A stretch of DNA of 64,000 bases from Plasmodiophora brassicae (Eukaryota), in assembly GCA_036867785.1 (NCBI GenBank), contig CP145416.1, positions 992,001 through 1,056,000 on the forward strand, given 5' to 3'. Position 1 is the stretch's first letter; each line of letters opens with the position of its first letter. Both the position numbers and the translations under genes were made by a program. Below, in pieces: positions 1 to 64,000 of the stretch. The notes beneath the pieces are model-generated. The model made no database searches. It worked only from the letters and a program-made list of their open reading frames with translations, and was not told the origin of the DNA.

Positions 1-2927
1 ATGGTATCCGGCGACTGGAAGACCGCCATTAAACAGTTCGAAAAACACGTTAGGGAATTCTCGAGGATTCGCACGTCGGCGAACGATAACAACATAGAGA
101 AGCTTCGGTTTGCGTACGAGAAATGGCTTCGACAGGAGTACGTATCCTTAGAACATGCCACCGAAACGTGTCTTGCAGTCTAACAGGTTGCGTTCAGGTA
201 CTACACGATCGCAACGCTCATCAGCATGCTTCGCGGCACCTCAGATGGTTCGTCTGAAAACGCCGACTTGATCGATATGCTGGACAATTCCGAGGTTCGG
301 TTTCTACAGCAGGCTGCTGTGCACGCCATCCGCCGGAGGGATTGCGATTCAACGGTTCCTTCACTTGAGCACCACTACATCGAGCAGCTTCGTGAACTGA
401 TGTCACAGCCGCCCTTTTATTTTGGGCAAACACCTCGATGTAATGCATATTCTATGCCTTCTTTTCTAGAGGACTGATCATGTGGTGCGAAGACGACGAA
501 TATGACCTCGACCATGTCATATCTTGCGATTTGCTCGTGCTTCCAGAGGCATCATTCGACCATTCTGCCGACATCGTGACGTTGCTGACAATGGCGCGAA
601 AGAAGCTGACGTCACGTCCTGGTCCTGAACGAACCAGACAGGTGCTGCAACTGGACCTGCTATTGGCAAAACAGCATCTCCATGACCAGCAGTATCAAGC
701 AGCAAGGCCATTGCTCCTAAAGGTTATTCGGTCACTGCCTTCTTTAGTGTTTCTTATTCCTTTGCCCGTAGGCCGCATCCGCCTATCGTCGTGAAGGGTG
801 GACACAACCTTTGATTGACTCGCTTCGATGGGTTCGCGCATGTGAGCGGCAAGTCTGGGAGTGGCTGCCATCATGTGTGCAGACGACGTTCGAGATTGTG
901 TCTTTGCTAGATGGACATGGTACGTAACCGGAACAGCAAACATATCGACTGTCGTGTAATCGATTTGCAGATCATGAGCGTAAGGACCTTCAGGATGATA
1001 TCCTGGCAATGCTGTCACAGCTTAGCGAGCATACATCGAATCCTGCCGTGATTGACATGTCTCTGTCAAAGAACCTTTGTACGATTCGCTTGATTGCGTC
1101 TACGCTGCCTTTCTTTTGATGGTATTGCAGTACTTGCATCAGCTATGGGCGACCAAGTCTCCCTGTCAAGGTTCTTGTCAACGAAACAAACTCACGATAC
1201 GGTGCTGATCAATGTTTTATCAGCAAACTGGAGTTCGACATCATTGTTAACCGCATCGAACTATTGAATTCGAGCGACCAATCCGCGTCCTCCAACGTGG
1301 TGCCCAGTGAATCGTCACCAGGGACCCTGAGACAGTCGTCCCCACTTCATTTCCTTTGTGCTGTGGAGGCGCTTACCAGTGCGACGCATGTCGATGTCGG
1401 TGTCATAGGGGCAATCTTGCGCATCCCTCTTCAAAGGCAAGACCGTGATCTACGAGTACAACTTGAAAACGTGGTCAGTACCATTAAGATGGCAAAGTAG
1501 TTGTCTACGTTTGACAATGCGTTACTTGTTGATAGGGACAGACTGTCAAAATCAAATGCAGTGCCCCTTCCCAGGCGTATTGGCAAGAGTACTGCCCCCT
1601 GTTGTTCGAGGTTGAAAACTGTTATGGTAGGCACCTGATTACGTACGCCGTGATCGTTGCCCACGGTTGCCCATAGACATTCAAACGTTCTCCATTGAGT
1701 CGTCATGCCTGGCATTCACTGCGGATCGATCTCCACTTGGGCAAAACGAAGAACGTCCTCTGTTGCACGGGTCCAACGGTTCAACCCAGGTCCATCTGCT
1801 GTGCTACATTGATAGTCTTCATGACGTCACGGTTCGATGTAGCCGGGCTTACTGCTGGAGACGTGTCTAAATGGTGGACAGGTAACGCTGAACCTCTGGA
1901 TGGGTTCTAGTCTACCTTTGCAGCATTCTGTAACACTGAGCGTCGTTGAAGCGTTCAACGTTAATGCTTCTTGGTTGACTGTGGGTGATACGCCGTCATG
2001 CTCTGAATCGTCGTCTATTGTACAATTGTCGGATTCTTCGGTACATGTCCTGCATGCGCAGATAACGAATACTGCATTGATACCTTTGGATGTCAAATGT
2101 ATCGAGCTCGTGAAGGTCCACCCTCCCATTGTTTGTTTGCCTGCAAGTGTCGGTTTGCTCACTGGCTTCGCAGAATTCCGATTTCTTCATGGATGATGAT
2201 TATGCAACGGACGCCACTTCATCTGCAGGTGTGGCTCCTCGCTCGATTCTGTACGATATGCTTAGGGGCTCCTGATGATAGGCGTTGTGAACCCTTCCGA
2301 TTCGCTGACAGTCCAGTTTCCTGTGGTTCCCCATCGCAATTGTAAACAGGCTGCTGGATCACCTGGGTCATTGAAAATCCAGTGGAGCCGCCCTGAGTCT
2401 GAGTGCGTCGGGCGTGGCGTTCCCCAACAGCCTCAAGTGGTACTGCGAGAGGTCAAGCCGCTTGTTGCCGTGACACATGAACTCGTCAAAGCCTTCGTCG
2501 ACGTCCCGGCATCGTGTGAGCTGGCGACACCATTCGCTGTCACGATCAAAATCGTATCAGAGTCGAGATCGTCGTCTAGGTAAATGTGGCCATGCAATCC
2601 CGTTCTGCCGCGTTAACGTGTGGGTCCCCCCCAGCATCGACGTTGCCCTTGATCATGTACATGCCCCGTACTTTCAAGTGCTGGGCCCGCTTCGGGTAGC
2701 AGCTCGATCCATTTCAGTTCCGCTGCATGGACTAACAGTGCCGGCAGGGCGTTGTCCACGTCCCATCCCAGGGCGCCGCATCCCTGCAATGGACGCTGAT
2801 TCCACTGCAAACCGGATTCGTCAGGCTTCCCCGGCTATCGCTGACAATGTCGCAATCGGTGCTGCTGGATCCGGACTCACTGTCAACAATCTTCGTGCAC
2901 CCTTGCGATATCAACAATCTAATATAA
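1..2927 (+). CDS. TRAPPC11: Trafficking protein particle complex subunit 11 (foie gras/gryzun), 5'-partial, multi-exon
   Basis: Exon peptides [65 protein letters not shown] resemble the foie-gras domain. C-terminal [25 protein letters not shown] resembles gryzun. Stop TAA at 2925-2927. Confidence 0.8.
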
Positions 2928-3016
2928 CGACGGCAGCCTTGCAAGCGTCCAGTGGCGTTGGTTACCGACGAGTAGCAAGGCCAGATCCGGTTCCGTCTCG
3001 GAGTGCGTCGTCGTCA

Positions 3017-3430
3017 ATGGACCGTACGTCGGCGTCGCAGACTGTCGAGGAGCCGCTCGACCTCATACGCCTGTCCCTGAACGAGCGCATCCTCGTGCAA
3101 TGCAAAGGCGGTCGCCAGCTGCGCGGTCAACTCCACGTCGGTGCTGGCCGGTCTCATCTGCGTCCACGGATGACCTCATTTGGGAATGTAGGCCTACGAC
3201 CAGCACCTGAACATGGTCTTATCCGATGTCGAAGAGGTCGTCACAACGATCGACGTCGATGAGGACACATTCGAGGAAATCATTCGGGTGCGGACTGGTT
3301 GTCGTTGTCGTGCGGCGTTGCTCATGTCTAACGGCATGCCCATTGGCAGACTACGAAGCGTGCGATGGAGCTCGTATTCGTTAGAGGAGACGGCGTCATT
3401 CTCGTGTCACCGCCGGTTCGAACTGCATGA
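3017..3430 (+). CDS. LSM3: U6 snRNA-associated Sm-like protein LSm3 (3 exons; introns 3137-3191 and 3288-3349)
   Basis: Spliced product [94 protein letters not shown] has the Sm1/Sm2 motifs typical of LSm3. Confidence 0.95.
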
Positions 3431-3711
3431 AACGCATGGCAATAAACCCGCAGTGTCGTGAGCATTCATGAGGCTTTCGTTTCTGCTGGCCGCGTTGCTG
3501 TGTGTTCGTTGCCCCGCTTCGGGCGACGGCGGCAAACCGTGTTCCTACCCGTGCACGCTATCTATTCGGGCAGGATCGTCACTTGTATCAGCGTTGCTGA
3601 CCCGGCCCCTGTGAACTTGCAATATTTTACGCCTCCTGTCTATGCAATATGTAGTTCGGCACGGTCCGTGACTCGGAGGGCGGGCGCCGCCGCTCGCACT
3701 GCTATTCGCGG

Positions 3712-3817
3712 TTCGCCACTGCAGTTCGTCAGTGCAGTTCGCCACTGCAATTCGCCAGTGCAGTTCGCCACTGCAAATCGCCAGCGAAGTTTGCCACTGC
3801 AAGTTGCCAGATCGCCA
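3712..3817 (+). repeat. Degenerate 13-bp tandem array (about 7.5 units, TTCGCCA[C/G]TGCA[G/A]) alternating as a 26-bp dimer
   Basis: Read directly: TTCGCCACTGCAG TTCGTCAGTGCAG TTCGCCACTGCAA TTCGCCAGTGCAG TTCGCCACTGCAA ATCGCCAGCGAAG TTTGCCACTGCAA GTTGCCAG ATCGCCA, ending 2 nt before the ATG at 3820. Confidence 0.9.
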
Positions 3818-3819
3818 TC

Positions 3820-4284
3820 ATGGATTCGACACATTACTTCCCGGCGCGTCGCCCGGTGACTGCCGACGAATGGGCACGGATCGTGGGCGCCGCCGAGAGG
3901 ATCGTGAAGATGTCCCCGGTGCCGCTGGCGGGCAGCACGGGCGAGCGCGGGACGTCACCGGTTGTCAGTGAGACGATGGTGGCGTTCAACGGTGTCGGCG
4001 ACGACGCCGGGCACGCATTCGTCCTGGCCGCCCCCGATGCTGAGCGCGACCTGCTGCCTGCGTTGGACCCGACGCAGGCAGCGTTCCACGTTTGCCGAAC
4101 CGAGGAACGCCCGTACGATACGGTCGTCAAGGCGGTCCTTGCCGCCGTCGAGCATATCGCCCCGGGGGCGTTCGCCATCATGTCCGACCACGCCGAGCGC
4201 CACTGGCACGATGGATTGGAACTCGCCAGCGCCGCTCTCGGATGCAAGGTGCCGTTCCCGATTCACGCCGGGCATCGCGACTGA
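3820..4284 (+). CDS. Intronless 154-aa hypothetical protein resembling a phage/bacterial family (THY..FNG..C.T...PYD.VV..SD)
   Basis: Clean ORF with GC-rich third positions. Motifs STHYF, AFNGVGDDAGHAF, VCRTEERPYDTVVKAVL and IMSD recall the MGYTHYW/FNG/HETF/FCKTARKPYD/SSDG hypothetical family (from memory). Confidence 0.7.
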   Translation: MDSTHYFPARRPVTADEWARIVGAAERIVKMSPVPLAGSTGERGTSPVVSETMVAFNGVGDDAGHAFVLAAPDAERDLLPALDPTQAAFHVCRTEERPYDTVVKAVLAAVEHIAPGAFAIMSDHAERHWHDGLELASAALGCKVPFPIHAGHRD

Positions 4285-4929
4285 AAATCCCAATCGCTAC
4301 TGAACGCCATTTGTGTTGCCTTGCCAATACCGGTTCCGTCATGGTCACCAATGTCGTCGGACAGTACTTACCTAGTCAGCGCTGGTCCTCGGCATAGAGT
4401 CGACCCGGTGACGCGGACGTCATTTCTGGACGTCGCTCCCGTCGCACGCGCCGCTGCCTTTGCCATGTCCCCCTGGTAAGTTGCTGCACCGGTTGGATGT
4501 CGTGTTCCACCTGTTCGCCATTCGCATTGGACCCAGACGTCACTGGGAGTGAGCCGAATGGCCTGATGGCCGGAGGTACCGGCGATTACTCACAGCCTTT
4601 TCACCGGGCCCAGGACAAAACGGTCACGAACGTACTCTGCACACATCGCGCCTGGAGGACATCACAACGGGTGCGCTGGATTCACCCGGCCTGGCAAACT
4701 TCACCGCCACCGTGTCTTCCGATGCCAAAGAATGCTGCGTCATTGCTGCCCGACCAGGGATGGCAATATCGTCCTATCAATCGCGATTCCTGGCCCTTCT
4801 TCGGCTGGCTCAACTGCCAAACGTCGAACGATCCGGCCCCGGTAGTGTGGTGATTCAGATCGGTGCCCACTCGTCACTGAATCAGGCACTCGAGCAAGGC
4901 CATCATGAGAGCAGGGAGGACACGAAAGA

Positions 4930-5860
4930 TCCGTCTCCCAGCATCGTCGTTGACCACCGCTGTCTCTGTTATTGCCACCGTCGCTCTCCAGTCCCCGATC
5001 TGGATCCACTCAAATAGGCCATGATTGTTGGCACTGTGGGTCATCACTGGGCAACTGAATAAGAGCCTGCAGGTAGGAGGCACAGGAAGTGTAACGACAG
5101 GAACGGTAACTTTGCTGACCATATTCACATGACGTACCTCCCTTGCAAGACTGGTGGTCGCATACTTGCGATGCAAACAAGCTCATCAGCTGTTCAACTC
5201 TATTACGAAGCCTTTGTCACGAAGTTTGACGCGACGTAATCCACTCTTGTGAATGTCTAATTGGGCAGCGCCGCTCGTCAACATGCTCGAGCAGAGCACC
5301 TGGCCGCTTTCTTCGGCCCCTGTCTCGCAGGCATCCTTGCCGTACTTTCAAACCATATCGACGAGCGATCGTGAAAGAATGGCCGAGTCGTGGCGTGTTT
5401 CCGTTGTCGCGCGCGGCGCGCACCTACAGATCCTCGACGTGGAGGGGTCGGCAAATCATGGTGTCGACTCTGACGCACAGCATGGCACTGCTAAGAACAC
5501 GTATCGGGTACACGCTGGCAAGTACGACTGGTTCATCAAAAGTTCGAGCAACGTTGACGAATCGGCCTTGGACCGCGAGGTCAATCCGAGGAATGGCTGA
5601 TTCTCCACAGACGGCTTCGTCAGGTTGCAGAAACAAACGACTTGAACACGGAATCATCGTCCGGAGTCGTCCTGAGCCGAACGTCCTTCAGCTCGCCAGC
5701 GACGTAACTTCGCAGGACCAGCTTGCTGAGACGAACAATACGCGCCCATAACATCCCGGGTTGAGCCGCACGTTGCCGCGTTGGTACAGGTCAGGTCGAC
5801 CAGCCTGGTGCTTGCACCCACTGGTGGTATTTTCGACCCAGGAACAACCTGGGCGCCCTG
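4930..5860 (+). pseudogene. Possible decayed Crinkler-type REase + kinase gene remnant
   Basis: Fragments broken by stops/frameshifts: GNFADH..GGRILAMQTSSSAVQLYYEAFVT, TYRVHAGKYDWFIKSSSNVDESALDRE and HVAALVQVRSTSLVLAPTGGIF. These loosely follow the order of CR-REase and kinase N-lobe motifs. Confidence 0.25.
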
Positions 5861-6161
5861 CCAGAGCCGGGCAAGGGAGTCATGCAGGGCATCCTCCCCT
5901 GTCCTGGGTCCCTGACAGTCGGACCTTGTGCCTCGGTTCGTCCACCGCTGTGCCTGTGCGATTGGTGTTGGACCGAAACCCTATGTAGGTTTTCCTGAGA
6001 CGACCGGCTCGGTTTTCTCCTGTTGCTGCAGTCATCTTGTCAGGTTGGCAATGGCCCATATCGCAGTCCATACCAAGGTCTCCTGACCGGGAACAACTGT
6101 GTAAACAGGATAAGGATCGTCGGCACTGCATTTCAAAACACTGGAGTTGTTTGCACATGTG

Positions 6162-7385
6162 CTATGGCCTCGTCGCGTTGTTTAGGTCGATGTAGATGGC
6201 TGTCGAGTCATCAATGTGGTCCACGGACAGGGGATCATCGGGAAAGAACAACATCGCCAGGCTGTGCTGTTTGTGGTCCCCCGGCGGGGCACTGTCGATG
6301 AACTCGATCAATTGCTCGTGCCCTTTCAGCGTCTTCCGGGCACCTGAGGTGACCAGCGTCACACTCCTCACATTAGTCAACGGCTCAGACACGACCTCAT
6401 CTGGAGCGCGTCGGAACGCGCCTCCCGTCATCGGGACGAACGGCCTGCCGTTCGTTTGCCAGTTACTCCATGCGCGGCGATCTCTCGTCAGCGACTTTAC
6501 GATTTTCAGGTCGGCCTCAGTGTACTTGTCGCACATGACGTGAACCAGGGCGTTCGCCGCGTCCAGGTCGCAGAAGAAATCGCCAATGGACCCGTACATC
6601 TTTAATCCCGGGATGCCGACTCGCTGGTCAGGACCCAGCATCCCGTGTCGGTCGTACGGCCGCTGCTTGTCGTTCGAGTACGGCATCCCGGCCAGCTTGA
6701 ACTCCGCCTCGACGATCGACGGCAACGCGCTCATGGTCTGGGTCGCCACGACGTGGACGCCCGACTTGGTGTGGATCGCGGCGGGGCTGTCTCCGACAGC
6801 GCAGACATGGACGTGCCCATCGGCAACGATTGCCATTGTCGCGGTCGTTCCGCCGGCATCTCGGACGTCCATCCCTTTGCCTTCCAGTGCCTGGCGCTTG
6901 ATAATGTCGTGGACCTCGCGAGGTACGCGTCGCATAAGATCGTCCAGGTCAGCGGTCTGTTCGACCATGGCTCGCGCGAGCACATATGGCAGGTACTGGG
7001 CTGCGAGCTGGGCAATGGTTCCAGAGTCGTGCCCGTCGTAGACGGCGAACCACGCCACCCGGCCATGTCGTTGCTGGACCCGCGAGGCAACGTCGTCCCA
7101 GTATGCGTCATCGGTCGCTGCGTACGGCGGGAACTGCCCCGTAGACGTTAGCATTGCACGGCGCCGCCCGTCGGACACATGCTCAGCCAGGTCCAGGATA
7201 ACATCACAGTAGTCCTGTCGGGTCGTCGACGGCGCCAGGATCGCGTGCGCGTGCACCGCCGTCGGCCCGATCGCCGTCTGCCCTTCCCAGTGGCAGACGC
7301 CGCATGTCGGGAACCGCGGGTCGTTACTGGCCGCGCGCGCCCCGATCCTGCGCCGACACCTCGCCGACGCCGTCCGCAACGCCAT
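6162..7385 (-). CDS. Intronless PP2C/PPM-family phosphatase-like protein with Arg-rich (mitochondrial-type) N-terminus
   Basis: Motifs RQD, FAVYDGH, GGTTATMAIV, VCAVGDS, GSIGD and DDSTAIYIDL in canonical order. Likely start MALRTASARCRRRIG at 7385. Confidence 0.85.
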   Translation of the reverse strand: MALRTASARCRRRIGARAASNDPRFPTCGVCHWEGQTAIGPTAVHAHAILAPSTTRQDYCDVILDLAEHVSDGRRRAMLTSTGQFPPYAATDDAYWDDVASRVQQRHGRVAWFAVYDGHDSGTIAQLAAQYLPYVLARAMVEQTADLDDLMRRVPREVHDIIKRQALEGKGMDVRDAGGTTATMAIVADGHVHVCAVGDSPAAIHTKSGVHVVATQTMSALPSIVEAEFKLAGMPYSNDKQRPYDRHGMLGPDQRVGIPGLKMYGSIGDFFCDLDAANALVHVMCDKYTEADLKIVKSLTRDRRAWSNWQTNGRPFVPMTGGAFRRAPDEVVSEPLTNVRSVTLVTSGARKTLKGHEQLIEFIDSAPPGDHKQHSLAMLFFPDDPLSVDHIDDSTAIYIDLNNATRP

Positions 7386-7636
7386 CGACGATCGACCAAC
7401 GGGGAACTGCACTGTTCTATTTTGACGCCGCCACACCGGACTGCCACTGGCGACCGAGTCGGCAGCGACTGGTGTGTAACACATTGCCCGTAGCTCTGCA
7501 GTACGTACTGCACATGCGCGTCAGGCGGATGCCCCGCCGCAGTGACTGGCTGCGATCGCTACGTCGCTGTGTACGACGTATCATACGGCGATCCGCATTT
7601 AATCCAGCGAGGCACTATACCGTACGTGTCTCTGCT

Positions 7637-9676
7637 ATGCTAGAAGCCGATTCGCCTCCGTTGCTTCGGCGGCCGTCTGCGGTGCTGTCCGAGTGGGTCC
7701 AATCCGTTCAGGCGAGGTGTGCGTATCGCCGGGTCCTGATCGTGTCCGTCGTTCTGGCGGTGGCGTACCTGCTGACATGCGGCGCCCTGGCCCTCCAACT
7801 GTTCGGTGCACGAACCGCGGATGGCTCCGCCCCTGTCACTATACGTTGCCATGAGACGTTCGTGCGGGATACCGGGTCGACATGCGGCATTAACGGTCAG
7901 AATTGTCGACCGTTCGTCAGCGACTGGGTAGGGGATGCGCCTGGCCGCCGGCGATACCTGTAATCATGTGTCGCAGGTGACGTATCGCTGCCCACGTGAT
8001 TGCCAGTCGGCACCAGATGTCTACGGGAGCGGCCCTTATCGTGCTGATTCGCCCATCTGCCGAGCCGCCATACACGCCGGCCTAATCGACTCGAGCGGCG
8101 GGTGTTTCCAAGCGAAACTGAACGGGAATGCTGACTTCTTGCCGGCGTCCTCCCGTCATGGTATAGATTCAGGTGGGCCCACTCAAGCTGTTTTAGAGTC
8201 AAACTCGAGACTTAATCCGATAACGACAGTGGAATTCGCGGCACCGTTTCCGATCACGTTCACCGTCAAGAGCGCACCAGGTTGCCGGCTGTGCTCGGAT
8301 CTAACGCCAATCCTGCTGCCTCTCATGCTGTTGACGATTGTGTCTTCGATACTGGTGGGGATCTCCGACCTGGTCCTGTGGTGGGTCATCATCCTTAACT
8401 CCCTCGTATACGTCAATGTGTCTGTCTTCTCGTTGCTGGACCCCGTCGTGTTCGCGGAGAATACGCTGAACAATGCCTTCGGCGTGTTGTTCGGCTGTTG
8501 GATCCTGTGGCGGGCCGGAGGTCGAACGCATTTCGCCAGCGTACGGCACTGCCCACTAGAGATGTTTCTCTGTTGCATCCTGCCCTACCTCGTTGTCATC
8601 CACCTTGACTACATGTAACGTGTTAACCACCGGGTCTTAGCATGCTGGTCCGGTTGATGACACGGTTCCTGTAGATATTTGATCAGCAACGACCTCAACA
8701 TCATGCTGTCCGGGCACTTCTTCGCAAAGACGCCCCCGCTTGTATCGATCGTGTTCGTCGTGTTCCTCTTCGTGCTGTTCATCGGCGTGGCGGCTGTTCA
8801 TATGCGTGTTATCATGCAGACGTACAGTGAGTTTGTAACACTGGTGAAGAATTACGCCCAGTGGACCAGCACCTTCGTTGCATTCATCATTCCGGTCGCC
8901 ATCGCCTCACAAGGCATATCACCGGCTTCTTCCGATCAGGCCTAATGTCTAACGTGTTCTGCCACAGGGAAACTGCTGCCTCATCTACACCATTGGATGG
9001 TATGAATGGGTGATCTGGCGTGCGATCAGCTAACAATGAGTGCAAGGTGCCGCTGCTGTTCTGGCCCATTCTGGCCTATCAAAAGACACCCACAAGACTA
9101 ACCAAGGTGTCACAAGCGGTGCTGCTAGGATTGTATGTGAACGGTGCAGGGCTGTGGGGGCTTGCCGGCCCTTATGACCTGACATCGTCTTTCGTCGTCG
9201 ACACCTGGAACCCATACTTGGTATCAGTGGACGACGATGGAATGCTTACTTGCTAAACGACCTTCCCAACAGAGGGTCGCGTCAAACGCATTCGATCCCC
9301 AGACAAACACTTCAGTCGTGAGCGTTGCGTGGTCGCCGAATGTAACTTCACACGACTCTGGCGTGTACAGCCTCCAGTTCAGCAACGTGGAGCTGTATCG
9401 TGGACCGTCACTGAATTACACGCTTCCGCGAATCAAGACAGATAGCATGTATGCCGAGCGCATCAGCCTGTTCCAACCCTTGTCTGATTATCAAACGACA
9501 GGTACCAGTACCCAGTCTGCCTGGCTCGTGTTCTCAGCAAACAGGTCGGCTCGCTTCCTGTCAACGCTGTCCCGTGGTCACTGATGCCCTTGCAGGCGGT
9601 CTGCAATAGGCACAACCTGCTGTACTTCAACTCGACAACCGGGCTGGCGGCCCTATTGCAAATGCCTCACGAATGA
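7637..9676 (+). CDS. LCCL-domain multi-pass membrane protein (multi-exon)
   Basis: TM helix, then CGINGQNCRPF, RCPRDC and VYGSGPYRADSPICRAAIHAGLIDSSGGC (LCCL signature). Many TM segments follow, including HLDY and LHLHHW, then an Fn3-like tail. Stop at 9674-9676. Confidence 0.85.
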
Positions 9677-9859
9677 ACGGGGCTACTATTCGTTTGACCA
9701 ATCGCAATCAGTAATCAGGTGCGCAGATATTTTCAGCGTGCCGCGCTGTTGGGCGTTGGGAAGCAATCCGCAAACGAATCGCAGCTCGCGGTGGTAGTCC
9801 GCTGCTGCCGCTGCTGCCAGAGTCGTAGTCGTCGTGAGTAGTGGGGACAGTGGACGGCC

Positions 9860-11263
9860 ATGTCTGACGACGCCGCGGCGCGTCTCGCTGTACTGCGCAC
9901 CGCGATCCACGCGCGCAAGCGGACGACGAGCGCCGTACCCTGCCGGTTCTGGGTCGCTGGCAAGTGTTCGCGCGCCGCCGCCTGCCCGTTCGCCCACACA
10001 GAACGTCGTAGAGCGGCCGCGCCGCAGACCGCTGTATGAACGTTTGCTCGAGTCCTGACTAATTGCACGGCCTTAGATGCGGTTGTAGGAGGAACGTCTT
10101 GAGATTCTTCGACGTTTACTGAACCGGAAGAAAGGGATCGCGAAGGTACACAACGCCAAACCCGCGAAAGTCTGGCTTCGTAACGGCGTATCGTTCGGAA
10201 AGCCTATGGGTAAGGGCGTTTTAGGTAGTTTGCAGAGTCTCTCATCGTCCGACTGCAGACGCGCCGAAGGCGACGAGATCGAAATCATTTGTGGTTAATG
10301 GTGTCCGGTTCCGGTTATCGAATTGCGGTCGCAGCCTTGTTCGATGCGATTCACCTCCTCGTAACGTGATGACGCCCGCCCCTTTCGTTCCGAGCCGAGT
10401 ACTGCTCAATGGCCTGGAATTCATCAAGACCACAACGGTAGCGTGTTTTCGGTTGCCTAGGCGGATCCAGACATTGACGCAGGTTGTCGTTTACAGGGCT
10501 CCTTAGTTCGTTCGTCGATGCAGAGCAGTCGGTACTCGGCGTCGCGCGTGCTCAGGAAAAGTTTACAAGTTTTACGGCGTAAGAAGATCGATAAGCGTTC
10601 CAAACAGCCGTGCATGTTTTACTGTCGATTCGGTAATCTCTAGTTGCTCGCCACGATTACTGCGTTAGGTCATCTCGTGTTCTGCTCAGGCGATTGCAAG
10701 GATGGCGATAAGTGCCCATACGAGCACGATCGTTCAAAAGTGGCCGTTTGTCGAGATTTCATTGCAAATGGTGTATGCTCATCTCCTGATACCTGCAAGC
10801 TTTCGCACGAACTGGACCGGAACAAGATGCCTGTTTGCACCCATTTCCTGAAGGTAGATCTATTGCACTCCTCGTCCCGTTGTGTTGAATTTCGTGTAGG
10901 GCCTTTGTACAAAAGGCGATTCCTGTGTTTATCGCCACGTGAAGGTTAATCCAGGGGCTGCCGTTTGCCAAGACTTCAATAGAGGTTATCGTAATCGCAT
11001 TTCATTTGGCACATCATTTTCGTTGACGTATTTGCCCAGGATACTGTGCAATGGGCGAGAAGTGCCGTCTCAAGCACGTCTATAATTCGGCACCTGCGAA
11101 GCCGAAGTCGCCGACGCCTGCAGCACCGTCGCGTGCCTCGCCGTCCTCGACCGCTGCTGATAATGTTCTCGTGATTAGTGACACAGACAATGCAGTTGCC
11201 AGCGAGGGTGCTTCTGCCACCCTCAGCATTGTTCCGAATTTGAGATTGCCCAGTTGGGTATAG
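9860..11263 (+). CDS. CCCH zinc-finger protein, ZC3H3-like (multi-exon)
   Basis: One N-terminal CCCH (CRFWVAGKCSRAAACPFAH) and a C-terminal run: CMFYCRFGDC..CPYEHD, VAVCRDFIANGVC..CKLSH, MPVCTHFLKGLC..CVYRHVKVNP, VCQDFNRGYCAMGEKCRLKH. Confidence 0.85.
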
Positions 11264-11397
11264 AGTTTGCAGGCGTCCATGTGCAGATCATGGCACGTTG
11301 CTAGAGCAACAATGACGATGGTGTGCACCGATACCTGTCAGCCTATCTATCGTAATATCATATTCGCATCTGATAAAGCCAATCTTGGCATGATGAT

Positions 11398-11823
11398 TTA
11401 TCGTCGCTTCTTGGAAGATAGGATTTGGGAGATTCGCACAGACGACCCATCGTTTTCGACAGCACGAATGTCCCGGCCGGACAGCGTCAGTTGCCCACGG
11501 CTGAACTTGCCCAGACCAACTTTCAGGCCGCCGGTGCTTTGCCTGACCGCTGTTTTCTTGACCACGAGATTTCCTGCAGCGATGTCGAGCGCTTCCTGCC
11601 GTTTCTCGCGCATTCTCTGCTTAGCACGCATCCCCTTGAGGATGTTAATGGGCGTTCTAACATTCTTCGGTGCACGACCGCCCAGTGCCTGCACACGCTT
11701 CGCATCGTAGGTCCTCTTCTGCTTTTTGTCGAACTGTGAAGCACCTAATCGTTCAATGGTTCTCGCATCCAGTCGAAGCGAAGCTGAGGAGTTCTCGCGA
11801 TCAGAGGTAGTCGCAGGGTTCAT
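11398..11823 (-). CDS. 40S processome assembly factor, Faf1/C1orf131-like
   Basis: LGASQFDKKQKRTYDAKRVQALGGRAPKNVRTPINILKGM..GLKVGLGKFSRGQLTLSGRDI; small basic protein. Confidence 0.75.
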   Translation of the reverse strand: MNPATTSDRENSSASLRLDARTIERLGASQFDKKQKRTYDAKRVQALGGRAPKNVRTPINILKGMRAKQRMREKRQEALDIAAGNLVVKKTAVRQSTGGLKVGLGKFSRGQLTLSGRDIRAVENDGSSVRISQILSSKKRR

Positions 11824-12446
11824 AGGTTCACCAGAGAACGCCCGACGGACGTCGTTGACATTGGACGACTGTGAATACCAACGTCAATGTTCCACACATA
11901 TCATTGAAATACGCTCACGGTCAGACCATAAATAGTTTCCGATTTCGAGCAGCTTGCGAAGGAGCTGCATTACAACGTCGTCGCGCCCAGCGGTTCTGCG
12001 TCCCATCGACAACCTGAACCATGATCGTTTCGGAGTGCGTGGCGGACTTCACTTGGAGTGTCCTGACAACTCCTGAAGGCAACATGCTATCTGTACGCCA
12101 ATAAACACGGCTTTTAATCTGCATAACATGGGCGAAACCTGATCTCGTTGGGCAATACCGCCTCAAAGCTGTGGGATCACCGAAAGGATCGAATCCTATG
12201 TATGCGTGCCACTCGTGCATGCGGTTGGTACCATTCCTCATGACAAAGTCGACGTCATTCCACATGACGACGATCGAATTTGCCCCGCATGGATCTGTTA
12301 ACAAGTGCTCGTTTCATGCCATCTCCCTACACGAATGGTTAGGGATAACTGCATTCGGTTCGTTCTGAACGCACCGGCCGTTTATTTGTACCTGTACATA
12401 CATGTAGTTATGTCTGGGTCTCGAAAGCCTGTCGAACTGTGTACCG

Positions 12447-13309
12447 CTAGACCAAATCGGTCCAGGTATCGTTGGCAATGTACCGGATAGGGATCAGACG
12501 CAGCCGGAAAGTTTCCAGAATTTGCCCAATGATACGCGTCCTCAATCGCGTTCGGACCATAACTCGCCGTATAAACCGGTCGCTCGTCGCAAAGACGGCA
12601 CGCCTGCCTTGGTCTGGAGGAATCTGTAACGGGTCGGCAGCGTTGACGAAGAATCCGGCCGCTATAATCTGCTCGACATGCGACCGACACTCTCTGGCGA
12701 ACGTCTGCGAAAACTGCAATTTCTCGACGATCTCGTTGCAAACGACGTCGAGATCGTCAGGCGATGGTGCAGCGGACGGATCCGCGACTCTGAGAGTCTC
12801 GATCACATCGGGAAGATCGTACTGAAGGTCGCGCTCGATCTGCGGCAGGGCATACAATTTCTTGCCTGCGCCGGGATCCGGTCATGACAGGGCGCATTGT
12901 TTGGCAAGGTTGACAGTACCGAGCGCATCGTGATCGCGAATAAACTTGACCCACGTTGGGAACCTCCCAGTCATGTAGAACATGACCAGGTTCGAATCGA
13001 CGATGTACGTGTCGTCGTGCGGCAGTGTCCACATTGGCTGTTCCTGTCGAGAACGACGCGCAACGTCGTCTTGTGGCCCAATGCATGGCTTCGCGGGGCC
13101 TGCCGGTCCCGAAGACACACGTTCCTCGTCCAGTGACGATTCTCCCGTCCACAACGACATGGGTCGGACCTGCACCCACCGGTTCATTCGACCTGTAGCG
13201 ATATGCTCGTCCAGCATACCTGTCTGGAAGTCATGGCGTAATACAGGCCGCGCTCGCTGTGCAGCCGTCGCCGTCGACAGCATCGCGCCAGCCTCGCATG
13301 TGGCATCAT
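12447..13309 (-). CDS. PIN-domain-like protein with probable mitochondrial presequence (3 exons)
   Basis: Spliced model MMPHARLARCCRRRRLHS..TSRQ|VRPMSLW..YIVDSNLVMFY..DALG|KKLYALPQIERDL..VFATSDRF. Intron 1 is 13170-13219. PIN-like motifs DSN, E and TSD are present. Confidence 0.5.
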
Positions 13310-13612
13310 GGGCTAACTATGGCGCGTCGCGCATGGGGGACGACGATTCAGATTGCTTCCAGTATATTGTATTACGACATCACGTCTGGTTCCGTGTCCC
13401 CATTCAGCAGGAAGGTTCCTGCCTGGCGCACAAAAACAAGGCTGCCCCGTCCCGGTCGAGCGCGGATCGCGGCAGAAGCTGCAGTTCGTCGGCGGGGAGG
13501 TCGGCACGGGCTCAGTGGTTGTTCTATTCCTGGGGCCCTGAGGCCCCGGACGTAACGGGTCGGCCCAGGCAGTGCGTGATGCGCGCAGTGGTCATCGTTC
13601 GCGCCGGCCACC

Positions 13613-15679
13613 ATGATGCCGAGCGAGGCGCTGCGCCAGTCCATGCGGGACAGCCTGTACGCGCGCGCCGAGCCGTCTGCGCATTCGTCGTCGTCCGTGC
13701 TGACGGTACGCGTGCAGGTTTGCGGAGATCGCCGGGTTCTTCGCCACCGAGGACGAGGGCAGGAGCATCGCCAGCAAGATGGAGGAGAATTGCTTCCACA
13801 AGGCTCAGACGCAGGTCGGTGTCCTGTCACCGACGTATCGTTTACCCATTAGGTGTCGTCATCGACGCAGGAGGAGTACCTGAGCTCGTTCCAGAAGCAC
13901 CTCCTTCAACTGAAGAATTTGAAGAAGGAAGCGGCTCAGAATCAGAAGTCGACGAGTAGTGTCGAACCCCAGCCCCAGGCGGCGACGCCATCGCATGCAG
14001 CACCGACACCGTTGCATGCAGGGCCGGCACAGCAGATGCAACCTCGCGTCATGCCCGTGTCGTCGTCGGCCGTTGCCGGCGCCGTGCAAGCCGTGCCGAT
14101 CAACGAGAACCAGAACAGGAACAATGAGATCCTCGAGTACCTGACGCAGTGCCAGAAGAAGATCTCGCCGGCGTTCCTGGAGTCCATCGTCGACTTCAGA
14201 CAGAAGCTGTTCTTCGAGCAGCTCGTCCTGGAAATCCATTCCGTTCGCCAGGCGCTGGAGAAAGGCGTCTCGGCGACGCACGCTGACCTCGTCCCTCGCA
14301 TCAAGGTTATCGTCGAGAAGGTTGTTGGCATCGTGCTATTGGTCAACGTCTAGCGCGCAATCATTCATTGCTCATCGTGCAGGTTCGTGCGATCAACAAA
14401 TCCCAGGCGCAGCATTCGCAGAACGTGGCCGCCGCGTCTCGCCACGCCCAGATACAGGCCGCTATGGGGGCCGCTGCCGTGTGTTTATTCACGAAGCGTG
14501 TGGCATGTGCTCCTGCTGATGATACCCTGTGCACAGCATGCGTCTTCTAGGCCCATCCCTGTTGCGCAAGCGGTTGCTTCGCCCATGGAACAAGTCCAGC
14601 CAGTGACGACGCCAGCGGCGGGTGCGAAACGGAAGCGCTCGAAGCCAGCAGCATCCCGCACGAAACAGCCCAGTCGATCGTCGAGCTCAGCGTCGCTCGG
14701 CAAGGCTGCCGCGGGAGCTGACGGCACCATTTCCAGGTCGAACTCATTAGATGGACTTCAGACCGCATTCGATCCCAAGCAGGTTTCTCCAGGTACCGAT
14801 GTCTCGTCTGTTGGCGTGTGTGTGTGTGTGTGTGTACCTGATTGTCGACAGGGATCAAGGGGTTCTTCGACCACCTCGCCAAGTTTGACAAGAAGTCGGC
14901 CCAGGCGATGCTGCGGTTATCATCGCAACGCATTGGCACCATGCTGACGTATATCGAGACGCGGGAGGGATTCGAGGCGGCTCAGGCCATCCGGGATTCC
15001 CACATCAACGCCGCTGCCAAGCAGGCGCAGAAACCGTCATCGCCGCCCAACCCGTACGTACCGCGCTCGCTGGTTGTCCTCATGCTGACCTCATTTACGC
15101 AGGCTTCCCGTGTCAGACGAACCCGAGGCGGCGGCCGCGACACCGGCTCCCGAGGCCCCAGCGGCAGATACCACGACGCGCGTCCCTGCCAGTTCCGCTT
15201 TGTTGACGGACCCGCTGACAGATGGCATCACCGGTCGGCTTGTTGCCGAATCTGTCGCCGAAGACACCAGCGTCCCCGTTATCGCAGACCGCGGCGTCCC
15301 CTATCAGAAAGAACTGGACCAGATCCGTTCATCCGGGTTGTTCTTCATCATTCCCATCGACCGTCGGCATCCGTCCTGGCGCATGATACGATTCGACCTG
15401 CTGGCCATGTCGGTGCCGTCGCTGCTCGTCGGCATCCGCAACGACTACAACGAGCAGGAGCCGGTCGCCGACCGCATCCAGTACCGGGTCCAGAAGGGGA
15501 CGTCCACGATGGCCGACGAGAACATCAGGCAGATCGACGCGCTTCTTCGCCGATGCATGGGGCAGCGTCGCCCGATCCTGTTCGACCTCATCTGCACCTG
15601 GCACCTCGCCCTGAAGCACGTCTTCTCCATCGACACCGACCAACAGCAGCAGACGCAGCAGGCGACAACGGATTCGTAA
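13613..15679 (+). CDS. MED15: Mediator subunit 15-like protein (multi-exon)
   Basis: N-terminal KIX-like SEALRQSMRDSL..IASKMEENCFHKAQTQ|EEYLSSFQKHLLQLK, a Q/P/A-rich linker, and C-terminal SVPSLLVGIRNDYNEQEP..LFDLICTW resembling the MED15 C-terminal domain. Confidence 0.6.
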
Positions 15680-15744
15680 ACGCGATATAGCCCCGATAAT
15701 AACATTTCGGTTCTTATTATTAGTCGTGGTCGTGCGCGCGGCGT

Positions 15745-16027
15745 TCACGCCGATGCCTGTGGAGGAACAGGCACGCTAACGGCGCTGAGCCGCTGCGCGT
15801 CTCTGGACTTGGCCTCGGTGTAGTGGTTGTAGCACATGATGTTGCCCTGGTGCAGGAACACGATGTGGCCGACGGTGCCCAGCTGCTCGCCGCAGACGGT
15901 GCACTTCACGCACGACTTGTGCAACTTGCGGTCCTTGACCTTGACGCCCAGGCGCGACTCGCTGATCGGCAGGTGGCACGACGAGCACGTCGAGTGGTGG
16001 TGCCCGACCTGCTTCTTCCTGTCGTCA

Positions 16028-16059
<32 letters not shown>

Positions 16060-19000
16060 CCCGCCACCCGCCCTGAAATCGTTCCTGCACAGGATCTTCC
16101 CGTTCAGGCTGTGTATCGTCCTGTTCAGCAAGCTGGCCCCAACGCCCGTCAGCACCAGTGCGCCCCATTAGGGCGGGCCGACGAACCTCGTGTCGCAGAC
16201 GGCACATCGGACGCATGCCAGATGGTACGGCACCGTGTTGACGACGGTCCTGTCCTGGTCCTGGCCGATCGGCAGCGTGCAGGTCGGGCAGGTCGGCGTG
16301 CCGGTCAGCTGCGGGCAGTGGTCCTGGCAGAGGATCTCCAGCGGCAGATGGCTGGCGATGTGGAAGCGCTTCCCAGAGCTGGGCCGGTCGCCACACACGC
16401 CGCACGACGGGCAGTCCTGGTGGAATCGGTACGGCGCGATCTGGTACGACGCCGACATGTCGTCCGACGTCAGCTCTAGCAGCGCGCACCCGGTCACGAC
16501 GCGCGTCGTCCCAACCCACAAACGGAGCGGGGTGCACCTTGTTGGCAGACGCCGCAGTACGTGTTCAGGATGGCCTCCTTGGCGTGGTTGGCGCAGTACA
16601 GAGCGTTGCCCGACCGCAGCATGACGCACTGGCGCCCGTCGCCGACCAGGGGCACCTGGCAGTGGCTGCAGGTGGCACAGTCTTTGTGGAACGCGTTCGC
16701 CCCGATCGCGTAGTAGTCGGACGTGATCGCCGACGAGCACTTGGCGCACGACCGCCAGAAGTGGTGCAGGAAGTCCCGGCGGCAGTACATGGCGCCGCGC
16801 CAGACCATGGTCGCCGTGTCCCCTGCGTTTGGGGGGAGGCACACGTCTCAACGGGGCACCCCTCGCGTTCAGCGGCAACCGAAACGTACGTCCACAATCG
16901 GTGCAGACGGCACAGTCCGGGTGCACACGCGTCCCGTTCGTCAGCCGGACGCTGCCGTCGCCCGCCACGAGTTTCGTGGCGCAGACGGCGCACGACGGCC
17001 GACCCGCCAGGTAATCCGCCTCGCAGACGGGCAACACGTCCAGACGGTACTGCTCGTCGTACGACGACACCGCGCTACGACACGTCGCGCATGTGGTAGA
17101 ACGTGGCCTGGCCGTTTCGACGGCCGACACGTGCGCTGGGGATGGGCGGATCTCGTCCGGCAGCAACGACAGGTCCATGGCGGCGTCCAGCAGCGCACCG
17201 ATAGCCTGCCCAGCGTTGTCAGCGAAGGATTGGCGACAACCGGGGTGGGTGGACGACTCCACCGACCTCGTCGTCCACTGGGGCAGTGCTCCTGTAGTCG
17301 ACGTGAGCGACGAACGCGCTCGCGGTATGTCGCCCTGAGGCGGCGGCGCTGGCCGCCGCCGCACCGCTGCTGGAGGTCGACGGCGCCTGCATCGAATCCA
17401 CCCTGACACAGGAGGGGGCGTCAGTTGCGGAACGCCACGAGAGGCGGCCGTCGTACGGGTCGACCAGGTGGGCGCTCCCGGCGCCGCTGGCGACGCCTGC
17501 CACGACCGTCAGTACGATAATAAACGGCAAAGGGGGGCACGCCCTGGCCGACCGTGCAGGCCCGATCGGACCGAGTTCAGGTCGGCCAGCAGCTTCAGCG
17601 ACTGTTTCGCCCTGTTCGACGACGTCAGCCATGTCGCGCCCGCGGCGCCGGCACACAACACGAACGTACGTTTCCTTCTGGAACGACGCCTGCTTGGCGG
17701 TGGCGACGTGATCCCGCTGGATCGTCGATCGTCGTCGCGACAGCTGCGACACGATGGGCGTCAGCCGTCGTCGTCGTCGCGTCGCGCTCTGGCGTTGTCG
17801 ATTCGTACCGATTTGTGTGGGCTGGCTCTGGAGATCGACTGCATCGACGGTTCGTCGTCGTTCGACAACGTCGACAGGACGGACGACGAGCGCTGCGGCG
17901 GGCTCTCCTCGACGATCTGACGCGCCAGTCAGCGGGTCGGCCACACACACGAACGGGGGGATGGGGGCGGCAGACCTCCTGGAGCTGGCCGAGGTCGCTG
18001 CTGCTGGCCACGACGCGATGATCCTGCAGGGCCCCACCGTTCAAACGATCCCGCGTCCGACAACGGCACCGTCGGTCACCTTGACGCCCGTCAGCGACAT
18101 GGACCCGGCGTTGGCGATCGTGCCGCGTTTCACGGCCGACGGCGCGTCCTGCTGGATAAAGGCGCCGATGCCGACGTCGACCTCGAACCCGACCGGCCCG
18201 CTCGACAGGTGCGACCTGGCGTTGCCCACCCCCTCGTCATCAGCACGCGCAGGCCAGCATGACCCCCGCGATGACCGACCGACCTGGGGAACAGCCCGGT
18301 CCGGTTCCTGACGCAGACCAGCACCATCTTCTGCTGCATGCGCCCGGACAGCACGGCGACGACCTCGCCCAGCTGGGCGGACACCCAGAAGTCCTTCGTC
18401 TCGCCTGGGAGAGCGCGCGTCAGACGAGGCGCGCGCCCGATCAGCCGACACGCGGATCGTTACGTTTGCTGCCCGCGAACATGGTCCTGTCGACGCGGTA
18501 CAGGTGGCGGACGTGCCCAGACAGGCGCTCGGCGGCGCTGAGCGCCTGCGCTTCGGACGCGTAATCGACGACCATGAACGTCATCCGGCGGCTGAGCGGC
18601 CGGGGCGCAATCGTCGACGGGACCGGTTCGGCAGCGGGGGCCGCCAGGGACGGGCGCGCCGGCTGCTGCTGATGATGATGCGGCTGGCGGATCAGCGCCA
18701 GCGAGTCGCCGGCCAGGTCGCTGTCGCCCGTCGTCTTCCTGTTCTCCTGCTGGATCGAGAGCGCGATACGCAGGCGCAGCGTCTTCCACGAGTAATCGCT
18801 GGATGCGGTGTCGCCGTCGCGATAGGCGGCGCCGTCGCCCATGATGGACGCCTTCCGCTTCCGGGCCTTGGCGCCGATGCCGACCTTCAGCGCCTGGCGC
18901 TTCAGCAGGTACAGGTTGCGGGACAGGGTGGACGCGTCCCGGTACGTGGCGTACAGGCAGGACGCGTCGCTGAACATGGACAGGTACTGGCGTATGGCGC

Positions 19001-20737
19001 CCAGCATGCCGTCCGCCTGAGCGCGCGCGCTGCCGTCCATCGCGACCACCACCGACCGGTGGACGACTTCGCCGAGCTGGACGGCGGCGTCGACCTGCGT
19101 GCACAAACCCGGTCACGACGACGGCCCTGCGCGCCGATGTGTGCCAACCCGCCCCCCTACCAGGTCGCGGTCGATCATCGCGCTGCCGTCCGAGGCCATG
19201 TGCACGGCGATGTCCTTGAACTCGACCGACAGTCGATAGGCGGGCCTGTGGACGGTGTCAGGTTTCAAGGCCGCCGCCGTCCCCCCTCGAGGGGTGCCCT
19301 GAATGCGGCTCATACGAGTAGAAGACGAACTGTTCGACGGCCTCGAACAGCTTGAGGACGTTCGGCAGGATGACGTTGTTCTTCGTGAACTGCGGTGACG
19401 GGACGTGCCGGAACCGGTTGAGCAGGACGAACAGGACGACGCGGACCAGGGCGGACGCTTCGCCATCGTACGGCCCGAACGCTGTGCGACAGGGACGTTA
19501 GGGCGGGACAGCAACGAGACAGGGCCGGCAGGGGCGCCGATTGCGATACTTTTCTCGATCTGCTCGATGACCTTCTGCAGCAGCTGTCGGGTGCCGTCGC
19601 GCCTGACCAGCAGGTTCCGCATCAGGACCATGGACATGACGTTGATGACCATCTTGAAGTTGTATCGCGTCGTTCCGTCGCCGACGACGTCCAGGAAATT
19701 GTCGCCGTCCGCCGACGACAGGACCGCAACCTGTGCATGGCGATCAACGAGCGGCCCCGGGCCTGGCGAGGACAGCGGGATCCGACCTGCGGGCGTTTCA
19801 GCAGGTTCAGCATCATGTCCAGCCAGTTCTTGTACGCCAGGAACGCGTCGGCGTTCAGCGGCTCGTTCTCGAGCAGGAACGAGAAGTTCTGCGTCGTCAG
19901 GCGCCACGCGTCGACGTCGGACACGTTCAGCATCGTCACAATCTGCGACGCCGCTCAAATGGCGGCTGTGCAATTGGTCAACCCCCGCCCCGGGGATGGG
20001 CATTACCGTTCCGATCATGGCGGGCGACCGAATGTACCGCGATTGGAACCCCTGGCTGGCCTCCAGGTCGTCGGCGGCGATGTGGTTGACAAGGACCTCG
20101 AACGCGGCCGCGGTCACTTCCTCGGACACGAACATCCGCTCCGACATCGCCTGGCGCATCGCTAAGCGCGGGAGCGGCGCTCGGGGTCGGCCAGCGAAAC
20201 GCGTACCTGCATGTAGGCCGGCCAGGGCGGCATCAGGTCGCCCGCCATCTGCATTTCGTGAATGATCGGGTTGGCGACCGCCACAGGCGTGACAACGCCG
20301 ACACACTTGCCAGCGTACTGCTGGATCTGTTCCAGGGCGTACGCGACGCGGACGGCCCAGGCGGCCAGGGCGCCCTCCCGTTCCTTGCCGACCCGACCGA
20401 GGAGGTACTGCATGAACCCGGTGATGGCCAGGCTTCTCTGGGCCAGAATCCGACACGGCGACGGGTTCTCCTTCTGCCGGACTGGCCATCGCGACGACTG
20501 GCATTGGCAGTGGGTGACGGGAGCGGCGTGCACGGCGTCGCACGTCAACGTGGCTTTAGGCGGCCCGGCGGCATCGTCGACGGCGCGAGTGTCGACGAAC
20601 GCCGCCAGGATGGCCTGGAAGATCAGCGGCCACTCGTGGTCTAGCAGGTCGCGGGTGTCCTCGTCCAGGGCGGCAAGGACCGTGCTTCGCGGGCACTGGA
20701 CGGCAGCGTGCCCTATGAACTGGCGTGCCTCCGACAT
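15745..20737 (-). CDS. Large multi-exon protein: neurobeachin/LRBA-like alpha-solenoid N-terminus plus about 5.5 C-terminal LIM domains
   Basis: GT-AG introns link the exons through 17200-18300 into one gene. AAFEVLVN..YIRSPAMIGT|IVTMLN..QNFSFLLENEPLNADAFLAYKNWLDMMLNLL resembles the NBEA armadillo-like region. The C-terminus has repeated CxxC..HxxC..CxxC..CxxH/D. Confidence 0.7.
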
Positions 20738-20915
20738 TCGGTCACCGCCGCGTTAGCATCTGGCGTCGAACGCAGCGCGCCGTATTAGTCGGGGGGCACC
20801 GATATCGTCAAATGGCGGACACGCGTATCGCTCGACGAAGTATCTGTCGTCGCGGGAATCTGGGATCAATCGGGCCATGCGCGCACCCCTGAATAAATTG
20901 TATGCGACGATGCGA

Positions 20916-22325
<1,410 letters not shown>

Positions 22326-22395
22326 CGGTTTCGAAGAGACGAATTTGGGGAATGGGCAGTCATGGTTCCGGTCCGGATATCAACGTCCAGGACGG

Positions 22396-22423
22396 TGACG
22401 TCATTGAAGGGGGCGTGACGTCA
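22396..22423. promoter_or_regulatory. Two perfect TGACGTCA (CRE/ATF, bZIP-type) palindromes 20 bp apart in a divergent promoter
   Basis: GTGACGTCAT occurs at 22395-22404 and 22415-22424, between starts at 22325 (-) and 22534 (+). Confidence 0.45.
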
Positions 22424-22533
22424 TCGACATCGACGATCTGTCAACATCCGTCTGTACCAACTTAATTGCGAAAGGAGCGATTCGGGATCGGCGAGGGGTA
22501 CCACATCGTTGGACGTCGTCGGGTTGCATCGCG

Positions 22534-23139
22534 ATGCTCAAGGTCCGCCAAAGCATTATCAACCGACCGATTCGGCCGGTGGCGTCGCGAGCCACCCAGG
22601 AGAGCATCGACAGCGAGTACGCGTTGGAGACGTCGCGGGCCGAATCTCGACGCCAACGACGCCAAGCGCTGATCAGGGAGCGACAACGGTGCCTGTTCGG
22701 GACGCCCGAAGAGAAGGCCCAGATAGCGTTGGCCGACCGGACGTGTGGGTCTTTATTGACGCTGCCCGCTGACCCCTCGACAGGCACGAGGTGAAGACGA
22801 ACCAGGAAGAGCTGGAGAGAGCGAAGGAGGCGATCGCGCGCGACGAAGAACGACGCGACGCCTGGGTCATGGAAGGGGCCAAACGGCGCGAGGAAATGGT
22901 TAACGCCATGTCTATGAACGACAACGCCGCCCGCCGACGATACCTGCAGATGCTACGAGATGATAACAGGAAGGCATGGGGTCGCCGGCGGCTGTACGCG
23001 TCCCAGTGCCTGACTCGTCTGGGATCAGCTGGCTGAGTACCGGCAAAGGCTTCGTAAGGAACAGGAGGAGAGCGAGAAGCGGGAGGCGAGGCAGGGCGCG
23101 ACGTTCTGCGACCGCTTCGGCAGGAACGCCATCTCGTGA
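22534..23139 (+). CDS. Small charged coiled-coil hypothetical protein (3 exons)
   Basis: MLKVRQSIINRP..ALADR|HEVKTNQEELERAKE..LRDDNRK|LAEYRQRLRKEQEE..FCDRFGRNAIS. The second intron is modelled as GC-AG, 22974-23028. Confidence 0.65.
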
Positions 23140-23177
23140 TGACGCTGAATACATGGGGTTGCTGTTCATCTACATAT

Positions 23178-26100
23178 TTATTCGTTTGTGGGCGTCGCCA
23201 CGGCCGACGAGTCGGCTGTAGACGGTACGGTGGACGGCGCCGCGGCCGCCGCCGCCGCCGCCGCCGCCTGCCCTTTCTGCTGCATCAGCTTTATACGCGT
23301 GTGCGCCAGCTCGATACGTTCGGCGAACACTTCCTGCCGTGCGACCTCGATCATCTCGCGCTGCCTCAGCAACAGCGCCTGGACTTCGTCGTACTGCTTC
23401 ATCTTCAGCTCGATCTTCTTCATCTGCGTGCCGAACAGCTCGACGAGCAGAGCGAGTATGGACCTCGACTCTTCGGCGGAGACATCGCGCGCCCTCAGCA
23501 CCGTTGACACCATGCTTTGGCCGACAATGGAGTCGAACGCCGCTTGCTCTGCAGTACTGCTGCCGGGCGCGCCTTCCTCGCTCTGTCGTACACATCATAC
23601 ATCAGTGGAGCTCACGAAGGCGTTCGTCGCACACTGCAGACCGCTGGTGTTAGGGAATCGATGGGCGCATAGAGCTTGCCATATGGCAGCTGGACCTCAA
23701 CGATGCCGTCGGGTCGGACGTCCTCCACAATCACCCCGGTACCGAAATGTGGGGCACGGACCACCATGCCAACGGCCACGTTGCCAGCTCCATCGTCGAC
23801 CTGCATGGCATCCGGCGCTGACGACGGGCTCGGAGCAGGCGTCGGCTTGCTTTCAGCGGAGGGCCATGGTGCCTTCGACGCCACTGTACATAGCGTCAGG
23901 TTCGGGACCGGAGAACTGGCATGCGATCGACTTACGAGCGGCTGCTGCATTCGGGTCCAAGCATGACGCCAGAACGGCGGCTTCTTTTAGAAGCGAATTG
24001 GAAACGTCTTTGAACGGCAGCAGCAAGTCTGGACGAGCGCGATCAAGTAGGTCGGAGCCGCCAGAATCCGCAGTTCTGTCTTTAATGGGAACTCGCAGGA
24101 AACGTTCAACGCAATCTGAGGGGGATTTGCCTCCGCCGACAGCCTGACAAAGTAACGCCCGTTTCAGATTTCGGCAGAAACGCCACCATGGCATTGGCGG
24201 CACAACCTGAGCAACCGCGTCCCAATCCTCGCCATAGTCGCACACCGCATTGAGCAAACGAAGCGTCGATTCAGGATCCCATTGATCATCGGTCAGGCCA
24301 GTCCTCTGAGAAGACGCAATTCAGACGCAACGGCGCCACGTACGATACCTGCATCAGACCGTGTGCCCTTCAACGACGGGAGGAACGCCATTTGACAGGC
24401 CGTCAAGAGACATGTCGTCCGCTACAAGCGTACTTCAGTTAAACGACGCCACAGGTGCCACAATAACGTAGTCCTACGTTCAGCAGACTGGACACCCGCG
24501 TATGGAGATTGCGTGTAGATCGGCGCCGTGTTGAAATCGGGATTTCCAGGGCCCTACAACGCTCAACGTCAGAAACAATTGTTGCCCAGCAAGCGTGACG
24601 AGCCAACGCCGTAGGCAGGTAGAGTCCCCGGGTCGACGTGATAGTTGATGATGCCCCATTGCTCGAGGAAGTTGTGGATACGAAACAGAGCAACGGCGTC
24701 TCCCTGTGGACGAGCATCAGCAGAGTTAGGTGACGATGCCACTAGACTGTCAGGCGCAGCAACGAACGGCAATCATTTTCCGGCATGCGGTCGCAGAAAG
24801 ATGGACACGAGGATTGGCACGGTAACAGTTGACAATGAAGTTACGTTGTTGCTAAGTACAGAGCCGTTAGACCCGCGACGAGAGACCGAAGCGACACCCC
24901 CATCTACCATGTAAAGCTTCTCAGCAGCCACGTTCGGCCTTGGCGCCGATTTGTCGGTGGTGTCCGAAGGAAACAGCTCGTGAAGCGACTTCTTCTCGTT
25001 AGCATGAATGGCGTCCATCTTGAACCAAGACGAGTAGCAGGGGAGAACAACAGGGAACTCTGCCTTTGTACTGGGGCGGACGCCACTAAGTACAGGACCA
25101 GAAAATGGAAGAACGTCCGAGATCTGTTCGGCGATGTCAGCATGCCTATCGTACAATCATATCGGATAAATTTCTTACAGTGCGTGTCGCCTTGGCGGCC
25201 GGCTGTCGAACCCTGGCGTCATCACCTGGATGTCTAGCTGGCGAACCCAGTTCAACGAAGGGAGGCTCGGATGCGGCGTCGGGCGACATGGGCGCTGGAG
25301 ACTACAGCAACCATTCAGCGGTCACCGCGAGCGTCAATATATCGGTGAGACGTACAGCAGGTGACGCGATCCTGCTTTTCTTGTGCGACTTCATTGACAG
25401 GCCGTCGTTTGACACGCGACGCTTCTTTGAGTTGACAGCAGCAAAATCCACAGCAGAACGACCAAGAACAATTGGTCCTACGCAGCGTTTAGACCTTCGA
25501 AATCAAAGCAAGCCGTTCGAAACGAACCAGAAGTACTGATTACGGAATAAGCACCATCACCGTGTCGACGAAGCCTGATGGTTGACGGATCGTCGTCAGA
25601 TAAGGCAAAATCGTACGGGTCCATCCACTCATTGTGAAGCTCGGATGCCTTGATCCAGTCAGCAGACTGACCCAGAGTTACTCAAATGATGCATTGCGGC
25701 GAATCGAACAGAACCTACTATACGTAGCGGAACGCCGACTTGTCGGTCCTCCAGTTCGAAGACAGAGGGGTCAACGCTCTTCGAAGGCAGCCACCTCCTG
25801 TAACTGGGAGGGGATCTCGTGTAATGAAGAAGCACATGCGGTCCGTTTCGAGCGAGGACCTTTTCGCCCGCCTTCTCCGACCCTGAAACAGTGTGGCCAT
25901 TGTCGACAAACTATGGATCAAAGTGAGCCGCTGTGAAGGAAGAAGGCAGGCAGAGACTCTTACGTATAGTGCCTCTTCTGGGGCGCATGCCTGACCTCCA
26001 AGTGTCTCGACAACCCGGGCCAGCTCTTCAACTACGCTTGCGCCAAGTGCCGGATTAAGGTGCACTCGAACTGGCGGATCAACGTCGGCTCGTAGCCGGA

Positions 26101-26566
26101 TCAGGAGGTCGCGAAACGCATCCCACCTGGACTCGTCACTGAAATCAACCCCGTCCCAGCCCTGCTCTTTGGCGTATGTCAGAACGCCTTCCAAGATCGA
26201 TTGCGCGCGCCCATCAACGGCGAAGTCATTCAGCGAATCCCACGATATCTTTGGCGGTGCCGGATCATCTTCCGTCTACAGGCACCATACATCAGGATCA
26301 ACGTTGTACAAGTTGCAAGACCTGTCACGCTTACAGCTCTTGACACGTCCCGATCCTGGAATGCAGCAATATCGACGAGGATCTGCCCCAGTTGCGCCGC
26401 CGAGTAGTCGGACGACGCTACGACGCCTCGGCGAACGAGTTCGTGGCGGACGAGTTTCAGGTCGGCGATCTACACAGAAATCAGCAAAACGTCCCCGATG
26501 CGGTCCATACTCGACACGGCCGACAATATGCGGAGGCAGAACGATCGGAGCAGGCATCTCGCCCAT
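23178..26566 (-). CDS. SMARCC: SWI/SNF core subunit SMARCC/SWI3 with N-terminal MarR-like/BRCT/chromo module, SWIRM, SANT and C-terminal coiled coil
   Basis: [89 protein letters not shown]-terminus: [28 protein letters not shown]-terminus: EQGWDGVDF and [10 protein letters not shown]. Confidence 0.92.
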
Positions 26567-27005
26567 GGCCAGTACGCGGGAACGCTGTGCAGGCGCAGGA
26601 AATTCGCGAAGGGCCCCCGGTTTCTCCGGATCCGGCCCCGCCGACGAACCTGTCGACGCCGCACAACTCGGCGCTCCTGCCAATGCGCACCGTTTCGTGG
26701 CGGACTAAACGCGAACTGCGGGGGCGGCGTGCCAAACGCCCGGCACCCACACTGGCGCCGACCCAGGCCGCTCCCCGACGTGCATCGACCAACCTACCCC
26801 ATGTCTCGAACCTCCTGCGCTGGGCAGTTGATGTGTCCTGTGTGGTTTCCACATGGAGGAAGCCCAATGGCTTGGTAAGGTTGATAACAACGGCAACTGG
26901 CAAGCGGCGCACGCCAAAATCTGCCCACAAAGTTGAAAAATAAAACCCCGACACGGTTGTTGTTGTTGGAATGCAGCCCGACGGTCCCGACAGAGTGGTT
27001 CGGGG

Positions 27006-29853
27006 ATGCCGTTTGATGGATGCGGCGACGACGGTGCGCCCGTGTTCCTATGGGTGTGCGGCGGCGGGTTCGTCTCGACGCCGATCCTGATCCAGGGCCA
27101 TGACGTCGCTGCGCGATCGCGCCAGCCCATCGTGTGCGTCGGCAACCGTGCCTACATTGCCACGCGTAACCCCGGGGGGATGTTCTCGTTGCCGGCGGCC
27201 AGTCTGATGGGTTTCCAGAAAGTGGGCAGCTGCTGCGATGGAATATCTACGCGGAGTCGAAAGATGGGCCCGGGTCACTGTCCCATGCACAGTTCGAAAC
27301 GCTTTCGTTGCAACATGGGCGTGTATCTGCCGTCTCAGCCAGCAGGCGGAATGTTGTCGTTGTTGATGACATTGGAATGGTCTGGTCGATGGGACGAGAC
27401 CAGGACGCATTCGTGCAGATACCCATCAAGGCGACACGGATCGTTCGCGTTGCGTGTGGAGCCCGGTTCGTGATTGCACTTTCAGGTCAGCACGCTATGT
27501 GCCCATGCCATCCCATGTATTCGATATAACGTATCGGTCCATCCAGATCACGGGACGGTGCTTTCGTGGGGCGATGCCACAGACTGCCTAGGCAGACAAC
27601 CGACGAGTAACGAAGTCGACGTCATTGTCAACCTCCCAGATAATGTTGTTGCCATTGCTTGCGGGTGGGCGCATGCATGTGCCGTGTCTGCCAAGGGCCG
27701 GCTCTTCGTTTGGGGGGAGAACCGCCAAGGTTGCCTAGGCACTGGTGATAACAATGATCGCGTGCTTCCCGTCGAAGTGGATCTGGATAATGTTACTGCC
27801 GTTGCATGCGGCTACCAGCACACGATGTGTCTGACCAAATCCGGGAAGGCTTTCGCTTGGGGATGCAACATGCACGGGCAATGCGGAGACCCTTCGATTT
27901 CGACCGCTCTTGTCATGCCGCACGAGGTCCCCATGAGCAGAACGGTTATCGACATCGCTTGCGGTGCGTTTCACTCTGCGTTAATCACAACTGACGGGGA
28001 CTTGTTCATGTTTGGTACGTAACCCTATAATTCTGCAATGCCCCCACCAGTGTTCAGCTTGGTTGTCGCAGGCCTCAACAATGGCGGTCAGCTTGGTCTT
28101 GGTGACTATGACTTGCGCAGACAGCCCGTTCGCATTGATTCGATGCTGGAGAAGAATGTTCGTTCTCTTCTTTCGCGTTACCGACTGCGTTTAACTAATT
28201 GCCAACGTCGCAGGTGCTCGCCGTCTTTTGTGGCGGATTGACAACCATCGCGTTAACTCAGAACCTGATCGGTTTCTCCTGTAGCGACGATCATTTTAGT
28301 CTAGCGCATATTGAGACAGGCAGTGGCTGGGATCAACTTGGAGTCGTGTGTAAATCTACCTATCGTCACCGGTCGACGTTGCTTAGTGGCTGTGCAGGTG
28401 TCGTCTCCCCAGCCTCCGGTCATGTATCAGGAGATCGACGGCGTCGACGACTCTAGCCCTGTTCGTGTTGCAAGTGCTGCTGAACAAATATCGAACGTTT
28501 TTCGTCTTGACGACACGTCTACCTCTGGAGCGTCCGAGCCGATTCGCGTCTCTTCTGATGACCAACGATATCGGAGGGAATTACACCGAATGAGCCAAGT
28601 GTATCGGGAGAAACTGCTCAAGGACACCCACCGTCAGGCTGTACAGCAATGGCAAGCGAACTCAGTGATCATGGAGGCTGACCGTGAACGCGAGAGACAA
28701 CTTCATCTCTCGCAGCTGAGGGCTGCTGCAGTGGAAGCTTCAGTCAAAACGTGGATGAACGATATCCTCAGGGATTTCAACAAGAGACGAGATGGCCGAA
28801 AAGCACTTGGTACGTTGACCAATCCAAGGAACTGCTGTGCCCTGTCGGCTAATTTGTAGGCTGGTGTATGTTCAGATTTGCTGTACAAGACGGGTATTCC
28901 ACCGCGACTGCGGTCAATCGTATGGCCTCGTGCTATTTCAAACAGTCTCTTGATCAACACCGAACTGTTCAGCGTCTTCAGCGCCAGAGCTAAACGCATT
29001 CACATGGAGATCTTGGCAAAAGGAGAACAAAACGGGAGCGCCGCGCTTGCTGTAGGACGCGAGAACACCATCTACTACATCGAAGTTGATCTGCAGCGAA
29101 CCTTCCCTTCTCTTGCCTTTTTCCGACGCGGACAGCCACTTCATAGCGAGCTTCGCAACCTCCTCCAAACCTATTGCTGCTATCGTCCTGACGTCGGGTA
29201 CGTTCAAGGGATGAGTTACCTTGCTGGGGGTCTTCTCCTTTACCTGGACCCGTACACCGCGTTCTCGACGTTTGCAAATCTCCTGACGATGCCACTTCTC
29301 CATTCCTTTGTCCGCATGGACTCTGAGGCAATGAGCACCCATTACGCAATCCACGCGTGTCTTCTTCAAGGACTGCTTCCCCGACTTCACACCCACCTGT
29401 TTAGCGAAGAAGTTGCTATCTCCCCGCAGCTGTACATATTGGAGTGGTTTATGACGGTAGGCGCGCGAGCCATGGTTGGTGCTGTCTAATCTAATTCCTA
29501 CGCGATGCACAGCTCTTTTCAAAACGCCTCAATCTGATCACCTCCGCTCGATCATGGGATCTCATATTTACTCTTCCTGCTCCACATGTAACAATCCACA
29601 GAACCGCGGTCGCCATCCTTGCTTGCGTTCAAGACCGCCTAGTTGGGCAACCGTTTGATGACTGTATGTACGTGCTCAATAACGAAACCAAGGTGGGATG
29701 TTGATGGCGCACACACGATACTTTCGCGTTTGTAGTAACAGTTTAGTCCAGGCTATATCTGTTCATGAGCTGATGTCCGCCATGTCTGGCATCCGTGTGC
29801 CACCATCTATTGTCATCCAGTTGGACAATCTCAATAACCAGATAGACCGATAA
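27006..29853 (+). CDS. RCC1-repeat + TBC (Rab-GAP, TBC1D12/14-like) fusion protein (multi-exon)
   Basis: RCC1 repeats IACGWAHAC..VWGENRQGCLG, VACGYQHTM..WGCNMHGQCG and IACGAFHS. TBC domain GIPPRLRSIVW, IEVDLQRTFP (R finger) and GYVQGMSYLA (Q finger). Stop at 29851-29853. Confidence 0.9.
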
Positions 29854-29879
29854 ATGAACTCCCGTAAAGTATTCAAGGA

Positions 29880-30828
29880 TTGGACTGCCGTCGCTGTATG
29901 CTTCGCAGGTCCGGACATGGGCCGATCAGGCCAGGAGCGACTGTTGAAACAATGATCCGGCAACGTCTCCCGAAGATATCGGTGGCAGTTCCGTGGGACA
30001 GACGACCGTGTTGGGCATCGCTTGAGTTTGGTGCGTGTCGATCGCTGAACAATGATCAGCCGACTCCGTGCTGATAGTCTCTACTAAAAAGTAAAGCGTG
30101 CGCCCATAAACTTGAACTATCTCTACCCATTCGGCGATCAAGTACCTCTTTATGTACATGAACAAAGGTACTGATCGGACCTCTTTCCGAAGCAGCGGGG
30201 GATCCCGACGATCCAGCTCGCCAAAACGAGATTGACCTGTTCCAGGACGCTCGCTACCTAACTTCCAGCGAAGCCGCCTGGCGCCTGTTCGGTTTCCCCA
30301 TGCATCACAGCTCGCACAGCTGTGAAATCCTGAACATCCGCCTGCCAGGACGCCAGCTCTATGTCAACGATCGCAAGCTGACATCGTATTTCGAACCGTT
30401 CAGCACGAAACAGACGTGGTACAATTGTGGCACGACGGTAGCGTTGCGACTGGAGCGTCGGGTCCATGTTCTCGTCGATCTGTTCCACTTGTACCATAGG
30501 CATGTGATCATACGTCAAGCCAGTGGCAGGTGGGCCGCTGTTGAACGTTTCGTGTGACAAGGAATTAATTATCTGTTTCGTGCTGGACGGTTCGAAATAC
30601 GATGTCAGCTTGCGATCGTTGACATAGAGCTGGCGTCCTGGCAGGCGAATGTTCAGGATTTCACAGCTGTGCGAGCTGTGATGCATGGGGAAACCGAACA
30701 GGCGCCAGGCGGCTTCGTGCGAAGTTAGGTTGCGAGCGTCCTGGAACAGGCCAATCTCATTTTGGCGAGCTGGATCGTCGGGATCCCCCGCTGCTTCAGA
30801 AAGAGGTCCGATCACTACCTTTGTTCAT
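29880..30828. mobile_element. Decayed Helitron Rep-helicase fragment rearranged as a fold-back
   Basis: Peptides AIKYLFMYMNKGTDR, EIDLFQDARYLTSSEAAWRLFGFPMH, KLTSYF, LTY, YKWNRSTRTWTRR and PQLYHV match the order of conserved Helitron RepHel motifs (KYLFKY.KG.DR; ARY..EA.WR.FGF; LT..F; Y.W..W..R..GRLY). Frameshifted. Confidence 0.85.
30158..30828. repeat. Long inverted repeat: arms 30158-30414 and 30572-30828 (257 bp each), 157-bp spacer
   Basis: Direct comparison of the left arm with the reverse complement of the right arm gives about 10 substitutions and no indels by manual count (about 96% identity). Confidence 0.95.
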
Positions 30829-30842
30829 CTGTAAAGGGCGCT

Positions 30843-30890
30843 CGGTGGGGCTTCCGGTGGGGCTGCCGGTGGGACTTCTGGTGGGGCTTC
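30843..30890 (+). repeat. 4 x 12-bp G-rich tandem repeat (CGGTGGGGCTTC)
   Basis: CGGTGGGGCTTC CGGTGGGGCTGC CGGTGGGACTTC TGGTGGGGCTTC. Confidence 0.85.
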
Positions 30891-31782
30891 TCGCTGCACG
30901 TCACTCTTGGTTGCGCTCACCACAGCACTGCGGCGGTCTTCCTGCAGGCAAGGCTACTTTCTTCTTCGTGCGGCGGCTCCTTCCTTGCCCGTCACACCGG
31001 GACCGAGCACTGCAGCAAGCCGTTCACGCACGCGGGCACCACCACCACGCTCGACTGCACCTCGAAACACGACTTCACAAGTACGTGCCTCTGTTGGAGC
31101 ATGAACCGCGCTCTAGACGGTCATGTGACTGACGGCGACTCACACACAGGGTTGGACGAGTTAAACGCCCATACCAGTGCTTCATGTTGGGCAACTGTAA
31201 TGGCACTATTTGGACCGTGTCAACTGGACATTGATACCAGACACTACCGCCGCCATGACCTGGCCGTGCCGCCGCACCATCCGGTTCCGTAGTCCTCAGC
31301 ACTGCCTGACATTCTCTATTTCTTTCGCGCCTGCAACCTCTCCTATGGCTGGAAAGCGCTCCTCTGGCAAAGACAGTATCGAAAGTCGCGACTATCATGC
31401 CAAAAGGATACGACCTCCCGCTGCAAGACACTGTATCGACACACCAGAGCCGCATGGCAAAGGGATACGATCCGATGGCCCTGCGTCGTCGACTTCCACT
31501 GGCGGTTCTTCGTTACTGGCTAAATAAACTGAGGCACGCGAAGGCGATGTCCTGTGCAACAGCAGCAAGGACGACAGTGGCCTCCAGAGACGCGGCCGTG
31601 CTCTGGACGGACGAAAACGGACACGATGGGGAGCACCTTGATCAGCCGATCACGCTTCACATCTAAGATCGCCTTGACCACGCGAGCGTTCCTTCTTGGC
31701 AAAACCTTATTGAGTGGATCTTGCATCAACGACGTCGATCGGGTGACATTGAATAATATGGGAAGTAGACGAAAACGGAGGA

Positions 31783-33068
31783 TTACACTGGAAATTGTGC
31801 ATTGGACTGAAACTTCAGTGGCTCATTTCCCCATGAAACCCAACCAGGTTTCAAATTTCGTGCAAAGAGCTCAAGCTTTCTAGGATACTGATCACCGAGT
31901 AGGCGATCAATGATCGGCTTCTGAGAATGCGCTTCCGGTCGACTAGCGATAACAGCTCTCGAACAGAGTGCGGGAACAACATCGGGTCTGCAGCCAATCA
32001 CAAGCTGCTCATAGGGTTTGTGGTGACCACAGCGGATATCTGTACATGCAATCATGGTCAGCCGTACAAAACGACCCAGCCGCCACCAGTGACAGTCTGA
32101 CCAGATACGGGATCGAAATCCGGTGACAACTTGAGCCAGAACCAGATGCCACAACGACGTACGCCCCATGACGGAAACAGTTCCGTCTCTACAAAGCGGC
32201 GAAGTTTCGGGTCATTCGTCACCCAAACGGCAACAACGCCTTCTCTTGGATTTAACAAATTGCCTATCGTGTCTGAGAAGTCGGCAAGCCACCCGCTGAG
32301 ACGAAACAACGTACCGACCGGTAGCTGCAACAGACGGTTGTGCCGCATGGTAGGATAGACCTTTGACCGGTGAACACTCTTGTTGTCCCACGGCGGGTCG
32401 GCCACGATCAGGTCAAATCCGGAATCAGGGCGTGTCTGGAAAAGAAGGTCGACTTGCGATACGTCGCTCATAACAAAGGCACTATGCCGGGGAATGTAGA
32501 AAGAGTCGTCGAACGCGTCGAGGACCCTGACACAGTTGGAATCGTTTGTCTATAGAACACTCAGAGCCAAGTTACGTGCAACGCAAGCGTATGCATACAA
32601 CAACCGTGTTGCAAACCCGCATAACGTCCTCAACAGTAACTCGTTCGTCATACAAGCCCGCAGATTTCTTAGTAAAGTCATCGCAGCTTAAGCGCCAGCA
32701 CATGGAAACCTCATCGTCGGCCTGTTCCACAGACTCGCATTCCAAGTCGTCCTCATCTCCTAGCACCCGTTGTATGTCTCTGCGATGACATGACAGTATC
32801 TCCACGAACTTGTCGAGGGCAGACAGTTCCCTGAACAAGTACAATGAGCATGAGAAACGCCCAATCACGCATGTCCCGATTACTCTGCCGGCAACGTCGT
32901 TTCCGTCGACGCGCCGTTGCGCGCGCGCCTCACAACTCGGCTGTACTGGCAACGCGGCGTAAGCTCAGTGCCCGACCACAGCTGTCGTCGCACACCAGCC
33001 GCATTCAGCACCCACCCAATCGGCTCCCCAGCCCCGTCGCGAAGCTCAACGACGTGCGGCTTCGCCAT
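31783..33068 (-). CDS. METTL4: MT-A70 family N6-adenine methyltransferase METTL4 (multi-exon)
   Basis: FDLIVADPPWDNKSVHRSKVYPTM, VAVWVTN, LFPSWG..WFWLK, HKPYEQLVIG, HSQKP and LELFARNLKPGWVSWGNEPLKFQ, the METTL4/DAMT-1 clade pattern. Confidence 0.92.
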
Positions 33069-33252
33069 GATGCTGCCTGCCTGACCGCTGGCGCAACCGT
33101 TGAAACCAAAACGCCGCAGTCACGCGGCCCCAAGATGCGACTGGGCGACGTTACATCCGATCCGCGTCGACTCCAGGCCGGTGTGACGTCCGCCCAGACA
33201 CGCCACGGTGCAAAACGGGAACGGCGCATGGCGGGCGATTCATTGTCGGAAG

Positions 33253-34505
33253 ATGGCGGGTTGCGTCTGGATCCTGCAGGGCATCGTCGCTGTTGGGTTG
33301 TGGGCGTCGGCAGTGACGGGGGAGCGGCATGCGCTGATCATACTGCTGGGGAACGACGCCGACGGGTCCGCTGATGACGCCGTGGCTGTTCGTGGGGCGG
33401 CGCACGACGCTGCGGTGCTGGCGAACATGTTCCTGAACCGACGGGACGATTTCTCGACCAGGACGGTCATCGCCCATCGGCAGTACGCTCAACTGCTGCG
33501 CGGCAGATGTGGCGGGGTCGTCGAAATGACGGGCGTGACGACCTTCGCTTCACTTGGCCGGGGCTGGTCGCAGGGCTGTTACGTTGTTGTATTCGTCATG
33601 GGCCACGTCGCTCTTCACCGTGACCGAAGAATCGCTGTTGGCGAATCGTTGCTATCTCCGGACGATTTCCTCGAAGTCCTGACCAGCCGGCCATTTGGCC
33701 GAATGCTACTGTTTCTTGACACGTGGGGGCTTCGGAACTGCTCGAATTTCGTTTCGTGCTCGCTGAGTTGCCATCAACAGAAGCATTGGGTACAACGGCA
33801 TCCTGGCTCCGCGGAACCGGCCAGCCTTCACTCCAGCTCGCAGTCCAACGGTAAAGACGGTTGCCGTGTCAGTCTAGGTAGACGCATGCGTACCTAATCG
33901 GGTTGGTTTGGCAGGTCGCTGGCAATGTTGTGTTGATGTACAGTAAAACGTGCCCGGTCGCTAAGAAATCGCTGGGTTCGCGATTGACGGGCGTTGCTCT
34001 CCAAGATACGATCATGAAATGGAACAGGTTAAGTGGACCGCCGACATGGTTCCATCACGACCTCCAGCGTGCTTGGTCGATCACGAAGCGGGACGCAGTG
34101 ACGAGAATCGCCGGCCCACTCCATGCTGTCAGCCTTTGGAACATGCTGGACTTCTTCGGCAGAGGTGTCCCATCTCTCCCTATTGGCAACGAGGTCATCA
34201 AAGCCGACGGGAAACGCGTCCAGCTGGATGAAGAGGGCAACGTTGTTGTCTTCCAAGATGGCTTGTCTCGATTCGAAGGAAAGATCGACGGCAGCAACTA
34301 CTCAGGAATCGGCGTGATCGTCTACGCGAGTGGCACCCAATACTCTGGGCAACTTCGGCATCTGGCACGAGATGGATTCGGCATTATGCGACACCGGAAC
34401 GGCAAGGTCCTGTTCCAGGGCACGTGGAGTGCAGGACATCCTGTTTCGAAGTCGAAGCGCTACTGCAAGATCCTCCCACGTATCCGCAAACGTAAAGGAA
34501 CATAG
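33253..34505 (+). CDS. Secreted caspase-hemoglobinase (clan CD)-fold protein with C-terminal MORN repeats
   Basis: Signal peptide MAGCVWILQGIVAVGLWASAVTG; RHALIILLGN, AAHDAAVLANMF, VVVFVMGH and MLLFLDT. MORN-like FEGKIDGSNYSGIGVIVYASGTQYSGQLRHLARDGFGIMRHRNGKVLFQGTW; basic tail PRIRKRK. Confidence 0.6.
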
Positions 34506-34552
34506 CGTGTATCACATGTAAAGTGTATCATAGGAGGCTATCTGGCCCGCCA

Positions 34553-35602
34553 TCACATGAATCGACATTTGCGACCTGGAAGCGACGGCATCATGTGATC
34601 GTCGATCCCCGTGAAAACCGGAAGAGCATCAGGAGCGTCGCTTCTTCTCATCTGCATTGCCATGCACCGATGGCACGGGCACCGGCGTCGTTTCAGGTTC
34701 ACGTCGAGGTCAGGAGGCGGGCTAACGTGGCCTCCGTTGACGAGCATCTGGACGATGTCGTTCTGGCCCGCCTTGCGCGCCGCCAGCAGGGCGGCTTGAT
34801 AGTTGAGATCCCGATGCGACCGGTCACGAAGCAGCCACTGGACGACGCCAATGACGCCATGGTGGCATGCCCGCCTTAGCAAGTAGCCCTCGTCGACCAC
34901 GTCGTGTACGCGAGGGTCGGCGAGCAGCCTGAGGACGACGTCGGCGTGGTTGTGCATGGTGGCGTTCAGCACGGCAACATTACCGAAGTATCCAGGGTTC
35001 ACCCTCGGGTCGTTAAGGAGCATGCCGACGATCTGCAGGTGCCCTTTGCTACTGGCCGACAGCAGCGCTGCGTTCCCGTCTGCACTCGGGCTCGCACGCC
35101 CGTCGGCGAGCAGGAGGCGTACGGTGTCCACGTGGCCATTCTTGCAAGCGGAACGCAACGCAGCGCTATCGACGGCGCTCGGGTCAGGTCGGCCGTCATC
35201 CAGCAGCGTTTCAACGATCCGTGCCAGGCCGTATTCTGACGCTCGTCGAATCGGGCCATTGCAGGATGCCGTTGGGTCGACGCGCTTGTCGTCCAGGAGA
35301 AGGCGAAGGTTGTCCAGGTACGCGTCCGACGTCGACGCGATGCGGACGGCAATGTTGTTGAACATGGACGGGTCAACGCCGGCCAGCTTTAGGACGCCAT
35401 CGAGGACACGAGGATAACCGGCGCGGACGGCCCAGACGATCACGTCATACTGCGAACGATGGAGGGGAAGGGCGACCAGGACCCAGTGGCGAATCCATCG
35501 GGAGCATCGTAGGCACGATATGACGTCGTCGCCCAGCGACAGGAACGAGACGACAAGCGAGATAACGTCAGAACCAAGACGCGCGAAACAGTCGAGCGTC
35601 AT
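34553..35602 (-). CDS. Intronless F-box-like + ankyrin-repeat protein
   Basis: N-terminal LGSDVISLVVSFLSLGDDVISCLRCSRWIR (F-box-like). About 7 repeats of the type DPSAVDSAALRSACKNGHVDTVRLLLADGR. Confidence 0.85.
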   Translation of the reverse strand: MTLDCFARLGSDVISLVVSFLSLGDDVISCLRCSRWIRHWVLVALPLHRSQYDVIVWAVRAGYPRVLDGVLKLAGVDPSMFNNIAVRIASTSDAYLDNLRLLLDDKRVDPTASCNGPIRRASEYGLARIVETLLDDGRPDPSAVDSAALRSACKNGHVDTVRLLLADGRASPSADGNAALLSASSKGHLQIVGMLLNDPRVNPGYFGNVAVLNATMHNHADVVLRLLADPRVHDVVDEGYLLRRACHHGVIGVVQWLLRDRSHRDLNYQAALLAARKAGQNDIVQMLVNGGHVSPPPDLDVNLKRRRCPCHRCMAMQMRRSDAPDALPVFTGIDDHMMPSLPGRKCRFM

Positions 35603-35721
35603 GCGGTAAAACAATATAGCGCCAGCTAGAGCACGGTACCCGATCGAACCCGGTTCCGCCAGTCAGTGGGTTCACTGGGTGCGACTGATGACATCCAGCG
35701 TTTACTCTTCTAGAATTATCG

Positions 35722-37333
35722 TCATTTACGGCCGACGGTTCGCAGAACGGTCGACATGACATCGGCTTTGGACGGGAGCGCTGCTGACTCGAGGCCTTGC
35801 GCGTAAGGCATAGGAACATCCGCCCCGGTGACGCGTGCAACGGGCCCATCCAGGTAGTGAAAGGCTTCCGACTCGGCAACCATTGCCGAAATTTCGGCCC
35901 CGATGCCGCAGAACGGCCAGCCTGTACAGAGCAGAGTGAGTGAGGCGTACGTGGGAAGCGTACGATATCCCGACCGAGTTCAATTGTGACGATGTGATGC
36001 GTCCGCCTGACCGACTCCATGATCGTGTCGCGATCAAGAGGTCTAATCGACCGCAAATTGATAACCTGCCGAATCAGGGGCAGAATTCAGACTCGAATCG
36101 TGTTTGGGCCTGATGAGGTCGAGGTACCTCACAGTCGACACCGTGTTTCTCGGAAAGCTCGGCGGCGGCCTCCAGAGCGAGACCGACAGGTTTGGAAAAG
36201 GTCACAAGTGTGCAATCTTTGCCAGGACGGGCGATGTGAGCTTTGCCAAGGGGCAGAACGAAATCTTTCCCGAGAACTTCTGGTTGGACGTCGAACGATT
36301 TCCCATACCTGTTTTACCAACTTAGAAGGCATGTAGCTGCTGTTACCTCCCATCCCATACATCAGCTCATCTTCAAGGAATACAACGGGCGAATCGGATC
36401 GAATAGCAGCCTTGAGCAACCCACGGGCGTCGGTGGAGTCGTATGGAGACAGGACTATCAGGCCGGGAACAGATCCGTACCTACATCACGAGTAAGTCAA
36501 GTGCCCTCTTGCCGACGCAACGTCGAAGGACCATGCTGCAAAGCACTGCGAATGTTGTGCTCCTACTCCAAGCGCTGGGCCATTAGGGCCCCGGAACACG
36601 ATCGGGACCTACGGTTGCTTGAATCTCGATATTGTCGAGCCCATATGCGCAATGCAAACCTTAATTTGACCGCCAGACATGTAGTGTGATTTGCCTGCCG
36701 AGTTGACAATTTGGTCAATAGCCTAACGACTATCAGCTACGAGGACCAGAGAAGGCATCATCACAGATAGCCGAACCTGCATGCTAAAGTTCATTGTCAT
36801 GAACTCGCAGACTGGCCGGAGACCAGCCATGGCTGACCCCGTCGCAAGGCCTGCAATCGTTGTCAACCCTGAAGCATCCTATTCGATTACAACGGTTTGG
36901 GATTCACCCGCGAAACCCATTTCGGTAATAGGGGTATCCACAACCCGTTTCTTGCCGTACTTATCAAACAGGCCTTTTGTAATCTGCCCCTGATGGTAAG
37001 AACCAGATACGCAGCAAATGACTTATATGGCCACTGACCTTGTAGGCGCCGTTATATTCGGCAACTTCTTCGCCGATAACTGAACTTGACGGTCAGACCA
37101 ATCCCAGAAACAGGCACAATCCCGTCTGACCATAGACACGCTCGTCGCGGGCCATCTCCTCGTCGAGGGCGGAGTTGAGCGCCTCCCGAACCGTCATCTG
37201 CCCATGAGAGAGAAATCAACACACCACCGGCCAGGTGCCCGTATGAGCCCCGCACCGGTTGCGACGATGTCGAAAGCTGCCGATATGCTCTGCATGACGA
37301 TACGCGCCGGGCCAGCAACCGCGTACGAATCAT
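35722..37333 (-). CDS. PDHB: Pyruvate dehydrogenase E1 beta subunit, mitochondrial (multi-exon)
   Basis: Presequence [108 protein letters not shown] and [12 protein letters not shown]. Confidence 0.96.
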
Positions 37334-37776
37334 GACAAAGGGGGGCGTCGACGCTCAAAATGACGTCGGTCTACTTCTTTTACTTCCGACCGTGCGCCTG
37401 ACGACACTTTTTGCGGGATACCGAAGCCGTTGCCGCGCCTTGCACCTGCGGGCCTGATTGTTTCGCAGATCCTTACGTTGCAAGTAGGACGCCAGGTCGG
37501 TTGCTCGCTTAACGACGCCGGGCGTTCTCCATGCATAAGCCAACGGAGGTACCCGTGGAAACATTGGGTCCGGGATCAACGATGAGGCAATGTATTTTTT
37601 CCGGTAAGACGTGCATGATATTGCATGATGAAAGAGACAGCGAAGTCGACGTTCAGGGGAAAGCAGGTAGCAAGGTCAAACGGGGTGTGTGAGCCTGTCA
37701 GGTATGGCCAGCAGCAGTCACGGACTCCGTCGCTAAGCGTCACGGAGTCCGTGGGCCCGCCTCGTTCCTATCTGCA

Positions 37777-38267
37777 ATGGATTCTCGCAATGGAGGGTGG
37801 GTCTTGTGATGGTCGGTCAGCACGGTACACGGCTAATGTGTGTCCAGGATGGACGGCGTTGAGGGCGGTATTGCACTTATGGACGTGACTGATGGTATGT
37901 TTCTCTTGGAACTGTACCGGGAACCTTTGTGGTTAAATGCATTCGCAGGAGCCGCCGCTCCAGCTGCGACCGAAAGATCCACCACACCATATATGACAAA
38001 ATACGAAAAAGCGAGAGTGCTTGGAACGCGAGCACTTCAAATTAGGTGCATGAATGATACGCGATGTTTTCCACAAAGTCTAATCGCGTACGTTCCAGCA
38101 TGAACGCTCCTGTGATGGTCGACCTGGAAGGTGAGACCGACCCACTGGAGATTGCCATGAAAGAGCTTCGCGAGAAGAAAATCCCGATCATCATTCGGCG
38201 CTTCCTCCCCGATAACTCCTATGAGGATTGGGCTGTCAACGAACTAATCGTTGACCCCAAACTCTAA
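37777..38267 (+). CDS. RPB6: RNA polymerases I/II/III common subunit RPB6 (start uncertain; alternative ATG at 37849)
   Basis: [76 protein letters not shown]. Confidence 0.96.
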
Positions 38268-38737
38268 ACTATGTCCGTTGCTGGCTGTCTTGGTCTGATT
38301 GGCTTACCGACATTATTGAACGCTACTGCCTATGTAGACGTCGTAAGTTGAGGTTCAGTGTACCGTACAGTACTGTAGTAACGCACGCTGAGCTCAATGG
38401 CAAATTTTCTGGCTTGCTGCATCGTTCTGGTACAGTAGGCACGTGCAGTATGTCACACTTTCGCAGACGTAGTCGACGTCCGCTGAGGTGGTTGGCTAAC
38501 GTTACCCTCTTGCTGCATCGTCCGCATGTGCGACGCGTCACACATTCGCTGCGCTATAGTACCATCGACACCGCGTCGTGCGACTCTGTGACCAATGGCA
38601 TCATGCGCCATACTGTGTCTTCGCCCACAGCCGGCGGGTCACGTTTGTACGGCTGACGAGCTGCTCGGGAACTCCCTACGTTTCGTCAGAACGCAAGTAG
38701 TGTGAACGAGAGAGTTTGCGTCCGCTGTTCAAGCCCC

Positions 38738-40449
38738 ATGATACGCGTCGTCGCCTATCTGCTCATCGTTCTGGTAGCGGTTGCTAGCGGTGATGGAGGA
38801 CCCGGGCCGTCGCCAAGGGAGTCGCAACCCCCACCTCCCGACTTTCAGACCCCGCCTCCAACGGCAGCACCGCACAACTACAGCCGGGACGCCCCGCCCC
38901 CATTCAGTGCGCCACCGCCAGGTGGTCCAAACGTCAACCAGGACATCAAGCCCAAATGTCTGAACCCGTTGACGAACCTGGCCAACCTGGCCTACACGTG
39001 CTTCAAGAACGCGAGCTCGGCCTCCGGGGCACAACGCCAGGCCTGGTGTGCCCCAAACGGTTGCCAGCGGCAGCTGTTACAAGCGTTGGACAACGTCAAC
39101 GACAGGTGCTCGGGCGACGATGCTGGGAAACGTCGAGGTCCCGGACAGCCCAACCTGGCTGTCGACCTGATCATCAACGTGACGAACGCGCTTCGGGTGT
39201 TCCAAGGCCGCATGTGCCCGCCGCCAAATAACAAAGCCCCCTGTTCCGACCAACTTCCGATGCTTAAGCTTGCCGATAACGTCAGTCGCCACCATCTGTA
39301 ACTTCCAATGATTTGAGCTGACCCCCAGCTTTTCAGGACCAAGTATCGCAGCAGGCGTTGGATATGGCTTGTCAACCGTGTGCGCTGCTTGCCAACCGGG
39401 ACAATGCTCGCGGCGGGAGTGCGTATGGCAAGCCTCCACCACCGCCCCAGCAGGCAGTCGACGCCACCAAGATGTTCGCGGCATGCATGAAGGACGACGA
39501 CGGCGTGTACTGCGCCCTCAAGCGTCAGACGTTCAACGGCACCCGATTCGGGGACCTGTGCTCCCCCTGCTGGAGACGTTACTACTCGCAAGTGGCATAC
39601 GCCTCCAGCAACCTGACCGTATACACCGACTCGAGCGCATCGTACGCTTACCATTGACAATTCTGGTCGTTGCAGGTGAACCCAGACCGTCGTTTCCATA
39701 ACCTGTTCCAGGGTGCCTGCTTCGGGGACAACAGTAACCGGAACCTGGCGCGTCCTTGCGTCGACAAGGTCATCCCGTTCCTGAACGTCACCATCGCGCA
39801 CCTGCAGATGATCGCGAACGGCACCCTCGCGCTGTCCGACGTGCGCGGATCTCTCGACGCCTGCAAGATGGCGCCATGCTCGCAGGGCTGTCGGAACCAG
39901 GTCCAGGCGGTCATCAACCGGGCTGGCTGCTGTGGTGCTTCCATCCCGTCTGTCATCGGCCTGTTGGGACACACTGCTGCTACGAACTCGAGTTGCTTCT
40001 TGAAAGGTCTGATCCTGCCGCAGCCCTGCTGGGCAGGGAGGAACGTCACGGTCCGGGCATCGGTGCTCACGAACGTGTCTGCGCAAGCGACCTGCGACGA
40101 GCTGGTCGAGGACGCTGCTGTGGGTGCTCAAATCGGACGCGATCAGGTCACCTGCACTCCTCGCAGCGGCAACCGGCGTCGCTTGCTGGCGCAGACGGTG
40201 ACTGCTGATATCACCATGACGAACGTGCAGACGGATTCGGTGTCGATCAGCGGGACCGGGTCAGCGTTGTCAGGCACGCTGCAGTCTGTCCAAGTCTTGT
40301 CTGCTGGCGTATCGACGACCACCACTATGGCACCAGCGGCGCCCACACCAGCACCCACGCCTGCTCCAACGGTGAGCCCGGCTAGCGCCATGGACTACAC
40401 GATTGCAATTGCAATCCTGCTCGCCACGATCGTGTTCTTCGTCCTGTAA
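38738..40449 (+). CDS. Secreted Cys-rich, probably GPI-anchored surface protein (3 exons)
   Basis: Signal peptide MIRVVAYLLIVLVAVASG, a Pro-rich segment, many Cys (including GCCG), RRRLLAQ, a T/P/A stalk and a hydrophobic C-terminus ASAMDYTIAIAILLATIVFFVL. Confidence 0.85.
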
Positions 40450-40927
40450 CCCGCGACGCTGTCCACCACGAAAAGTTCCTTCCTTTTCGATACATGACAC
40501 TAAAGTTCAGCACTGGCGCCACACACAGGCCGTTCAGGCAGATCGACAGTTAGTCGCCCATGCATGTCACCTTGGCACCTTTCAAAGTTTAGATGCTGTA
40601 GCCTTGTATCGTTAGTGTTGGACAGCGGACCCAGGTCCTCATCGTCGTGCGGCCGCTTGCCATTTCGTCCCCAGTTTCGCGCAGGAGAGGAGGGCCAACC
40701 TGCCGTGACTGCCAATGGTGTTACCGCTTGCCGCCCGGCGGTGGAGGAGACCGATCGCACCATCCTGGACGGGAAAATGGTGATGTCGTCGCATTCTGCC
40801 GAGCGCGGTGGAGACGCTCTGTATTTAGCAGCAGCACTGCTCCGATCTATTCTGGGACAACGACTGGGGGAGGAGGAACCTGCTTTCAGGTGGCCAGCTC
40901 AGTCCGGAAGAAGGGCAGTGCGGCATC

Positions 40928-42940
40928 ATGTTGGAGCACGTCTCCACGCTTGCGCTGATTGCGTTCCTGTTGGGCATCTCGTTCGGGGCCGACCCTGATG
41001 GGCTGGCGGTCACCGGCGGCGTACCAAGTTCGCCAGGAGGAGGTACCGAACACCCGATGCCAGCTTCTGTCGGCGACAACGTTCGCCTGTTCACAGACAC
41101 CGACCTTCGTGAAAATATGGACGGCGCTAATGGTGCATCTTTCGAGGCGGCCATGGAGGTGATGCAAGCGCTGAATTCCGGCGACGTGCTTGCCAGTGAA
41201 CCTGTTCAGGAGGGTACCGCGGAGGAGACATCGTTGAACATCGCGTCTGAGAGCACTTCTGACGAGGAGGAAGAGAAGCAAGTGCTGAATTCCGGCGACG
41301 TGTCTGCCAGCGAACCTGTTCAGACGGGTACCGCGGGGAAGTTAGCGTTGAACATCGCATCTGAGAGCACATCTGACGAGGAAGAAACCAAGCATGTGCT
41401 GAATTCCGGCGACGTGCCTCCCAGTGAACCTGTTCAGGCGGGTACCGCGGAGGAGACAGCGTTGAACATCGCGTCTGAGAGCACTTCTGACGAGGAGGAA
41501 GAGAAGCATGAGGCGTTGTCCACCGACGTGCTTGCCAGTGAGCCTGTTAAGGCGGGTACTGCCGAGGAGGTAGCGTTGAACATCGCGTCTGAAAGAACAT
41601 CTGACGAGGAGGAAAATAAGCAAGTGCTGAATTCCGGCGACATGTCTGCCAGCGAACCTGTTCAGACGGGTACCGCGGAGAAGTTAGCGTTGAACATCGC
41701 ATCTGAGAGCACATCTGACGAGGAAGAAACCAAGCAAGTGCTGAATTCCGGCGACGTGCCTCCCAGTGAACCTGTTCAGGCGGGTACCGCGGAGGAGACT
41801 GCGTTGAACATCGCGTCTGAGAGCACATCTGACGATGAGGAAGAGAAGCAGGAGGCGTTGTCCACCGACGTGCTTGTCAGTGAGCCTGTTAAGGCGGGTA
41901 CTGCCGAGGAAGCAACGTTGAACGTCAACATCGCGTCTGACGGTGGCTCTAATGAGGTCGACAAGAAGGCCCACATTGCATCTGGCAGTGAATCTGGCAA
42001 GACCGTCGGCGGTCAGGACGAAACACCAAAGCCCGACCAAACCCGTTCAGGGGCTGTGGACGCCGAATCGTCTTTCTGCAAACGAGGCTCTGATTTTGCT
42101 AAGCGGCACAGGACGGCCGCTGCTGGTATTCTCATTGTCGCGCTCCTGAGTAAGCAGGGTCTAGTTGGAACCGTGAAGAAGGCCATTCATCGATCCGCTC
42201 ATCCCGCGAAGGTCGACAACAAACCTGCCAAGAAGTCGCGGGAGGTCTCCACGCTGGCCAAATTCGCCATCGGTGGTGCCTCCACCGCTGCGGTGGCTGG
42301 AGCTGGAGCAATCGCGTTCCTCCTGAGCCGGTCGGCTGAGAAAACCCAGCAGACGAATTTGCTGCCCAAGCGCGAGCTGGTCGTTCCCGAGTCCAAACCG
42401 GATAGCACTTCGTCGAAGAACGCCGCCGGGATCATCATCGCGGTCGTCGCCCTGTCCATCGCGGTCGGTGCCTTCGTTGCCTCATACCGCTCTGGAACGA
42501 TCGCGAAGCCCATTGCAGGCCCACCACCCGCCATCGTTGTCGGCGACCCGACCGACGACGCTGACATCGCTGTTGACACCCTAATCGCTCCCGACGCCCA
42601 CGTTCCACCAAGTGATGCACCTGCAGGGATCGTCGGCGCGCTGACCACTGATGCTCCTGAAGTTGTCGTCGAAGTTGCCGGCGATGACGCCGACGCTCCC
42701 GACCGTGATCCATTTGGCGGTGCTCAACTTCCCGTCGTCGACCCCATGGACGATGTTGAAGGTCCAGCCGACGTCCCACGTGGGGATGTTGAAGCGCCCG
42801 CTGCTCCAGGCGCTGCTGCGGATGCTCCAGCCACCACCTCATACGACGTCACTGAGGATCCAGCCAGCACCCCAGACGCTGTCGCTGATGTTCCGGCTGG
42901 CAAGATCGATGTCGGCGACGATACTCCTGCATCCGTGTAA
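40928..42940 (+). CDS. Intronless acidic repeat protein with signal peptide and three hydrophobic segments (670 aa)
   Basis: Long clean ORF: signal peptide, 38-aa acidic repeats, TM-like AAAGILIVALL, FAIGGASTAAVAGAGAIAFLL and GIIIAVVALSIAVGAFVA, then an acidic D/A/P tail. Confidence 0.85.
   Translation: MLEHVSTLALIAFLLGISFGADPDGLAVTGGVPSSPGGGTEHPMPASVGDNVRLFTDTDLRENMDGANGASFEAAMEVMQALNSGDVLASEPVQEGTAEETSLNIASESTSDEEEEKQVLNSGDVSASEPVQTGTAGKLALNIASESTSDEEETKHVLNSGDVPPSEPVQAGTAEETALNIASESTSDEEEEKHEALSTDVLASEPVKAGTAEEVALNIASERTSDEEENKQVLNSGDMSASEPVQTGTAEKLALNIASESTSDEEETKQVLNSGDVPPSEPVQAGTAEETALNIASESTSDDEEEKQEALSTDVLVSEPVKAGTAEEATLNVNIASDGGSNEVDKKAHIASGSESGKTVGGQDETPKPDQTRSGAVDAESSFCKRGSDFAKRHRTAAAGILIVALLSKQGLVGTVKKAIHRSAHPAKVDNKPAKKSREVSTLAKFAIGGASTAAVAGAGAIAFLLSRSAEKTQQTNLLPKRELVVPESKPDSTSSKNAAGIIIAVVALSIAVGAFVASYRSGTIAKPIAGPPPAIVVGDPTDDADIAVDTLIAPDAHVPPSDAPAGIVGALTTDAPEVVVEVAGDDADAPDRDPFGGAQLPVVDPMDDVEGPADVPRGDVEAPAAPGAAADAPATTSYDVTEDPASTPDAVADVPAGKIDVGDDTPASV
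41171..41940 (+). repeat. Coding tandem repeat, about 7 x 114 bp (38 aa), with a 342-bp higher-order duplication
   Basis: Unit starts at 41171, 41285, 41399, 41513, 41627, 41741 and 41855. Units 2-3-4 are nearly identical to units 5-6-7. Confidence 0.95.
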
Positions 42941-43031
42941 GCTCTCTTTCATTCATTTCGTTGCATACAACTCCAGATTGGTGCCTTTTGTATCGTATGG
43001 CCTGTCTCTTGGGTTCCGGTACATCTTCATT

Positions 43032-44489
43032 TTATAGCTTGGCGCCCCTGGCATCCTTGTCTGGCTGCCCGGTGATGTGATCTGCCTTGTCGACGAGTGT
43101 CCCTATGGATACGTGATCAATAGGATCATGGACGGAGGAACAGTCTGGGTGCTGCTGCTCCCAGAGAATCAAATCCTGCGGCCTCTGGTGAGCACCGTCA
43201 TATCAACGTATACGTCACGGGCGGTTAATACAGGTGCAAGCAGGGACATGATTGACGACCGTGGAGTATGACCTAGCTCGCTCGACAGGGTCTGTTCACG
43301 CTGTATGTCTGCCGGGCCCAGCTCTAACAAGCCGCTCCTCTGGACGGCTGCCTTGCCCGAGGACAGTACGTACACGCCCGCGACGATCATGACGAGGCCG
43401 ATGGAGAACCCCACAGCTTCGACGGCCTCGAAATCGTCAAACTCGCAGAAGTAGATACCTGAGATGATTTTCATCCATCCGGGAACGCTCACGCGCAAAA
43501 GTGCATTGCCGACCTCCTCCGATGATGCTGAACAAGATCCAGGCCACCTGGAGAAGAGGAATGATCAGGATGCCGTCGTAGCTCCGCAACGCTGAGTTCA
43601 TTCGGTGAAGCCTGCGCGTGCATGCACGTCAAGCTGAAAGGAAGGGAACACAGTAAGTCATGGTGCAGCGACGCGTACCAGAATGCCATGGTGATCGCCC
43701 AGAACGAAAGAACGACATATATGGCGGGACCGTTCAGCTGGTTGGAATCCGCAATTGACGTTCTGATTAGAATGGAGGCTGACTTTGCCAGCATGACGGA
43801 CTGTGTACCGATCACTGCACATACAGAACAGCATCAGAATCGCATAACGTCTGTGACGAAGTTGGCTTACTGGCGGACACCAGCGCGTAAAGGACAGGAA
43901 GGTACAAATGTCTCTTGATTGAACTGGAGCGCGTCTGATTGGAGGAAATGTCCCAGGTCTTATTTCGAAGAGTTCCAGATACATTCATGTACAGGGCTTG
44001 CATGGCTAGCAGGCCAACGAACAGGCAGCATATGTAGATGATATAGGAGTCGCGAACGTAGAGCTCCAGTAACTGATCAGCTGAATACTCGGGGGTATCC
44101 GAATGGGCGAACACGACAATGAAGCAATTGCCAAGTACGATCCAGAAGGTGCCGAGCAGGACTCGTTTCGTGATACGTTCGTGGTGCAAGTATGACGCGA
44201 ATATGACATTGGTGACGAATTGGATGGAACTCAGAGCCGACAGCAGCGACTGGGCAGCGAACCCAAACGAGATAAAGTTGACAACGTTGCCTAGGCTGAA
44301 GAAGGCCGTCCCCGTCAGCCACGTCGTTGACTTGTACCACTTCTTCGGCGCGCCCCCGTCAGCAACCAGTTCGTCGTTCTTGGCATGGCCCAGCTTCATG
44401 ACGTTCGTCCCGAAATTGATCGCCACCGACCCGAATAGGTTAAGGACGGCCCCATACACCCAAACGTTATCGTCATTCGCATCGCCCAT
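43032..44489 (-). CDS. NIPA/DUF803 magnesium transporter family (DMT superfamily), multi-exon
   Basis: GAVLNLFGSVAINFGTNVMKLGH, GNVVNFISFGFAAQSLLSALSSIQFVTNVIFA, IGTQSVMLAKS, RMNSALRSYDGILIIPLLQVAWILFSIIG and GIYFCEF. Confidence 0.92.
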
Positions 44490-44769
44490 GCCAGACACGC
44501 CGCCGCCGGCAACCTTCACAGTACACCCCCTATTGGGAGATACCTACCCGTACGCCGGATCGAGGGCGCGGACCGGGACCCGCAACGTGCCGCCTAGCAG
44601 CACAGGCGCCAGGGCAGCGCGACCGGGACGTCTGAGGAGATGTGTTACGGCGCGGACCGTTGCTGACTCAACTGACGTGCGTATCGCGTATCCGCTGGCG
44701 AAACGCTCGGGAGCCGTTCGTCCTACCTGGTTACGCAACGTGCGCGCGGTGGGTGTGACGCGTCGTACT

Positions 44770-44791
44770 GGGGGGGGGGGGGGGGGGGGGG
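44770..44791 (+). repeat. Poly-G tract (G22) in a divergent promoter
   Basis: 22 consecutive G between starts at 44489 (-) and 44824 (+). Confidence 0.9.
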
Positions 44792-44823
44792 ACGCCCGAC
44801 ACGTTACCATTGTACATGATGGG

Positions 44824-45471
44824 ATGGGCAGCCGTGGGCTGCTGATCCTGGCATGTGCGGTCGTTGCCATCTCCGGCCACAGGCTGCTCGTGTCGGACGT
44901 CGTCGGACTGGAGGGGTCGTCGTCGGACCCGTTGAGGCGCATGGCGGCAGCGATCGCCGACGACGGATCCGCCGGCGTCGAGATCTGGACGACGCGTGCG
45001 GCCGTTGCGGGGACGACACCCGTCGTGGACGGGGTGACGGCCGCGATCTCGCTGAAGGTTTGGGCACAATCGCAGGCACGACGTGGACTTGCAATGGTCA
45101 GTCGAAATGCTTCGCGACAAATCCACGGTCGCTGTCGGCAAGGCCTCATCGACATACCGCACGTGGTCACATTCCTGAAGGAATGGGAGGCAGGAGCTAT
45201 ACCTGGCGTTGAGAAGCTATCTGTGGAGCAACGTCGAGCACTCGACCTGCTGTGCGACGCCATCGCCATTACAGCCATCCGATCCAACGCCGATGAGCCA
45301 GCAATCCACCGAATCACCCGGGCCCTGTCGCCTGTCATCACCGAACCGCCACTCCCCGACGAGATGAACAACGCATCGGCGACGTGGAGAAGCATCGGCG
45401 CCTTCCTCGCCATGCACGTCCTCTTCAGACTCGCTCGACTGGGAACAAGCCTTCAGCGCAACGATCGGTAA
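44824..45471 (+). CDS. Small secreted hypothetical protein (about 215 aa)
   Basis: Signal peptide MGSRGLLILACAVVAISG; open frame to a stop at 45471; hydrophobic stretch near the C-terminus; no recognised domain. Confidence 0.6.
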   Translation: MGSRGLLILACAVVAISGHRLLVSDVVGLEGSSSDPLRRMAAAIADDGSAGVEIWTTRAAVAGTTPVVDGVTAAISLKVWAQSQARRGLAMVSRNASRQIHGRCRQGLIDIPHVVTFLKEWEAGAIPGVEKLSVEQRRALDLLCDAIAITAIRSNADEPAIHRITRALSPVITEPPLPDEMNNASATWRSIGAFLAMHVLFRLARLGTSLQRNDR

Positions 45472-45648
45472 ATACATGATCGTCGAGTACCTGTGGAACG
45501 CACGCCTGGCAACCTGGTGATGTGCGGCTCACTGTTCATTGCGAAGTCCTATGGCTGCATGTCTGCGCTCGTAGGCGTCGCAAAAGACCCGACTGACGGC
45601 ATTGACTGCGCGCGGTGACGGCGCTCTACGAGATTGGCGTTTCGAGCG

Positions 45649-48600
45649 ATGGCGACGGACGGCGGCATCGGCATGGCCAGCCGTCCGCGAACGGCGAAGC
45701 AGCATTCGACCGCGTCCGCATGGACGGTGAAGCAGAAGTCAGCGAAGCGGTATCGTCTCGAGGAGCACGAACTGTTCAAGTTGCCGGACGGGGAGCAGGT
45801 CTATGCGGATGTGTACCGCGTCATAGGCGGGGCCGGCGGCCATGGGTCCGCTGAGGAGCGCCTGTCAGTTGAGACGTTCACGCACGGGTTCAAACCTGAC
45901 GTGTCGTCTATCGGGTTCGAGCACAACCGCTTGAACTTGGAGCAATTTCGTGCGAAGCGCCATGACCTACGTCGTCGAATCAATGAGTTGCGCTCGCGGT
46001 CTCGGAAGAAGCGGTACGCTGACAATCCCATCCCGCTCGTTGTCAACCTTTCTCCGGAAGAGAAATCCTTGTTCTGTAATCGGCTTGCTGATGTCCACAC
46101 CCCGCTAGCCGATTTGGCACAATCTCCTCCATTCGGCTACAAAGCCGACGTACTGTTGGACATGCTCTGGTCGAAACGTGTCTCACCTCAGAGGGCGACT
46201 TGGTTCATCAAAGTCGTCTACTTGAACATGTTCTCGGACAAGAGTAAGGCCCGGCCCGGACGCCGTCCTGCTGCTGAACGCAAAAGCAAATGCAAAGAGG
46301 AATGGACTGAGCACCTCCAAGCATATCTTGCCAAAACTGTTCAGGTCGGTGCCTGCTACAGTTTCTCTTGACGTACTCGCTCTCTGATTGCAGTCGGTTT
46401 GCCAGAGCGAAACGTACGGGGCAACGAACACTGAATTGATGCCGAAATGGTAGATGTTCTTTTGTGCACTGAGCATTCGTTTCGTTGCCTCCCGCAGCTA
46501 ACTGTAACGGACACAGGTCTTATCTCTGTTCCCTGCTCTGCTGGCAGTATGAACTTGGTCTTCTCAGTCGTGTCAAACTGCTGTATTGGCTAATCGGCCA
46601 GCTCGAAGAATGTTCCCAAAATGAGGCAAACCTGCTCATGTCAACGTTCTGGCTGCTGCCAGTCGCTCGCTTCATTCGTACGCCCCAGCATTTTCGTAGT
46701 TGTTATTGTGCGTTCCGCTGATACTTGTGTTAGATGACATCCAGCTCTCTCGTTTGCATTCCTATCGTCTCTTCTGCGTGTGTTCCTTTCTGGTCGGAAA
46801 AACAAGTGTTCGTACTTTAGCTGTCACCGTTGCCACGTGTGCCATGTGCCCTGACAACGTGCCGTGCAGATTGGACGCGTGACGAACCACGAAGGAAAAT
46901 CAAGGATCTGTTGCGTTGCGGAGGCCATTATAACTTACCTCGAGGATGCCATCCCGATGTCTCGAAACTGGACATCAATGAGGGATATGCCTTCAAACGA
47001 GAGTCGTCTAGCCCGGCGGCAAACAGAAGCGTCATCGTTGAATGAGTTCAACGTACCTCACTTCATTTTGCTACTTGACTCCATTAACGAGTGCTCCAGC
47101 ACGTGTCCTGGAGTGATAACCTGCTCCAAGATTCTGCTTCCTGCAGCTGATGTCTTGAACGGTAGCGCCCTGACGACATTACTTCAATGGAGTGTCGACG
47201 AGCACAGGCAGCATTTATGGATACGAAGCCTTGTTGCTGGCTATCTGATCAAGGAGCTTCACGAGGGCGCATCCACCCAGACGAAGGCCGCTTTGGTCGA
47301 CCACATTGTCGAATTCGCTTGTGAATTTCGCACGGCCGACAAACACGGTCAGTCTCCGCTGAAGACTCCTAAAAGCTTCCTGACATGTCGTCTCCACAGT
47401 CGCAAATCAGCTTATCGTTGTCTACACAGAGCTGTCTCGGGCAGGGATATATTCCTGCGCTCTAGCTTTGCGTTATTTGGTTTCAAGAGGCATACTTGGC
47501 AACGCATCGCTCTTTGCCGATCCTATCGCGCGAAGTCACGGGCGCTTCATAATCGAGCACATCCCGCTGTTTGATACAGACTTGCCTCGCTATGTGTTTG
47601 TCCAGCGGCGGCACTATCTGTATGGTCTGTCTTCCAATGTAACTGAAGCAGTACCGTACTGTTTCGAAGGCTGCTTATTTTTGTGTTGCCCAGTTTGACG
47701 ACCTGCTTCGTGGACGGCTGCTCGCAGCGTTCGCTTCGTACTTCAATGACATTTCTGGCGGCGCGTTCTACCGATCCTTGAGTGAGTCTAATCCCGAAGC
47801 GTACCAGGTGGCCGTTTCAAGAGAAAATCATACGTACGCCGACGACTATGTAAGCACGTGATCGGACCCAGATCCATTCCAGTGTTCTAAGGATGGTTAG
47901 ACGGTATCGTGGGATGGGCTCGTGGATCGTGCTCGTCCAGGACGAACCGCAGTCGAGACCATTGCCGTTACAGCGCCCCTCTTCCATGTTGAACCCGTTT
48001 TGCAGACCTGTACGGTGGCGCTAATTCGCATGTTTCAGTCTGAGGGGTTTGTGGCCAGTTCAGCTTGTCTGGTTTATTTGACCTTTGCCCTGCTAGGTCG
48101 CATACCGTTCTTGCGTTGCAAAGTTGTTTCCATGCGGCTGTAAACCTCTTGTTCCTCACGTCTCAGTTCCGGTCAATGTGCACGTTCCTGGTCACTGTTC
48201 TCGAAACGGTCGGTGTTCATGGTGGTTCAACTGGGTCGCACCTGATCTAAAGACAGGCCCCTATGCTCGAGCGTACTGCGCTGGTGACGATAAGGGCCCA
48301 GCAGCCCGTGTTTTTCAGCCTCTCAATGGAAGCCACACTGAGGTCTGCCTGTTCCGCCCTTATGCGGCGCGATATGCGCACTGTCCAGTCAGCGGAAATT
48401 TGGCTAGCCAACGCCCGTTTGAGTACATCCATGTAAGAATCTGGATGCATAACGTCCATATTGTTTCGATCGTTTATGCCTGATGACGTTAACAGAACGC
48501 GCTGGCTGTCAGAAAACGTTGTCCAGGTTTGTAAAGAACCACCTTGCTTACTCCCAGGTCTCATGTGTCGCCATCAGAAATTTACTGGGCGCTATCACAA

Positions 48601-51338
48601 CCCTGTTGGTGCCGCGGAGCCGATCGATCCCAACAAGCGTCAAGAGAAGCTACAGTCACTGTTTAATGCCGTTGCTCAGGTTGGATTCGATCGAGCGCAG
48701 TCGGAAATGGTATTCGTCCTCGGGTTCACTGGCTATCCCGGAGAGTTAAATTCGTCGAACCTAGTTGGAATCTGTTTTAGCTGAGGTTGCTACGAACAGC
48801 CAGTCAATTATGGCAGTAGTGAAGCATACGGTGAACAATGCTTTCACCTTCTCAACTGCTAGAGATCCGGCCATAGGCGATGATGAGCTCGCTGACGGAA
48901 CGAGTAAGCATGTGCTCGTGCTACAGCAAATTTCAAGTGCGAACGACAAACTCGGTATGTTGTCAGTGGTGGGCTTGCACAAAGTCGGGGCTGAAATAGT
49001 TATATAGGCGACAACCGTGTTCCTCTCCACGACGTCGTGCTTTCTCATTACGTCGGGAGACTTATGGACGCCGAAGCATCTGAAGTTGATCAGTTTCTTC
49101 CCTTTGGGTTAGCATTGATTGTGGAAGGGCTGCTACAGCTCGATATTGTCGCTGAACGTGTCATTGTACGCCCGCTTCGTGTGGCCGGTGCGAACAAAGC
49201 CCACAGCAAAGGTTGTCATGGGCCCTGTCAGAAATGGTCGATGGTTCTAATGTCGTCAGGCATGTAGGTGCTCAAGTTGCTTGCGCTCTAGCTTCGTTCC
49301 TCTACGGTCGCTCTGCGCACGCGCAGGGCTATGTGGCCAGGTTGCTGTTTCGCCTGCATCGCGACCTTGTCGGCGAATCGGTTACCCGGCACTTCCCAGT
49401 CCTGACTTCCCTTGCTGAAGTTGCTCTAGACAATGAGATAGATGAGCGTACGCTTCATTAGCAGCCTGTGATTTGCGATTGTACTGACTTGTTTTTCTTT
49501 CAGTGACGCCGTTGGCACTGGGCGCTTTACGTTCTGTGCTTGGCAGTCGACGATTCTGCCAATTTTCGATGTCATCCCTCAGCGATGTTTACATGCAGCT
49601 GATAAGCCTTCGGTCCGCCAGACAGATCTATATGCAGATATACACAAGCGGACAAGCTGACGATGCTAAATGGACGTCGCCTATTACAGGTAGTTTCGCG
49701 TAAGAACGATCGCCTTCGGCGACTGCTTATATATCATTGTCAGCGGAAACCCTCATCGAAGATGTTACGTTGTGGAATATGCACCTCAAGTGGATTGACA
49801 TCCAATTGGCGCTTGCACAAGAGAAACGGGTTAACCCCGGTTCCTCGGCCGAGAGTGAACTTGCGCAGCTTCTCCTCCAGAAGACAGATCGTACAGACAC
49901 GTCTGTGTTTCCATTGGAACGGTATGGTGATTTTGTTCTCAGGGACATCGTGTGCTCTTCCTCCGGATCTCTGTGTTCAATTCATCAAACTCCTAGCGTC
50001 CTCAATAGGAAAGCATATATTGGCTGGTGTCCAGTCAGCACTGAAATCACACAATCAGGTCCTGCGCATCCAGTAACGATGTCTCATACGGCTGACTCTT
50101 CATCAGGTGTTCATCGACCGGCTTCGTGAGATTGGGTTCTCTCGGACCGAGCTCGTGCAAGACACCAAATTGCGAGAAGCTAACGCTGATCCCAATTGGA
50201 GAGTTGCTTCGGAAACTGTTGTGCAATCGTTATCATCAGTATTGCCGGCGGGTAAATTGCATTCTTGAACGTGAGACGTCTGGGTACTGACATCTTTGTC
50301 CAGCTGAATGTGTACCCTTAATTTCGAGTATCGCTGATCAGCTCGTTAATCTGTCTGAGATCGTTAATGTGTCCTCGTCTCTCGACTGTCCACTGATTGC
50401 TGATGAAATTCGTGTCCACATCCTTAAAAGGCATATATTGCATGCTGTCGCTCTCTGCCCCGGCAACTGATTCGCTTGTTAGGGTGCGATGTCTGCGCTC
50501 GATGACGCCTATGATCCAACTGAAGCCTGAAGAGTCCCGGTTCCCCGCTCTAGTGCGGGCTCTTTTATCGTTAATGTGTTCAAGTGTCCTTGTGCAGGTA
50601 CAGTGGCCCACGCACGCCTGTCGAAAATGTTGACTAAGGGGTCGTAGTCGTTGGCCGGCGAGTTTGACGAATGTCTCTGTTTGTTCGAGCAGCTGATCGA
50701 CGGTCTCCGATTCGGCACCAACTCCCCCGCCGATGGCAGTCCAGCTCAGCGTAAAGACGACGAATTTATCATCAGTCTCGATCGTGAAGTCGCTGCCGTG
50801 TTAATACCTGTCCAGTAAGGCTGGGTTTGTCTAGGCCGAAAACAATTGAGCTAATGTCATGAACACAGCTTTCGGCGGCGGATCCAACGTACACTACCTA
50901 CGTTCTCTGGTGCAATCGTTGATGGTCGGGCCGGAGTTGTCCCTGGAACATTTCCCAGCGTAATGAGTGTCAGCACGCCATCAAGTGCCACGCCAACTGT
51001 TTGTCCACTTGGAAATTGAAGCCACGTTTCCTGCCTGATTACTGCTTGATAGATCTTCTCCGGAGGACCTCCCCCTGCGTCCCCGACGAACGTGCTTACC
51101 CCTACTGTCTCTGTGCCGTTTAGTTTCGCTCGCTGTCTCGTAATCTGACATCGCGTATTTTCAGACAAATCAACCCGCAGTCGGCCGCCTGGTTTCCTCT
51201 GATGAACTTCAGTCAGTGGATCCGTGGACGATTCTCCAAGGCGTTCCAGGCACTCCTCTCGTCCAACGTTTGCTGGAAACGTCCGCAATTGTCGCCAGGG
51301 ACGGTTCGAGCATTGACAGCGAAGTTGCCGAATCGTAG
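45649..51338 (+). CDS. MED12: Mediator kinase-module subunit 12 (many exons)
   Basis: Med12 domain RLADVHTPLADLAQSPPFGYKADVLLDMLWSKRVSPQRATWFIKVVYLN, plus EWTEHL and YLCSLLCWQYELGLL. C-terminal VDPWTILQG resembles the plant MED12 DPWTLLE motif. Stop at 51336-51338. Confidence 0.85.
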
Positions 51339-51431
51339 TCCTTTGAATTTGGCTAATATATATTGTGCACCTATGTCATACAACGAGTGTTGCTCTGCCC
51401 ATCGTATGCGCTGCAATGTACAAGACGCGTC

Positions 51432-52284
51432 CTATTCGTCATCGTTACAGCCATTGTCATATTCGTCAAGTTCCTTCGCGAGGATGGAAAATCGACGCTG
51501 AAGTTTCCCTGCAAGCTGGCATCAGCGGCAAGCTCGTTACGTTCTACTTAGATATGCAGAACTAACCGGTCTCTTCCAGTATTCGTCGTTTCGGCAAACG
51601 AGGAAGCGTGACATTGCAGAAATGTTCGCCAGTCAGTAGCTCATCGATAACTGTGGACACGAGTCATCATAGAGTACGATGGCATCCAGACGTCTACGTA
51701 CCCTGGTCAATATGTGACAGTTCAAGCTCGCCTCCATCCTTGCGGAGGACAACTTTCCGATAATCGTTCAGCAACGGCTCCAAATACGTATACACGTCCA
51801 GCGGGTCCGCAGTTAATCTGAGGTATACAGCCCCAAGCAAGCGCATGTACTTGAAGTCCTCGGCATCGATCAAAGCCAGCACAATGTCGAGTTCCGGCGA
51901 AATTTGAAGCATCTTCAACAGCAGACACAGAAAGCGGCTGGGCTGCCTGGTGCCACCGTAACAGCCACCGACGCAGTCCAGTGCCACCGCTCGATCGACC
52001 AATGTCTCCGCTAGCACGAATACGGTGTCAGACACGCGGCGCTCCCCTGCACATGCATCGACAGGCATACCGTTCAACGCGAAGCACTGCTCCTTCCAGT
52101 ACGGCAAATCATAGATCTTCAACCGAACGATCTTCTCGATCAGGAACTGCACAGCCGGCAAGACGGTCAGTATGGAGCACGGGGGGACGGAGCTGGAGCC
52201 ACTACAGACCTGTGGGTGCTGCCCGTGGACGCTGGACGCTGAGGGGCCGGCATCCGAAGCGGCGCGCACGACTTGGAGCGACAT
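51432..52284 (-). CDS. PRPF38A: Pre-mRNA splicing factor 38A (multi-exon)
   Basis: SVHGQHPQ|FLIEKIVRLKIYDLPYWKEQCFALN|AETLVDRA..PSRFLCLLLKMLQISPE..DFKYMRLLGAVYLRL..YLEPLLNDYRK..IDELL..LPRLPKRRILEE. Confidence 0.95.
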
Positions 52285-52360
52285 TGCAGCCTGCGCACTG
52301 CGGAGACGGAGTCAGCCGCACGGTCCCCCGGGCAGCACTCGCTACGCCAACGTACAGCAG

Positions 52361-53755
52361 TCACGCACGTCGTGCACGTCGCGCGACGTACTGATCAACA
52401 AGGATATCGATCTTGGCTTTGATGGCGCGAAGTCTGCCGAGCGTAACGTCTTTGGGGCGGGACTGGTCACCGACGACTTTCAGGACGACTTTCGACGTGA
52501 TCGACGTGATGCTTGGTTCGTCGCAGATGTCGTGTTTGAGATGCAAATGGCTGGCAACGACCTCGGTAACGAACTCAACGCGTTTTCTGTAGTCTTCCCT
52601 GCAGGGTAACACGTTAGCAACGGTGTGACCCAACAGTTACGAACAATGTCGGACAGCGGCGTAGGCACGTGGCCATTGTTGTTGTCAGTCGAAGACGCAA
52701 TTTCCCCTGCGCTTCTGGTGCATTCGCTAGCTGCGTCTGTCGCCGTCCTATAACCGCAAAGTCAGCGATTACGATCCACCAAGCAGTTTCACGAATTGTC
52801 ATACAGTGAGGATGTCACGTGAGCGTGCTCATTATCAAGCAAAGGCAACGCTTTGACCGCTCCGCTGTCCTTAGTCGCTGGTTTCGCAGGCCTGTGATTG
52901 GAAAATCAGCCACCCAAATACAACGAAAATTCCAGCACGCGCTGACAGGATATCTCCACGTGCCGCAGGAGATGATGAAGAAGCAGGAGCAGCATCGTCA
53001 TACTCCTCATCATCCGAACCGAACAGGTTGTAAGGGAGCTCGATTCCCAGAAGACTAGGCTTCTGTTCAGAATCGTGCTGAGGGAGGACAACACCATTAG
53101 CAGCGGTTGTCGCACATGGTTCCGATGGTGGCGCCGAAGGTTCAGCGGACGAAGATTCGGCAGGCTGCGACAGGTTAAGAAACAGTGAAAGTGAAGGCGC
53201 CGACTTCATAGCGTGGATGTCGTTCATCCATGCCCCGATATACGACGCAGATGAACGCGACACGACACTGATATCGCGTTCGCGCGATAGGATTCTCGCT
53301 TGGTCATCAAGGGTCACCTCGTCGTCCGGAAATCGATCACCCACAGCAATCAAAAACTTGTTCAGCCACGATTGCCTCGTCTTTCTAGGGACGGCACACT
53401 TCTCGCCCGCATCAAACTGAATCGCCAGTGCTACCACCGGTTTCTTCGCCTTCGGCACCGCTGCAGACGCCTCGCTCGGCGTCGCCTGAAGAGGAATCGG
53501 CGAAGCGAGTGTCCGTTCTACAAAGGCACGATCCGCCTCCATATCCTCTCTCCTCCTTTTCGAAGCGCGCTCCCGCTCTTCAGCATCTATCACCACCCCG
53601 TAAGCGCTGCGTGATGAGACCGATACCGGGGGAAACCTGCCTCGCCTCCGCTGCTCCGCCTCCAGGCGCCGCCGCGATGCCGGATCGCGCCCATCGACGA
53701 CGGTCTCCACGAGATCCCTCAAATCAGTCGGGTCGATTCGAACAGGGGCCGACAT
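52361..53755 (-). CDS. Hypothetical nuclear protein with REXO1/RECQL5-IRI-like helical domain and C-terminal SRI-like domain
   Basis: Middle region VPRKTRQSWLNKFL..ERDISVVSRSSASYIGAWMNDIHAMK. Last exon EFVTEVVASHL..ITSKVVLKV..IKAKIDILVDQYV. Start placed at 53755 because the ARP4 exons occupy 53895 onward on the other strand. Confidence 0.5.
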
Positions 53756-53894
53756 TGGTAAACTGCGCTGTCGAGCTGCAGCTCTCACTGCGGCGGTGCA
53801 GCGCTCACGGCCTGTTCGCCGGTGCAACACGACCCGCCGTCTCGCCGGCGGCGCAGTCCGCGATCGCGGGTAGCTGTTCGTCGTCGCGGTCACG

Positions 53895-55612
53895 ATGATG
53901 TTTGGTGGCGGTAGGCCGGGAGCGTCGAGGGCTGGCGGTGCGGGGGGTTGACGGTCCATGATCCGTTGTAGATGACGTAGGCGCACTGGTCATCGATACG
54001 GGGTCGCTGTCGACCAAGACGGGGTTCGCTGGCGAGAACATACCGAAGGCCGTTGTGCCGTCGGTATGGTTCGGCTCGTGGACCGACGCGATGGGTGGTG
54101 ATTATGTGTCTGTAGTTTATTGGCAGAGGCGCAGTAGCGGACGGTGATGATGTCGCCATGCGGGATGAAGACACTCCTGCTCCCACCAACGCGTACGTTG
54201 GACAGAATCTGTACTACCGACGGGATAATGTCGAGGTTACGCCGGCTGTGGAAGATGGATCAAGTACGCTTTGGGGCTGGTATGCCACGCGATTTCATGT
54301 GGCTGATGCTCGTCTGTCGTGCAGTTTGTGATTTCGATGCCACGGAAGCGATTTGGAGGCATTCCGTTGAATCGATTCTGCGAATTGACGCGACCGAGCA
54401 CCCGCTTTTGCTCGTCGAGTCCGTGTTCAACACGGCGGAGAACCGGGAAAAGATGTGCGAGATCGCCATGGAGAGGTTCCAGTGCCCTGCCGTGTTCATT
54501 GCCAAAGACGCCGTCCTGTCTGCGTTCGCCGCTGGACGTAGTACCGCCCTTGTATTGCAGTGCGGCGCTGGCATTACGTCCTCAGTTGCCGTCCATGAGG
54601 GATATGCATTAATGCAGGGTACAGGTGCTTCTGCATCTAGAGGGCTCCTCGACTAACGTGTGGCTCGCGGCAGGAAAACTGCGAACCCGGCTGGCAGGCA
54701 ACACTCTGGACGACGTCTTCGTCAAGCTGCTTTCAGCATCCTCAAACCATCCAATTGAACCACACTTCTTGTTCAAGAGGGAGCTCGCAAGCGAAGGGCG
54801 AACGACCGTGAAGGTTTCACATGAACTGCGGGTGCGTTCACAACGTCAGCTAACATGTCCCATGGCAGCGTCTCGATTTTCCGTTGACAACGGCATCGTA
54901 CACGGATTTTATGAGGCGAGATGTCATTCGCGACATCAAGCACAGCGTCGTCCGCGTATCCGACGTTCCGTTCTCATCGGAGGTCAGCAGTGCCATTCCG
55001 ACTGTGCCCTACGAGCTCCCAGATGGTCATGTGATAGACGTGGGAGCTGGTCCTCTATCCGTCTGCATCGATTTGGCAACGCGTTGATCGTTTCTGTTCA
55101 GAGCGATTCACTCTTGGTGAACAATTATTCAACCCGTCAGCTTCGCTGGTTGATTTCAAGGAGGACATTGACGGTTACAAATTCGAGGTACCCTTGTGGG
55201 CGCCGGGCGTATCTGTATTTCTTATGCTGCTGAAGGGTCTGCCTGCGATGGTCCGTCAGGCTGTTGATGCTGTTGACGTTGACGTCCGCCGTGAGCTGTA
55301 CGGGAACATTGTCGTCACTGGAGGAACATCTTCAATACGTGGCCTGTCGGATCGATTAACCAAGGAGCTAATGGCCACAGCGGCGCCAGCGTTCAAGATT
55401 AAGACTCTGTCTGTTGGAACCCACCATGAGCGATTATTCGGGTCCTGGATCGGTGCCTCAATACTTGGGTAGGCAGACCGTCTGTCTAGGTAGTGTGCTG
55501 CGATGTCTGACTGGCCGATTACAGGTCGCTTGGGTCATTTCAGCAAATGTGGTTCTCTCGTTCAGAGTACGAGGAGCACGGTGCCCGATATATCGCAGAG
55601 AAATGTCCATGA
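53895..55612 (+). CDS. ARP4: Nuclear actin-related protein ARP4/ACTL6 (BAF53), multi-exon
   Basis: MMFGG|DDVGALVIDTGSLSTKTGFAGENIPKAV, EHPLLLVE..NREKMCEIAMERF, AVLSAFAAGRSTALV, YELPDG, DVDVRRELYGNIVVTGG, WIGASILG|SLGSFQQMWFSRSEYEEHG..EKCP. Confidence 0.93.
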
Positions 55613-55853
55613 TACCGTGGTCCACTATGATACACAAGCAGATCCTCAATCCCCTGCTCTTATTCGACCACACAGGCGACCCGTTGCTTGGGCCGCCGCC
55701 GCCTGCAGAGGGATACGGGTAGACCGGTAGAGGGCGAAACTCGCTGCCACTGCGCAAATTGTGTTGCGAACTGCGCGCTATTTTCAGCCACGGTAGTTGC
55801 TGGTTTCCGACGGCCTTCTTGCAAATAGCGATTCGAGAAAGGCTCGTTGCAGG

Positions 55854-57023
55854 ATGCGGGCGGGCGTGGCTGTGGCCTTCGTCGTAGGTGTGCTGCTGGT
55901 TGCCTCGACGGATGCGATGCAGAAGCGCAGGCGCGACGATGCGGCGTCGCCCGCGAAACGGGTCCGGTTCTCCGCTAAGGCCGCGTCAGCGACCATACAC
56001 GACGAGGCCCAGCCACGAGGCGATGGGAACAGCAACGAGTCTAGTAGCCAGTCGGAGAGTTGGGATACGTTCATTACGGAGAGTCAGGCCTGGAGCAGCT
56101 ATGATGAATCTAGCGCGTTCCCGGCAGACCAGCCGCACACTACTGGGACAAGCGGCGAAACGGGAGAGCCGCCGAGCACAACACGCCCGCTGAGCAACGT
56201 CCGGGCGGTTATAACGAATAACTATGACAGCACGGGTGTCGAACAGGACGAGAACCGGCGTGGTTATGCAACCGACAGGCTCCACCTGTCTCCAAGCTCA
56301 TCGGCGACGGTCACGCAGGCTCAGCCGATTCCGGACACCAACAACGACGGCAACGACGCGGAGTTTGGATGGGACAGGTCCTACCAGCTGTCGCAGTCTC
56401 AGCTATCGCAGGCGTTCGCCAGCTCCGTCTTCGAGTCGATCGCGCAGGGCACCAGCGCGCCCACGCTTCGCGAGAGGTACCTGGAGATTATCGAGCGTCC
56501 GGATTTCATCGAGATCCTCACGCAGGTCGCGAAAGAGATTGCCTCCCGAGCGTCGTCGAGCAGGACGAACGCGGCGACCTTTGTCGAAAGCGTTCGCGAT
56601 CATTTGGACCCGTCGTTCGTTGCCAATCGTGGCCGCGACCTTGTAATCCAGTACAGGGACGATTCTGGGTTCTCCACGCGTGAAGGTTTTCGCGTCCCCC
56701 TGGGAGACGACGCCGCGTTCTGGACGCTGGGCCGCAAGGAAGGAGCGACGTTCCGCATCCGTCGGGCCGATTACGACATCAGCCGCATCAGCTTCGTGAT
56801 GATCGCCGTCCCGAATCGCGCCCTGATCGTCGTGGACGTCGGCTGCATATCCGGGATCTTCACCATCCGACGGGAGGCGGATGCCCCCGTCATCGACAGC
56901 ACCGTCGACAACCGTCGCGTCCTGGCCTTCAACTGGGGCGAGCACGTCACGCTCCAGCTCGCCCCTGGTCGTCTGATCACCTTCTGGCCCGATGAACTTC
57001 AGACCGTCCAATCGCTGGAGTGA
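55854..57023 (+). CDS. Intronless secreted protein with NLS/RVxF motif and C-terminal FHA-like domain (candidate effector)
   Basis: Signal peptide MRAGVAVAFVVGVLLVASTDA, then KRRR..PAKRVRF and a Ser/Thr-rich linker. FHA-like WTLGR..DISRISFVM..IVVDVGCISG at the C-terminus. Confidence 0.75.
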   Translation: MRAGVAVAFVVGVLLVASTDAMQKRRRDDAASPAKRVRFSAKAASATIHDEAQPRGDGNSNESSSQSESWDTFITESQAWSSYDESSAFPADQPHTTGTSGETGEPPSTTRPLSNVRAVITNNYDSTGVEQDENRRGYATDRLHLSPSSSATVTQAQPIPDTNNDGNDAEFGWDRSYQLSQSQLSQAFASSVFESIAQGTSAPTLRERYLEIIERPDFIEILTQVAKEIASRASSSRTNAATFVESVRDHLDPSFVANRGRDLVIQYRDDSGFSTREGFRVPLGDDAAFWTLGRKEGATFRIRRADYDISRISFVMIAVPNRALIVVDVGCISGIFTIRREADAPVIDSTVDNRRVLAFNWGEHVTLQLAPGRLITFWPDELQTVQSLE

Positions 57024-57172
57024 TGACTGATGATGCGTTCGTTTGGACGTCGCGAAGTCACGTCGGTCTAAATACAGCCTGATGATTAATCGCCATGGAT
57101 TGATCCCTCTGCGGCAACGAACTACTGCGGGGCATCGTTCCTGGCCACCACCACCACAGACGTTCCGTAATC

Positions 57173-58312
57173 ATGCTGCCCACCGCGACCTACCAGGCGG
57201 CGCCCAGGAAGCGGATCCAGCGATGGTGGCGATCCGTGCAAGTGCGGTCGGCGTTCCGTCGGGGCATCCTCGTCGTTATTGCCGCGCTGGCCGCTGTCGC
57301 CACGGCCGCCGTCATCGTCATCATCATTGTGACCGCACCCGACCGACAGCGGGATCCCGTCCAGACCACGACACAGTCCGTGTCGATATCGAATGTTCCT
57401 GAACCCGCCCCGGAACCGACGTTGCCGCCGTCGCGTCCCAGAGTCAAGCAGGTCCTGACGCAGAACCCGCTGCCATCGACGCTGCCGTCGTTGCGACGCG
57501 CGTCCAGGATTCATCGTCGTGCGCCAAGACGACGTGTTGACGTCATCCGCCGAGACCCGACTATAGACAACATTCCCGGGGGCGACGATGGTCGCGAGGT
57601 TCCCGAGGACGACGTCGGCGGCCGTGAGTTCTTCACGTGTGTGAACCCGAACCACATTGCGCTCACGTTCGACGATGGGCCGAGCGACCATACCGATCGC
57701 CTGCTGGACGTCCTGAAGAAGCACGACGTGCGGGCCACGTTCTTCATGATCGGCATCCGGGTGCAGTACCCGTTGCACCAGGCGCAAGCCGCCAGGCGCG
57801 TCCGAGAAGAAGGGCACCTGATCGCCGGGCACACCTGGGACCATCCGATCCTAACGTCGGTCGGCGACGACGATATCGTCGAACAGATGACCAGGACGGA
57901 GGACACGCTCATGACGTACGTCGGCGTGCGCCCGCGATTCTTCAGGCCGCCCAGCGGGGCCACTGACCAGAGAGTCAAGGGCATCACGCAAGGGAAACTC
58001 GGGTACCACACGATCCAATGGGATTTGAACACGTTCGACTGGACGAGGCCGGCACCCGGCGCGGTGCACCAGGCGATCATGTCCAGGTTGGAGGACCTGG
58101 AGCGGCCCGGGTCGTCGGCCAAGTCCATGATCGTGCTGATGCACGACCTGTGGGCGAACAGCGTCGACGAGATGGACGGCATCCTGACCGAGATCAAGGC
58201 CAAGTACCCGCACCGGCAGTTCGTCACCATCGACGAATGCATCGGGCAGACGGGCCGAGCCTACCGGAACCGAACCGACGCATTGCCGCCCATGCCGCCT
58301 GTCGTACCATGA
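57173..58312 (+). CDS. CE4 polysaccharide (chitin) deacetylase, NodB domain, with N-terminal TM anchor; intronless
   Basis: Motifs TFDDGP, ATFF, HTWDHP, RPPSG (normally RPPYG), TFDW and LMHD. TM segment GILVVIAALAAVATAAVIVIIIV. Confidence 0.92.
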   Translation: MLPTATYQAAPRKRIQRWWRSVQVRSAFRRGILVVIAALAAVATAAVIVIIIVTAPDRQRDPVQTTTQSVSISNVPEPAPEPTLPPSRPRVKQVLTQNPLPSTLPSLRRASRIHRRAPRRRVDVIRRDPTIDNIPGGDDGREVPEDDVGGREFFTCVNPNHIALTFDDGPSDHTDRLLDVLKKHDVRATFFMIGIRVQYPLHQAQAARRVREEGHLIAGHTWDHPILTSVGDDDIVEQMTRTEDTLMTYVGVRPRFFRPPSGATDQRVKGITQGKLGYHTIQWDLNTFDWTRPAPGAVHQAIMSRLEDLERPGSSAKSMIVLMHDLWANSVDEMDGILTEIKAKYPHRQFVTIDECIGQTGRAYRNRTDALPPMPPVVP

Positions 58313-58353
58313 AGCAGGTCGCCGTCCTAATTTACGATATACGTTGATCCTCT

Positions 58354-59239
58354 CTAGGGCCGTGCGCTGCCGTAGGTGACGGTGACCTCGCCTTCGACGC
58401 CGTTTCCGAAGTAATACGCAATGTCCTCGAACCGGTTCCGGGGATCCAGGCGCTCCAGCTTCCTGCTCGTGTTCGCCAGCGACGCCGCCTCCCGGCAGGC
58501 GGTCGGGTTCTCCGGGTCCGGGTTCCTGACGGCGTAGAACTCGACCGCCTTGACGCTGTCCGGTAGCCAGGTTCGTACGATCTCCGCGATCTGTGACAGC
58601 GTCGCCTGGCGGGGCGCGTCGAAGAACTGGCGAACGCGCGGGCCACAATCGGCGCTCTCGGGGTGCCGCTGCAGGCATAACAGGATCGGGCGCGTCATGC
58701 GCCGGCCGTGCTTCCGCTTCTGTGGGCGACGGAACACGCTCGCCTCGCTCGCCAACGGGTCCCGGATACTCCTCGACTGTTTCGACCGATGCTAACGATA
58801 GCGTCAGCGTCGCGATTACCGACCACATTGACGCTGAACGTACGACGAGTTGCTTCGATACGCCCTTGGCAACGCTTTCGGCGTGAGCGCGACTGTTATG
58901 CGCCTGGATGACCTCCTGGACGTACTTGTCCTGGAGCTCCTGCTGCTTCTCGAGGTCCGGGTAGAACGACGAGATGATGGCGTCGAAGGCCTTGTCCTGG
59001 CGGAGCGACCGGTGCGACGGGCACTTGACGCGGCACGCGGGGCACTGCGGGCCGCTGAACCGCAGCGACTGCTCGATGCACTGGTGGCAGAACCGGTGCA
59101 GGCATTCCTTCACGGTCCACGCCTCGTTGATCACGCTCATGCAGACGGCGCACGTCAGGTCCGCATCGTTGGCGCGCTGTGGGACGACGACGACGACCTC
59201 GGACGTCCTGCCGCCCGCCGCCGCTTTCTTCGCCTTCAT
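58354..59239 (-). CDS. RING1: Polycomb PRC1 RING1-like E3 ligase (2 exons)
   Basis: CAVCMSVINEAWTVKECLHRFCHQCIEQSLRFSGPQCPACRVKCPSHRSLRQDKAFDAIISSFYPD. The C-terminal exon is compatible with a RAWUL-like domain. Confidence 0.8.
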
Positions 59240-59380
59240 CGCCGTCTGTCGCGCCTCACAAAACCCCGCGACTGCCGTCGAGCTGCGCGCCGACCGCGGC
59301 CCGGTCCATGTTGCATTCGGCGAGCGGCGGTGTCCCCCCCACAGTGTGTATTCTGTGTGTGTGTGTGCTGGCGGCCGGAT

Positions 59381-61619
59381 CTAGGTGGCGCTCGGCAGAA
59401 TCGGTGCGGTCTCGAGTTCCGCTTTCGGGTTCGGTGGGTCGATGTCGATCGCGACGGCGGCTTTCGAGAACGGTGCCGCCGGCTGGCTGGCCGTGGTCGC
59501 GGTTGACGCCGTCGACTCGGTGGACACGACGCCGGGCTGTGGCTGATCCGGAGTCCACTGGCTGGCAAGCTGCTCCCAGCGCTTGATGTTGTTGTGCAGG
59601 TTTTCCTCGGCGCCGGGAATACCGCAGACTGAGAGCCAAGCGGACCAGGCCTGTCGACGGTCGACGGTCAGGGCCCGGTGATGACGCAACGGGGATGGCT
59701 TCATACCGGCTGGACCAGGAACTGAAAGAACCCTGCCTGGTTCTTCGCGACGTTGTTGGCGGCCCGCCGATCCATGAACGGAGATATAGGGATCCCCGCC
59801 TCACGCTCCAGATCGCCTTGTCTGAAGAATTCCTGAGTGATACGGTCCTGCAACAGCCGGCAACGTGAGCCGGTGTGGGCGTGACGACTGGGGCACACAG
59901 ATCAAGCAACCGTGAAGCGCTTGTGGATGTTCCAGTTCTTGACACAGTGGGACACGTCGGCGCACTTCATGCACATCTGCATCATGATGAAGAAGCTCTC
60001 CTTGTGCGAGCACATGCTCTGCGCATCCATGGTCGGCTCAACGGGTCTGATGGGCCAAACGTTATCGATGCCCCCGAGTCTCCTGGTCGGTAAGCCGTGC
60101 AACGCGTTACATTGATCTGAGGCTGTTCCGCTTCGGCGTCGTGTTCGCCATCTGGGTGCGACGGAACTTCGCACAGCACTCCAGGTTGGTGCTCATGTCG
60201 GTGGCCAGGATCACTGAGATAAGCAGCTCGTCGATCTCTGCCATTTGTCCAACGTTGTCAAACGGCGCCAGCACGTCGAGACGCGCTGCGTTTTCGTACC
60301 TCGGCGCAGCGCCTGGTCCAGGTGACTGAACAGGTTCGATTCCGGACGTCGCATGAGCTTCCTGGTGAACGCGGCATGGTAATTCTCCAGCACCTGCGGG
60401 GCGCCAGCGTCATCATCATGGACAGGCGCTCCTCGAACAAGAACCGGACCGAAATGTTGTTGTAGCACAGCGCCAGTTCCGATTGGGTGGCGATGTGGAA
60501 CTGGTTCGTCTGCCCCGGATGGGCGATATCGTGGCACAGGGCGGCCACAATCATGGCGGCCACGTCCGACGGTTTGAGTTTGGAATAGAACCCGCCTGAC
60601 AGAAGCAGCGGACGTCACTGATCGCTGACGGGGCATTAACGGATAGTACTGCCCACACCATGGGTCAGCATGTACGATACGGTATGGGCCACTTCGGCGC
60701 CGTGCAGGTTGCAATGGTACGGGTTCGTGTTCGTGTACGAATCGTCAATGTTCGCCATCAACGACTCCACCTTGTCCATATCCAGCTCGAGCTTCTTGAA
60801 CAGGTCGTGCTTCAGGAACAGGCAGAAGCCAACGGCGGCCAGCGGCATCTACGCCAAGCCGTCATGGGACGAGCAACGACGCCCTGACAACGCGAGGACC
60901 CCACCTGCTCTTTGCCCTGGTCAACAAGGTTGAACACGTCAAAGTCCCAGGAATCGATGATCTGGAGGTGAGGCGACAATGGCGTCGAGTCCCGCATCGA
61001 GATGATCGAGTGCGACCTGCTCGGTCGCTTTCCCATGCCTTCCCTGGCGAGGAACTCCTCCCGGTTCGTCGTCCACGTGTCGATCATGGACGACCGGTTC
61101 GCCAGCTCGTACGACAGCCACGCCTCCGTGTCTTTGTCGGCGCTGACATCGCCACTATGGACGGCCTGCATGAGCAGCAACTTAGGCACCTTGCTTGGCA
61201 GTACGAGCATCGGGGACGTACCTGCAGGACATCCGGCAGGTGCAGAGGCAGCGGGTTCCCCAGCAGTCTCTCGACTTCCAGCAACGCGTTGACCTGGCGT
61301 CGAAGCTCGACCTGCCTTCCACAAACAGGGAAAACCGAGCACGGCAGCGAACCCTCCAAATCGTCCCTGTCGTGCACACGCCACATGGTCAGCGTCTGCA
61401 ATAGCAGGCGCGCTCGGCAGCGGTACCGTACCTGACTGAGTTGACAATTCGGATGGCCTTCTCGATCGACGATTCAATTATCTGGGACCCCTCCTTGCGC
61501 GACGTCTGACTGCGGCACAGCTGCTGGATCCATGACCAGAGGCTTGCCAGGACGGCAATCCCGAGGAAGCAGCCCGCCACGATAGCGATGACGACCAGCG
61601 TGCTGCTGCTGTCACTCAT
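59381..61619 (-). CDS. Class I 3',5'-cyclic nucleotide phosphodiesterase with N-terminal TM helix (multi-exon)
   Basis: SWDFDVF, NPYHCNLHGAEV, AALCHDIAHPGQTNQF, LENYHA, ILATDMS, KCADVSH, EFFRQGDLE..PFMDR..QAGF. Confidence 0.95.
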
Positions 61620-62036
61620 CGTTCACGATGTCACTTCTCAGCTCATGCACGAGCCCCGTTATTTACGACGACCGGCAAGGCCATATAATTCGGTCGGTCG
61701 CTGGCAGTGACGGTGAGCGCGACACCCAGTCGGAGTTGCCCATGGTATCCGTCCCGGTGGTCATGCAGGCAGCCTGTCTGCCTAGAGCCGCAGGACGATT
61801 TCTCGGCCACCGTTCAACGGAACGAACCGCCAAGGGTAGGTGACCGCACGGGCCGCTTGCCAGAGTCGATGTCGGCGGGGCGGCCATTCGGTCTGGCCAG
61901 TTCAGTGTACCCCTCTCCTCCCTTCCGTGCAGGCATCGGCCATGTGGGCCTTGGTCTGGCTACGTTGCGTTACCCAGGACAAATCTATTTCCGTCGGGGA
62001 GATATTCGCGCTGCGTTGTGTGCGGGACGGGGAACG

Positions 62037-62635
62037 ATGGACGAGGCGCAGGAAGTGGGCCGGCTGACCGGGCGCCTGGTGGGCAAAGCGGTCAACACGG
62101 TGGCCGAGCACGCCGAGAAGGAGCGATGGCCGGACAAGGTCGCGCAGCACACTGCTGCCATCGAGGCGAAATACGAGGAGAAGACCGGGCACCGGTTGCG
62201 GACGGACGCGAAGGTAAACCGGTACGGGCTCGACCCCCGTCCTACACGTGTCTAAACGCCTGACCCTTGTCGAAGATCGCATCAGTCGCTGGGGCAGCCG
62301 GCATCGGCTTGTCAGTGGCCGCGATGGCGCCCACGATCGGTGCGTTTCTCGCGCAAGAGGACGAGCCGATGCAGCGTTGTTGACCCATGTCGCACATAGC
62401 AATCGGGGCCGCTGTCGGTGCCGCCACGTACGAAGTCGCAGCGAACAGCGAGGCCGCCGCCAAAGCCAAGCAGGCGTACGAGACGAACTTGGGTCGCGAT
62501 TTCGCTAGAGACAAGGCGACGGTGAAGAGCGGCGCCAAGGCCGGCATCCAGGGCGCCAAGCAGATTGGCAAATCGTTCGTGCAGGGCTATAAGAGCGTGC
62601 GTCAACCGCAGGAGGAGCCACGTCAGCCTCAGTAA
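62037..62635 (+). CDS. Small Ala/Gly/Lys-rich hypothetical protein with central hydrophobic segment (3 exons)
   Basis: MDEAQEVGRLTG..KYEEKTGHRLRTDAK|IASVAGAAGIGLSVAAMAPTI|AIGAAVGAATY..AYETNLGRDFARDK..; GT-AG introns keep the frame. Confidence 0.65.
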
Positions 62636-62717
62636 AACCCCCGGACGAATGAGGCGATGCGTGTTTCGTCTACAGATCTGTATTGCTCGGGGAGATCTCG
62701 ACTGACGCGCTCCCGGA

Positions 62718-63530
62718 TCATATCGGTGCACCACCCTCCAGAAGGCTGCGAAGTCGTTCCTGCGGGAACGAAGGGCGCGTTGAGAGACAACCAAACGAGC
62801 GCACTGGAGACGATGCAAACACACCTGGATTGAGCTCTGAAGCTGGTCGACATCGATGGAGGCCGGCGCGTTTGCTGGTCGGTACTGTGGCAGGCTGGCC
62901 CGTTTCTCTTCAACGCTGACGGCTTCGTCGGTGTAAATCATGTACTCTTCGGCGGCGTCGGCAGTTGAAGGCGCACCAGCTCCTGATCCCCAAGCGTTGC
63001 CGTACCCAGTTGCACTGCTCGATGATGGGTATGTACCGGACGCATAATAGGTTGTCGGAGCGCCCGACAGAGTGCCGGGCACGACAGGTGCCGTGTCCCG
63101 ATCAGTGGCAGCGGCAGCCGTCGTCGCCGCCGCGACACTTGGAACGTCTGCATCCGGTTTGGGTTTCTTAGGCAGCGGCTGGCCTAACTGTTCGGCCCGT
63201 TTCAGCTCGATGGCATCCTCGGGAACGTTCTGCATACCGAAGACAGCGAGCTCCAGATCATCGCGACCCTTCTTCGCATTGGGGACCCTGAGGCGAACGA
63301 TGAGATCATAGGACATTGGGTTCCGGGTTCGCCCCGTACCCTTTCAGGGTCTCCTTGTGGACCTGGAAGACGTGGACAGTGAGCGAATGCGATGACCCGA
63401 GCTTCTTCTGACAATGCTGGCATTTCCAGTGTTTCGCCTTCTGGTGCGTGACCAGGACCATCTCGTCGTCGAAGACGCGATCGCAGTAGTAGCAGAACGG
63501 CTTCATCTTTGGTTTCGATTTGCGCCCCAT
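62718..63530 (-). CDS. ZNF207: BuGZ/ZNF207 (SUF4-like) zinc-finger protein (3 exons)
   Basis: [71 protein letters not shown]-terminal [18 protein letters not shown]. Confidence 0.93.
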
Positions 63531-63848
63531 CACGACGGTGCAGACGCGCACGCCGCACGTCCAGATCGACACTCGTCGCGTCCCGCGCAACTCCGTCGCT
63601 GGTACCGAGGCGATATTTTCCTCGCCGTGTGCACTGTGCCGGCGGCCACACTGACAAGACGACACCCATCCTCACTGACGGATGAACCTGAACGAACGAT
63701 GCCCGGCTGACTGTCACCCCAGCCAGACGTGTTTGCCCAGCTATCTTTCCCCACCGTTAAGCCCATTCCCATGCACGTGGTAGCACACGCATCCGTTTAT
63801 ACAATGATATCAGACCGCGGTTAGGCGGCACGTATATGTATAAGGCCA

Positions 63849-64000
63849 CTAGTCGCGGTGCATGTTCAGACGAGACTCTTGGCGGAGGGCGGCCCCGAAT
63901 TCGAGAGCGTCCGGGCGCTCGGTTCTTTCGGCACTGAAGCAGCGCTTGAGCATGGCCATCAGGTTGTCGCTGATCATGTGGGCCGGAGGTAGCGGTGGGA
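63849..64000 (-). CDS. 3' end of a probable protein kinase (runs off the window)
   Basis: PPLPPAHMISDNLMAMLKRCFSAERTERPDALEF resembles kinase subdomains X-XI. Stop TAG at 63849-63851. Confidence 0.55.
   Translation of the reverse strand, partial: PPLPPAHMISDNLMAMLKRCFSAERTERPDALEFGAALRQESRLNMHRD

Follow-up and report, generated by a model that had tools for sequence, protein, structure and literature searches.

Results

A Long Inverted Repeat Lies between Two Convergent Genes

The window, by which we mean the whole 64-kb stretch of Plasmodiophora brassicae DNA that was analysed and to which all coordinates without a contig name refer, contains a single long local inverted repeat. It is located between the convergent genes RCC1-TBC (+) and MT-A70 (-), and consists of two arms of 257 nt each, 96% complementary to one another, around a 157-nt loop. 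The features of the locus are listed below; C2 stands for the paralog of the arms on the contig of that name.

27474-29853, +: RCC1-TBC gene, 5' extent not delimited (Pfam RCC1 and RabGAP-TBC; GT..AG joints, RNA contigs)
29854-30104, +: transcribed stretch behind the TBC stop (RNA contigs)
30048-30118, +: strongly decayed, possibly Helitron-derived sequence (a weak assignment; 59% to C2 over 30048-30157 jointly)
30119-30157, +: Helitron coding sequence beyond the left arm, unpaired (87% to C2)
30157-30415, no strand: PHAS21-387, mapped (PMC13547706 Table S6, offset 162, reversed contig)
30158-30414, + (sense): left arm, RepHel fragment of a Helitron, from the part between Rep and helicase (84% to C2)
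30415-30571, -: loop, single-copy continuation of the right-arm Helitron copy (84% to C2)
30570-30828, no strand: PHAS21-386, mapped (PMC13547706 Table S6, offset 162, reversed contig)
30572-30828, - (sense): right arm, Helitron fragment (by comparison with C2)
30833-31055, no strand: unrelated low-copy repeat fragment (220 nt) adjoining the right arm (relatives on C5, C6, C15 and C1)
31133-32800, -: MT-A70 methyltransferase gene, stop near 31783, 5' extent not delimited (Pfam MT-A70; CT..AC joints)

Aligned arm against arm, the repeat shows 10 mismatches and no gaps. We thus reproduced the coordinates, arm length, mismatch number and lack of gaps described by a first-pass annotation of this DNA. 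Three neighbouring mismatches at 30266-30268 possibly represent a compensating pair of 1-nt indels, which would reduce the differences to 8 events. The RNA folding proposed in the same annotation gave -586.6 kcal/mol (z -60 against 20 shuffles), and the opposite strand folded similarly (-577 kcal/mol).

Long near-perfect inverted repeats are sometimes read-chimeras, an artefact that the annotation had also considered. In the DNA run X1, however, a single contig covers arm, loop and arm (30370-30616) and further contigs bridge both outer junctions, so that short-read contigs cross every junction and the repeat is real in the genome. The arms moreover differ at 10 places, and the same hairpin geometry is found in a second assembly. 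This contig comparison covered 4 of the 24 listed runs (X1, and X12, X18 and X19 with spliced joints). At least 70% of the words of 29900-31100 were present in 16 runs of 6 studies, none of them recorded as RNA, the best of which could be the window's own source; word shares of 0.27 (n = 4) and 0.00 (n = 4) in other runs are not informative on expression. A TIR, MITE or foldback transposon was rejected as well, as a DNA search of the genome yielded no multicopy unit: the hairpin is single-copy and asymmetric, its arms are internal coding sequence and its only relative is unfolded. We regard an assembly artefact or a TIR/foldback transposon as largely refuted and give these readings hardly any credence.

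The Arms and the Loop Derive from a Helitron Fragment

The only DNA-level relative of the arms in the genome was an unfolded paralog at C2:1517387-1517836, to which they are approximately 81-84% identical (blastn 81-83%; left arm 84%, right arm 82%). This paralog lies inside an 849-aa frame with Helitron_like_N (PF14214, E 8e-38) and a partial PIF1 (PF05970). Since the window's own arm and loop frames matched no Helitron family in Pfam, the Helitron identity was drawn from C2, to whose frame the fragment is 82-84% identical. The arm motifs that had been read as Helitron RepHel are present, and their identity holds through the paralog.

The loop extends the right-arm copy on the minus strand, in agreement with the earlier reading that it continues the protein, and the sequence outside the left arm (30119-30157) has no partner on the right side. 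Each copy therefore carries sequence absent from the other, a pattern that suggests a fold-back by template switching. Both arms carry the same two frame-breaking deletions, of 2 nt and 1 nt, suggesting that the fragment was dead before duplication or that the lesions were copied across later. When the 10 arm differences were polarised by C2, 7 matched the left arm, 2 the right arm and 1 neither; the right arm thus bears 7 of the 9 polarisable differences. Differences between the fragment and C2 were distributed over codon positions 1/2/3 as 8/9/24 (24 of 41 at the third), an excess suggesting that the fragment came from a separate, once-coding Helitron subfamily, of which a genome search found no other copy.

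Helitrons end at the 3' side in CTRR with a subterminal hairpin. Among 41 CTRR sites in 29840-31420, none combined a following T with a strong short hairpin ahead of it on the expected side. The presence of an intact Helitron at the hairpin was rejected: in comparison with a Helitron proper, a RepHel rolling-circle transposon and the source of arms and loop, the sequence here is a non-coding, internal fragment of about 450 nt, frameshifted, with no intact Rep/helicase frame and no termini found. These sequence comparisons show the hairpin to be a Helitron RepHel fragment that, already frameshifted, was folded back asymmetrically on itself. They support the earlier proposal of an inverted duplication of internal Helitron coding sequence rather than TIRs.

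Published Phased siRNA Loci Coincide with the Two Arms

In a published list of phased loci, PHAS21-386 and PHAS21-387 are placed at Ctg_7:348264-348522 and Ctg_7:348677-348935, respectively (PMC13547706, Table S6). When the contig is reversed and an offset of 162 is applied, the hairpin arms fall at 348264-348520 and 348678-348934. We found that the positions of these phased 21-nt loci agree with those of the two arms to 0-2 nt and that the loop is not included, as had been expected of siRNAs produced from the arms. The two loci, of 259 nt each and 154 nt apart, have a geometry that is unique among the 89 close pairs of the table. The offset was first read from the hairpin locus itself and then tested on others; three miRNA sequences of Table S8 were found by eye at the predicted places, on both sides of the hairpin. 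Table S8 contains no miRNA precursor between Ctg_7:243298 and 520877, the region of the hairpin (PMC13547706). This small-RNA evidence consists of loci called in another isolate and listed in a table, not of reads, counts or strands, and the absence of the loop from that list differs from a measured zero. Within the arms, G:U counts were 2 versus 4 by strand.

The hairpin sits between convergent genes, and the siRNAs might instead arise from intermolecular dsRNA, formed by read-through from TBC and MT-A70, or represent mis-mapped reads from other Helitrons. Either explanation predicts cover of the loop and of 30119-30157, whereas both are absent from the listed phased loci, which end at the arm edges; this favours an intramolecular hairpin. 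Mis-mapping is further opposed by C2, which has no exact 21-mer in common with the arms. We therefore consider these explanations highly unlikely.

Most Phased Loci of This Chromosome Overlap Inverted Repeats

To extend this comparison, all other phased loci listed on the same chromosome were fetched. Inverted repeats were overlapped by 16 of the 17 entries (12 of 13 stretches), as compared with 4% of size-matched random intervals (P 2e-16), and the outer edges of phased locus and inverted repeat agreed within 20 nt in 18 of 26 cases. Four 10-kb stretches of this chromosome without a listed phased locus contained no inverted repeat (0/4), and one 149-bp inverted repeat was without a listed phased locus. 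The sole exception, PHAS21-385, has no inverted repeat, which suggests a different siRNA source, perhaps antisense transcription. Its sequence (L128 2978-3585, C8) is single-copy, shows no unusual fold and overlaps a 421-aa frame.

A second chromosome was anchored through a single miRNA recognised by eye; there, PHAS21-173 corresponds to a 170-bp repeat, and PHAS21-165/166 to a 405-bp repeat by geometry alone. A search by eye for miRNA anchors on two more chromosomes (L070 and L123) was negative. The 435-entry table of phased loci contains 89 neighbour pairs within 700 nt (5 expected), and 43 of these pairs are size-matched (21% expected; P 6e-9).

In a systematic sample of 600 kb, local inverted repeats occurred in 17 of 60 fixed-position stretches and in none of the shuffles. 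The 16 loci with arms of at least 70 nt correspond to approximately 670 genome-wide, or about 1 per 37 kb; two of these appear to be gene duplications in inverted orientation. Arm identities of the hairpins range from 76 to 99.8%. Pfam identified pieces of a LINE endonuclease, hAT and a chromodomain in 3 of the 13 other phased stretches and nothing in the rest; one further phased stretch is a member of a repeat family, whose relatives occur at 7 or more other places with 75-82% identity. Pfam named a family in only 4 of 29 hairpin spans (136 frames). Across 30 hairpins, the G:U counts of the two strands were 174 and 177 (heterogeneity P 0.27), and thus gave no sign of selection on one RNA strand. 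These 30 hairpins also showed 351 transitions and 336 transversions, the latter inflated by one poorly aligned locus, with no evident RIP-like or CpG bias. The Helitron hairpin locus is not special, but one of several hundred fold-backs.

Long RNA around the Hairpin

The stop of RCC1-TBC at 29853 is 305 nt before the left arm, close to the 300 bp or so noted before. TBC RNA contigs ended at 30102 and 30104 in two studies and at 30150 in a third run, a weak hint of an RNA 3' end at 30102-30104, about 55 nt before the left arm. MT-A70 RNA contigs reach 31133 or further left, 400-760 nt past the stop, toward the hairpin (31133-31782), a long 3' region notable for a compact genome. Two of the three RNA runs, X18 and X19, gave no contig over the hairpin, which was not counted as silence. 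In run X12, a contig of 608 nt (window 30338-31048) combines right-flank sequence with the outer right arm, the inner left arm and the loop. The switch between arms falls within 69 nt of identical sequence, where the assembly graph may have caused it; X12 is presumed to be an RNA run and may include DNA. This contig carries outer right-arm and inner left-arm alleles, a flipped loop and C5-type flank alleles, and may be either a graph artefact or the trace of an isolate in which the loop was inverted by recombination between the arms. The RNA contigs carry no strand or start information.

The first-pass annotation had proposed that read-through from RCC1-TBC could transcribe the hairpin. The RNA contigs do not show it: those of two studies stop at 30102-30104, and the sole RNA-derived contig over the hairpin, that of X12, links to the right flank instead. 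Between TBC read-through and transcription from the right side, the former is not favoured.

No Perfect Helitron Target Was Found for the Arms

None of the 237 21-mers of either arm had an exact match in C2. One mismatch separated 18 left-arm and 12 right-arm 21-mers from C2 and two mismatches 42 and 28, respectively, so that 60 of 237 left-arm 21-mers lie within 2 mismatches. Against two C7 Helitron stretches and two other fragments, no arm 21-mer matched within 4 mismatches. A Helitron protein search of the genome returned at least 48 matches, all of which were scored; about 30 are a multicopy repeat adjoining the C2 frame and not Helitron, and there was no intact Helitron among the 48 matches listed. 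Multicopy elements truncate the C2 Helitron on either side, and the middle of its PIF1 helicase is missing. The C7 Helitron, whose protein is approximately 42-48% identical, is interrupted by an element that has a 1651-aa frame and direct repeats of 200 bp. From the 21-mers compared, siRNAs of the arms would match perfectly only their own precursor, and would need 1-3 mismatches to be tolerated in order to act on the C2 relic.

These data bear on the idea, put forward in the first-pass annotation, that the locus silences the Helitron family as maize Mu killer silences MuDR. Mu killer arose from active MuDR, which it silences dominantly; a hairpin RNA and siRNAs have been proposed, and the read-through model is disputed (PMC3440606). 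The anatomy is alike, both being inverted duplications of transposon coding sequence beside a gene; siRNA loci cover the arms here, and the TBC contig of one run reaches 30150. However, Mu killer has arms of about 1.3 kb, and the 257-bp arms of the present hairpin came from a fragment that was dead first, with no matching active element found. The near-identity of arms to an active element was not found (the match lists are lower bounds), the only DNA-level relative is broken and shares no exact 21-mer, and the search for intact matching Helitrons that had been suggested found none. In addition, the reported absence of an RdRP (PMC13547706) excludes amplification of siRNAs. Because there are no exact shared 21-mers, the relatives are broken and no intact Helitron was listed, the locus is not a Mu-killer equivalent today; a TBC read-through hairpin silencing an active Helitron in trans is very improbable.

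RNAi Machinery

Two full-length AGO frames stand in tandem in the genome, and RNase III is matched twice in one gene, which also has a dsRBD; each of three further RNase III matches has a single domain. Searches of the genome for RdRP (PF05183) and Dicer_dimer (PF03368) gave no match, with the controls equally silent, and the absence of both therefore rests on the published account, in which P. brassicae has the same AGO/RNase III set, no Dicer and no RdRP (PMC13547706). The same study reports abundant phased 21-nt siRNAs and cleavage of dsRNA by PbDRL, and states that the source of the dsRNA is unknown. Its phased loci contain 5,280 of 78,890 annotated siRNAs, and RNase III/Argonaute dependence is published for small RNAs other than PHAS21-386/387 (PMC13547706).

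Discussion

The data presented above suggest that the locus is an endogenous hairpin-siRNA locus, one of several hundred fold-backs that jointly are the probable source of dsRNA; we put the probability of this reading at roughly 0.8. Fold-backs of transposon debris would thus probably supply dsRNA in an organism with neither RdRP nor Dicer. As phased loci contain 5,280 of 78,890 annotated siRNAs, to call them the main source is an extrapolation; one chromosome was tested in full.

We suggest the following course of events. An already out-of-frame Helitron fragment may have been duplicated in inverted orientation, for which a single template switch in replication or repair is the simplest route. 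This would leave near-identical arms that flank a single-copy loop, with a convergent gene on either side. A transcript that runs through the two arms would fold into dsRNA of about 257 bp. PbDRL, a Drosha-like RNase III, would then cut the hairpin into phased 21-nt siRNAs for the two Argonautes, an assignment drawn from published in vitro and knock-down data (PMC13547706).

The hairpin corresponds to PHAS21-386/387 among the phasiRNA-like loci of PMC13547706, by its own account the first RNAi study in Rhizaria (2026). The main text and docx supplement of that study link phased loci neither to inverted repeats nor to Helitron, and use "inverted" 0 times and "palindrom" once, in a miRNA example. 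The text of a P. brassicae pangenome preprint has no mention of inverted repeats, palindromes, hairpins or siRNA, and in the literature, subscription papers and preprint supplements excepted, we found no link of P. brassicae siRNAs to genomic inverted repeats.

In the budding yeast Naumovozyma castellii, palindromic siRNA loci resemble those of P. brassicae in that RdRP is lacking, the RNase III is non-canonical and inverted repeats are the siRNA sources. These yeast loci derive from Ty relics. They account for 74.1% of wild-type reads (bioRxiv 10.1101/2019.12.12.873604). P. brassicae differs in being a rhizarian with a Drosha-like enzyme, 21-nt products and arms of several transposon classes; the published table holds 346 of its phased clusters. 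Drosophila hpRNA endo-siRNA loci are likewise genomic inverted repeats diced without an RdRP, an enzyme that flies are not known to possess. The endo-siRNAs of hpRNAs are used against selfish elements (PMC10317233, PMC10292708). In contrast to their few loci with defined gene targets, P. brassicae has hundreds of loci.

With respect to function, the chances are about even that the hairpins are a neutral by-product, in that intergenic debris would readily fold back, PbDRL would cut any long transcribed hairpin, and the present locus would have no important target. The hairpins are of all ages, judged from arm identities of 76-99.8%, they show no strand bias, no perfect target of the present one was found, and the flanking mRNAs seem to end before the hairpin in two of the three RNA runs. 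On the other hand, about one repeat per 37 kb appears costly for a compact genome without benefit (a judgement made without a control genome), and the 16 runs of 6 studies carry at least 70% of the words of the hairpin stretch.

Selected transposon immunity is possible but less probable. Hairpins would be retained as a store of transposon fragments, their siRNAs would repress elements of related sequence, and the present one would have helped to extinguish, or would still guard against, a Helitron subfamily. The several classes represented in the arms (Helitron, LINE endonuclease, hAT and chromodomain), the arms that belong to a repeat family found at 7 or more other places and the additional fold-backs within or next to Helitron and retroelement relics are consistent with this view. 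So are the broken state of every examined Helitron match, the 60 of 237 left-arm 21-mers within 2 mismatches of C2, and the third-position excess (24 of 41), which points to descent from a distinct subfamily that once coded for protein and of which no other copy turned up. However, no exact 21-mer occurs in any tested Helitron stretch, none within 4 mismatches occurs in C7, and the fragment was already dead before folding back. Moreover, the arms are not nearer to C2 than is the loop (84/82% versus 84%), and only 3 of 13 other phased stretches have a transposon-type Pfam family. It is conceivable, and rather doubtful, that an siRNA pathway running on several hundred dispersed fold-backs, which would arise frequently from fragments of all transposon classes, forms a scattered, self-renewing memory of past invaders in the absence of RdRP, Dicer and piRNAs, with the present hairpin as one entry and its source Helitron subfamily gone.

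The single Helitron hairpin alone has a modest meaning, as no live target was found. Together with its neighbours, it offers a concrete answer to the open question of the dsRNA source, namely genomic inverted repeats, many of them from transposon relics. If this is true, P. brassicae would parallel budding yeast independently, dominant siRNAs of long hairpins might account for many of the 234 miRNAs annotated in it, and the natural substrates could guide designers of RNAi-based clubroot control.

Additional Observations on Repeats

Published precursors of miR102, 103, 104 and 109 lie within long inverted repeats or phased loci on C8 (L126, L136 and L140), and these miRNAs may therefore be dominant hairpin siRNAs. 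Nested or overlapping fold-backs, some with 2-nt loops, were observed at L016 1-2893, L022 1297-1746, L029 1099-1271 and L052 8281-10000, in or beside other Helitron fragments and retroelement relics. A fold-back at L123 381-838 (C20) was blank in Pfam; by eye, we take it to be a copia-type integrase relic. The hairpin at L100 2903-3795 (C17) is very young, with 405-bp arms, 1 mismatch and an 83-nt loop. Inverted coding duplications were found at L088 1-4509 (C5) and L090 3346-8346 (C7), one of them with Laminin_G_3 and arms 99.5% identical. Around the C2 Helitron relic, a nest of multicopy elements (C2:1511000-1527999; L049, L050) includes a 3,144-bp inverted duplication of 99.97% identity.

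The low-copy repeat on the right flank of the hairpin (L006, L059, L062 and L063) has long frames on C5, blank in Pfam. It was rejected as a captured gene or Crypton piece, with Pfam blank and atlas matches below 0.9; one of these matches was to a tyrosine-recombinase N-terminal family, which is a lead only. Fold-backs also occur a few kb or less from the copies of this repeat on C15 and C1. The window also contains two tandem arrays, with 114-bp units at 41041-42024 and 13-bp units at 3682-3810.
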